In this document: positions 1 to 64,000 of the stretch, one piece after another
Layout: each line of letters begins with the position of its first letter
Position numbering within the stretch: position 1 is the first letter of the stretch
Source of the DNA: Antechinus flavipes
Taxonomy: Eukaryota
Length of the DNA stretch: 64,000 bases
Direction of reading: 5' to 3'
Assembly (NCBI RefSeq): GCF_016432865.1
Contig: NC_067398.1
Span: forward strand, 489,366,001-489,430,000
Notes under the pieces: generated by a model
Told to the model about the DNA's origin: nothing
Databases searched by the model: none
Seen by the model: the letters and a program-made list of their open reading frames with translations, nothing else
Made by a program: the position numbers and the translations under genes

Positions 1-154
1 ATTGGAGAATACAGAGCCCATTGTTTCCTAAGTGCTTAATAATGTTTATTTAATTGAATTGTATAAACAGAAGTCAAATTTTAAAGGATATTAAGGTATG
101 ATGTGATGTAATCCTTTCTAACTGAAGGAGTATGCTTACTTACATTTGATGATA

Positions 155-265
155 CTAATCAATCAATGGGTATTTATTAAGAGCCTACTATGTGCTAGGC
201 ACAATTCTAGTTGTCTTTAATACAAAGATTAAAAAAAGATCCCAGTTTTCAAAGAGACTACATTC
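155..265 (-). mobile_element. L2 LINE 3' end relic
   Basis: TATTTATTAAGAGCCTACTATGTGCTAGGCAC matches the antisense L2 3' terminus motif. Confidence 0.7.
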
Positions 266-324
266 ACAAATATATTGATATATAGAAACATATGGTAAAG
301 TGTAACAGAAGAAGAGGAAGTAGA

Positions 325-420
325 GAGAAAATTGGCCTCCGAGTCAAGAAATTTGAAGCCAGCTTCTGACACATATTGGCCATGTGACATGGCAAATCAA
401 TTAACCTCTCAGGAAACTCT
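325..420 (+). mobile_element. MIR (CORE-SINE) fragment
   Basis: GAGTCAAG...TCTGACAC...TGTGAC.TGGCAAATCA.TTAACCTCTC core-SINE motif. Confidence 0.55.
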
Positions 421-1309
421 GAGACCATCAATTGCAGGAATAGTAGCCAAGAGACATTTTGGAGAGCATCTCCCCACCAATGTTTCCCCACACAAATGAA
501 ATCACAGAATTGTACCAAAGCAAAGGATTACTTGACTAAGAATCAGGAATTGCTTAGGCAAGAATAAACATCATGGACCCCAGTTTCTCCCCTATATAAA
601 ATGATGAGGATTGAATTAGATATTTACTTTAATTTCTTCCAACTTCATTAAGGCACCTTTCCTCCACCCCAGTGCTTTATCTACTTTGTCACTTAGCTTG
701 TCCTATTTATACTAAATCCAAGGTAATTTTCAAGAGGAATTACTGGTGGCTTGCCTGAGGGGCTTTTGAGCTAAGTTTTGAAAGAACCAATCAGAAGGAA
801 GTGTATTGCACGCGTAGGAGATATATATCTTGTATCAAGATATAAAGTGTGTTGCCCAGGTATGGCAAAAACAGCTAAGTGGTACAGTGGAAAATGCTGG
901 TAGATCCTAAACAAGTTATTTATCCTGTCTGCCTTTATTTCCTCAACTGATAACACAATAACAATAACTGTGGTTGTTAAAATTTCTAAATAACTTTGCA
1001 AATCTTAGACTTTATAAAAATAAGTGCTAGCTATTATTAGCAATCATTATTCATGTCTTGTGTAAGAATCAGCAAGAAATCCACTATAGTAGAACCAAAG
1101 AGCAAATGAAGAAAGAAATATGTATAATATTGGATAAGTAGGTTAGAACGAACTAAATTTTGAAGAGCTTTTAAGTGTCAGAGGATTGTATATTTGATCT
1201 TAGAGGTAAAAAAGAATCACTGAGTACAGGAAAATGATAATAATAGTTGGCATTTATATATTTATTTAAGTTTTATCTAATTGGATCCAACTGCTTCAGA
1301 TAGGCAGTA

Positions 1310-1460
1310 CAAGATATTAAGCCTGTTTTATAAATGAGGAAATTGAGTACCATAGTGGTTAAGGGACCTTCAAATGAATAGTCCCATACCTAGTGTCCTG
1401 GTTGAAGTAGATTTCAAATTCAAGCCTTTTAAATGACCAAGTCCAGTATTTTTTTTTTTT
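1310..1460 (-). mobile_element. MIR fragment
   Basis: TTTTATAAATGAGGAAATTGAG...GATTTCAAATTCAAG antisense MIR core. Confidence 0.6.
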
Positions 1461-4400
1461 TTTTTACCATACTGCATCTAAAAATCTAGATGGAACATAA
1501 TAGATCCTATTGATATAGACACTCAAATCTATTGTGTAGTTATGTTTGAAGTTATCACCAGTATTTGGGATATGAAGGGGAGACTGAGTGGATTTTTCTT
1601 TTTCAAAGAGATTATTTGTCTATGTTAGGTGCATTACCATATATTCTCATTTCTGTGGCCATGTAGTTCTCATGGTTATTGAACAATAAAATTAGCACAG
1701 TTTTTTATGTTTCTGAAATGAAGTGTTTTGAAAATGTGTACCCTTTGTTATTGACTTACTGTTGGTATATTAATTATCATGTGTAAAATGCCAGGTGGTT
1801 ATCCCTGAAGGGGGAATGGATGACCTGCTTATGCTAAGCATTTGTCCCAGCCATTTAATTTTCCTGTGGCCATATCTTCTCCACATTTGCTGTCTAACCA
1901 TATGGATATGTTCTATTTTAAAATGAGTGAATTTTCAATTAAAATTTAAATTAATCATACTTAATTTTTTTTAAAGAGTTGATCTCATGGTATGGCAAAA
2001 TCTTATTCTTTTAACAGCTCTATTCAGTGTGTGCAATATGTGTTACTTTGATTCTGGGTTAAGTTGAATTTTTAAAAGATTTGTAGCTCTAGTAATCCAC
2101 ATCGTTCACATTTTAGTAATGGAATGGTTCACTTATATTTGTATTTTTAAGGAAGCCATTAAACCTAGGTCATTGGCATATTTAGTCATTTAATTCTCTA
2201 TCTTAAATTTGAGGGTTTTTTTTTTTTTTTTTTTAGTTTTCAGGTAAAACCATTCTACATCTTCCCTCTTCCAAGATTTCTAAGAATGGTACATTTATAT
2301 CATCATCTAGTGTTGGCAGTTCTTTTATGAGTAATATTAATATTGTGGTGTTTTGGACGCCATGCTAATTTGCTTATTTGGAACACTAGGATATCATTTA
2401 TTTAAAGGCATTGTTTCCTTACATTACCTTGTGCATAGTCAAGTCTTTGGGCCTCAGTTTTCTGTAAAAATAAAGTTTTGGTCTAGGTGATCTTTAATGT
2501 CAGTTATAACTCGGACTCCGGTTTTAATAGATTAACTGTCCATGAAACACTCTATTCCACAAAAACAGTATCAATTGTCTCACAATAAAGACAAGTATAA
2601 TTATCTTCAATTTTATTGGTGATGCTCTGAGAGATGGAAACATCTTGACCATTGCCTCTATAGGTATTAAAATATCTGAGGCAAGATTGAAACCATGAAA
2701 TTCTGATTTCAAACTATTTCTTCATTCACCATGCAATAGTTCCTCCCACAAGTAATCATGAGACCAAGGCCAATGTCTTTAGTCAGTCTAGAATGATACT
2801 TCACTGCTTTGGATGCAGTATAGTTGAGCTGACTATTTGCTACCTTGTTTCTTCCTCTGTGGGTATTTCCAGTAAACTCCCTCTTTTCTTCCAAGCACTC
2901 TTCTACTCTGTGAAATTCATCCTTAATTATAAGGGCTTACATAAAGTTTGTGGACCTTTTGGTTATATTAAATGGTACCTTGATGTTCTGAAGTAGTTAG
3001 TACACATATTTTTTTAAATCTGTTTATGCTAGGGAAACTGCAACCAAATGCTTGAGAACTGTTTATTTAAGAACATTTTATACATATATTTGTTATAAGG
3101 GCAACTAAATGAAATAAATTTGGGGGTATTATTTCCATTTCTAAGAGATGGACAGATTGAGTCATAGAGGTTGTTGTATGTATAAGGTCATGGCAGGTTA
3201 ATAACAGAGCCAGGACTCACAATTTAGCCATCTCTAACTAAAGCCTTGTATGACATAATAACATCTGTATTTTTCACTGACACCACATCTAGATAAATGG
3301 CAACTCTGTACTATATCTTGACATGAGGTGTCATTATTAACAACAAATATTTGACATCTCTCCATGACATTGAATTTAAAGACAAATAGCAAAATTTTAA
3401 TGAATCTTGGAAGTTTATTGTGGAATTACATTAGAAAAGGAGTAAAACAACTGAGAAGTAAATAAAGTTAAACTGTGCTAATAAATATATATGCCTTGAA
3501 ACATTAACTTCTAAAAATTAATTTAAAGTGTTTTGATATTAGTAGGGTGGGATAAGCTAAATTTTTATAATTAGTGGTGCTTGAGTAGTTGTAGAATCAA
3601 AAGGTTAGGTAGGGTTAAAGAGATATCTAAAGTTTGTATTGTTTCTTTCTTTGGTTGCTGGGCAAGAGTTATTCATCCAGCAAAATAACTTTCCTTTATA
3701 CTTTGAAAAGCATTTTCTTCTCTGGACATATTACAAACAACTATGATGAGATCAGGCTTATGTGTCTCCAGTACTTAGTGTCAAGAAATCCCAGTAGCGT
3801 GGATTGATAGGATGTCAGTGTTGGAAGGGACATCAGTGGCCTTGTAGTACAGTTGGAAACTAAAGGAACATCCTGTCTGTTACATGCTGGCTGCGTTTTC
3901 GTGTAGCCCTTTCTTGGGTACCTTTAGTGAAAAGGAACTCTCATATCATCCAACTTACTGTAATTGTGAGGAAGTTTCCAGTGTCTCTCTTCTACTCCTC
4001 TTTGTCATGGTTTTAAATCAAGTCTTCCTGGTGCTATCCTTAGTGGCAATAGAAACTAATCTATTCACTGTTCTCAGTGTAAGAATCTCATTAGAACTCT
4101 GTTCATGTAATAACTATAATTCAGTCTCACAGGTGTATCTGGATTGAATGAGATATTGTGGTAAAACTTGCAGAATATTATATAAATATTAAACATTACT
4201 TATTGCCATTAATTGTAATAAATACTTATTCTTTCTTAACAATGTGGGTATTTTCTGACATTTGTCCAAACTCTGTTTAACCGTTTGTATAAACAGCCTC
4301 TTCTGATTCAATTACAGTTTCTTTATATTTTGATTTAAATCATGTAGCTCAAACATAGACCTTGTTATCCTAAGGTCTGAAGAATGGGTTTTATTATACG

Positions 4401-6929
4401 ACAATAACTCATTGGATCTATATTCTCTGTTTTTAAAAGTTTATCCAAGGAGAATTTATATTTAAAAAAAAAAAAAAAGAAAGAGCAAAAAAAAAAAGTT
4501 TGCCTTCTTTATGTTTAGTTTGAGACTCATTCTGATCCCAACATTCCACTGCCTGTATTTCTTTCTCAATTTCCTTAGGAGAATTGCCTTGACCTCATTC
4601 AATTAAACTTCTCTTCCTTTGCTGGGCGGTTTACTAAGATAAGGTGTCATTGACATTAGGATTAGGTCTTTTTTGTTTATTTTCTTCATTTTTGGGATTC
4701 TGATGTTCTTCAGACTTTAAATCTGTGTGCATATTCTTTCTCAACCATTCAACTTTCTCCATGACCAATCTGAGTGACCAATCTGAAAGTATTTCCTAAG
4801 GGAATAAATATTTTGGCATATCTCAACTTGAATACGTTTATATTTAGAATTTGATGAAAGGGCCAAGTGGGACAAACAGAAAAAAGTTACAAATGGGTAC
4901 ATTTTATAAAGCTGTTTATCCCAAGTAGCACTGTTATTTTCCTCTAAGGGTCTCTGTAGATATAAGTGAAATGAAACATAAACTTAATGGTCTTAAGCTA
5001 AAATCCATCACCAAAGTGCCCCCTCATCCAGAGGAATTTCCATGTCAGGAGTTTTTAATGGCCCTTCGGCCTCAGCTGTGCTGAGGTCAGCGTGTGTGTG
5101 CTTTCCTGTTCGTTTTAGATCACTGTGGAATTTTTCAGCTTTTAGGATGATGAGTACACAAACTAGTCAGGTTTTATGTTTGGTTCAATGAATGTCTGTG
5201 TCCACATAACTGAAGATGAAATAAGCCAGCTCCCAGAGACATGTACTGATTAGTTGTGGGAGGAATTGGACAAGTTATCTACTGGTGACATGGGTGTGAC
5301 TCACCCCTTATCTACTGATGACTAAATTTTCCATATACTTCCAGTGTACTGATAGTGCTTTTCAGATCTGCTAAATATATTCCTAGCTGTTAGCAGTTAA
5401 TTGTCCAGCACTTTTATTATCAGTTAAAGTTAAATGCTAAGGTCACCCTGTCCTTCCAATCTTGTAATTCTAATATAAAACATGTATGGGAGGGGTCATA
5501 AAAAAAAAAAAAACCTAAGAATTAAATGTAAGGTTGAATAACTTTTATTTCAAATGCACATTTAACTTAATGTTTTAAAAATAAATTTCCATTTTGTTAT
5601 CTTGTTTTTCTATTACCTTCATTTCCGAATATATTTTCTCTTCTACTCCTTGAACCATCCCTTTTAACAAAGAATATTAAAGAAAGGGGAGAAAAAGTCG
5701 CTAAGCAAAACTAATCAAAGAAATTAACTGAGTCTGACATTACATGCATTAGTCCACACTCAGTTTCTCCTCACACACCGCAAAAAAGGATTGCAGGGTA
5801 GGAATGCAGTTTAAAAAAAAAAAAAAAACCATCACATTAAAAAATAGTTTAGGCTTTTTCAGTTTATATAGTTTGTACTCACAATTCATTTATGTTGGAG
5901 ATGGGTCTTTTGTCTTGAGATGGTCAAAAATTGAGGCAAACTTTTTTGAATATACAATACTAAAATAACATTTGTATACGTGGATGAGAGAGTTGCTGAA
6001 CATGCACATGTTTTTAATTTGCTGGGGAAAAAAAACCCAAACCACTTCTATTTAAAATTTAAGTGAAATAACATTTTAAAGGCAAGATAAAACCAAGGAA
6101 AACGCCCAGAAGGGGAAGTACAGTTTATTATATGTTATATATTCCAGGAGTATAAATGTATGTGTAAATTTCCCTTATTCCATTTAAAATTTGATAAAAC
6201 ATGAGAAAGTAAACAGACAAAAAAAAAGTACAAGGTTCATAAAACTATTAGAAATAGTTGTGCAATTTAGTACAGAGTATTCTGCAAATAGATTTTTTTT
6301 TCTTTACCTACTTATGTTTGTTTCTGTCCAATTATGTGGGATTGAGGAATAGGGGACAGAAATAGAGAAAATACTTCAGGCATTTAAAATCAGAAATTGA
6401 GATTGCAGATGTTACACTGTTAGAATGAGAATTGATAGTTGAAATTATTATTTTTTTTTTTTGTAGTTGTTGAGAGAAACCTGCCCTTTTCCATCTATAA
6501 GTGATCAAGGGGAAGTCCTTATAGATTTGGAACCCTCTAGTAATGATAGTTTCTGGAGGACTCTTTTGCTTTCCTAGGCCCTGATCCTTAGGTTTGAAAT
6601 CAGCCTTCAAAATCTTGAACTCTAAAGTCTGTGGAAGTTTTGTTCTATTTTATTTTTATTCGAATGCCTTTAGCAATACCAAAAGCTGAGTGTCATTGGA
6701 GATCATTTAGTCTTATCTATCTTACTTTAGAAATAGCAAATGAGGCTGTTCAGAGAAATTAAAAAATGATGGGTTCAAGGAATTCTGTGATCAGCCCAAG
6801 TTTTCCTGAGAGGAAAGGAATTGTTCCTAAATAAAGCCCTTGTTGATGGATCAAATAGGTCTGAGAAGAGAAGCTGATGTAGAGAAAGTGATAGAAAGAC
6901 TGTGCACAACAGCAAACCTGGATCTTGTC

Positions 6930-7110
6930 TAGAGTTGGGGAGGAGATAGTAATGGGCCTCCAAAGGCTAACTAACTAGTTCAACTCTCTCATTTTATAGA
7001 TGAGAAAATTGAGGCCTACCGGAGTTTAGTTAACTTGACTATGGTCCTATCAGTAAGAATACCAAGGATAAGATTTGAACTTTAGTTTCCTTGTCTCAAG
7101 GTCTGTGATC
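6930..7110 (-). mobile_element. MIR fragment
   Basis: CTCATTTTATAGATGAGAAAATTGAGGCCT...GATTTGAACT. Confidence 0.7.
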
Positions 7111-7490
7111 TTTCCTTTGCATGAGCTTGCCAGGTTGATGCTGTAGAGAAATTTAAGTATTTCTATTTAAGAAAAAAAGAAGGTTAAACCCCAGATAGTA
7201 CTCAAGTCTGGTAGACTGTATGGTTCTTTGAAGAAGGTATGATTCATTGGAAAGGGGAAAGATAAATGAAAAAACTTTTTTTTTTTTGGATTGAATTTAA
7301 AAATAAATTTCCTGGGTATATACACTAATGAAAATTCTTGGACCTCCCTATTACTGTTTGTCAGATATTTTACATATACAAATGTTGTTCTTCCCAGTAA
7401 TATTGCAAGCTCTCTCAGGCTTGTATCTTTCCATATCATTTTTTTTTTTTTTTGCAATCTCATTTGCACCTAGTTAAAAATGATTCAGTG

Positions 7491-7718
7491 GAATAATAAT
7501 AATAACAAAACACTGAGCACTTATATAGTGTTTTATTGTTTGCAAAGCACTTTATGAATATCTCATTTTATCCTCACAGACAACCCAGATGCTTTTATTA
7601 TCCCAACTTTACAGATGAGGAAACTGAGGCAAGCAAGCTTTGCTCAGAGGTCACATAAAATGTCATTTGACCATAGGTCTTCCTGACTCCAGGACCAGCC
7701 TTCTATCCATTATGACAC
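7491..7718 (-). mobile_element. MIR, near full length
   Basis: AATAATAATAA tail, TTTACAGATGAGGAAACTGAGGC core, TCCTGACTCCAGG 5' part. Confidence 0.8.
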
Positions 7719-9104
7719 ACAATTGCCCCACCAAGTTAAACAGACCCCTCCTCTTCTTTGGAAAATTGAGGACAGATTCCCAAAAGATTGATGACATTCA
7801 GACCATCTTTATTTTGGTGACTTCTGTGGTGAATGTAGAGGAATATGATTCCAACCTTGCTTGAATGATTACTTCCTTTACAATCCCATATACTTTGCTC
7901 ATTCTCTTTCATTGCTACCTAAGTCTTATTTCGGTCTGACTCCCAAGTTGAGTCTCCTGCAGAGCTAATTTACTTTTAGTGGCCTGAAAACCTTTATGTA
8001 TCTCCCAGAGTGCCTAATGGACTCTCAGGAAGTCATTTATTCAGTGGGAGAATGTGGTGTAGGGTACTATTGTTAGTCTTAGGGCTGAAACTTTATCATG
8101 TAAACATTTAAAACTACCAAATGAGAGATTTATTTTTCTATAGAATTAGTAAAATGTGATTATTTTCTCTTCAAGTATCAAGTGAAGAGATTTTAATTCA
8201 AAAGTAAAATAAAGTGTAATGAGGGTGTCAGGTTTTTTGCATTAACCCTCTCAGCTTAAGAAAGGACACCATATGTCCCTTTACTTGTATATTCCTGTTA
8301 TGACAAGTCCTTCTGTCAAAAATGATTTTTTCCAGAGCTATAGTATGTAAATGCCTGGTTAATCACTTAGAGGAAGAAAAGATAACATCCGTTTACCAGT
8401 ATTGGCAGTAATACTTTCTTAGCAAGAATAAGAACAGGACTCTTTAAACAGATGACATTAAGGATATACTTTCTACAACTCTAGAAGTATGTAATTTTAT
8501 AGATAGAAATTGGATTTCTAATCCTGATTTTTCAAATTTTATATTTAATTTTTTTAGGTTTCCATTTTGTTAATAGGGAAAAATGAAAATGATGGCTTGA
8601 TGCCAGTAATCAGTAAAGCCACCCAGAAGCAGTCTGTGTTTTGTTGTCCTGACTTGAACATTTTGGAATTACCTATGATGATTTTTCCCTCCTTTCTCTG
8701 TGTAAGGACCAAGGCTATAGATCATTTTTAATGACAGTTTGAACAGAATTCCTTTTGTCTTATGGTTCTTAGTCCTTCTGTTTCATGTCAAAGAAGGCAA
8801 ACTTGGCCAAATAATTCAGCCATCAGTATTAATTAGATTCAAGTGAGCTTGCTGGTAAACTAATCCAAAGGGGTTCAGAGAGAAAGGAAGACATTGCTTT
8901 TAGTCCTAAAGACTTTTAGATATTCATACAGCCAATGCCAGTCTATTCAGGCATTTCCTAGGAATTCCTTTGTTATCTGGGAGATTATTACTATGGAATT
9001 TGTAATGTATTTTACCAGGGTTATAAAGTTGGTTTGGTTCCTGGCCTACCTCAGAATCCTTCTATTTGGCTCAATGTTATTATTATCATAAAAGTCTTCT
9101 AAAT

Positions 9105-9497
9105 TTATTATTTTTTTAAAAAGCTTTTTATTTTCAAAACATATGCATGGATAATTTTTCAATACTGACTTTTGCAAAACCTTGTGTTCCAAATTTCCCA
9201 CCCTTTTCCCCACCTTTCACCTACCTGGCAAGTAATCTAGTATATGTTAAACATGTTAAAAACATATATTAAAAACCAATATATGTGTAAATATTTATAC
9301 AATTATCTTGCACAAGAAAAATCAGATAAAAAAAGGAAAAATGAGAAAGAAAACAAAATGTAAGCAAACAACAAGAAAAAGACTGAAAATGTTATGTTGT
9401 GATCCACACTCAGTTCTCACAGTTGTCTCTCTGGGTATAGATGGTTCTCTTCATTATCAGATCATTGGAATTGGACTCAATCATTGTTGTAAAGTGA
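9105..9497 (-). mobile_element. L1 LINE 3' UTR fragment, marsupial subfamily
   Basis: AAAACATATGCATGG.TAATTTTTCAA...GCAAAACCTT.TGTTCCAA is collinear with the L1 3' end at 60577-60950 in this window. Confidence 0.85.
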
Positions 9498-11989
9498 CTT
9501 AGTATTATTAATAGTGATGTGAAATTCCTAATCAGAATTCATATGTCACTTCTCTCCACACACTGGCCTTATTGCTTTGACTGATGAATGCTCTTCCATG
9601 TTTTGATTCCATACCTTTAGACGGGCTTTCTCTCATGCCTGAAATTTTTTAATCTCCTTAAAGATAGGGATTATTTTGCTTCTATCTTTGGGTCCCTAAC
9701 TCCTAGCACAAGGATTGGCATTTAATAATTTAGGTATTTAATAAAACTTGTTGATTGATTGGTTTTGATAACCTTATTCCTATGAGAAAACAGATTTAAA
9801 TGCAATTGGGGGGCAGTATATATAACATCTTCCCAGAACTCTCCTTACTCTCCAAAACAAATCTTACTGAGGAGACTCCCTTCTTCATTTATTGCTCAGA
9901 TTAATGTGAGGAGAATAAGAAAGATGGAGATGGGAAGATTGTAGGACTAGGCCTTGGTGATTTCCCTTGGGGCTGAGTGTATGGAAGGCTGGGAGAGACA
10001 AAAACTAAAAGGGTCAGAACCTGCCAAGATTGGTCCCATTGGATTGAAGATTCTGAACCACAGCCATCTGAGTTGGGAAGAGACTTCTGGTTGCTGTGAT
10101 CTCCACAGAATCAAGATAGTGTCTAAAAATCCAAGAGTAGTAGGGATGGACATGATTCTAGTGGGATCTTTGGACATGTCATTTCATTTCCTAGTTCCCT
10201 CATCTTAAAAATGAGGGAGGTAAACTAGAAGGCCTTAGGTATTGCCCTGGGCCTTGGGTCTAACTCATGGTACTAAAAAAAGGCAAGGACCAGGTCTGTG
10301 TTTGCCTATGGCAAGGAACAGGTCTCTGTTACTTTCTAATTCACTGGCCAGGGGCTTGCTTTGCCTGGGGTAATTCCTCTTCTCCTTCTACAATCTAGTG
10401 TCAGAATAATTTTGGCAGCTCCTCTCTTCCTGTACTATTGTTTTAGACCTCTCCAATATCTGCCGCCAAATGGTTTTGCCTCTTGGGGCACCACGTGTTC
10501 ACCACCTGTGTAGGGCATAGATAGCTCTCTGTGGGTGCCTGGCCTTTTGAAGTTTCCCTCCTTGGAAACGGATTTCAGTTCTCACTTATCCCTTGACCAG
10601 CTTTGATTTGCTCAGCCATCCTCATACACCAAGACTTGGGCTTCTTTGATGTCTGTTAGTGAGCCTTTATGCTTCATTAAAGAGATATTTTCAACCCCCA
10701 AACAAAGTCTCAAATGGGTTGTCAAGCAAAGTATTTATATGTTCCATAGGGAGAAATCTTCACTATAGAAATAAAGGTTTTATTCTTTCAACTTTGACCT
10801 AGGTCTTCTTGATCATTCTTTCTACTTGTATATATGAACAAGGGTGGGAAGATAGAAATGGACATTTATAAATATAGGTCGTTTTCAATTCATATTTTTT
10901 ATGTAGGACACTATGTTATAGATCCTAAGAAAACTTGAGAATAGTGTGAAATGAGACTTTGCCTTTGGATGATCTAAATAATAAACCTCTTTTTGAGTTT
11001 AATAACAATTTGCAGATTAAAGTATTTAATTTGGCAATTGCATTCTTCTAGTAGTCATGATTCCAAAGAACATTCAGCAAACTCAGTCACATTGGTAAAT
11101 ACCCCTAAACTAAAACTTGGATTGAAATTCTCTTATCAAAAAGAGTCTGGTAGCATCCTTGTGAAATTCAACAGATGTTGAGAGCCACAAAAAGAAGAAT
11201 TCTGTAAGTATTCTCCATAGGGAACAGCTTGATTGATCAAAGATTTTTTGTATATACAGATTATAGTTAGGGGACATAATAGTTAATGTTTAATGTGAAC
11301 AAACACTGTAGAGCAGGATAAACTTACAAATGGATGACTAGAGTTTATCTGCTTGACTTGGTACATGGACCTCTTCTAATCTGGGATGAGGAGGAAATTT
11401 TTTTGTTTTTGTTGGCACTGAACCTTAGCCACCATTCCAAGACTAACTATGGTTCCAAGCCAGCCAATTGGACTGGATGTGTGTGTGGATGCAGTGCTTC
11501 AGACCTAGACTGATTTGACCATGAGCATAAAAAGTATGTGGAGTTTTTTCTAAGGCTGGGTTTTTCTACATCACAAAAGCCCCTTTTCCTTTCTGGCCTA
11601 ATAAAAGAATCATCAAGAAGCGTATATTTTAGAGCCAAAAGGTATTTTAGGGAGCACTGAATTAGTGACCTTCCACTTAGTTCCCATGTCTTTTCATGTT
11701 AAAGATACATATAGAGATTACTGGGACCCTGAATCTACTTATTAGGTGACTTGCCATCATGTAGTAAATGAGAGAACAGGGATCAGAATTCAGGTTTTCA
11801 AGTCTTGTGAATATTTGTTTTGTTTCTTCTTGTCTTACTTTATACTTAATCCCCTGAGCCCCTATTTCCCAAAGCCTCGCACTCCATTTCTGGGCTTTTA
11901 GAGTTATTTTTTTCCCTTCTTTTGCTGAAATCTAGGTTTTCAACTCATTTCTCTAGCTAGTATTTGCTACTTTCAAACTCTCCTTTATG

Positions 11990-12100
11990 TGTTGTCTTCC
12001 TACATGGGAATATATGCCCCTTGAGGGCAGGGAATATATTGCTTGCTTATTTTTGTATCTCTGTCCTGACACTTAGAAAGTACTTAATAAATGCCATTTT
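11990..12100 (+). mobile_element. L2 3' tail
   Basis: CCCCTTGAGGGCAGGGA...GTACTTAATAAATG. Confidence 0.65.
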
Positions 12101-14540
12101 TACCTATTTGCTATTTATTTCAATGCTAATTTTTATTTCTAGTTATTGTTTTAAATGAATTGAATTAAATGAATAGGCCTTATTATAACTATGTTAAATT
12201 TGTATGAATGTCAATATAAATGTAGAGAATGAGTTTAACTCTCTCCATATGATTCCTCTGGAAACAAAAAAAAAAAAATTGACTAGATGTATTGTTTCCA
12301 ATTCATTTCTCAACTTATCCATGAAAGATGGATGACTATGAAAGTAGTAATTAACAGAAAACCTAATTCTGGATATTTAGAACTGTTATTTGAATTTGTG
12401 GCATCATACCATAGCTACAACATTTCAGTGCTTTTAAAGCACATTTAAATATATCTGGCTATCCTTATACTTTTTTGCTATTGTACCTGGCTAAGATAAT
12501 TGCTTTCATTGAAGGCAGTTTCTAGAAAAGTTTTCTCTTTGGACCTGTGGTGTCTGGGATGGATGATCTAGATGGACTGTATTTATAATGAATGGCTAAT
12601 TTGAGTAGGCCCTAAACTTTTCTTATTCACATAGCTTTTCTTTGTGGTGGGAACCAGTCATAAGTGTTCTACTTAATTGTATTGAAACTTAAGAGGCTTT
12701 GAGAAATTACTTAGACTCACTGCTATTGATCATGCTTCAGTTCAGCAAAGGTTTAGTCTTGGCCTCTGTTCATAATTGCGATAATCACCTTGTAAATTTG
12801 CATTTCATATATACATATATGTAAATTTAATATTTATTCTTACACATATTCATAATACATCTCTTACAGAATTACCCTCAAGTTAGGCCACTTACTGCCT
12901 ATCAGATAATGAAGAGTCCAGCTGTGGAATTCTCCTTGATATGGAGGAGGACTAATGGTACTTTAGATAACCTCTTCTTCCAGCTCATTAATTTATCTAA
13001 ATGCACAACCCTATCTTTTAAAAATTTAAGTTAGACTTGAGGGGAGAAAGGGTGCCTAATGAAACGCATCAATTCAACTCACTTCTATAGAGGTTGCCCT
13101 AGGAATATAAATAATTCAGCTGAGCCATGGAGGCTTTTGCCAGTTGAGCTCAGATTTTTGAAGGCAGAATGAGCAACTTGACTTCTCAGTAATGGCTACT
13201 GAAAATCTAAAGAGAAACATATGAAGTAAAGTTTGTAATTATGTCATTGAAATTTGTGTATAGTGACTGGGCTTGCACAAATTGTGCTTTGAGACTGGAT
13301 GTTTAGGACAAACTTGATTTTCTGAAATTCCGTGTTTGGCTATTGCAGCAATTGAGTGTTAAAATGGACGCCAAACATGTCTTGTAGCAGCTGTGTGATT
13401 AAAAACTGAGCGCCAATCTATGGGATGCGTGCAGATTGGCCCAGTCCCAAGTGTGTGTGATTGCATTTCATCTGTTTGCTATCTCAACAGATGGACCTGT
13501 TTAGTTGGATATTTGCCGGTTGTCCTTCAGCAATAACTGGAAATGTCAATGACTGAAATCACATCAACTACAAAGAGTTAATATTTGGTGAACCTCATTA
13601 TTAACTTTTCTAAAAGCATTTTTTAAAAAAGTATTCAAAAAATAAAATAACCAGCTGAGTTTTGAGGACTTTTTTTAGTCCCTGGGAAGTTGCTTCAAAA
13701 GCTTGACCTGAAAGAAAATGAGACCATTTATCTTTTTAGGGTTTGTCATACATGCCCTCTGAACACCTATGTGTTAATCTCATAAGCATGGATAGTTTTC
13801 AAACTTCTTGAAACCTGCAGGCTTTCAGATGAAGGCATTGTGGTAGAGAGGGAAGGGGAATGGAAAGGTTCTTGCTTTTTCTGTCTACCAAGTTTTATTA
13901 TGGAAACTGTTTGCTGGATAATTGGGTTTAATTTGTAACAGAGGAGAAAATTTGTATTGTAAACAAGAAGCTCTTTGAAGATAAATCTTGTCAGTAGCTT
14001 CAGGAAGGAAGCCTTGTTTTTTATGGCCTGGAGTGGGAGGGTGTTTCTCTTGCTAGACTACAAAGTGTGAGTGGCTAGAAGGTGTTAATTAGTAGTCTTC
14101 ACCTGATTCCTTTTGCAAGCTGCCTAATTAAAATGCATTATAAAAACTTTCACTCTTTCTTGTAAAGGGAAAAAATATATATACTTATTTTGTCATCAGT
14201 AGAGTTTCCAATACTTCCTTCTAGGTTCCCTAACCTAACTTTCCCTAAAGATACAGAAAGATTTTGTGCTCCTCCCTCAGGCCAAAACACTACTACTATA
14301 ATGAACTGCTTTTAAATGCTGAGGGAAAGCTTAAACATCACTTCCTACAGTCAAATTAAGTAATTTTAGTTAAGTTCTAATCAACTGGTGAGTTCTTTTG
14401 GTATTTTCTAATATACCAATTTCCATTATTTAGTTCTCTCATTTCAGATGCCCTCAGGTGATGGGATTAAGACTGATGAATTTTTTGTATTGTAATAGAT
14501 CCCAGTATTAAATATTTTTCTCTTATATTATAACTTACTG

Positions 14541-14690
14541 TAGTGTGCTGGTAAGTATTTAACAACCAATTCTCCAAAAGGACACTCAGTTTATCATTTA
14601 ATCTACATTATTATCATTTACTTTTCTTAAGTCTGGACAATCAACAAAACAACAAAGCCCCAAATTGCCTTTGCTGATTTTTGAGCCAAT
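14541..14690. mobile_element. MER63-like hAT-Blackjack DNA transposon fragment
   Basis: AGTGTGCTGGTAA.TATTTAACAACC end and TTTTCTTAAGTCTGGACAATCAACAAAACAA interior resemble the MER63 consensus as recalled. Confidence 0.65.
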
Positions 14691-16554
14691 GATGTTTCTG
14701 GTAAAACCCTGAATTTTTTTCCAGTTTTCATATTCAGATCTTCATATCAAAAGTTAGGCTGTTTTCATATATTGAATCTTGAAGTAGTTACAGATTTTGG
14801 GTTACCTTTACTTTCTCGATAATTGGATGGCCAAAATATATGTGAGAAATTACTATCAAATATGATTTAACCTTTATTTTTTAAAAAGAGAACTTCTGTA
14901 GGTATATGTGTCTTTTAAAGTGTTAGAACTTTGATTAACATCTGAGCTAATAAAGTTCCCTTATTTTTTTTTTCTTCCTGAAGAAATACTGTAAGTTTTC
15001 CTGTTATATGAAAATGTAGGTATTTTATTCTTTTCTCTTTGCTCCTATTCATAAAATATTTAAGAGATAATTGCAAAGGAATCCATATGCATTTTTTACA
15101 ATTGAATTCCACTTTGCCAATTTTATATAACTTGGCTAGTTCTTTTTCCTGCCTCAGTGCTTTTTTAATGGCCATTAAATAATTGCATAAATTAGTCATT
15201 CTTTATATTATGTGTAAATAGTATTATTGAAGATAAAACCAATTTTTTTAGAGTCATTAAAGAGTAAGTTTTCATTTATTTTACAGAGAATCATTTAGTA
15301 AGTTTATCTTTTGGAGACCATTGCTTTTCCAAAATACAAATGACACACATGATACAGTAGAAACTTTATGGATCTTAGGTGGGGGATCAAGTTCAGGGAA
15401 TTGATTTAAATTCCCATTCTTTTGTTACATTGATATCTTTGTAATATCTTCAGTTTTATTGACTATAGATTCAGTAACATGAGCAATGGCCAATTCTTTG
15501 TAGATTCCTTTTCTTTTCTTGAACTCAAGAAGGGAAAATAGATGGAGATCAAGTGGAATAAAATAAAACAAGAATTCCCACTTTACTGTTCCTTGGTTGA
15601 TAATGTAAACCCAGTGTTGGCAGGAAATTGAAATGCTCAGGACTCTCACAGTGGATTTTCTAGAGTAAAACAATTGTGAATAACCCTGTTAGTAGAGTGA
15701 GACATGCCAATATTATTAAGGGAAATTGATGTTTGCCTTTCCCTTGCTCAATTTTTTTTTTCATATTTTATGAAATAGTCCTTGATTGGCTAGAATTTAG
15801 GAAATGGTTTATTTTACTTAATTATGTTAAATTAGATTTGGCCAAGAAACCCCATTGCCTTTCAAAACATATTATGGAAGATGTAGGTAAAGTGTATTTG
15901 TATGTATTTTTGCCCATAGCCAATACAGTATGGTGAGATAATTACATCTTTCTTTGATTTTGATAACTTTTGAGTTGTTATTGAGAGGATAGATTTTCAT
16001 TTTAGAGTATGTTAAGTTTCCATGGTATAGATTGGGTTAGACTGTTTGTTTACAACAAGAGATGCCATAGGAATTGCAATTTATAGTAATAGAATCCTTA
16101 ATGCAACCTTTTTTTGTTTACCTTTCTCCATAAAAGCTGAATGTATCTAAGAATACTATTTATTTAAACATGATTGGGGGTTCTGATTAGTTGGATTCTA
16201 ATCACTTGCTCCTTTCCTGTATTCAATTTAAAATTAATTATTCTGAAAATGTCAAAAGGTGCAGTTAGTTTTGAGGAATTGTACAGAGCTTTCAGAAAAT
16301 CGTTCTTAATTTTTTTCTTCATTTAGATTTATCCTGATTGGCATGCAGTCCCTATGTTGTATTCTGAAATATCTGAAATCATAACATCTTGATAGAGAGT
16401 GCTCTATTTTTGAATTATTTTAAATAGTAACTTTAAAATTTGCATTAATTGAAAGATACCTTGTCATAACATTTGCTTTGTGTCATGAAAGGTTATCTAT
16501 ATTTGGAAGTAACATTTTGGTAAAAGGAAGATTATGGAATATTTATGAACTTTC

Positions 16555-16725
16555 TCATAGAATCATAGAAATGGAGATCTTAAAGGTACCTCAGAAATTA
16601 TGTAGTCCAACTCCTTGGTTTTATACATGAGAAGATTATGCCTCACAGAGGGTGTACTTTGTCCAAGGTCATCCAAGGAGTTAATGATGGTGAACCCAAG
16701 TTTTTAGATTTCCTAATCTAATACT
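16555..16725 (-). mobile_element. MIR/MIR3 fragment
   Basis: CATAGAATCATAGAA...TAGTCCAACTCC...TTTTATACATGAG...TGTCCAAGGTCA. Confidence 0.6.
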
Positions 16726-17294
16726 TTAGTCATTCTGAAACCTTTTGAAGTAAAGTAGACCAAGGAAAAATCCCTCTTTATAGTACACATTCTGACATGT
16801 GTAAAATCATTTTGTTTTTCTTAGAAAGCAACAGAAGAAATCACTTTTAAAAGTGTTCTTTCAAAAAAATCATTTTTGGAGGAATAGTAAATTTTGTTGG
16901 CTAAAGCAATGTGGCAAACACATTTTTCTTCCTATAAATATGATTTTTTAATAAATTTTTCTTTGTTAAGTGTGTAGTTGTATTTTGGTTATTTAGGAGA
17001 TGATTGTGGATTTTCCAAGTACATGCTGCTCAGCTTTTTTGACCATATAGGGTTTGTTTGTTTGTTTTTTTGGTTTATTTGTTTGTTTTTGAAAGAATTG
17101 TGCTATTTAATAATATCATTTCCATAAAATGGGGGCAAAATACATTGTTAATTTTACTTGACAAATTGAAAGGTTTTTTAAAAGGAGAAGAATATTATAT
17201 TCTATCTCCTATAACAGAAAAAAAAGTTATCATTTCACAGAATCACAGGGAACATAGCTGGGAAGGGATCTTAGAAGTCATGGAGAAATGGTAA

Positions 17295-17680
17295 TAAGAA
17301 ATGTCAAAGCGTGCAGTGAGGTTATTAAAGGTGAAGATTTTAAAAAGACCCCTGGATTTGATGTTTAAGAGAGATCATTGATAACTTTAGAAAAAGCAAT
17401 TTCTTATGAATAATGAGATTATAGGAGGAAAGAAAATTTAGACTTCTTTCTCATGTAGAATAGCTGAGGAGTGGAGGAAATCTATAGTATAATAACCATT
17501 GGGGATGGTAAGATCTAGTGAAGGTTCAGAATAGGTGAGACAGGTTCCTGTTGTGGAAGCAGGGAATACATTGAAGATAAGATAGTAAGGGGGATGATGG
17601 TAAGACTATTTTGAAGATAGAAGGAAATGGGATTCAAGAATGCATGTAGAGGGGGATATTCAGGCAAGGAAGAAGGATCA
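17295..17680 (-). mobile_element. L2 internal fragment
   Basis: GTCAAAGCGTGCAGTGAGG...CCTGGATTTGATG...GATCATTGATAACTTTAGAAAAAGCAATTTC antisense L2 ORF2 motif. Confidence 0.6.
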
Positions 17681-17689
17681 CTGATAACA

Positions 17690-18160
17690 CTAAATGTGTT
17701 GCTATGGATATTTTGATATATATGAGAACTTTTTTTATGCCTTTCACATTTGCATATATGCCTAGTAGTAGAATCTCTGAGTCAAATAACAATAGACATT
17801 TTAGGAATTATTTTGATCTCTTGTTATTAATCTATTATTAGAGATTTGGATAAATGTTTAAAATAGTTACAATTCTTTTGAGAAATGTTTGTTAATCTTT
17901 TATGCTTACTTATCCACTGTGGTATGACTCTGGGTCTTATATATTTGTGTTAATTCTCAGTGTATTTTGTGTAACCGATTTGATCAGAGAGATTTGATAT
18001 AAATGCTTTCCCCCATTGACATTTTCCTGATTTTTGCTGGCAGTTTTGATTATGTTATTGCAAAAGCTTGTTGATTTTAATCAAAATTATATATTTTTAA
18101 AACAATTTCCTCTATCTCTTCTTTGATTATGTTATTTGAATATCTTTCATGATTCCAAGT
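17690..18160 (-). mobile_element. Old L1 fragment
   Basis: T-rich block with degraded L1 ORF2 3' antisense motifs (TGCAAAAGCTT.TTGATTTTAAT). Confidence 0.5.
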
Positions 18161-18404
18161 GGCTTGATGCCAGAAAAATATCTTTTTAGCACCAATAGTC
18201 TCTCAGTGATGCTAAATGGCTGTGCCATCATCCTAGAGGAATCAGTTATAGTACAATGTAAAGTTCCATTATATGGCATTCTAAAAGACATATGAGTCTT
18301 CTGAAGTTTATAATTAAATACATGGTGGAAAAGACTTCCTAGGGAGGATTGGACAGGAGAGTGGGCTCTCTTTTACAGTGAAGAGCTTTTCCTTCATTGT
18401 ATTT

Positions 18405-18590
18405 GTGTCCCATTCTACCTAACTCCATTTGAGGTTTTCTTACAAAGATTCTGGAGTGGTTTGCTATTTCCTTCTAAACCAGCTCATGTTACAGCTAACT
18501 TATCCAGGGTCACATAGCTAATAAGTGCCTGAGGCCAGATTGGAGCTCTAGGAAGATGAGTCTTTCTGACTCTATCCATGGCACATCTAC
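18405..18590 (-). mobile_element. MAR1-type marsupial SINE (CORE head, RTE-derived tail)
   Basis: TTTTCTTACAAAGATTCTGGAGTGGTTTGCTATTTCCTTCT followed by CCAGGGTCACATAGCTAATAAGTGCCTGAGGCCAGATT. Confidence 0.75.
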
Positions 18591-18814
18591 TTACCCTAGT
18601 TAGAGCAGATGCTGAATAGCTTCAGCATTTCACTGTAAATGTGAACATAATAAGAGGAAGTTGTTTAGCATGTTGGGCAACCCTTTATGGAGATTTTTAA
18701 GGAAATATAGGCAAGAATCATACAGATGCAATTTTCAGCTGTGTTGTTTCTGTATAAAGAAAAAAAAGAAACTTTTATTCTATTGGAAAATCCATAAATC
18801 CAAGAGACAGGATA

Positions 18815-18990
18815 TATAATGGAAAGAATACTAGAGTGGGAATCAGGAGACCTCCATTTAAGTCTTGGATTTATTACTATATAGTTTTGCTGCCTTGAGC
18901 AAATTATTTGACCTCTGGACTTCAATTTCTGAATCTGTAACACAAGTTTAAAATAGAGGGTCTCCAAACACCCTTCCATCTCCAAAATTC
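18815..18990 (+). mobile_element. MIR/MIR3 fragment
   Basis: GGAATCAGGAGACCT...TGACCTCTGGACTTCAATTTCT..ATCTGTAA. Confidence 0.65.
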
Positions 18991-19564
18991 CATAACCCTA
19001 ATGGCTTAACATTGCTTTGGGAACCACCTAGCATTATCTCACTGAAACATCAAAATCACTTTAGAAGCTATTTGTTGATTATACCAAGATTGCCTATAAA
19101 TTACTATCATCAACTTTTAATATATTGAAGGAGGGAGAAAGAGAAAAGGAGGGATTTTTTCTGAATCTATACTTTTTAGAAAGGCACTGAATCTTTGTTC
19201 AAATTTTGAAAACATTTTCAGTTATAATGTTAGGATTTCCTAGGCATCAAGTCTGTTTTTCACTAACGGTTTATTTTTATGATCCATATTTCTTTCAGTA
19301 CCCATTTATATTTCCCAGATAAGTACATGCTCATCCTTTGTCTCCCTTACCCCATGGAAAATAATAATCTGAATGAAACTCAGAACTCTAACCACTGTGA
19401 AAATAAATTTGAATAGAAGTAGGTGGAATATAGGTTCTGCTGCCCCTTATTTGCATTAAGTACCTTGTCTGTTCACTCTAAAATCAAAGAAAATTAAAAC
19501 AATTTGCATATTCGATATTTATATCTACTTAGCTTTTGCTCCTTTCCAGACAATGCCATTTGTT

Positions 19565-19770
19565 GTTTCTGTTGAGGCAGGTTATGACCCCATTTGGTAT
19601 TTCCTTGGCAAAGATACTGGAGTGGTTTGCCATTTCTTTCTCCAGTTCATTTTACCTATGAGGAAACTGTTGCAAACAGGATTAAGTAACTTGCCTGGGG
19701 TCACAAAGTAAGTTTGTGAAGCTACATTTGAATTCAGGCTTTCCTAACTCCAAGGCTGGTGCTCTATCCA
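19565..19770 (-). mobile_element. MAR1-type SINE
   Basis: TGACCCCATTTGG...CTTGGCAAAGATACTGGAGTGGTTTGCCATTTCTTTCTCCAG...ATGAGGAAACTG. Confidence 0.85.
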
Positions 19771-21058
19771 TTCTGTCACTTTGCTTTGATTTAAAAATTT
19801 AACTCTTAGATTTAAAATTCATTGACCCAACTTTTAACAGTGTATATATAGGAGATGTCTACACTAGTGAGTTTTTTCTTTCTTTCTTTCTTTTTTTCTT
19901 TTCTTTTATAAAAACTGGAAGCATTGAGATTGTTTAATAATGGAGTAGCTGATACTTGATGATTCACCCTCCACTTCTCTCAATTAAAAAGGGGGGGAAA
20001 TAATTTGTAGTGATGATTCATTATTACTTACATTGCTTTCTCTTTTAGTCCATGAATGCTTTAAGCAATTTAGAATCATCCTAGACTGTTGAACATCAAT
20101 TTTTCTATTTGGTTAAATAAGAAGTAATGATACTATATTGAATTAAATTTCATCATAAGAGAACCTGCTTATGATGAGGAAAATAGTCTTGTTCACAAAG
20201 TGAGGCTCCTTCTGCCTTCATATTTTTAAGAGCATCTTTTCTCCTGGAAACAAACCAAGATTGGAATAATATTATGACTCAGTTCAAAGATGTGTCGTTA
20301 CCTCTAGGATGAAGAGTCAATGAAATTGGTTTCTCAAAAGTTTTTCCACGATGACATGGGAAAGGTAAAGACTGTTTTGTTTCCACAAACAGATGTGGGT
20401 CTTTCCCATCCCTTGTCCCATTTACCTCCACCCCCACTGACCACCTGTTGTCTTGTCAGTGACCTGTGATCCTGTGATCCTATAATACATGCTGACTGTG
20501 GAGTACTGCTAGCAGTAAAAGAAAAGTTGATGCAGGATGCTGAGGGAAAAGTGCCAGGACTTAAGTGATTTTCACTTTGATGAAGTACTCTAATTACAAG
20601 TTCTTTGCCTTGGTAAAGCACTGCTCATCTTCCTTATAGTTCAAAAGCTTCTTAAGAAGATCACTTGTTAAATGGGGAAAAAAGGCAGATTGTCATAGTT
20701 TGCTTTGGGTTATATGGTTCCCTTTTGTAGGTCCTTCTCCTGGCCTGGATCATCCCTTTTATATGCATCCTTGAATCCCATCTCCTGTCATCTTCAGCAG
20801 ATTATCTCCACCATCCCCCTTACTATCTTATCTTCAATCTATTAGAAAAGTTTGCTCTTTAAACATTATTCTTTTTCTTCCTTTTCTACTTTTCCTAATG
20901 GGTCAAGAACTGCTATTTTTAGTATACATAACATTTTATTTTAAATTAATTTGTATCTATATAATGAATGGATGAGAATAAGATCATATCCAAAAGTTAA
21001 ACCTATATGTATTATAAGGAAAAAATAGACTGTTGGGTTGCTTAAAAATGAATGCATT

Positions 21059-21207
21059 GGGGCAGCTATGTGGTGCAGTGGATAGAGTACCAACCCTGAA
21101 GTCAGGAGGATCTGAGTTCAAATCTGGCCTCAGACATTTAATACTTCCTAGCTTGTGACCCTGGACAAGTCACTTAACCCCAATTGCCTCAGCAAAAAAA
21201 AAAAAAA
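21059..21207 (+). mobile_element. WSINE1-type tRNA-derived SINE, intact, with poly-A and TSD
   Basis: GGGGCAGCT..GTGGTGCAGTGGATAGAG (A box), GAGTTCAAATC (B box), CCCCAATTGCCTC, poly-A; AATGCATT repeated at 21051-21058 and 21208-21215. Confidence 0.9.
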
Positions 21208-21654
21208 AATGCATTCAAGCAAAGTTAAACTTTGAGAAAGATAAATTCATTTCCATTATACTGTAATATATGGCTATGAATTAGATTTTTGGGGGAGGCA
21301 GGTAATTTGAACCCAAATGAATATCACTGAAAGCAATGGATAAGCTACTTCTGGATGTGAAAAGGCTGCTACTTGTAGTCAACAATCAATTGAACAAGTT
21401 AGACACATCCTTAAGAAATTGTAGAATGGGAAGAAAACGTGGGCTGGTCATATAGCAAGGATAAGAGAGAGCAGGTGGACAGTCATATTGCTTCAGTGAT
21501 ACGTTTAAAATGAAAAATGAGCACATTGGATGGACCACTGTGGCAAACTTCAGGAAGGATATGAACACATCATGCAAGTGTGAAAACAGTTCACTTTCCA
21601 TACCTTTATAGGGAATATGCAGATAGATGAGAATAAAAATCCATTTCAGTAGTT

Positions 21655-22445
21655 GACTATCAGGTCAACAAGAAGCATTTAATAAGCACCTATTATGTGT
21701 CCAACACTAAGTGTTAAGAATATTATATCAAAGAAAAACAAAAATAGTTTCCCACTCTCAAAGAATTCACAATCTAATGGGGGAAGCCTTCTAACAACCA
21801 CGAACATGTAAGATACTTGTGGGATAAATTGGACTCTTTCAGAGGAAAGGCACTCAGCATCAAGGGAAAAGGCTTTCTGTAGAATGTAGAGTTTTAGCTG
21901 ACACTTGAAGGAAACCAATGAAACTAGAGGGAGAAAATCAAGGAGGGATAATTTCTGTTTTGGAGGACAGCCAGTGGAAATGCCTGCTTTGGGAATGAAT
22001 ACTTTCTGTGGGTAAGATAGTAGGGAATCCAGTGTCATAAGATTGTAGAGTGAAAGGGGAAGTAAGGCATGAGAAATTTCAAAGATAGGAAAGAACCAGG
22101 TTATGAAGGGATTTAAAAGCCAGACAAAAGTTTTTAGAGTTGATGCTGGAGGCTAAAGGGAACTAGTGGAGTTTGAGTCATGGTGATATGATCAGGTTTA
22201 TGCTTGCTTAAGAAGATCAGTTTTGACAGCTCGGTGGAAGATGAATTGGACAGGGTAGAGATTTGAGGCAGGGAAATTCATTAGCTGACCATAGCAATAA
22301 CTGGCCATGAAGTGATGAAGAAAGAAGGGGTGTGTGTGTAAGAGTTAATAAAAATGTTAAAAACGGCAGAATTTGTTAACAGATTGGCCAGTGAGAGTTA
22401 GCAGTAGAGGACGACATCTGGATTGGGAACCTCGGTGACTGAGAG
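21655..22445 (-). mobile_element. L2 LINE 3' portion, about 0.8 kb
   Basis: CAACAAG..GCATTTAATAAGCACCTATTATGTG terminus followed by continuous antisense L2 motifs. Confidence 0.8.
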
Positions 22446-25400
22446 GAAAAAGGCATAGAGAAAGCTAGTTAGTGTAAAGCCAGGGATTGTCTTAATTCAA
22501 TTACCACTTTAGATAAAAATAAGCCTCTTAATTTTAGGATTATTTAATATAAGTAATATAGTAAGGAATTTCATGTTTTCTTTTTTAATGTTTGGATTGA
22601 TCATTGGGAACTTAGTTCTTGGAGCATGCTCAATATTTTTTTGTATATCTATGTGATTTAGCTTTTAGAAATATTAGATGAAAAGGCCTCTTTCCTTACC
22701 AGATCTATAACATGCAAAATTACCCTTTGTTTCCTGTGGGCTCACTATGTAGCAAGAAAAAGTTACTGAGCTGGAGTGGAGTTTGAATAAAAGTATTTAA
22801 ATGGATGAACTTTCTTGCTTTCTCCTAATGGCTTTCAAGTGAGGAAGAAGACTTGGGAATGTCAGAAAGAAGTATTATCTATGGCACCAGCTGTGTCTTA
22901 TCTCTCCTCATGGGTACTTTAGGGATCTGAATCTAGAGTGAATGAGTATCTAAAATGCAATGGGTTAAAATCTTGTGAGCTTTGAAGTTTTGGAGAATCC
23001 ATTTTACATCTCCTCAGTAAGAGGAAATAGCAGTTGTAACATAGCCAAGCCCAGTGAAGTACCAAGCCTTGAGGAGCAACCTTCTTGATAGAGTGCAGGA
23101 ATGAATTGACTAGATAGCTGAGATCCAGTTTTTAGCAAGTGACTTTAGAGATGAACTTGGTGGAAGGAGACTTTCTGTAATAAACATTTTAGGTTTGAGC
23201 TTAGTCTGATTATCTACAGTGATGGTCAAAAAATGTGTGCTTCTTTGGGGAGTATACTATTCTTTGATTCTTGCTATATCTTGTCTGTAAATACACCTTA
23301 CTAAAAACCAATTAATGGTAATTGATTAAATGATATTTGGGAGGTATTATTTAATTGTTGATTCATATTGGGCTTCACTGGATGAAGGCTCAAGAGCCAG
23401 TAGTATTACTATATGCCAGAACCCTGGAGGGAGAGAGAAAGTTAATCTTTCAGTTCAAGTAGAAACTGAGAAAATGTGCCCAAAGCCTACATACAACACA
23501 ATAAAAATAAAGTAACATTCCTTTTTTTCTGAATGAAATGCCATAAAAAATTCAGGCATATTTCTTCCCATGATATATTTATTTGGATATAAAACACAGT
23601 GAATCTTTTGAATAATAAAGTAAAGTTTTACCTTCTTTCTCTACATCAAAATCAATTCTCTATTCCCTTTTCTTCTCTAATATTTCTTATCCCCATTACC
23701 ATTTTTTTTTTTCATCAGCACCACTTGGTCATGTTTCTCATGCTCTCACTTTCCCCTTCTTCTATTTTGGTATTTATTGATGGCCCCTTTTCCTACCCCA
23801 TCTCATTTTGTTTTTATTCTGTGTTTCTATAAAACTTATTTCAGATGACTTCCCTCCAGTCACCATTATTTTCACTTACTATATAACTGCTTTCAGAAGT
23901 TTTCATTATGTAAAGTAAAAGCACAGTGAAACCCTACAATTGATAACCACTTTGTGAGCATGAATGAACATGAACACGATAATATTGTACAATATCTGTA
24001 TCTGGATAGTACTTTGTATTTTATAAATAATTAGAATCTATCTTGCCAAATTTGATAGTTTTAGTCTACCAAGCTTTGATTTTTCTCTCTTCTTAAGTTA
24101 CCTAACTACATAGATATGTGCCGCTTTATCTCTAACACACATACACATACACACACACTCAATTTCTTCTCTCTCTGTCTCTCTCCTTTTCTCTCTCCCT
24201 CCCCCTTTTTTCCCTTCCTCTCCCCCCCACTCCGGCATCAGCTAATGAACTAGTTTTATGTTCAGCATTATTTCTCTTTTTCTATCAGAATGATGATAAC
24301 ATTCAATGAACAAGTGACTGCCTTCCCAATTATCATCCCTTAGCTACATTTTTAAATATCAAGAGGAAGAAAATAGACAACCTCAGTGTTTTACTGTTAT
24401 CCATGAAATAATAAAAGTAGTCCAGGAAGGCCTCTAGCACATTGGATGGATTGCTAATGAAGGATTTATGAAACAAACAAACAAGCAGAAATCTCACACA
24501 ACAAGAATGGATTACCCATTGATTAAAGTCTTTGAGGTATCATCAAGAAAGAAATGGTTCTCTGTGTGAATCAAAAAGAGTAATTGTTATCATGTTTAAA
24601 AGTCTAAGTTACTGGTAAACTTACAATTAGAGGTTTCCTAGAATTTTTCTAATTCATTCTTTCCTTGCTTAAAAGTGGCTTTGATTATTTTTTCTTTTCT
24701 AAAAATGTTATGTTTTTCAAATTTTGGAAGCATAGGGCAGTTATGATGCTATGTTCATAATTCGGTTTAGTTACTGGTAAATATTGGTAAAAGTCAATAG
24801 TAGACTCATAAATAGAAGGCAGAATCATAATAGAGCACATTTTGGGGGGACCTTCACTTTTCTACCTTGCACTGGACTGGAAGGTTTATTTCCCAGAGGA
24901 AGGCTGACTATTGCTTCTCTCAGGAGTTTAGGGGCAAGCTTGAGGGAGTCTGCTTCTAATAATACTTGATAAGTTCTTATGTGATATCTCCCTAATGTTG
25001 ATACACTAATTGACATCACTCAGCTTTTTACAAAATGGGATTTTTATTGAGCAGGTATAGTATTGAAAGAAGTTAGATAATGCTCTCCAAATTGGGAGTT
25101 CATTCTTCCCTCTATATACAAATAGTTCTGTGGAGAACAGGTTCAGATTTTAAACATGTCACAGTAGTAAGGTCAACATTTTGGGGAAAAAAGCTCACTT
25201 TCCACTTCTGGCCACACACACACACAGAGTCCTTTTTGTTCTTTTGAGAAATCTCCAAGAAATTCTTTCCTTAGAGAGGCATTACTAATGGACTAATTTT
25301 CTCTTTGTTCTTGCTGGATATGGGGTTTTAGTTGATGAAATCATTTACTGTTAGTCTGAAGTCAAATTAGGTTGCTTGATTTCTACATTGTCTCCTTATC

Positions 25401-25899
25401 ACACTTGGCTGCTACTACTGATACAGGTAGGTTATTGCAGATCTGGTTATTGGTAGAATATCTCTAATGGTTCCTATGGATTTCCCATTCTTACCAGTCC
25501 CCTTTTGGTGTTTGTATAAGTTCAGGAAAAAATAAATGGGAAAAAAAATACACATTCCCAAACACAGAATATCTCGCTGGGAGAGAAGCTGCCTTCTGTA
25601 GCTTCTTATACCAGGTGGTTCAAAATAATTTTTGCCTCTCTTGCCTCCCCGAAGAAAAAAGGAAAAAAGAAAAAAAGAAATTGAGGGAGTGATATCTATC
25701 AGTCCTTTTATATGAACCAACAGTTCTAGCTCTGAAGCTGCTTGGAAGGGTTTGTTTTTGTTTTTTTTTTTTTAAATCACAAACAAATTTTTGACTCACC
25801 ATACCCAAAAAACAGCTTCTACAGGCTGGATTAACAATGAGCAGAGAATATCTACATATGGTTTTTAAAACTGTGTTCTCATTGGCCTCATTACAATAG

Positions 25900-26055
25900 G
25901 AAGCAACCTTTAAGGTTATTTAGTCTAACCCAATATTTTATAGATTAGGAAACTAAGGTCAGCTGAGTAAAGTAGCTTCCCCAAAATCAGACACCTATTA
26001 AGTGTTGCTTAAGAGTTGAACTCCAGTATTCTGATTGTAAATCCAATATACTTTG
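25900..26055 (-). mobile_element. MIR fragment
   Basis: TAGTCTAACCC...TTTTATAGATTAGGAAACTAAGG...GTTGAACTCCAG. Confidence 0.6.
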
Positions 26056-28114
26056 TAATGTGACCTGTTTTTTGAACCAGTTTCAGAACATTGTCTCTAG
26101 CATAATTACAAATGGAGAAAACATTTCAAATTCTTCCCCATAATCTTTTTGCTGTTTACTTTCATCAAGCTTGTTTCAAATTTTTAAATATTTGATATAC
26201 AAACAAAAGAAGACACATGGCATATAGCAATATGACTAGGGTCCAACATATCTATCTGTATATATGCATATTGTGTATATGTATGCATATATATGTAGGC
26301 ATGTATACCCAAGTGTGTATACACAAGTATACACCATATATGCATGCATAATATTTGAAGTGCCTTCAGTCAGGTCAATCCAAATTATTATTCAAGGATT
26401 AATGATGAGTCTCCTGGATTATTCAGTTCTCATACTTTTATTTTTAGATTTGTACTTTTCTCCCCAAATGTGTTTTTTGAAGGTACTTTCTATTGTGTAG
26501 TATTGCTTTCTACTAGGATGAGAGAAAAGAAATAGATTATAGTGATAGCATTAATCATTTTGCACATAACTCAAAAAACAAGTAGATTGTTTAGTGCATC
26601 CCATGGAGAACTTAATGGAGACTTTAAATCATCTTTAGGTCTTATTGCAAATTTAGGTCTTATTACAAAAAATTGCAAATTATTTATGGAATATTGTATG
26701 TATCACCAATAAACACAAAATTTAGAAAATTATGTTTATGAAATTTCTGCTCTAACCTTGGAAGTATTGCATATTTTACAAGGAAAAATAGCACTAGGCT
26801 ATTCACCAAAGAAATCTTTTCCATTATTGAATTCTGGTTTGCCATTAGTAAGATAGAGAAATAACTATAATTTTTTCTATTTTATTTTATTTTTATTGTC
26901 ATTTTTTTCTTGCCGTTTTAAAAATGGAGTTAAATAATTGCATTTCAGTCATTTACTATATACTTTGTGCTTTATATAAGCTTATAAATTAAATTACTTG
27001 GAGAATGGAAATGAAAATATCACTTTTACTTTAAAAAATTTTTCTTATCCTTCTTTTCAAATCAGAATTATTCTACATTAAGCTATGAATTACTGCAGAT
27101 TGCCAGGGGAAATTATTTCATTGCCTCCTTAGTTCTAGGACCCTTTCTAAAAATAGATTGTGGCTGAACCATGAAATCAAGTAAAACTGCACCAAAATAC
27201 AGTACTCATAGAAATAAGATAAAAATTGCCCAGTCTTATAGATTAGCATACTCCTACCACATTAGTGGTTGAATGTTCTAAAAAAGGAAACCAGGATTTC
27301 TATTTACTTCTAATTGCATTATCCACAAAATGATCCTGCTTAATTGAGTAGCTCGCATGCTGTGCTTGTCACTTTTCTAAAGCATGGCTGCTAAATAAGG
27401 GCAAATATTGATTGTTGCTATTTTAATTGTTTGTTTTCAAAATATAACTGCCTGTTCAGAAGTCAAACATGATCAAAATATATACACTGCACCCCCAGCC
27501 CACAACATTCAGCATCTCTTGCTTGACTTGAGTATTCCTGTCTTTCAGAAAGGTCTGTTTATACTAAAACCTCAGCTATTTGAAATGAATGGAGATTGGA
27601 GCATCCTGGCTAAGTGAATATTCTGGTTAGGTATGGATGACTTTGTTGTTTGACTTTGTTAAAACTTGGGAAATCCCTGAAATAAAGTAAATTGAATGTA
27701 ATTAAAATTTTCTATGATTTAGGTTCCTCAAGGTCATCAAAAATTCAGAAATGAATTATAATTTTGCAGGACAGTATGTATAGTGGGTTCATGAGATTTT
27801 GCTGAAAGAGTAGGTATTATGACACATCCTGATTGTTGTATAGTGGCTAGGTCATCATTTTCTTGATCTTTTTATGATTGATTCCTCCAAACATCAGGAG
27901 CCACCAACTACCCATAGTCTGAACTTGTTCCTCAGATAACAAAATATCCAGGCCATTGCTAAAAGTTCTTTAGACCGACGAAATTCGGAAGAGAACTTTC
28001 TTGTCCATAAGACACCAGCTTAGCCAATGTAAAACATACTATATTTGCTATCCCCATAAAAAACATAAACTTCTTGAGGACATAAACAGACTAGTTCTCT
28101 TTTTCAAAATAAGT

Positions 28115-28530
28115 TTTTCTTGATATATTTATATCACATAAATAATAATTTTATATTTGTATGTTAAAACCTTTTTTATGTAATTTTCCTCAATATTTCT
28201 TCCCTTGCCAGAGAGCTGTCCTATATAACAAATAATGTTTTTAAAGACAAAAAAAAAAAAAAAAGAGAGAGAGAGAGAGAGAGAAGAAGAAAGTCAGAAT
28301 TAACTGATTACCATAACAAACAAGTTTGAAAATTTAGGCAGTATGCAACTGTTGTGGACTTTCTACTTCTGCAAAAGGGTGAAGAGAAAATCTTTTTTCA
28401 TACTTCTTTTTTTGAGACATGCTTGTTCTTTATAACTTGTCAACATGTGTGTATGTATGTGTATGTTTATTTTTTCCATTCACATTGTTGTAGTTATTGC
28501 ATATTATAATGTTTTCCTGGCTTGGGAAGG
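28115..28530 (-). mobile_element. Old marsupial L1 3' end containing an A-run and (GA)n
   Basis: Degraded L1 3'UTR-like antisense sequence ending CATTGTTGTAGTTATTG...TGTTTTCCTGGCT. Confidence 0.5.
28249..28284. repeat. Poly-A plus (GA)n microsatellite
   Basis: Read directly from sequence. Confidence 0.95.
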
Positions 28531-28959
28531 GACAATTTCACTTCTTTCTTATTTCCAGAATCTTATCAATCACAGAGCCTGGTACATAGTAGGAGTTAAT
28601 AAATCTTTATTGATCGATACAGCTTTTTGGAATTTAGAAAGGTTTTATTTTTATTATTAGAAATGATATATAATTTCCCCAAATCATAGAGCAAAAAGGG
28701 ACCTTTAAGGTTATGTATTGTCCATTCCATGCAAGAGTGCCTGACAATCCCTATCCTGTTTTTATTCGTATTCCATGGTGGTTGGGAGGGGAGGGGGACA
28801 ATTTGTGTTTTTAAAAAAGTTATTTTTTTCTATGAAGCTGAAATTAGTCTTTCTTTAACTACTACTCCTTTTCCTTACTCCCTTTTAATATTGACATGAA
28901 CTTTGCTCAATTTTTTTTTTTGGGGGGGAAGCTTAGAAGTTCTTTTGTTTTTCATGATC

Positions 28960-29150
28960 TTTCAAATATTGTAGATAATGGCTTAAACAACACATCTAGA
29001 AATTCTTTCAGTACTATTTTATGGAATTTTGAAACGGGGCCTGAGGATTTGAATGCATTTAAGGCAACTAGATCTCTTACTATAGGCATCATAGGTTTTT
29101 CTTCTCTCAATTCAATTGAAGACATTTTTCACTACATACTGTTACCAGGT
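28960..29150 (-). mobile_element. L3/CR1 fragment
   Basis: GGGCCTGAGGATTTGAATGCATTTAAGGCAACTAG resembles antisense CR1 ORF2. Confidence 0.4.
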
Positions 29151-30049
29151 TAAAGCAGTAGGTGTATACAGAGATTAATAATGGTAGTTCCTTCCTTGAA
29201 GGACTAAAATATGATTTAAAAATGCATGAATCATAATATAGCATGAAGACTTTGCTTGGTACATAAAAGAAGTAAGAATTTGGGAAAAATTAGAAGAGAG
29301 CTAGAGAAGACACCATTAAGGAGGTAGCCTTTGAGTCAGACCTTAAGAGGACTTTTAGGATTTCAGTAGGTAGAAATAGGAAATTGTTCTGTAGCAAAGA
29401 ATGTGGGGAAAAAAGGACATAGAGCTAGAAAAAAGAAGGATGAGTTTAGGAAATGAATTAACTATAGATCAACATATTTTGAAGACTTGTGGAAGAGAAT
29501 TTGCATACTAAGTACAAAAAGCTTTAGATTTTTCAAGTGGTATTTACAAAAACCTCACCTAATCTCACTGCGTTTAATAGGCTTATTTTCAGTAAAAAAT
29601 CTTTATATGAGTACAGTCTATTAGTACAATATATGCATATACACATCTCTTAATTACAATGATAGTAGTAAATGGGAAACATATTTTAACTGGCCATGGG
29701 TTTATTATCTTTGGTATTAAAGGAACAAAATTGAAAGTCTTAAGCACCCATACCTTTGAAGGGAAAGGAGACTAGAATAATACAGAATGGATAATCCCTA
29801 GATTTGGCTTTGAAATACAACTAATCATGTATACCAACTAAATCTTTTATTCCTGGCTCTTCATTCTCTAAAAGCTTGGTCTTTTTTTCTGTAATTTGAA
29901 ATCAAATTGGATAGGTTTGTTAAAATGTTGTTAAATATGACCTCCCTCAATAACTTTTGAGTAGCTCACAAAACAAACAATATGCTCATAAAGTCTTGAA
30001 TTTCAAAGGGTATCAGAGATATGAGTAAATTACTATTTAAAAAGACCCA

Positions 30050-30175
30050 AATATCAATGGTGCTAAACAATAAATTCCTTGAGAACAGGGTCCATGTTTT
30101 ATTTTTCTTTGTCACCTACATAGTACCTTGAATGTGTGAAATACTTAATAAGTGCTCGTTTAAGTATTGAAATTG
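30050..30175 (+). mobile_element. L2 3' tail
   Basis: TTCCTTGAGAACAGGG...TACTTAATAAGTGCT. Confidence 0.6.
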
Positions 30176-31823
30176 ATAATTTTTAATTTGAGAAAAAAAT
30201 TGAGGTTGAGAACTTAATGGACTATGATTAACATTTTATTAAAAAGTAAATACAAAGAATTGGAGAATCATAAAATTTTAGAGCTGGAAAGATCCCCATA
30301 GATCTTATAATCTAATTCATTTCTTTGATTGATGAGAAAACTAAGACCCAGATGGTGCCTAAGAATTTGAAAGGTTATGAATAGTTTAAAGGATGTGGAA
30401 CTCATGGATGTCATCACAAAATGTGATCAAGCTGAAAGTCAAGATTATAGATTGATAGCTTATTCTAGTGATATCCTTGGAAGGTTGTGATCATGTTCAT
30501 GGTCACAGATTCTTTGAAACTATTAACAGTTATTTTTAGGATTGATATAAAAGTGAATATTTATATCTTAGCTGGTAGTAAACAGAAGATTTGGTAACCT
30601 AAGATGCTGGAGAATATAAAAGAGGTAGATTAGGTAAGAATTTAGGCGAATGAACAAGCAATTTAGATATGAAGTTTATTAAAGAATATTTTAGGGGCAT
30701 ATTAAATCCCTAAATTTTTGAACTTGACCTCATAAAAAGCAACTCCTAGAATCTTGACTTTAGAGTTAAGAATATCTGAGGTCACACGATCCTATCTCTC
30801 ATACATACTGTCACCAGGTAATCTCAATGAAACCATATGACATATGATAATTGCAAAACTTAAATGAAATAATACATGCTGAGTTTTATAAGTTCTAAAA
30901 CACTGTGTGTGATTCATAATCATTGTCATCACCACCACTCAATACTGGTGTCATTTATATTCAAAGTGGACATGATGTGGATCTGATTGGTTATATTCCT
31001 ATTCTTTTATGTTTATCCTAGAAAAACTTGAATTTGCAAGTTCTTTTTTTTTTATTACTTACTATTCCAAAATTTCCTTTACTTAGGATAGTCTATCTTG
31101 ACATTTTATTAGGCACATGCAAAATTAGGATTCTTTAAAGATCCGAGTTAAGCTTTGAAATATTATTTGCTTAAAGGAGCTCAATCATTATGGATGATAT
31201 ACAATAGTGTCTAATATGTCTGATTTTTGTCTGATATTTGTTTGATAACTATGGTCAGGTTCTTTGTTAGTGTTTTAGAAATGTTTAGACTAGTATTTTC
31301 TGATTTGGTTAAATTTTAAAAGATTAACAAGGACGGATCTCTCTTAATCTGGTCTGACAAAGCTGACACAATAGCCAACATAAGGGAATTGGAAAAGGGC
31401 AGAGGGCAGAAATCTTTGAAACTGTGCAGCTGTTCATTGTATTTTAAATAGTTACAGTTTCCCTAACTTGTCACTTCATTACAAAAGCATGTATCTCTAG
31501 GGAGATGCCTGCATCTGTCTCCAGGGAGGTGAAATTTCACTTATAATATTGTCTAACTTACCTGGATGAGTTTCATAGAAGACTGTGGAAATGGTCTTAA
31601 AGAAGAACACTTAAAGAAGTATTTTTAGAACTGACTGCCTTTTTCAGCTAGACCTTTTGAGTAAGAATAATGAAATGACTGATGTTATCTATACAATTTA
31701 TTATACACTTAGTAATTCTTTAAATATTCTGACTTCTATTATCTGCGTGTGACCCTGGATAAAACACTTGCTCTGAAATACCAATTTCTAAACTATGAAG
31801 TCAAGAAATAGGACTAGATCAGG

Positions 31824-32015
31824 GATTCTTAATCCAGAATTCATGAACTTATTTGAAAAATTATTTTGACAGCTATTTCAATATAATTGGTTTCCCTAGT
31901 AAATCTACATAGCTTTGTTTTGTGTACTTAAAAATATGATTCTGAGAATGGATTTATAGTCTTTACTGGATTGTCAAAAGGTTCCATGACAAAAAAAAAG
32001 CTAAGAAACCCTAAG
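31824..32015 (+). mobile_element. Charlie4-like hAT MITE
   Basis: CAGGGATTCTTAATCC start, TATTTCAATATAATTGGTTTCC interior, GGTTCCATGACAAAAAAAAAGCTAAGAAACCCT end. Confidence 0.75.
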
Positions 32016-32591
32016 CTAGATCATTTCTAAGATTTCATGATTTCTAGGATTATATGAGAAATTCTTAAAATTGAAAAAAAGCATTCTGGATGTGTCCTTT
32101 GAGAGTAATCTTTAAAGTATGGGCTGATTTTTGATGTTTCGTCAAATAATCATTGTCTTACAATGTGTCAACATCACTCTTTGCTTGTATGGCTTTTAAT
32201 AATATGGATCCCAGGGTAAATTTTGTTTGATCAATATTTATTCCTTTTTTGTTTTTCTAAATCATTGGCCTTTTGATATGATGAATGTAAACAATTTAAT
32301 TATTTTGAACTTCTGACTATCATAATGACATTAGGCCACCTTTAAACATTTATTATGATGTTTCTTTTACTATAGTTAAAACTACAGTTATTCCTTTTAA
32401 GTCATTTTTATAATGTTGTCCTTCATAATCAAAGAGATTCAAAATAACATCATGATGTGTCAGGGTCAATATACGGTGTTTCTGACTGATTGTACCTTTA
32501 TGAGATTGAAAAGCTCTACCACATGAACTACAAATAGATCATATGAACTTAGTGGAAGGAGATATCTCTAAATTTTCTCATCTCACAACTC

Positions 32592-32746
32592 NNNNNNNNN
32601 NNNNNNNNNNNNNNNNNNNNNNNNNNNNNNNNNNNNNNNNNNNNNNNNNNNNNNNNNNNNNNNNNNNNNNNNNNNNNNNNNNNNNNNNNNNNNNNNNNNN
32701 NNNNNNNNNNNNNNNNNNNNNNNNNNNNNNNNNNNNNNNNNNNNNN
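32592..32746. other. Assembly gap (155 N)
   Basis: N run. Confidence 1.
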
Positions 32747-33444
32747 ATCAAATTTCCTCCCTGATTCTGTTAAAGTTGCTTTTTTAAAAACAAAATAGAG
32801 ATACCACAGATATTTTTAGGATTGTTATATATTGTTAATTTGTCATCATATTCAGTAAATTGGAATGTCTGACTTGGCTCTGGACATGAAGAAATAGCAT
32901 CTCTTTTAAAATACTAAACTAAGAAAATTAGGCATTGTTCAACTACTGTAAAAATCTATTAGTGAGGATTTTATATTATGTTATTAAATTAACCAGTTCA
33001 TCAGAGAAGGAGAAAGTCTTGCGATTTTCTTTGGAAACAAAGGTAGTTTATTAGTCCCTAGAATAGGACCCATGTAGACCCTACTGAAAGCATGCTAAAA
33101 CCCTCTCCATTTGGTTGATTGCTTTTCCAAGTGCCTGGCTTTTCAGAAGGCTAACTGATTTGTAAGTTTTCTTTTTTTAGGAGAGCCTTCTCTTCAGTTT
33201 AAGGAAACCATGCTTTAAAAAATTAATCCATTAAGCTTGTAATCAGAACAAATGGTGTAATCTCCATCAAGTTGTTATTTCATCTTCTGCCTTGAGTATT
33301 CTAAAAAGGACTAAAAGCTTCTCACTTCTTTCTTGGAAGTCTTCTAAGAGTTGTATATGAAACTTCACAAAATCAAACTAAAGACTGTGGAAACTGAATT
33401 TAAAATAGAGGTTGTTGTGTGTCATGGACATCTTTGACAGTTTC

Positions 33445-33580
33445 CTAAAGCCTCTTTTTTTGAATAATGTTTTGAAATACATTAAATAAAAATACATAGG
33501 ATTATAAAGAAAATCAGTTATGTTGAAATAGTTATCAAAATACTTTTAAAAAGTACCTAAATCCCAAGATAAGAGTCCCT
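33445..33580 (-). mobile_element. Charlie4-like hAT MITE fragment
   Basis: GAATAATGTTTTGAAATACATTAAATAAAAATACATAGGATTA...GTTATCAAAATA is the reverse of the element at 31824. Confidence 0.65.
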
Positions 33581-34699
33581 ATCTAATAATTTTCTTAATT
33601 AAAACAAATCTCTGTTATATTAAGGTATCTTTGAAAAAAAGCTGGTATTTCATTATTTTCTTACTGATCAAAATAAATTAAAAGAATTATTATGTATCAT
33701 TCATTTAGTAAATATTTACATGTGAGGAATAGGCTGGAGATATACACACATGCACACATTTATTTGTTTATTCATATCTCTGATTATAAATACATATTCA
33801 TTTTGAGTAGCAAGAAATATAGGTGATGGTTTTAAATTAGAGGAGATAAGAAAGTAAGATATATCATCACAATTTGTACAGCATGTAATGCTCTTCTATT
33901 AAGGCCCTAGGTTAGTGCAGTTAAGAAACTTAACTCTTGGCAATTTTCTGTTGGGAGTTACAGAAAGCCTATAATCTGAATGTGTATATTTATTTTTGCT
34001 TTAAATCAACATATATCTAGATTTAGATTTTTTTTTATTTTGGCAATTCTGCGGACAAATATGGGAAGAGCAACCTTTGCAATAAAAATGAAAAATCAAT
34101 GCAAACAGCCTGAAGGGTTTAAATGCTGGGTATTAGTTTGTAGAGACTAATGCTTTTTCAGAATCCTCAGGTGACTTTACTGTTGGATATAGAAATGTAA
34201 GTCTTAATATCTGCTATCCTGGTGTTGTAGTAATAAGTAGGCAGAAATTAGAAGGAAGTTTCTCTTTTACCAGGAATAGGTGTGCTTTAAAAAAAATAGT
34301 GATAGAATACTTGCAAGTTTTATGAACTTAATAATTTTATAGTTGGAAAAGATAATTAAAGATCACCTAATTTGGCCCGTTTTGTTTTAATTTTGGAATT
34401 AATGGCACTTTGTATGCTTGGTTTTATTTATTCATTCAACCATTGTTCAGCACATAGATATTTAATAATACCTGTTGTGTACTTACCAATTCTCTAGTTA
34501 TTTTTGGACAATGATTTAAATAAGGCAATATTATTGTACTCATGTAATTTATAGCCTATTTTAAATGGTCTGTGATCAGACATATGGGAGATCAGTTTGA
34601 ATTTAAGTTCTGTTACTTGTTACTACCTGTGTGATCTTGGCTTAGTGATGTCACCTCTCTGCTTTTTGGTTCCCTTACCTGTACCTTAAGGTGGTTGGC

Positions 34700-34915
34700 A
34701 TAAGCATGTGAACCTGAATTCAAGTTCCCACCTCAGACATTTTACTAGCTGTGTGTCCCTGGGCAAAATTACTTAATTCTGTCTCCTTCAGTTTCATCAT
34801 CTGTAAAATAAGCTGGGGAAGGAACTGACAAACTACTCCAATATAACTTTGACAAACTCTCAAATAGGTTCATAAAGAGTCAGATATGACTGAAACTATC
34901 GATCAACAACACAAA
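34700..34915 (+). mobile_element. MAR1-type SINE
   Basis: CCTGAATTCAAG..CCACCTCAGACA...CATCTGTAAAATAAGCTGGGGAAGGAA...AAAGAGTCAGATATGACTGAA. Confidence 0.75.
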
Positions 34916-36379
34916 ATGGGCATATGAGATCCTGTTATAAGTCCATGATCCTATGTAGATGGTTAATGAGACAGCTTAGGAGAAAAACTGAAATTTTCTC
35001 ACTTTGAAACCATAGCTCTTCATTATACCACTTAAATGGCCATAACGTCATTTTTTCTTGAACAACCCCCACCAAAAAAAAAAAGTCAAAAAAGAGAATC
35101 TACCTTGTGCATTGTTTTCTTTATACTTTGACTACATTCTTTCATGCAAAATTAGCAGGGGAAAACCACTTATAAGCAATATTGTCAAAGACTTGCTTGA
35201 AATATAGGAGAAGGTCCTAGAGTTTGTTTCTGGATTTTGTGTGACTTTCAAAAATTTTAAATTAAAAAAAATATTTTTAGTTCCAAGTTCTCTCTTTCCT
35301 TCATTTCCTCTTCCACCCATTGAGAGAGCAAGATTTTTTCCCCCATAACAGAAGCATATGAATCAGATCCTACCTAGGGCAAATTTAAAACTAAAATTGG
35401 ATATTATAGAGAACTATTTCAAACCATTGAAGCCATTAAAGACTGCTGTTTATAATATATAAAAAAAATTAAAAAGTCTCAAAAAAGGACCAGAAGTACT
35501 TTAAAATGCCTGTGTGATTTTGGACCTTCTCCATTTCTTTTGTATGTTTACTTTATATTGATTTTGGATTACATATTCCTTAATCTATATGTGAGTTCAT
35601 CTGACATCCATGTGGGATTCTCTCTTTTATAGATGGAGGAACTTAGGCTCAGAAGTAATGAGTTTCTCAAGGTCCTTCAGATAGATTTTAAACAACAGAT
35701 TAGAGACTAAAACTCAAGTCTTTTGTTTTAGTTATGTCCCAGAGACTTACTTACATTTTTATAATCTGATACCTCCTGTTAATTTGAGGAAAATTTGGCA
35801 AAAAATCCCTTGGAGAGTTGATCGAATAGCCTTGGTTATTTGTCTTCCAATTAGGGGTTGAAATACAGAAGGGGATTAGTGTGAAGAATGGATCACCCTG
35901 AGGGTTCTCTCTTCTCCAATCATAGGAAGAAACTTTTTGAGACAAAGTGGTATTACCTTGCATAAAGCTATCATTCTCTAACCTTTTGGTGTACTCAACT
36001 TGGCAAATTTTGTTCTTCAGGAGATTATGGCCTAAGGTTTGCTAAATAGGAAGATACTGGTAGGGAGGTTCCCTGGAAAGGACTTCAGGACTACAGGACA
36101 TCTTGCATTAAGAACTGATGAGTCCACATGGTTTTGGGGAGAGGTCAAAGGTCTTATTGAGGATCTTAGGTCACATGTGGGAGTAGAATTATGAGCTCAG
36201 GACAGATGGGAACAACTTGCTCAAACATTTGGTACTTAAAACTAGTGCCCAGGATATAATCCACTTGACCTCTTGGTAGTGGTGTAATTGAGTGTTTCAT
36301 AATTGAGGTTGTAAGAGAAATTTAGAACCTCTTAAGTTAATAAGTTATGTCTCAACAAGGATTTTTCGAAAGAAGTGCA

Positions 36380-36850
36380 AAACCAATCCTCCCCTCAAGT
36401 AGCTCACATTTTAATAAGTGAGACATGCAAACAACCATGTGCATAACATAAATTCTAGTAGAACATATATTTAATTATGAATATATTATAAAATAGAATT
36501 ACAGTATAGTTTATTTTACATAAGTGCACATTATATAACATAAATATATGCAAACCATAATTGCATGTTATATGTAGAGTGATATGTATATAATGTATGT
36601 CTATATAAATTTGAATTAGAGAATAATTCTATTTTGTAATTATACCACTCTGTATATAAATATTTAGAGAGAATTAGAGAATAATATGTGGAAGTGAGGA
36701 AAGTATAAGAGAACTTCAAAGGACCTTAAAAGCCATCAAAAGGATTTTTATATTTGATTCTGGAAATAGTAGGGAAGCCACTATGTTTCATTGAGGAGGT
36801 GGGTGATAAGGTCATAGTTGTGCTTTAGGAAGATGACTTCTCTTAAAGAA
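36380..36850 (-). mobile_element. L2 fragments interrupted by AT-rich low complexity
   Basis: CCCCTCAAGTAGCTCACATT...; AGGATTTTTATATTTGATTCTGGAAATAGTAGGGAAGCCACT. Confidence 0.55.
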
Positions 36851-38569
36851 GAGGTGGCAGACAATTAGACTGTCAGGGAGATAGCAGATAAGGCCAGAAG
36901 ATATTAGTCAAAGATACAAAAAAAATTCTTTGACAATTTGAGCTATAATACTTGCTAATGGGAAAAGAAATATCTTATAAATTTGTTTTCTGGTTACTTT
37001 CTAAATAGGAGCATTAGCCAAGAGAATTGTGATAAATGTCTAAGTGTGGGAAGCATGATTTTGAACTCGGGTATTGCTTACTCCAAGTACAGCATTCATC
37101 CATTATATCACCCAGCTGCTATTAAACATATGTCTTTAAAATATTATTTACTTCATAATATTTTAATCCAACATGGAAGTTTTTCAGGAGCAAATTAATT
37201 GCGTGAAAGAAGCTAAATTTGAGTATATATTATCATGATGATAATATTAACATTGATTTTGATTTTAGAAACTTGTAGCACTTATATATATTATCTCCCA
37301 CATAGTAGGTACTTAATAAATATTTATTGACTGATCAAATTCTGCCAACTTATGATTTAAATTGCTATTGTGAATTTGCCCCCCAAATATAAGTTTTAAT
37401 CTTTATCATATTGAAGATATATGAAAATAATTCTTTGATTTTTTTTGATGAAGGCAGCTGTCTGTAGTAGAGATATTATTCTTGAATGTGAGATAGTTTC
37501 ATTCTTTAGAAACTATCTCTAGTACTGGGCACGATTCTGGGCAAAGAATAAGTGCTTAATAAGTGATGTTTGATGAATTGAGTGTCACAGCTTGCATCTT
37601 TTACTTGAGCTAAGTCCAAAGGCTTTAGTTAGAAAGTTAATTTACTTCTAATTGTGGTTACTTTATAGATTGGTCTTTCTAGCTGTTGTTGATATATCGT
37701 AACAGCCCTGGCAGCATGGAAAGACAACTATTTGACAATATGATTTAAATACATTTTTCTAACCCTGAACCATTTAAAATAATCATTGGAAGTAGCATAC
37801 ATAAGATTAAATATATCAAGATTAACAAGGAAGATATCTTTCATCAGTATTTATGGTAACCATATGACTAAAAATTTTTAGAATAGCTCCAAGTTGGAAA
37901 AAATTGAGGAGAATTTTAATTAATAGCCTTGGTCAGACCATGTGTCTTGAGTGTTAGTTTGGAAAATGTGGTCACTTCAGTGATATGCTGTGATTTTTGT
38001 CCCAGAGTTTCATCTTCAGCCCCTTTATTGATAGTTTGCTATAATGAGGCATTAAAAACAAGGCTACTGTATTGGAATACTACTACTCACTGTCAGATGG
38101 CATTTGAAGAACTTAGCCAAAGCATGGTCTGTGTGTGCTATGAAAAAAATTAGAAACAGAAATTTTGAATGCTTAGTCTCTAGTTAAGAATCAAATGACT
38201 AAATTAAATTGTTTGATTTTTTTTTCCCTTTGGAGACATGGCCTATGCATATTTAAAGTAATTTAATTCAGTATGTTTTCTCATTAGTCCTACTGCTTAT
38301 CTCTATGATTGACTCTAATAATGGTTCTACTTATGAAGATAGCTGCATTTAAACATTCACTTGCTGCAAACAAGGGAACTGGGGAGAGAGATGATTAGCA
38401 CCCCACTACATTCTTAGTGGAATTGTAAATTGTTCTAGATATTCTGGGAAACAATCTGGAACTATACTGTGTACAAAATCCTTTGCCCAAGCAAGACTGT
38501 TAGTAAGCCTTTTTAAACTCCAAAGAGAAAAAGAATAAAGAAAAGAATCTAGAGACTAGCTAAACAAAT

Positions 38570-39000
38570 TCATATTTAAATGTCATTCATTTGAATGTAA
38601 TGGAATATTATTATAATTATGTCATAAGAAAAGACAAGTTTTAGAGAAACATGAGAAGACTTAAATGAATTGATTCAGAATAAAATGAGTAGAACCAGAA
38701 GAATAATTCGCATAATGGAAGTAGTATACAGGAAAACAACTTTGAAAGACTTGAAAACAGATCAGTGCAGTGATTAATCATGATACCAGACGATTGATAC
38801 AGAGCTTGATACTCCTGCTCTTGACAGAAATCTGATAGATAAGCTAAAGATCAAAAATTTATTTTATTTGATTTTTTGCGTATTTGTTAAAGAGGTGTTG
38901 ATACCCCTCTCCCTCCCATTGCATGCGGTTATTATTTAGAGCATTTAAAGGGAAATGGGGATATAAGGAAGCAAAAAGTTAAGAAAGAAGCATCATTTTT
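38570..39000 (+). mobile_element. Old L1 3' end (ORF2 C-terminus and UTR)
   Basis: TGAATGTAATGGAATATTAT...GAAGACTTAAATGAATTGATTCAGAATAAAATGAGTAGAACCAGAAGAA. Confidence 0.75.
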
Positions 39001-39469
39001 TTTTTGTTTATTTTAAACAAAACAAGAACAAACACGAGCAGAAGGAAGACAGAGGCCAAATGCCATACAGCTTTAAAAAACTACAGGTTGAATCATATTT
39101 TAAACGAAAAACAAGTTTTACATAATATAGACAGGCAGTTTCATATAGGATCCATCTATACATTATTTTATATGTGTGTGAAATGAGGTAATATCTATAT
39201 TACATACAGATGACATAAGCATTTCCATATAGATAGTAGAAATGTCTATTTCTCCTGGTGTTTAAATTCAGAACGAAAATACATTAAAATCACTTTACCT
39301 ATGTTAATTTTAAAAATAGATACTCATAATTACATTGCTAGAGTCAATTGATTTTTATTTTCTTATATTGTGATTATTTTTTCTAAAAATTATGGAAGGG
39401 ATAATTATAGCTTGCTATCTTTTTATACTGCTTAGCAGATGCTTTACTACTAATACAATTGTAATAAAA

Positions 39470-39670
39470 TACTGATACTATGATATGCTATACTTTACTG
39501 AATTATATTATGTATTACCTCATTTCATCTTTAAATGCTGTGAAATAAGTACTTTTATTATCCCTATTTTTACAGATGGGAAAACTAAACCAAGAGGTCA
39601 TGTGACTTGTCGATAATCACAGAGCAAGTCAGTTTTGTAGGATAGATTTAAATAATTCTTGGGATATACT
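39470..39670 (-). mobile_element. MIR fragment
   Basis: TATTATCCCTATTTTTACAGATGGGAAAACTAA...GTGACTTG. Confidence 0.7.
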
Positions 39671-39724
39671 AAGCACTTGATAGATCTTGTTGTTGAATGA
39701 ACAAATAAAATAGATTGTGGGCTA

Positions 39725-40038
39725 CAGTTATCCCTTTCACATTGTGGGGGTTAGGAGCAGGGGATTCCCCTATGATTTAGAAAATCTATATAAGATTTTT
39801 TGGTCTTTGAACCAGAGAAGTCTGAATTTTTTTCTTTTTCTTATATGGGCTGTTTACAGAACCGTATTGTAAAATGTAGGTTAAGTATTTGGTCATAGGC
39901 TCTGTGTCATCTGCTGTCCTTTATGTGACCTCTATGGTTTCTGCAAAACTTCCCCCAAATTTGCATTTAAATTCTTATGCTGATCCAGGAGGTATCAAAA
40001 CCATGTTGGGGAAAGTTGTGATGTGAAAGGGACAACTG
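39725..40038. mobile_element. Tc1/mariner (Tigger-like) MITE, complete, 314 bp
   Basis: TA|CAGTTATCCCTTTCACAT ... ATGTGAAAGGGACAACTG|TA: 18-bp TIRs with 1 mismatch and a TA target duplication. Confidence 0.9.
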
Positions 40039-40599
40039 TATTGTTGCTGCATACAAATGCAGAGTCATAACAGGATCTCCTTCCTGCCACATAGCCTCTG
40101 CTATTACTGGAGCCCTTTAAACACATACATAGAATGCCACTAATCTCTTGGAGTGTTATGCTGAATCAGGACTTTCACTAGATACTAGATTTTATAGAAA
40201 GAAAGTAATAAGTAAATGTGTGGGTATGGGGGAGACTGCATGGAGGGATAGTATAGAGGGAAAAAAAAGGGAGGTTAGGGATCAGGAAGGGTTAAGGATT
40301 AGAGTCATTATTAATATACTAATTCAGCTAATTCATGTGAGATTATTATTAAATTACTTGAAACATTTTAAAGTGTTATATAAATGTTAGTTACTAATTT
40401 GGATTATTAATAATGTTACTTATTAGCTTAAGAACTCACAATTATGTTAATACTGTATCTAGGAGAAAATAAGTTCCAAAATTAAAAAAATTATGGGTTT
40501 TTTAATTTTTAAAGCTATGTTATGGTTCTCCACGTAGATGAAAATTGCTTGGGGCAGGAATTTAGCTTGCATTTTTCCCCCTACAGTGCTACTATCATT

Positions 40600-40870
40600 A
40601 ATCAATCATCCAATATCATCTATATATTTCTTTCATCAGTCTCAACCTTTCATCTCTATCATCTTATTATCCATTTATCATCTATCTGTATCACCATAAT
40701 TTATCTGTCTGTGCACTTATATCATTTATTTGTCAATCATCTGTCATATTTTTATATTTCCATCTCTATTTGCCCACATATCTGCATGTGTATTATGTAC
40801 CATATCTGGGCATATGTGTATATACGTGTGTATATGTTCATATACACACATACATATATACACACACACG
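40600..40870. repeat. Degraded (TCTA)n/(CA)n low-complexity tract
   Basis: Repeated TCATC/TCTATC/CATAT units. Confidence 0.7.
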
Positions 40871-41449
40871 AAATATCCATTTCAATCAACAAATATTTAA
40901 TAGATTGATAATCTCTTTAAATGATTGTCATTTAGGGCTAGTCTGTAACTGGGCCAAATTGTTGCTCTTAACTGCTGGTTTTTCCTTAACGCAGGATTAT
41001 TTGTCAGCAGAGAATTATAAATTAGAAGCTATTCACCAATTAAAAATAATTAGTCAAGGCAGTATTTTATTTCCCCTGATTTAGTGTCTGATTTAATATT
41101 TTCACCAAGTAGCTGATTTGCTTAACAGGATGTCAAGTCATCTTTCCATTTTGACAAATCTGATACATCTGTTCTATTTCTTTCCTTCATCTGTAAACTA
41201 CATAATCTGCCCTCTCTGAGGAAAAAACAAATGCTTGTACCTCTGCTCTGCCTGTCTTTTTGTCTTGTGTGATCACAGCTATAATTGCCTTTCCTAGAGC
41301 TCTTGTAAGCAGTGTGGTTTTTGGTTTTTAAAGAAAATTGGGAATGGAAAAGGGGGGGAGGCTCACTATACCAGCTCATTTTAAGTATATGACTGTTTTA
41401 TGCTTTGAAGTAAACATAAGTTTATCTATCTCATCATTAGTATTATGAA

Positions 41450-41451
<2 letters not shown>

Positions 41452-41486
<35 letters not shown>
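41452..41486. repeat. (GT)n microsatellite
   Basis: Read directly from sequence. Confidence 0.98.
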
Positions 41487-41487
<1 letters not shown>

Positions 41488-43348
41488 ACATTGTGACCAA
41501 CAAGGTACCATTTGGTTGGGAGGTGGTCATGGGACCATTTGGTTGAGAAGTAAAATATGTGTTTGTTTTTTAAAACTTCTGGGTAACATGAACTTTGGAT
41601 TAAAAGACCCCTAATCTAAAGCTTTGCAGTGGAACACAGTGACAAATGTAGCAAAATAATGCAGTTTTTGTTGACATATAAATATTTATAAAGGCCAATT
41701 TAGATATCTGCTAGTGATGGGAAAAGCAGGAAACTACTTCTAGAGTATATTGATTTAATGGTGTTTGGAGTGAGTTGCTGTTTCCTGGAGAGCATATGCT
41801 TATGTTGAGCTTTAGTTTTTACTTTCTAACACTCTCTTGTTGTACTTATGTACTTCATTACATTTTTGTCCATCAGCATGGATCACTAGAAGAATTGCTT
41901 TATCATGCTTTTCTTTACACAGATGCGCATCCTTTTGTGTGTTTTGCAACTAACTTGTCTTTTGTTTCTTTTGCATTGAAATTGATCTTAAAAAGAATGC
42001 TATCAAATTCAGGAAGTAGCAAAGATGTCATTTCAAAGGTATAGAGTCTAGTCAGTGAGAAGGATATGACAATAAGCTCGTCTGTTTTAAGCATAACTGC
42101 TCAGCAAAAATATTCATTCTGGTGGTATGCTATTAAATCACTTTCTGCATACTATCCTAAGAATTTCACAATGTGGATAACCTCCAGCCCTCTGACTGTA
42201 TGCAAAGCAGGGGGTCTGAATAAGAGCACTGTGGTACAAAAACTTGAGCGGGAGCAGGACTAAAAGCCCAATCTTGCTGGTTATTTTGGACATTCAAATA
42301 GTGTCTAAGAGAAAAGAGCTCATTATGACTCAGTTCCGTTAATTAGACGTAAATTACCATCTTTAGTTGCTTGACACAAAAGAAGGTAACGGGAACTCTG
42401 CAAGACCAGTGGATTCAGAAATTCTAATGAGATGAGAGCATAGGCTGGGAAACTGTAAGTGAATACAAGGGACCATTCAACTTGAGGCAAGCCCCAGTCA
42501 GTGCTGTGTATGTACAAAAATATACATTTATAAGGGGCCAAATTCACATCCTATGTAGCTCTATGGTTTACTTCCCATAAAGTTACATAGGATTGGAATC
42601 TTGACAGGAAGTGACTTCAGAGCTATGAGTTCTTTTCTTCTTTTCTTGATTATATCCTGAAGTTTTTTTGTGATGTATACAATCTGTTCTTGATAGGCGG
42701 AAACAAAATGCCTTAAAGTTGATAAAATATTAAGTAAAAGAAATTTTTACTTCAGAACAAGAAAAGGCAGTATAATTGAAAAGGAAATCAGGGGAATGGC
42801 ATCAGTCCTTATGAATTTAAAGAGATCAATATAGAAATCCTGGGAATTATTTGAAGTTGATTACATTGTAGATATGTTAAACATCAACCCAACTTGCTCA
42901 TTTTACAGATGTAAAAACTGAGGCCTAAAGAAATGAAATGGACATGGAGTATCTTAGAGATGAAAAGGAATCACTAGATTTCATGTATGGATTTGTAAAC
43001 AGGAAACTTTAATTTAATAAGTTATATAAGTAAATGGTAACCATTCTTGAGGTGGATTTATAAGTCATCTTTGTTTTAACCTCTTAAATTTCAAAACATA
43101 CGGTTTTAAGACAAATATGCCACAGCAATTTTAAACTGTTTTGATCATAAAGGGCTTGAAGGAATATCTCTCTAATGTTAGATGGAGTTTAAAATAGTCT
43201 CATAAGACTTTACTTATTTCTAGTGAGGGAATTTCATTAATTTCCAACAAAAGTTTGTGAGAGAGGTTAATATGTCTATATAAGGATAATGCTTGCAAGT
43301 AGAAGAGTTCATAAGAGGTAGTCTGAGAATTTAAGCTATTTGCTATTA

Positions 43349-43531
43349 NNNNNNNNNNNNNNNNNNNNNNNNNNNNNNNNNNNNNNNNNNNNNNNNNNNN
43401 NNNNNNNNNNNNNNNNNNNNNNNNNNNNNNNNNNNNNNNNNNNNNNNNNNNNNNNNNNNNNNNNNNNNNNNNNNNNNNNNNNNNNNNNNNNNNNNNNNNN
43501 NNNNNNNNNNNNNNNNNNNNNNNNNNNNNNN
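43349..43531. other. Assembly gap (183 N)
   Basis: N run. Confidence 1.
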
Positions 43532-43719
43532 AGATAGACTCCTTTGACATTCTTTGGATGATTTCTTAAAATAATGATTTTAAATGCATAGAATAAACAG
43601 GATTATAAATGATACTAATTATATTGAAGGATTATCTTTGTTGTATATTATATGTTTTTATATTGAAAGGGTTTTTTTTTTGGGGGGGGGTAGGAGAGGT
43701 ATTGATAGAATTTAAATTT

Positions 43720-44480
43720 AAATTTAGATGTGCATATCCTTTGGATTCATGAGTGTCACTACTGGATCTGTATCCCAAAGAGATCATAAAAGAGGGAAAA
43801 GGCCCCACATGTGCAAAAATGTTTGTAGCAGCCCCCTTTTTTTAGTGACTAGGAACTGGGAATTGAATGGATTTCTATTAGTTGGTAAATGGATGAATTA
43901 GCTAGGGTATGTGATGAGCAGACTGATTTCAGAAGTCTGGAAAGACTTAAATGAACTGAAGCTGAGTGAAGTGAGCAGAACTAAGAAAATAGTGTATACG
44001 GTAACAAAAAGATTTCAACAATAAGGTGATTAACGTCAGTTCCAGTAAATTTGGGATGGAANNNNNNNNNNNNNNNNNNNNNNNNNNNNNNNNNNNNNNN
44101 NNNNNNNNNNNNNNNNNNNNNNNNNNNNNNNNNNNNNNNNNNNNNNNNNNNNNNNNNNNNNNNNNNNNNNNNNNNNNNNNNNNNNNNNNNNNNNNNNNNN
44201 NNNNNNNNNNNNNNNNNNNNNNNNNCAAAGCATAGCATTTTCACCTTTTTCGTTGTTCTTTTTGTGTGTGTGAATTTTCCCTTTTGATCTGATTTTTTGT
44301 GTGCAGCATGATGAATATGGAAATGTTTAGAAAAATTATAGAAGTTTAACTTATATCAACATATCATATTGCTTGCTGTCTTGAGAGGGGAGGAAGAAGA
44401 GAGAAAATTTTGGAACAAAAGGCTTTGCAAGGGTGAATGTCGAAATCTATATTTGCATGTATTTGGAAAAATAGTATTGA
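43720..44480 (+). mobile_element. L1 3' end (ORF2 C-terminus and 3'UTR) with internal gap
   Basis: CTGTATCCCAAAGAGATCATAAAAGAGGGAAAAGGCCCCACATGTGCAAAAATGTTTGTAGCAGCCC corresponds to the LYPKEI..GKGP.CAKMFVAAL motif seen at 60976-61290. Confidence 0.9.
44062..44225. other. Assembly gap (164 N)
   Basis: N run. Confidence 1.
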
Positions 44481-45269
44481 AAAAAAATGTAAAGTTCAAG
44501 TAAGAAAACTGAGGCCAGAAGACTTGAAGTGAGCTACCCAGGGTTGCATACTTAAGGGATAGAGATATAATTCAAACTCATTTCACATGGCACCATATCT
44601 AATGCTTTTTGTGCCAAATTTGCCTTTGTTTTGTGTTGATATAAAGAGGACATTAGTGTAGTATAGGAGTCAATATCTTTTTCCAAGGCACATTGCTTAA
44701 TCTTTATCTATCTTCTTAAAAGAAGATGGAAAAAGAAAATGATGGCTCTTTGGCAATGTGTATTAGATGTCTGCCCTTTCCTGCTGGAGCAAGCAATATC
44801 GAAACCATAAATTTTATATAGAATTCAGAATCATGGATTGGATTGTACATGTATAATTGCTCGTTTTGTTGCCATGATGCTTCATATAGTTCATATGCCA
44901 TATAAATAGCAGAGATTTTTTCTGACATTTGTGAATTAACCCAGGAGCTAATAAGTCCTCAAGGGAGATAATGAATAGGTTAAATTTTGACTAGGTAGGT
45001 GACACAAACAGAGCTGATAAGATGGATCATTGGATCATAGATTTAGAGCTGGAAGGGACCTTAGAGGCCAAGCACTGTATAATATTAGTTTCTATTTAAT
45101 AATTTGAATTTTACAATAAGGAATCTTCATGGCTGATTTGCCTAGAGGCTACCTAGGGCAGACTCAGATTATTTGTGCAGTTGAGCCTGACAGTTTGGGA
45201 AAAGGTGTAGTACTGCTGATTGCTAAACCCAACAATACAATAGGAGCACTATAATCTAAAATAGAAGAC

Positions 45270-45470
45270 AATGGAAATACAGTGGAAAGAGAGTTGGCTC
45301 TAGACATGGAGGACGTGGGTTCAAATCCCTACAGTTACATTTTTGTGATGTTTGATAAATAACCTGCCCTTATTGAGACTCAAATTTCCTCAACTGTATA
45401 ATGAGAATGTTAGATTTAAAAAGCTTCTAAATTCTTTCTAATCTAGAATTTATATCCCATGATTCATTCC
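45270..45470 (+). mobile_element. MIR fragment
   Basis: ACAGTGGAAAGAGAGTTGGCTCTAGA...GGGTTCAAATCC...TTCCTCAACTGTATAATGAG. Confidence 0.65.
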
Positions 45471-45488
45471 TAACTTGAAATGGAACTC

Positions 45489-45493
<5 letters not shown>

Positions 45494-45519
<26 letters not shown>
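45494..45519. repeat. (TA)n microsatellite
   Basis: Read directly from sequence. Confidence 0.98.
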
Positions 45520-45524
45520 CACCC

Positions 45525-45670
45525 CTGTTACTTTTTTCCTTGAGTCTTTGTGCTTCTGGGGAGCAGGGAATGTGGCTAATTTTGTTTGTTTGTTTGCTTT
45601 TCTTTGTATCCCCCAGTGCCTTGCAAAAGTGCTTAGCATACAGTAGGTGCTTAAATGTTTATTGACTGAG
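45525..45670 (+). mobile_element. L2 3' tail
   Basis: TTTGTATCCCCCAGTGCC...CAGTAGGTGCTTAAATGTTTATTGACTGA. Confidence 0.75.
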
Positions 45671-46660
45671 TGAATTAGGACCCAGACCCTGTCTAACTCC
45701 TAAGTTCCAACTATAACAGGCTGTTGTTTTTCTCATTTTTGTTCTATATAGTAGTCATAGCCAACACATTTCCTTCCTGTCATGATGTGACATCATGCCT
45801 TAAAAGTTTTTGTGAGGAAAACAGCACTTTATGAACGATGAAGGATGATATAAACTACAATCTACAGCTTTAAGTTAAAGAGATCCTCAAAAGTGAGTGA
45901 AGCAACCTATTGATTTTTCTGCTTGTGGTTATTTCCAACACTTTCCTTTTCTTGAGTGTTTCATTTAACCACTTGCCTTTGAGGCTTCCCCCACAACTCC
46001 TTTGTACAGTAATACTATGGGCTGAGGGACTGTGGATGGGAAAGAAAAGATGAGGAAATTAACACAAGCCAGTCTTGCAATTTCTTACTTTTATGATAAA
46101 AAACACTTTGGAAGTTCAGGAGGAAAAGGAATAGACGTTACCTTATGCTTTATGGAGAGACTCTCCATTCTTGCAATAGTTAACTGGATAATCAGATGAA
46201 TAGCATCAGATATTTTATTTTTATTTTTTAAAACTAGGATTCATTCTCCCATGAATTTTGTCAGTTCTCATGAATATTAAATTTGGCAAAGATGGTTACT
46301 TTTGTTAGAAACATGCTTGATACTGAAAATCAGATATTGAGGAAAATTTATTAAAGGAGAATCTTAAGAAATTGTCTTAATGTTTCTGGCCAGAAGTAGC
46401 TCCCCTCTTCCACCTAACACAGAAGTGAGAGAAGTTTTATACTTGTTAGCTCCCTTCAGAGTTTGGATTGGTCCATTCCTTTCTGGGTCACAGTGTTTCT
46501 CATACACCTATTGTATATTTCTCCCTAAATATGTATAAGGATGTTCTCCCTCTCTCATCATACATTGCATATTCAAAAATGGCAGAAAACTCCTCCTATG
46601 AAGTATGTTGTTTAATATTCAATCAGCCTCAAGTGGGTCCACTAGCAATTTGGTGAAATC

Positions 46661-46673
46661 AGGTCATTGACCC
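46661..46673. promoter_or_regulatory. Candidate IR1 nuclear-receptor element (FXR/RXR type)
   Basis: AGGTCA-T-TGACCC exactly matches RGGTCA-N-TGACCY; motif match only. Confidence 0.35.
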
Positions 46674-46965
46674 CAATCAGTTTGACCTGGATCAGCTATT
46701 ATCTTAAACTTGTGGTTTTCGCAAAACCACAACTCTTTCTGATAGTCTCAGTCTACCTGTGCCTTGAATTCTTTTTTTCTCATGGATTTTGAGAGACTGA
46801 AACTTAATTGTTCTGTGGAAACTAACCTTCCTTAATTTTACACTGATCTGTGATACTTACAAGTGATATTACTTTGAAGCTTACAACCTTCTGTAGACAT
46901 CTAATTTTTCAGTATTTCTCAATCTTCCCTTAAGCTTCTTGAAAGTGTTTTTAGATCTTTTTGAT

Positions 46966-47099
46966 NNNNNNNNNNNNNNNNNNNNNNNNNNNNNNNNNNN
47001 NNNNNNNNNNNNNNNNNNNNNNNNNNNNNNNNNNNNNNNNNNNNNNNNNNNNNNNNNNNNNNNNNNNNNNNNNNNNNNNNNNNNNNNNNNNNNNNNNNN
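46966..47099. other. Assembly gap (134 N)
   Basis: N run. Confidence 1.
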
Positions 47100-49044
47100 A
47101 TGATTATAAAATTTAGAAAAGGGGTGATAGAGCTCATCTTTTTCAGCCTCTGCTCCCCACAAGAATTCTTAGCCTTTTGTATGTTATGGCATGTCTTTGG
47201 TAATCTTGCAAATCCATGTGCTTTTTCTCTGAATAATGTTTTTAAGTCTATAAAATAAAATTATAGGATAAATAAGGTATATTTTTCTTTCATTCACCTT
47301 CATATATTTTATGGGGATATTAATAATATCTACTTTGCAGGATTGTGAAATCCCCCTAAAATGCCCCTACATTAACCCACAGACTCCTTGAGGATTCTTG
47401 GATCTCAGTCTAAGGACCAGAATCTCTGCTTTGCAGTGTACTTTACTCTATGTGTGTGTGTGTGTGTGTCTCTGTGTGTGTTTTAACTTTATTTTATTAA
47501 AATTAAAATCTGCACAGATTTGAAACTTCAGTAAAGTCTAGATTTCTTCATCTGTCACTAAAGGTTCTTTGGGATTTATTTATTTTTTAGATCCTTCTCC
47601 AGCTACTACCCTTCATTTATTCCATGTTTCCATCAAACTCATCTATATTGCTTTCTCCTGGATCACCTCCATCCTTTCCTGACTTCTGCCAGGGCTTAAA
47701 AAAACTTTTGATCTTACAATTCTTTCTGTGTGTAATTTCCTTCACTATCAACTTTATGTATCAGTATCATTGTGCAGCAATTCTTACTTAATCTTTGAAA
47801 TCCGTTGCCAACTTAAATTTTACCTGTTCCATGAAGCTTTCTCTGATCCTGATCTTCTTTGACTCCATTTTCATGAAAATCTTTTCCTTCTTCTTTTTCT
47901 GGTGAACCTGACTACCTTATATGGAGTTAAGTAAAGATTGAATCAGTAGAACCAGGTCTGTCATAATCAAGAAACTATAGCTTAGTGAGGTAAAAGAGCA
48001 TAAATGTAAAAGGAATTAAAACAAAATGTATGGTGCAGCATTTTATAATTGAGTTAAAAAAATTCAGTAAGAGTTAATGAGATAATGTGTTAGTACTTTG
48101 AATAACTTTTAAGAAGAGTGCTATATATGTAAAACATCAGATTTTGGTATGATTAAATTGGACATAAGTGACAAAAATACCTGAATAAAAATGTGCATTT
48201 TCATTTTAGTTCTGCTAGTCAACACTTATTATATGCCCATGTCAGGGAGTGCTGTCCTTTTGGGAGTATTCAGTGGAAGTGACAGAATTGCTATCTCAGC
48301 CATTTCTTTTCACCAAAAAATGTCACATAGAGGGCAGAGACTTCATAATGTCTAGCAGTAAATATTTCTAATCCAGTCCAATTAGTTAATGTAAGGTGCT
48401 ATTTTTTTTTTCTCCTAGTAGCTCCTAGTGAGACTTCATTAGGACATTAACTTTATGTAGTAAGACATGTTATTGGGCTAATTGAGAAGTTGATAGTTAA
48501 ATAGGAAAATTAGGTAATGAAACCTCCTTTTCTTGTCTTCCATTATTGTGATATAGCAACCCTAATAAATCATTTACAAAGTTTCACTTTGTAAACAAAG
48601 AACTTATAGTGATTATAGTTCCTATGTCTTTAATTTGCGAATGGTGCCGCCAAAGTAGTATTGCTTTGTCATACATATGATAATAGCTCTTAAAAATAAT
48701 AGTTTTTCTTTTCTGTGTACCTGTAATTTGCTCTTAGAGGATGTAAGCTCTTTGGATAATGAGATTTAATATTTATATAGAATTTTATGGTTTATAAAGC
48801 ATTTTGTATACATTATTTCATTTGATATTAGCTTTTTGGCTTTGTTTCTTGAGTCCAGTACAATGCCTGGAATATAGTACATACTTAATATTATTAATTA
48901 TTATTAATAGCATCAAGCCTATTAATGCAATAATCATATTAGCATGTTACTAATTAATAATTATATTGTTGATTATTGGTGGTTATAAAGCAAGTTACTT
49001 ATATTATCATTTGATTTTTATAAGACCCATTTGAGGTAGGTAAT

Positions 49045-49290
49045 AAACTATTGTCATCACTTTTCAATCGTGTCTAACTCTTTGTGATCCCAATTGATTT
49101 GTTCTTGGTTGACAAAGATAGTTGAGTAGTTTGCCATTTCCTTCTCCAGTTTATTTACAGATGAGGAAACTGAGAACAACAGAAAGAAGTCACTTGCTCA
49201 GTATCCCATAGTTAATTGTCTGAGGCCAGATTTGAACTCAGGAAGATGGGTTTCTTGACTTCAGGCCTAGAATGTTGAATTCTGACTGTG
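49045..49290 (-). mobile_element. MAR1-type SINE
   Basis: GTGTCTAACTCTTTGTGA.CCCA...GTTTGCCATTTCCTTCTCCAG...ACAGATGAGGAAACTGAG...TGAGGCCAGATTTGAACTCAGGAAGATG. Confidence 0.85.
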
Positions 49291-49825
49291 CCATGTAGTT
49301 GTTTCTGCCCTCATCTTAAGCGAGGATACTAAATGTCAGTGAGAGTAAGTAAACCTAAGGTCACTTTTTCTTATAACTAGCAGAACTGACATTTGAACAC
49401 AATGAAATCTTTTGGTTACACTCAAGTTCACTGAATTTCCAACAACCATTTGTTAGTATCTGCTATGTTCATGGGGCTGTACACAAGTACACAACTCTAA
49501 ATTAATGTTTATCATATGTGCTTATACTTAAATCATTAAAATGATAATTTTACAAGGTGATAATATAAATGTGACTATGTTCCAAAAATTGAAGTGCTAA
49601 TTTTTCAGCATTATCCAGAGAAGGCAATAGAAAGAATAAGAATATGATAAAGACTTCTTATGGAAATTCAAGATTAATTTTGTGTGAATGTTCTTTAGTC
49701 ATAACTAGTGATAAATTCACACATAGTTATTTCCAGGTGAAGCAATATGACACTGTAGAAAATGGACTGATTTGGGAGAGCATTCTTGCTCTCCTACATC
49801 TTAATTGTTAAAGGAAGGACATAGT

Positions 49826-50065
49826 CAGGAGGCTTCTTAACCTTGGGCTCCTGAACCTATTTATTTTATTTTACTTTTTATTTTGATAATTAGCACTTAG
49901 CACAGTGCCTGCCATATAATAGGTGCTTAATAAATTCTTGTTGACTTTATTTGTTGACTCTATTTTAATATAATTGGTTTCCTTTATACTCATTTAATAT
50001 GCATCCTAAAAACATTATTAACTGAGAAAGGATCCTTGTGCTTCTACAGAAATTAAGAACCTCTG
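49826..50065 (+). mobile_element. Charlie4-like hAT MITE interrupted by an L2 tail
   Basis: TTCTTAACCTTGGG start, TATTTTAATATAATTGGTTTCC interior, TTAAGAACCTCTG end; L2 tail at about 49890-49957. Confidence 0.7.
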
Positions 50066-50234
50066 TATTAAGATGATCTTTTTGTCCTTTTTAGCTTCGA
50101 TGTTCTATAATTGCACACAGAATAAAATAAATCTGCAAAGTAGTGAAGATACTATTATTTTCAAGGATTGGTGCATTCTAGTAACAAGTGACAAAGAATT
50201 ATATATTTAGAGCCAGAGGAGAGAGACTTCAATT

Positions 50235-50490
50235 GTCTCAGTGGTGCACTGGATCAGGCGCTGAGCTTAGAGCCAAGAAAACCTGAATTCAAATGTGACC
50301 TATGAGATACACATTAGTATGGGACTTTGAGGAACTTAATCCGTTTTTGCCTCAGTTTTCTCATTTGTAGAGGGGGAATAAAACATCATAGGGTTGTTGT
50401 GAGGATCAGATGAAATAATAGTTGTTAAGTACTATGTAGAATGCCTGACCCATAAAAAGTACTATGTAAATATTAGCTATGATTATTATC
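50235..50490 (+). mobile_element. MIR, near full length
   Basis: CAGTGGTGCACTGGATCAGGCGCTGAG...CCTGAATTCAAAT...CCTCAGTTTTCTCATTTGTA...GGTTGTTGTGAGGATCAGATGA. Confidence 0.8.
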
Positions 50491-52789
50491 ATAATCGTCA
50501 TCTAGTTCAGTCCCTTAATTTTATAGATAAAGAACTAAGTGATTGAATTAGTTTAAGTTGTACAAAACACTTTATAAACAGCTTCTCATTTTTAGCTTCA
50601 TGACATCCCTGTGAGATTCTTATATTTATTTCTCAGGGTACTGAAACTTTTTAGGTTGATTGTCTTTCTTGGGTCATACCACTCGTAATTGCCAGAGAAA
50701 GGATTTAAAGCCAGTTATTTCTGATTCTCAAGACCACCCCTCTATCCACTATTCAGTAATATATCCAAACTTTCTCTCTTCACTGCCTTTCCTCATTGTT
50801 GTATTTGAAACAGTTGAATTCTTTTATGATTTGTGTGATATTAGCTTCATATTCATTAATAGAGTTGGTCAAAGGTACCAAATACCATAGTTTCATAATT
50901 TTCAAGTGCTAAGTTACTTAGAAGGTATGATTTCAAAGATTTTATTCATATTTCTCTTTCTAATGTCTTTAAAATGTTTATATACATAATTCCTGTTGGG
51001 TCTAGCAAGTTGGTAGAAAAAGTGGGCCTAAAATTCCCATTTTATTGACTATTGATCAAACATGATCTCTATTGGTTGATAATTTGCAGAACTACCATGA
51101 TTTGATTAAATTTGGATATACCCTCTTTTTTTGCCTCATATTTGCCCCCTCTTCATGACCTATTATGAGTATATTCATTTTGTCATGTGTATCAGATTTT
51201 CTATTGAGTTTTATTCTACTTCATCTTTCAGTGCTGTTGTCATTTCTTTTTGAATATAATCCCCCAATCCAAACTTCTCCCTTTTCTTAGCCACATTTTT
51301 TAATTCCCAGAGGAACACTGTAAGTCAGACTTCCTCAAGTCCTTGGACTATACTTTGAGAAATGTCATTCATTATGATTGTGTGACTTTTTTTTTTGTTG
51401 GAAGAGATTTACTTTCTTTTATTAAAAAAAAAAAAAGACCTGGAACATTCTTATTTGCTGCTTCATCTTTTGTGTGCTCTTAAAATTATACTTTAGTTCA
51501 CCTCATCAGGTCTCTCTCATGGAACATTGCCTCAGGAATACACTCTTTATTCCATTCTAAGGTCAGTGTCACAGTTGACATACTTCTCTCTGTAATAGTC
51601 CCTTTCTACCTTTGACATTGCACCAAGACTGCTGAGCTTTATACTGTTAGGTAATTTTGACTAGAAGTTACTGTTTTGAAAATAATTCACTTCTTCTGAG
51701 TAGGAAAGGAATTATGGTGCATTTCTCAAATTAAATCATTTCCTTAAAAGAGAAAAAAAGGAAAGTCAAAAGGGAAAAAGGAAAGGAGGGGAGGAAGGGA
51801 GGGAGAGGGAAAATGAGTAAGAAGTACATATGACTAACTTTTATAAAATAGTTAATGAATTTAATGCTTAAGTACAATAGGAGAACTTAATTGAATATCT
51901 GGTTTCAGTGTCACATTGATATCGAAAAATTGAATGAGAACAGGCAAGATTAAATAGGCAAGAATAGAAAATGAAGCAAAAATGTGGTTATGTTTTACGT
52001 ACGCCTAGCCATTATTATAGTATTGCTTCCTAATTGTGTCTCTGTGGTTTGAGAAAAAAGCCAGACAAAATTAAGGTTGCTCAGGGAAGAATTAAAAAAA
52101 AAACCTATTTAAAGGTAGAGATAAATTTATTAAAATTTTGCTTTTAGAATCTAAATAGTTTATTTAAGAGGAAAAAGAGCTAATACATGTCCTTAGCTTG
52201 GTGAAAATGTTACTGTACACATTGTTCTGTTATTTCCATTAAATAGCATAATGAAGAAAGAGACAAGCTGAGTTAAGAGCAATTTAGAGTTTTCGAAGAA
52301 AATTTTGACAATATGTCTGGTTAAACACTGTAGGATTTTACGCAGAGAGTTTATGAAATCTTTATCCCTAGAGGTCTTTAGACTAGACAGCCATTTATCT
52401 TGTACAGCTTAGATGTGGCTTTTTTCTTAAAGCATGAAGCTTAGCTACATGATCTGTTGAGGGCCCTCTCAGCTCTGTGATTCTGTATGTATCCATCCAT
52501 AGATAGATAGCCCAGAAAGCTGATTTCAAGAATTTAGCTTTGAAAAATGTTGGCATGTCAAATAAACTACATGGATTGGGAAAGCAGAAAGTTTTTCCCT
52601 ACCTATGCTAACTGAAAAGAAACTGATGAACAGAATGGGTCATATAATACTTGTTGAATTGATTCACAAATACCCTTCAACTGTTATTTAGCATTTCTAT
52701 GTGGGGAAATTTATTTGAAAGATGAAAGTTTTAAATTATTTGTTTATTATTTTCCTTAACTCCGTACAAAATGGTTAGAGGTTATGTAG

Positions 52790-53040
52790 TTATTTGGTTG
52801 ATATAATGAATAAAGGGTTGGACTTGGAATCAGAAAGACTTTTGACTAGTGTGACTGTAACAAATCAATTAATGTCCCTTAGCATCAGTTATCTCATCTG
52901 TAAAATGAGGTTAATGACTATCTTACCAGAGTCATTGTAAGGAATACATGCCATAACACCTCATTATAAGGAATACATGCCATAACGCATGGATAAAATA
53001 CTTTTTATACCTGATAAGCCCTCTATCAATACTATCATTA
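52790..53040 (+). mobile_element. MIR
   Basis: GGACTTGGAATCAGAAAGAC...CATCTGTAAAATGAGG. Confidence 0.7.
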
Positions 53041-53914
53041 TTGTTATTTATAAAGTACATTTAGAGGTTATTTAGTTGAAGCTGTTTTGTTTTTTACAGG
53101 TGACAAAATAAATTCAAAATAAATTATATAATTGACTTTCACTAAATAAAATCAGGATTTTAAGTCATGTTCTCATTCTGTCCTATGTGCTCCAAAACTA
53201 TGAAATTAATTTCTAGTTATTATAAATGTATGTGTTTATGTGTATACATATATATCTATATGTGTATATATAATATGTGTATGTGTATATGGATATCTAT
53301 TTACTCAGGAAATTACATTTTGCTACTTTTGTAGAATTTCACCCTGATCAATCATAGTAGAATCTCTATTTTGTAGGTAGCTGCCGAACTTCCACTGCAT
53401 TATATCTCTTATTTTAATGACTTGTGTAAATCTTCCTGTTAACTAAGCAGAAGAGACATACCAGCAATAACCAACTTCTTATTCTGAAATCTTTGCTTCA
53501 ATTCTTTTCCTTTGTTTTCTTGGAAGTTCAATATGCAAGGTACTATATGCTCTATTAAACTTAATGGTATGCAAGACTGAATACAACAGGGCTTCTGAAG
53601 GAGTCTAGATACAAAAAAAAGATAAGTGTACAAATAAATATGATATATATTTTGCCCCTCTGTATTGGAATTATAATTCAGGGACCAGGACTCAGTTTAC
53701 TATGCTTTTTAAATCGTTATAGAGGACTTGGGTTGGAGAGGCTGGCCATCCTTCTAGCTATTCTACCAACTTGGTCCCCCCTTGGCTTGAATTCTTCAAT
53801 ATTTACTATTATGGAGCTTATAGTTCACTTTTGTTTAAATAGAAAAAGATTGTTAAATTTAGTGTGTTTAAGGAAAAAAGAGGAGGGGAGTTTTGCTTGT
53901 TAAAGAGTCATCTA

Positions 53915-54125
53915 GGGGCAGCTAGATGGCCCAGTAGATAAGAGTTCTGGCCCTGGAGTCAGGGGAACTAAGTTTAAATCTAGCCTCAAATACTTAATAC
54001 TTGTTAGCTTTGTGACTGGGCAGATTGGTTAACTCCAATTGCCTCACAAAATAAATAAATGAATAGATAAATAAATGAAAAAATAAATATAATAAAATAA
54101 AAATAACCAAAAAAACTAATTTTAA
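53915..54125 (+). mobile_element. WSINE1-type SINE with expanded A-rich tail
   Basis: GGGGCAGCTAGATGG...CCCTGGAGTCAGG...CCAATTGCCTC then (TAAA)n. Confidence 0.85.
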
Positions 54126-54959
54126 GAAAAGTCATGTACTCTTTAATAAGAATAAATAAATAAATAAATGGAATTATAATATTTAAATCATTAAATAAAA
54201 ATAAAGAATAAGTAAATAAAAGAGTTTATATTTAAAGACTTATTACCATTAATTAACTCTAAACATGGTTTTTGAGAATGCCCATGAGCTTAATGTTTTG
54301 GGGTTTTCAATTTTTGATTTTAATTTTTCAAAGGTAGACAACCAAGTGCAATGGATTAAGATTTTCATAGATTTTATTTTTGTTTTGCTCTGAGAAGAAA
54401 TGCAGATCTCTGTATCAAACTTTAAAAAGATTTCAATGTATGTCAACTCTGGTAGTTATGAATCTATTCAAAAGTAAATGAAATATGTGCCATGTGTTGT
54501 AGTAGAACTTGATTTTTTAAAAAAAGAAAATTTTGATCAGCAAAACTTGTGACAAGTTTATTGAGACAATAAATGCTTTATTTACTAATTGGGCCATTTG
54601 GAAGATTTGTTTGTACTAGAGATCTCTAGTGAACATAATCCAAATTATAGGCATAATGAATCTTACTGACAAACTTGTAATGCTTTCCAGTTATATATAT
54701 ATATATATTTAAAATGTAATTAATTGAAAAATGTAACTATTCATATAATATATTTAAACTACTGATATGTGACAAAATGATGACCTTGAAGACAGACACA
54801 CGAACACCCATACATACATACACACACGAATTTGAGACAGGCTCTTTTCCATAAAAGCAACAAGAGTTTAAATTCATCAGATTTTAATGATTCACTCTCA
54901 CTCTCCTACCATCTCTCCCCTTTCTCCATTTATAATTATTATTTCATTTGGTTTTCACA

Positions 54960-55130
54960 ATAACCCTGGGGGGCGGAGTATGTGCCATTATCTCCATTTA
55001 TAGTTGAAGAAACTGAGACAGAGTTAGATGACTACCCAAGATCATGAGCTAGTTAACTTAGTAAACAGCAGTTCAGGTCTTGCTGACTCTAGGCTAAGCA
55101 CTTTACCCACTGTACTACCAAGCTGCTTCT
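54960..55130 (-). mobile_element. MIR fragment
   Basis: TTATCTCCATTTATAGTTGAAGAAACTGAGACAGAG...CTGACTCTAGG. Confidence 0.7.
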
Positions 55131-55689
55131 ATATTTGATTATATTAATAGAAGCAATAATAAAATATAGCAATAAAAACCAATCCTGGATAGATAGGTTT
55201 CCTCTAATCACTACCTAGAGACTGAATCTCTTATTGTATTTTGTATTTTATGTAAGTTGTAGAAAGAGCTGAACTTCCCTTTACCCTGTGCTATTGAGTA
55301 ATATGCGGTGAGCATATACTTTTTGCTGAGAAACTACATAGCTCCAAGAAAATAACATTAAAGTGATGGTTCTCAAAATTATCTTAATATATAATATTAT
55401 ACTAGAAGGAAAACTGATTCTGTCAGAGGTCCCAGATTGAAAATGCACTTCTGTCCACTACTCATCTTAAGACTTTGGTCAAGTCCGGGAATGCCCCTTC
55501 TCTTCAATTTCCTTATTGTAAAATGATCAGTTGGCAATAGTTACCTCTGAGATCCCTTCTAGCTTTAGATCTAGAGTATTCATTAATTATTTTGAATTTA
55601 AATTATATTGTTGTCAAAGGATCAATAAATACTAACAGTAGTGTTACATTTTTTTAAGTATGAAAAAATAAGGCATTTTCCTGTGCTTA

Positions 55690-55819
55690 TTTTGAAGAGA
55701 GAGCTATCCAAGCTCTCCATTGTTGTAAGAAACAGAGAGGTTATGCCTGTTGCTAAATTTGACAATCACCACATGTAAAGCACAGGTTCTCTGTGGTTCT
55801 GACAGCAGCAAAACTTTTG
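55690..55819. repeat. Left arm of long inverted repeat (pairs with 58065-58203)
   Basis: Hand alignment: 55690-55783 vs 58203-58110 complementary at 91/94; 55785-55819 vs 58099-58065 complementary at 33/35. Confidence 0.97.
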
Positions 55820-57364
55820 GACATCCCTTTATATCCAAAGCAGTTAGATACAGCAAAACAATAAATGCATGGATGGATAAATTCATAAATAAGTAGTAGT
55901 TGAATTACTCTTTAATTATAATTATTGATTTTCAATAATCATTAAATAGAATAAATGAAAAAATTATGAAGCCCAAGAAAACCTTTTTCATGTTATAAAT
56001 GGAAATTGCATGAAATATAGTTTTTCCAGTATTGAATTTTTTGGAGGGGTTAGGAGAGAGTTGTTCTGTCTCTTGAATCTCCATGAAATCATTATGAAAT
56101 TGAATTCTAAACAGTTTCATTAATAAATCAAGATATCTAGAATCTGAGTCACATCTTATACCCCACATTTAGTGCAAAGTGGAAGACTTTTTTTTTAAAT
56201 GCTGAGGGATATGCAGCTCTGTAGGACAGGCATAAAAGATGCTAATCTTTGACTTATGTTATGTGATTTGTTGAATATAGCCAGTGTTCTGGATGTAAGG
56301 AAAATAAAATTATCAATAATTTAGAACACAGTTCCTGCTTTTTGTTATACACATTTATTTATTATAACACTTTAAGAACACATTTTTTGGTAGAAATTTT
56401 CAAGTGGTTTTTGCTTTTAATCTTTAAAAGTTTTTTAGGAATAAAATAAGACCATAGCTTTTCTAGATCATTTTAGGGTAATATAATCGACAGGAAGAGG
56501 AAGGAAAAATTAATCATTGTTTATAAAGGTAACAATAGTTTTGGTTAAAGGAAATCTGTAGGTGTAGTTCACAGCAATTCCTTGTTGCAAAGGAAAGAAA
56601 GTAAGTGACAGTCATGGATCATATTGTTCCTTGTATTATTCTCTTGCCATCTTTGCTTTCTTTTTTTTTTTGTAATATTTAAATTTGCTTCCAATTCCAA
56701 ATGTTCAGTGGAACATTTATTAAATTACTTAGGATGTTCAAATCAATTTGCTATGGGTGCAGGGAATTTGAAGTCAAAAAGGAACATTTCATGTCCTCAA
56801 GATGGTTGTGAAATGTATGCTATTAAGTAAATACCAAGTTTTTAAAACCAAGTTAGTTTTTTCAGGGAAGATGGTGAGAATAACAGAGGGCCACAAAGTT
56901 CTAAATAGTAGTTTGTGGTAATAACCAGCTTCTTATGCTATTTCAACATCATCATCTCATCTTTTCCAATCGACCCATGCTTAGAAAAAGACCAGAGCTC
57001 CCAGCAATTATTTGATTGTGGCAATACTTATAGGACGTTGAGGTAGAAGGGACTGATCACCCTGCCCCATTTGTTGATTTGGTGGAAGGGAGGAGTAAGA
57101 TATAAGACATTTATGTGATTAAAATAATTTTGAGAACAAATTTTAATGCTATTTTTTAAGCTATGTATTTTCTCTGCACACGGTATACATATACGGTACC
57201 TTTTATCTTCCCTCAATAGTATAAGGGTAAAAAGGAGTTCACGTGCTTATACAAAATAAAATGGAAATTCAGTCTCTAGGTGGTGGTTAAGAGAAACATA
57301 TCTAGCCTGAGTTTGTTTTTATTGTTATATTTTCTTATTGTTTTTATGAATATAATCATATGTA

Positions 57365-57610
57365 GAGGTAGCTTAATGCAATGGGTAAAATGCTTAGTCT
57401 AGAATCAGGAAGATGTGAACTGAAAACCACCTTCAGACTTTGCCAGCTCTGTGATCTTGAGCGGTCATTTAACTCTGACTCAGTTTCCTCAAGTATAAAT
57501 AAGAATATAGCACCTACCCTCAGGGTTATTGTGAGAACCAAATAATGCTTGTAAAATGCTTAACACAGTGTCTGGCACAAAGTTAATATTATATAAATTT
57601 TAGCTGTTAT
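57365..57610 (+). mobile_element. MIR within the inverted-repeat spacer
   Basis: AGAATCAGGAAGA...CTCTGTGATCTTGAGC.GTCATTTAACTCTGACTCAGTTTCCTCA...GGTTATTGTGAGAA. Confidence 0.8.
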
Positions 57611-58025
57611 CTGTAGCAGTTATGGGCTGCTTTGAATGAGGGCAGTTCCCTAGTGAAGAGTAGAGTTAGGGATCAAAAGAGAAAGTTCCTATCTATTATG
57701 GATAGAGATGAATGTTGCTTAGGAAGAATGGAATCTTCCCCTCTGCCTCCCTCCTCTTGGGAAGGGGGAATGAGGAAACAGGATTGGGGTTCAGGAGATG
57801 GGTACCAACTTTTTCTTTCCACACCAGCACCTAGAGGTTACAAATGCATATTATTTCATGTAACTTTGCCAGGTATTAAGGGGAGGTATCTTGTTTTGCT
57901 TATAATTGTAGCTAGAAATCCACTTAGTGTTAAAATTGCCCTGTGTTCATTTTTTTATGAATAGTATTTGAGATACAGACTGAATTTTTCATAGTACTAT
58001 TGTCTGACACATTTTTTTCCCACAG

Positions 58026-58203
58026 ATGTACCTGCTGTTTTCAGTCAGATATGTCTGACAGAGGCAAAAGCTTTGCTGCTGTCATAACCACAGAGAACCA
58101 TCCCCTCCAGTGCTTTACATGTGGTGATTGTCAAATTTACCAACAGGCATAACCCCTCTGTTTCTTACAAGAATGGAGAGCTTGGATAGCTCTCTCTTCA
58201 AAA
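58026..58203 (+). other. Candidate cassette exon (178 nt, stops in all frames; poison or 5'UTR exon) of an unidentified host gene
   Basis: Branch point CTGAC (A at 58007), TTTTTTTCCC tract, CAG acceptor ending 58025; donor AAA|GTATGA at 58203/58204. Confidence 0.4.
58065..58203. repeat. Right arm of long inverted repeat (pairs with 55690-55819)
   Basis: Reverse complement of the left arm with 5 substitutions and one asymmetric internal loop (10 nt at 58100-58109 opposite 1 nt). Confidence 0.97.
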
Positions 58204-58269
58204 GTATGAAATGTGCTTTTTAGAAACTAGTATCCATCACCCTAACTCTAAAAAAGAAATATGAAGATT

Positions 58270-59250
58270 ACTTAGATGCTCAAAAAACTGAGTTAGAAGG
58301 CATCTCATAAGGTACCTAATCAAACCCTCTCCAAATTTCAGGATCCCCTTCTACAACATTTTTGATAGATGGGCATTTAATTTATTTTTAACTCTTTCAA
58401 TGATAGAAAGCTCATGATCTCCACTTCAAAGGCAGCTTATTCTATTTTTTAATTATCCCTTATCATTTAAAAAAGTTTATTTATCCAAAATTTGGATAAC
58501 TTTAACTCATTGACCCTAGTTTTGCCTTTAGGACCTTTATAACATAATCTAGCCTATATTGTAGTTGCCATAGTCCCTTTATTCTGTAGGCTAAATATCT
58601 TGAACTTCTTCCTAGGATGATATAATTTCCAAATATTTGACTATTTTGATTTCTTGGTGCCACTTCAATTTATCATCCCCCCCTTTAAAACATAGTATTA
58701 AGAACTCAAACATAATAAATATATGTTCTAGTATAACATTATCTTTATTGTTGTTGAACTTGAACTTCATTCCTTCTTAAGCAGAATTAGATTTTTTTTT
58801 AGTATCTACATTTTATTATCATACCACAAAGTAGTAAAATCTCTAAGCTGTTTTATTTTCTGCACATAAACTAAAACTAAAGTTAGGCGTTTTCTTTCTT
58901 GTATTTGTGTAACTGATTTTAAAAAGTGAAAAAAGAAACCACTAAATCTAATTTTTTAAAGTCAACCATATTAACTTTAGTTTTGTTTACTTGGTCCATC
59001 AATGAATCCCTCAAAATCCTTGTTAAAAATATATTTCTTAGACATTGTCGTAGTTATTCCATCACAGTTAAGCATTCTACAAATTTTCATTCAAGTTTAT
59101 GATATGATTTCTCACTAAGAAAAAGAATTCTTCCATCTGTATTAACATCAACCAACACTTTTGTTATTTACATCTTCATTATGGGTCAATCCACATTTCT
59201 CTTGTCTACAAAACCCATGTAGAATAGCATGTAAGGACTGTATAAGCTGA
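58270..59250 (-). mobile_element. Degraded L3/CR1 3' fragments
   Basis: GGATCCCCTTCTACAACAT...TTCAATGATAGAAAGCTCA...AAAGGCAGCTTATTC resembles antisense L3 3' end. Confidence 0.45.
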
Positions 59251-60113
59251 AGCAAAGACCAGTCTTAAAAATCAGGCACTGTGCAAGATAAATTACTTTT
59301 ATTAAGCTTTTTTTTTTTCTGCTTATCTTCTGTTTTGAATGTAAGCCCTATTTATTTCTGTACTTGATGCTTGACTCCACATTTGGTCAGAAACTTGTTA
59401 TATGTTTCATTTCCTCAAGTGTGATTGGGTGTTGGTAAGGGATCTATAGTAATTTGAATTGTTCTTGTGGGTTTGTGAATGAGGTGGTTTGTCTCATGGT
59501 TGTGCATGTTAATAATGTTGAGACTGAAAAGCAATAATCCAATACCATTTGGTGGCCTGTTCATATTCATACCCATCTGAAGACATAAAGCCTTCTATTT
59601 AATAAGCCTGAGCTTGACTGACCTAGACTTAACAACTTTGAAGAGTAACGACTATTATTCTTTGTGTCTCTGTGTAGATTTGTAATTTTTGTTTGATGGT
59701 TTTTGTGTGTGGTTATTGTGGTTGTTTTTTTTCCCTCCTCAATACAAACACAAAAAAAGTAATTTCAAAGCCATTATGACACTTTATAGGAAAATTTTAA
59801 TTTAATTTTTGCCAGTGACTTTGATAACTATTATTAAAATGTTAAAATAACAAATAAGTAATTTTTGTTGTTTTCTAGAAATATAGCAGTTAGTAAAAAT
59901 TCTAATACAAATACTGTTAATAATGTATTATCCCAAGAAATTCACAATACTTTTAAGTTATTATTTTTTGTTCATAAAATCAAAAACTAGCATAAATTGA
60001 TGAAGCTTTTGAAAAAGCACGTGATGTTTTGATTAGTTTTATTCCAGAAATTTTAGAGCTAAAATGAAAGATCGTGAAATGCGTTTTATATATATGTATG
60101 TGTGTATATATAT

Positions 60114-60146
<33 letters not shown>

Positions 60147-60576
60147 AACATTACTTTAAAGATTCAAGAATTTATAATTTCATCTTTATGTGTAGTCCTT
60201 TTATCTGATCATACCCTTTCCACGCCCCATGCTTTCATAGATGATTTACTGAATTTCTCTGGAAAAGAATCACCATTTTTGGCAATCAATGATTGTGATC
60301 TTTCCTTAGTTTAGCTAAGCTAATTCTGGAATGACAACTTCTTCAGGCTCATATGAACATCAAAAACTTTATAAAATGAGATTATCTATTGAGTCATTCT
60401 TATTTTTTGCTGTCAGTTTTAGCTCATTTATGAAGTGTCAAGAAATTAATTATGAGTATCCATGAATTAAATTCACTATACTAGATCATATGGAGCTTAA
60501 AGAGGATAGATGGGGTATAATGTTTTTGCCTAAGCAGTATTTGCTTGACGTAAGCAAAAAAAGTTTATCTGTGATA

Positions 60577-61591
60577 TTTTTTATTATAGCTTTTTACTTA
60601 CAAAACATATGCATGGGTAATTTTTCAACATTGACCCTTGCAAAACCTTCTGTTCCAACTTTTCCTCTCCTTCCCCCCACACCCTTCTCTAGATTGCAGG
60701 TAGTCCAATATATGTTAAATATGTTAAATCCAATATATGTATACATATTTATACAGTTATCTTGCTGCACAAGGAAAATTGGATCTAGAAATAAAGAAAA
60801 AAACCCGAGAAGGAAAACAAAAATGCAAGCAAAGAATAACAGAAAGAGGGGAAATGCTATGTTGTGGTTCATGCTCATTTCCCATAGTTCTCTCTCTGGG
60901 TGTAGGTAATTCTCTTCTTTACTGAACAATTGGAACTGGTTTGAATCATCTCATTGTTAAAGAGAGCCACGACCATCAGCATCGATCATTGTACAGTATC
61001 GTTGCTGAGGTATATAATGATCTCCTGGTTCTGCTCATTTCACTCAGCATCAGTTCATGTAAGTCTCGCCAGTCCTCTCTGTATTCATCCTGCTGGTCAT
61101 TCCTTACAGAACAATAATATTCCATCACATTCATATACCACAATTTACCCAACCATTCTCCAATTGATGGGCAGCCATTCATTTTCCAGCTTCTAGCCAC
61201 TACAAACAGGGCTGCCACAAACATTTTGGCACATACAGGTCCCTTTCCCTTCTTTAGTATCTCTTTGGGGTATAAGCCCAGTAGAAACACTGCTGGATCA
61301 AAGGGTATGCACAGTTTGATAACTTTTTGAGCATAGTTCCAGATTGCTCTCCAGAATGGCTGGATCTGTCCACAGTTCTACCAACAATGTATCAGTTTTC
61401 CTACATCCCCTCCAATCTTCAGCATTATTTTTTCCTATCATCTTAGCCAGTCTGACAAGTGTGTAGTGGTATCTCAAAGTTGTCTTAATTTGCATTTCTC
61501 TGATTAATAATGATTTGGAGCACCTTTTCATATAACTAGAAATAGTTTCAATTTCTTCATCTGAAAATTGTTCATATCCTTTGACCATTTA
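60577..61591 (-). mobile_element. 5'-truncated L1, about 1 kb (ORF2 C-terminus and 3'UTR)
   Basis: ORFs 61298-61588 (KSLLIREMQIKTTLRYH) and 60976-61290 (GLYPKEI...MFVAALFVVARSWK...CPSIGEWL.KLWY) are typical L1 ORF2 C-terminal motifs; T-run at 60577. Confidence 0.95.
60976..61588 (-). pseudogene. Disrupted L1 ORF2 C-terminal remnant
   Basis: Two consecutive ORF pieces with L1 ORF2 motifs; truncated and broken. Confidence 0.9.
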
Positions 61592-61624
61592 TATGATTTT
61601 TTTTTTAAAAAGCTGTTTTTAAAG

Positions 61625-61745
61625 AAAGAGTGGTAAGTTACTTGCCAGGGTCACACAACTAATAAATGATTGAGTGTAGATTTGAACTCAGATCCTTCAG
61701 ATCCCAGACCTAGCACTATATACATTGCACCACCAGCTGCCATCT
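61625..61745 (-). mobile_element. CORE-SINE fragment
   Basis: ACTTGCCAGGGTCACACAACTA...GATTTGAACTCAG. Confidence 0.7.
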
Positions 61746-62109
61746 TTGAATCTTAAGGTCACTTATTATTTGGGACTTAAAACACTTGTGTAATTTACCA
61801 TAATTCAAGAGAACCAAGACCAAATTTGCCAGCATTTTTATCTCCAATGTTTCCTTTAAAAAATCTGTAACCTGTTAGTTTCCATTGCTTTGGATTCTTC
61901 TTTGATACTTTGGTCTACAGAGTAAATTTCATTGATTCATTTGTTTCATTACTAGCAGAACATTCCAGTGTCTTCAGAGGACTTGAAAATTGTGATCTTA
62001 ATATATAATGCCAAGAATCTCCACATTGTTCTAAGTAGATCTACTTAATCAAAAATATATAATTTTGCTAAAGATCTTTGACATTTAAAGTGATGGTTGC
62101 TTCTGGCAC

Positions 62110-62253
62110 NNNNNNNNNNNNNNNNNNNNNNNNNNNNNNNNNNNNNNNNNNNNNNNNNNNNNNNNNNNNNNNNNNNNNNNNNNNNNNNNNNNNNNNNNNN
62201 NNNNNNNNNNNNNNNNNNNNNNNNNNNNNNNNNNNNNNNNNNNNNNNNNNNNN
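62110..62253. other. Assembly gap (144 N)
   Basis: N run. Confidence 1.
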
Positions 62254-62269
62254 TTCCCCCACTTTCTAG

Positions 62270-62460
62270 CTGCTGCTGCTTCTCCTTCTTCTTCTTCTTC
62301 CTCCTCCTACTCCTCCTCCTCTCTATCTTCTTCCTTCTCTTCCTCCTCCTCCTTCCTATCTTCCTCCTCCTCCTCCTCCTTCTCTCTGTCTTTCTCCTCC
62401 TCCTCCTCCTCCTCCTCTCTGTCTTCTTCTATCTCTTTCTTCCTCCTTTTCATTCCCTAG
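62270..62460. repeat. (TCC/TCT)n polypyrimidine simple repeat
   Basis: Read directly from sequence; explains the poly-L and poly-G ORFs at 62097 and 62356. Confidence 0.95.
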
Positions 62461-63499
62461 CTTTTTCTCCTTCTTTCTGTTCAGTAATAGAAGCTTTAAA
62501 ATGTGTTTGCAAATATTTACTTTATTTGTCAATATTGTGAAGATGTGAAGATTCCTGTAAGTGAAATTACTGATTTCTTGTGTTAGAGAAAACACTCAGA
62601 ATTTGTAATCTAATTGTTATTGTGCAAGTATTAATGCTTTGTTTTTAAAATACAGCATTGCTTTTTGTTTTGTTTTTAATGAAAAGAGGAAGCTGTAAAG
62701 GAAAACAATTTCCTTCCTTCAGTTATTTTAATTGTCACTTTTGGGAGGTTTTGTTTAATTTTATATGAGATTCCTTTTTACTATCTACCAGTAGGTGGAA
62801 TTCAATAATTTTTTCAGAATGGAGGCATATATTAACTACCTCTAGAACTTAAGCATGCCTCTAAAGGCCAAATGTGAGTACTACATTTAAATACTTCAAA
62901 TAGATGTTAAAATTATTTTTATAACCTGAAGATTTCTTTTATACTCTTCAATAGGGAAATTTCCTTTTGTAAGTTTGGGTCCATCATAAATGTAATATGT
63001 AATGAAAATTATTATATAGAAAGAAGAGTAGTATCAACTTCTCCATGACACTTCAACAAAAAAGAGAATTAGTAATTATATACTTGTCTTTGTGATGTTA
63101 GAAGAAAAGGAAGATTTTCTTGTTCAAAAGTGAATGTGTTTAGAGAGTTGACACAATTCCATTTATTGCTTAAAGTTTTCTTTTGGAAGGCTAAACTATA
63201 TTAATGTAATAAATGTAAATTTTACAGTAAAAAAAAAAGGTTTGTTTGTTACATATCTCAAAAGTAGAAGAATTTAATAACCTAGAGTAAGAAGTATAAA
63301 TTAGAAAACATGTGAGTTTTATTTTAATTGTGTGTGCTTTTTTATGATTTACCTTTTCATTCTTGTTGCCTACTGCTTTTTGAACTACATTTATGATTAC
63401 TCTTTCTCAATCAAAATTCTGATCCATATTTTATAGCAGCTTAAATTAATGCCAACTGATAAATATGAATCATGGTATATTTCTTTAATTCTGGATAGC

Positions 63500-63690
63500 A
63501 AGGCATTAGGATCTTATTTAAGATTTAGAGTTGTCCAGGACCTCAGAGATCGCCTAGATCAGTGTTTACATTTTACAAATGAGAAAACTGAGGTTCATAA
63601 ATGCAAAGTGACTGGCTTAAGATCTTACAGGAAGTACAAAGCCAAGATATGAACTCAGTTCTTCTGACTCCAAAATACTTAAGGAATTTT
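63500..63690 (-). mobile_element. MIR fragment
   Basis: ATTTAGAGTTG...CATTTTACAAATGAGAAAACTGAGG...GAACTCAG.TCTTCTGACTCCAAA. Confidence 0.75.
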
Positions 63691-63829
63691 GTACTTAATA
63701 ATTTAAGAAAATAATTAATATTGAACCTTTAGAGACTCTTTTATCATGAACTGGAATAGCGATGGCCTTCAAAAATTCTTTCAGGATGGGATAATTTGAC
63801 AAGTTAGTGATAATAATTTTAATGATGAT

Positions 63830-64000
63830 GAAAATGACAATAGCTGCAGTTAATATTTATATTAACCACTATGCGCCAAAAACTGTACTAAATATTTTAC
63901 AGTTATATCTCATTTGATACTCAAAACGTCTTTCAAATTAGGTGCTATTATTATTATCCCCATTATACAGATGAAGAAATTGAGGAGGCAAACAGTTAAG
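63830..64000 (-). mobile_element. MIR, running to the window edge
   Basis: TCTCATTTGATACTCA...TTATTATCCCCATTATACAGATGAAGAAATTGAGG. Confidence 0.75.

What the first reader, a model, noticed from the sequence alone, without database searches (positions are those of the whole stretch)
55690..58203. Long-range inverted repeat of unique sequence: candidate ~130-bp RNA duplex across a 2.2-kb spacer
Seen: 55690-55783 pairs with 58110-58203 (91/94) and 55785-55819 pairs with 58065-58099 (33/35). The two segments are separated by one asymmetric loop, and the spacer is 2245 nt. The arms resemble no SINE, LINE or MITE I recognise, and the flanks do not align. Known: long intron/exon duplexes with kb-scale loops are the architecture of ADAR editing-complementary sequences (e.g. 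GRIK1/GRIK2 Q/R) and of long-range structures that regulate splicing. Inference: about 96% complementarity in a region where most other old repeats are heavily decayed suggests selection for pairing, or else a recent inverted duplication or gene conversion.
Basis: partly seen in the sequence, partly recalled or inferred. Interest (0 to 1): 0.85.

Follow-up and report, generated by a model that had tools for sequence, protein, structure and literature searches.

The report
Young inverted duplication, potential RNA duplex
A 130-base stretch of unique non-coding DNA was copied in reverse-complement 2.2 kb away, most likely by a replication or repair template switch, so the near-perfect pairing reflects youth rather than any demonstrated selection for an RNA structure.

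Summary
The inverted repeat is real and lies exactly where reported. 55690-55819 pairs with 58065-58203 at 125 of 130 aligned positions, with one 1-nt versus 10-nt asymmetric loop and a 2245-nt spacer. It is far beyond chance and is the youngest repeat in the window (K2P 0.04; every other self-match is 80% identity or less). If both arms are on one transcript, the helix (about -212 kcal/mol) persists in the full 2.7-kb fold.

Nothing supports an ADAR-type editing or splicing element. The right arm's open frame has no Pfam, PDB or credible protein homolog, and the candidate exon has stops in all three frames. Equally good splice-motif pairs occur 29 times on this strand of the window. None of the five mismatches is a wobble pair.

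The footprint fits a mutational origin. The homology edges are razor-sharp and there is no transposon TIR or TSD. The same CAAAA(G)/TTTTG microhomology sits at both ends of each arm (null p about 0.002-0.008). Strand skew shows the spacer was not inverted. The best reading is a recent, lineage-specific, microhomology-mediated templated reverse-complement insertion, neutral until shown otherwise. It would behave like any intronic inverted repeat, as a promiscuous dsRNA/ADAR substrate.

Copy number genome-wide, orthologs and RNA evidence could not be tested here.

The parts
55690..55819 (.). Left arm of the inverted repeat (130 nt)
   Evidence: reverse complement of 58065-58203, 125/130 aligned columns identical. 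The copy of the right arm's open frame here carries an in-frame gap and a stop.
58065..58203 (.). Right arm of the inverted repeat (139 nt)
   Evidence: Contains the 50-aa open frame 58000-58152, which has no credible homolog.
55820..58064 (.). Spacer or loop (2245 nt), not inverted by the event
   Evidence: G+T excess is +0.073, the same sign as the window mean of +0.051. None of about 240 windows of 2245 nt reaches -0.073, the value the spacer would have had before a recent inversion.
58100..58109 (.). 10 nt (ATCCCCTCCA) present in the right arm opposite a single base (55784) in the left arm; forms the asymmetric internal loop
   Evidence: Alignment.
58065..58070 (+). CAAAAG microhomology at the start of the right arm
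   Evidence: the same hexamer recurs at 58199-58204, straddling the other arm end. Empirical null p(k>=6) = 0.002.
58199..58204 (+). Second CAAAAG, its last base lying one base outside the homology
55690..55694 (+). TTTTG at the start of the left arm (preceded by A, so 5 of 6 of the hexamer)
   Evidence: p(k>=5) = 0.008.
55814..55819 (+). CTTTTG at the end of the left arm, complementary to CAAAAG
58014..58025 (+). Acceptor-like motif (tttttttcccacag) 39 nt upstream of the right arm; unverified
   Evidence: Sequence. 40 comparable acceptor-like sites occur on the + strand of the window, 29 of them with a donor-like site 50-300 nt downstream.
58204..58209 (+). Donor-like GTATGA immediately after the right arm; unverified
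   Evidence: Sequence. It lies at the junction of the duplicated segment. 58026-58203 has stop codons in all three frames.

Best explanation
This is a recent, lineage-specific, local reverse-complement duplication of about 125-134 nt of unique non-coding sequence. It was most likely made in one step by a microhomology-mediated template switch. A nascent DNA end finishing in CAAAA(G) annealed to the complementary (C)TTTTG about 2.3 kb away and copied about 130 nt of the wrong strand. Its new CAAAA end then re-annealed at the original site, leaving the insertion bracketed by the microhomology and the spacer untouched. Which arm is the copy is unresolved. There is a slight lean to the right arm, which has 6-nt rather than 5-nt microhomology. 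The 96% complementarity reflects age (K2P about 0.04, roughly 10 million years with wide error), not demonstrated selection. If the + strand is transcribed through the region, as strand skew suggests, the two arms would form a helix of 94 bp plus 35 bp. That helix would behave like any long intronic inverted repeat: a promiscuous ADAR substrate and a possible modifier of local splicing. Shown here: the repeat, its youth, the sharp edges, the microhomology, the un-inverted spacer and the lack of coding content. Inferred: the template-switch mechanism, transcription, and any RNA-level consequence.
For: It is the youngest repeat in the window: all 12 other self-matches are 80% identity or less. 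K2P is 0.040 for the arms and 0.225 for the neighbouring older inverted pair. Homology ends abruptly and no flank shows similarity in any orientation. The terminal direct microhomology is CAAAAG at 58065-70 and 58199-204, and TTTTG/CTTTTG at 55690-94 and 55814-19, with an empirical null of 0.002 for 6 nt and 0.008 for 5 nt. The spacer keeps the local strand skew, so it was not inverted. There is no protein homology, no Rfam or tRNA-like feature, and no third copy in the window. The mechanism is documented: template switching creates reverse-complement repeats, and four-point type 1-4-3-2 gives an inverted repeat with an un-inverted spacer (PMC5453318). It can create perfect RNA stems in one event without selection (PMC8794818). 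Transcription of the + strand is suggested by GC skew +0.056 and TA skew +0.049, with G+T excess positive in 31 of 32 2-kb bins. That matches the skews described for the non-template strand of vertebrate genes (PMC2927911). The helix persists in the full-length fold.
Against: No outgroup or genome-wide copy count was available, so recency, polarity and single-locus status are inferred from one sequence. Published short template-switch events are tens of bp long and close together. This one is about 130 nt copied across 2.2 kb, so it lies at or beyond the range those authors modelled. The microhomology is only 5-6 nt of an A/T-rich motif and was noticed after the fact. The strand skew could be replication-associated rather than transcriptional. 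The exact coincidence of the right arm's end with a GT donor-like motif downstream of a good acceptor-like motif is unexplained by a purely neutral reading, except as chance or as a by-product of the insertion.
Confidence: 0.68

Rival explanations
1. The arms are two members of a dispersed, young, low- or medium-copy repeat family (a transposon or LTR fragment, or a MITE) that happen to lie in opposite orientation 2.2 kb apart.
For: Genome-wide copy number could not be tested. The window is repeat-rich, with MIR-like SINE copies and L1 ORF2 remnants. Both copies share the same two end points, as full-length small elements would.
Against: There is no third copy, even a partial one, in 64 kb. 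There is no A/B-box or tRNA-like part, no tail, and no TIR within an arm. The 55690-58203 unit has no TSD (and direct reading). There are no hits in viral or metagenome contigs. Two random members of a family lying 2.2 kb apart, with none elsewhere in the window, is improbable. The identical flanking pentamer at both copies would require a site-specific element of unknown type.
Confidence: 0.12
2. It is a selected long-range RNA duplex. The left arm would be an intronic complementary sequence that pairs with a regulated (poison or 5'UTR) exon at 58026-58203 and masks its 5' splice site, or directs ADAR editing, in a gene on the + strand.
For: The right arm ends exactly at a GT donor-like motif and lies 39 nt after a strong acceptor-like motif (scan note s1-183210). 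+ strand skew suggests transcription in the right direction. The helix is very stable and survives the full-length fold.
Against: There is no coding content or homology, and stops occur in all frames. 29 comparable pseudo-exons lie on this strand of the window. None of the 5 mismatches is a wobble pair on the + RNA: they are G.G, A.C, C.C, C.U and A.C. Known conserved ADAR targets number only a few dozen and are old, imperfect structures, while most editing lies in lineage-specific inverted repeats (PMC4053846). The sharp edges with microhomology are the untouched footprint of the mutational event.
Confidence: 0.07
3. It is an inversion of the 2.2-kb segment through staggered breaks, which duplicates the sequence between the nicks in inverted orientation at the two ends.
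For: This model gives inverted repeats at the ends of a segment. With two staggered breaks it would also give the observed interleaved order A, B, A', B' of the two inverted pairs.
Against: The spacer's G+T excess (+0.073) has the same sign as the rest of the window. If recently inverted it would have started at -0.073, which no window of that size shows. The two pairs differ nearly six-fold in divergence (K2P 0.040 vs 0.225) and are not adjacent, so they were not made by one event.
Confidence: 0.04
4. It is an old duplication kept similar by gene conversion, or it is an assembly artefact.
Against: The arms are short for efficient mammalian gene conversion (my own knowledge) and show no mosaic of identical and diverged tracts. 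An artefactual foldback would be adjacent and identical. It would not be separated by 2.2 kb of unique sequence, nor carry five substitutions and a 9-nt length difference.
Confidence: 0.05

Closest known systems
Template-switch mutations (four-point model, type 1-4-3-2 / 3-2-1-4; Loytynoja & Goldman 2017, PMC5453318; Monttinen & Loytynoja 2022, PMC8794818)
   Same: A reverse-complement copy of nearby sequence is inserted in one event. The edges are sharp, the spacer is left un-inverted, and a perfect stem is created without selection. Microhomology lies at the switch points.
   Different: The published events are mostly tens of bp and within a short distance. Here about 130 nt were copied across 2.2 kb, closer to the small end of FoSTeS/MMBIR-type templated insertions. 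The ancestral state is not observed here.
Inverted-repeat SINE pairs in introns and UTRs (for example inverted Alus) as promiscuous ADAR substrates
   Same: It is a lineage-specific, long, near-perfect intramolecular dsRNA with a kb-scale loop. The expected outcome is clustered hyper-editing. Most editing sites lie in such repeats, and opossum transcripts do show hyper-editing (PMC4053846, PMC4365171).
   Different: The arms are unique sequence, not SINEs: there is no other copy in the window and no tRNA-like part or tail.
Exon/intron editing-site complementary sequence duplexes (GRIA2 and GRIK1/2 Q/R sites)
   Same: Two complementary segments lie on one putative pre-mRNA, separated by about 2 kb.
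   Different: Those pair a conserved coding exon with an intron, are imperfect and are ancient. Here there is no coding exon, the pairing is near perfect and the pair is young. Editing is untested.
Intronic complementary sequences that promote back-splicing or exon skipping
   Same: Inverted complementary sequences bracket 2.2 kb of transcript. MIR-type and non-repeat complementary sequences are known to do this (PMC7371899 title and abstract).
   Different: No verified exon lies inside or beside the loop, and no RNA data are available.

Membership tests
ADAR editing-site complementary sequence (ECS) duplex of the GRIA2/GRIK type | One arm overlaps a conserved coding exon that carries the recoded site | tested here: not met
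   The open frame through the right arm has no Pfam match and no PDB match better than E = 1.4. Among 1.84 billion representatives the only hit is a low-complexity tandem-repeat protein. 58026-58203 has stops in all three frames.
ADAR editing-site complementary sequence (ECS) duplex of the GRIA2/GRIK type | Both arms are conserved across distant species, with pairing maintained | not testable with these tools
   No vertebrate genome collection is available. Handles tried found nothing.
ADAR editing-site complementary sequence (ECS) duplex of the GRIA2/GRIK type | A-to-I editing is observed in RNA | not testable with these tools
   No RNA-seq access.
Template-switch / microhomology-mediated templated insertion | A reverse-complement copy of a nearby segment with abrupt ends | tested here: met
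Template-switch / microhomology-mediated templated insertion | Microhomology at the switch points | tested here: met
   CAAAAG lies at 58065-70 and 58199-204, and TTTTG/CTTTTG at 55690-94 and 55814-19. Null p is 0.002 for 6 nt and 0.008 for 5 nt. The motif was noticed post hoc.
Template-switch / microhomology-mediated templated insertion | The ancestral state lacks one copy (outgroup with an empty site) | not testable with these tools
   No orthologous sequence is available.
DNA transposon or MITE with terminal inverted repeats (unit 55690-58203) | A target-site duplication immediately flanks the two TIRs | tested here: not met
   The left flank ends ...GTGCTTA and the right flank starts GTATGAA.... 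Flank comparisons are at chance level.
DNA transposon or MITE with terminal inverted repeats (unit 55690-58203) | Multiple copies in the genome | tested here: inconclusive
   Only these two arm copies occur in 64 kb. The whole genome is not searchable here.
SINE pair (inverted-Alu-like) | The arms are SINE copies (tRNA/7SL-derived head, tail, many copies) | tested here: not met
   No tRNA-like structure, no Rfam match and no other copies in the window.
Staggered-break inversion with inverted duplications | The segment between the repeats is inverted relative to the ancestor | tested here: not met
   The spacer's strand skew matches its surroundings. This is indirect and needs an outgroup for proof.

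The most novel reading that the evidence does not exclude
The inverted copy was recruited soon after it arose. It would base-pair with a newly formed non-coding (poison or 5'UTR) exon at 58026-58203 and cover its 5' splice site up to the last exonic base. That would give a marsupial-lineage-specific RNA switch, or a site-selective ADAR target, born in a single template-switch mutation.
Probability: 0.05. Interest if true: 0.65.

Novelty: new member of a known kind. Interest (0 to 1): 0.25.

Why it matters
It is a clean example, resolvable at single-base level, of how a long and nearly perfect RNA stem can appear in one mutational step from unique sequence, over a longer distance and length than the short template switches usually catalogued. 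Such events supply raw material for dsRNA, ADAR editing and splicing control. They are also a trap for structure scans, because high complementarity by itself says 'young', not 'selected'. Unchecked scan notes report similar short intronic inverted duplications elsewhere in this genome. The class may therefore be worth counting genome-wide rather than studying locus by locus.

Tried and rejected
1. Coding-exon or LIM-like zinc-finger reading of the right arm's frame (C-x2-C...H-x3-C-x2-C-x2-C). Pfam gave nothing relevant. The best PDB match was leupaxin at E = 1.4. The exhaustive HMMER search gave only a low-complexity artefact. Rejected.

2. A TSD-like 'AAGTATGAAA...TGTGCTT' motif left of the left arm and right of the right arm. 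The flank alignments are at chance. Rejected.

3. Retrocopy of a spliced exon, suggested because the arm edge equals the donor site. The sequence beyond the left arm has no match downstream in the window, and no poly(A) plus TSD can be read from the sequence. Rejected, although a next exon outside the window cannot be excluded.

4. A single event creating both interleaved inverted pairs. Their divergences differ nearly six-fold. Rejected.

5. Staggered-break inversion. The spacer skew argues against it.

6. Fetching orthologous or paralogous DNA. The 110-aa spacer ORF had no homologs, exact scans of metagenome and viral contigs gave 0 hits, and the scan index had nothing by sequence.

7. Known RNA families, tRNA-like parts and tandem repeats. 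None were found.

8. Naming the host gene from coding exons in the window. No convincing exon or CpG island was found.

Full report
**Observation**

The inverted repeat exists exactly as described. The repeat finder reports arms 55690-55786/58107-58203 (96%) and 55785-55819/58065-58099 (94%). A gapped alignment joins them into one 130-nt versus 139-nt pair with 125 of 130 aligned columns identical. The mismatches are at 55722, 55738, 55753, 55799 and 55813. One length difference puts a single base (55784) opposite ten bases (58100-58109). The spacer 55820-58064 is 2245 nt.

Chance is excluded. The within-window blastn E-value is 7e-38. A 29-mer shared by both arms has an expectation of 0.00 in dinucleotide shuffles.

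As RNA, the two arms would pair with about -212 kcal/mol (+ strand transcript) or -220 kcal/mol (- strand). When the whole 2714-nt region is folded, 124 or 123 of the arm-to-arm pairs are kept in the minimum-free-energy structure. The long-range helix is therefore thermodynamically dominant if both arms are on one molecule.

**Surroundings**

The window is AT-rich (about 33% G+C) mammalian-type DNA. It carries LINE-1 ORF2 remnants at 60976-61588 on the - strand and MIR-like SINE copies. Unchecked scan notes describe the genome as marsupial. No convincing coding exon or CpG island is visible, and no Rfam family reaches threshold anywhere in the window.

The + strand has a steady G+T excess. The mean is +0.051, it is positive in 31 of 32 2-kb bins, GC skew is +0.056 and TA skew is +0.049. 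These values match the skews described for the non-template strand of vertebrate genes (PMC2927911). The region is therefore probably intronic in a gene transcribed left to right, although replication-associated skew cannot be excluded.

A second inverted pair is interleaved with the reported one: 54946-55394 against 57111-57543. It has 81% substitution identity and K2P 0.225, and its first 170 nt or so are a MIR-like SINE. The arm pair has K2P 0.040. The two pairs are not collinear (order A, B, A', B') and differ nearly six-fold in divergence, so they are separate events.

**What the arms are not**

- **Not a recognisable coding exon.** One frame is open through the right arm (58000-58152, 50 aa) and shows a cysteine/histidine spacing reminiscent of a LIM finger. 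It has no relevant Pfam match and no PDB match better than E = 1.4. In an exhaustive HMMER search of 1.84 billion representatives, the only hit is a low-complexity tandem-repeat protein matched in four weak stretches.
- **Not a distinctive exon.** The candidate exon 58026-58203, noted by another reader (s1-183210), has stops in all three frames. Motif pairs of the same quality occur 29 times on this strand of the window.
- **Not a SINE.** The arms have no tRNA-like part, no Rfam similarity even at permissive thresholds, no tandem structure and no third copy in the window.
- **Not a transposon.** Read as an element with 130-bp terminal inverted repeats, the unit 55690-58203 lacks a target-site duplication. 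A tempting 'AAGTATGAAA...TGTGCTT' motif in the flanks is at chance level.

**How it most likely arose**

The homology ends abruptly, and 100-nt flanks on all four sides are unrelated in either orientation. Each arm begins and ends with the same pentamer in direct orientation.

- **Left arm:** TTTTG at 55690-94 and CTTTTG at 55814-19.
- **Right arm:** CAAAAG at 58065-70 and CAAAAG again at 58199-204, the last G lying outside the homology.

For random 139-nt segments of this window, such a terminal repeat of 6 nt or more occurs with probability 0.002, and of 5 nt or more with probability 0.008.

This is what a switch-and-return template switch predicts. A nascent end ...CAAAAG anneals to the complementary CTTTTG 2.3 kb away and copies about 130 nt of the wrong strand. 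It acquires a new ...CAAAA end and re-anneals at the site it left. The mirror-image scenario, with the left arm as the copy, works with 5-nt microhomology at both switches. The direction is therefore unresolved, with a slight lean to the right arm as the copy.

A staggered-break inversion would also give terminal inverted duplications. It is disfavoured because the spacer has the same strand skew as its surroundings (+0.073). A recent inversion would imply a starting value of -0.073, which none of about 240 windows of the same size shows.

The mechanism is documented. Template switching creates reverse-complement repeats, and four-point type 1-4-3-2 leaves the spacer un-inverted (PMC5453318). 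It can create perfect RNA stems in one step without selection (PMC8794818). The present case is longer (about 130 nt) and longer-range (2.2 kb) than the events those authors modelled, and is closer to small microhomology-mediated templated insertions.

**Selection or youth**

With K2P 0.04 and typical mammalian neutral rates of 1-2.5e-9 per site per year (my own knowledge), the copy is about 8-20 million years old. Five substitutions allow a several-fold error either way.

The five mismatches are spread evenly along the arms. On the + RNA they are G.G, A.C, C.C, C.U and A.C, and none is a wobble pair. There is no residual similarity in the flanks of the kind expected if a selected core were the remnant of an older, larger duplication.

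All other repeats in the window are 80% identical or less, but that only shows they are older. Nothing here requires selection for pairing. The data also cannot exclude it, because compensated changes are invisible without an outgroup.

**What it would do**

This part is inferred. If the + strand is transcribed through both arms, the pre-mRNA would carry a helix of 94 bp plus 35 bp. Long near-perfect dsRNA is edited promiscuously by ADARs (my own knowledge). Most known editing lies in lineage-specific inverted repeats, and only about 59 sites are conserved among mammals (PMC4053846). Opossum transcripts show hyper-editing at rates like other non-primate mammals (PMC4365171).

The duplex ends at the base before a GT donor-like motif, so it could also occlude that site if it is ever used. 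These effects are what any intronic inverted repeat would have, and there is no evidence that they matter here.

**Comparison and verdict**

It works like an inverted-SINE-type dsRNA but is made of unique sequence. It is not a member of the ECS class, because the defining exon is not met. Its origin fits the template-switch class, with the outgroup test outstanding.

Unchecked scan notes list similar short inverted duplications in other introns of this genome (s1-184913 and s1-189897). If they hold, this is a recurrent mutational product.

The finding is real, well delimited and mechanistically tidy, but ordinary in kind. Interest is 0.25. The functional reading keeps about 5-7% probability pending orthologs and RNA-seq.

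Noticed in passing
window 54946-55394 and 57111-57543: An older inverted pair is interleaved with the reported one (order A, B, A', B'). It spans about 450 nt with 81% substitution identity and K2P 0.225. Its first 170 nt or so are a MIR-like SINE (also matching 50241-50428), but the remaining 276 nt or so match only each other. It could be an older local inverted duplication or a composite repeat. A pre-existing inverted repeat might also have favoured the later template switch.
   Followed up: partly
window 1-64000: The + strand has a consistent G+T excess (mean +0.051, positive in 31 of 32 2-kb bins). This suggests the whole window is intronic in a + strand gene, or lies on one side of a replication origin. 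The only negative bin is 54001-56000, which holds an A-rich (AAAT)n-like stretch.
   Followed up: partly
window 58001-64000: GC skew changes sign after about 58 kb (+0.16 in 56-58 kb, then -0.10, -0.11 and -0.08) while AT skew stays negative. The change coincides with antisense L1 remnants but is otherwise unexplained.
   Followed up: no
window 60976-61588 (- strand): Two adjacent open frames (104 and 96 aa) look like C-terminal LINE-1 ORF2 remnants. Related decayed copies lie at about 43.7-44.5 kb and 38.6 kb (self-matches).
   Followed up: no
window about 43.3-44.2 kb, 46.9-47.1 kb, 62.1-62.3 kb: Runs of N (780 in all) are masked or are gaps.
   Followed up: no
window 62247-62545: A pyrimidine-rich low-complexity tract (CT/CCT-like) translates as poly-Leu/Pro/Ser in several frames.
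   Followed up: no
other windows of this genome (scan notes s1-184913, s1-189897): Other first-reader notes describe a 178-bp inverted duplication in PRKACA intron 1 and a 263-bp, 99.2% identical inverted repeat in SWI5 intron 2. Short young intronic inverted duplications may be a recurrent class in this genome.
   Followed up: no
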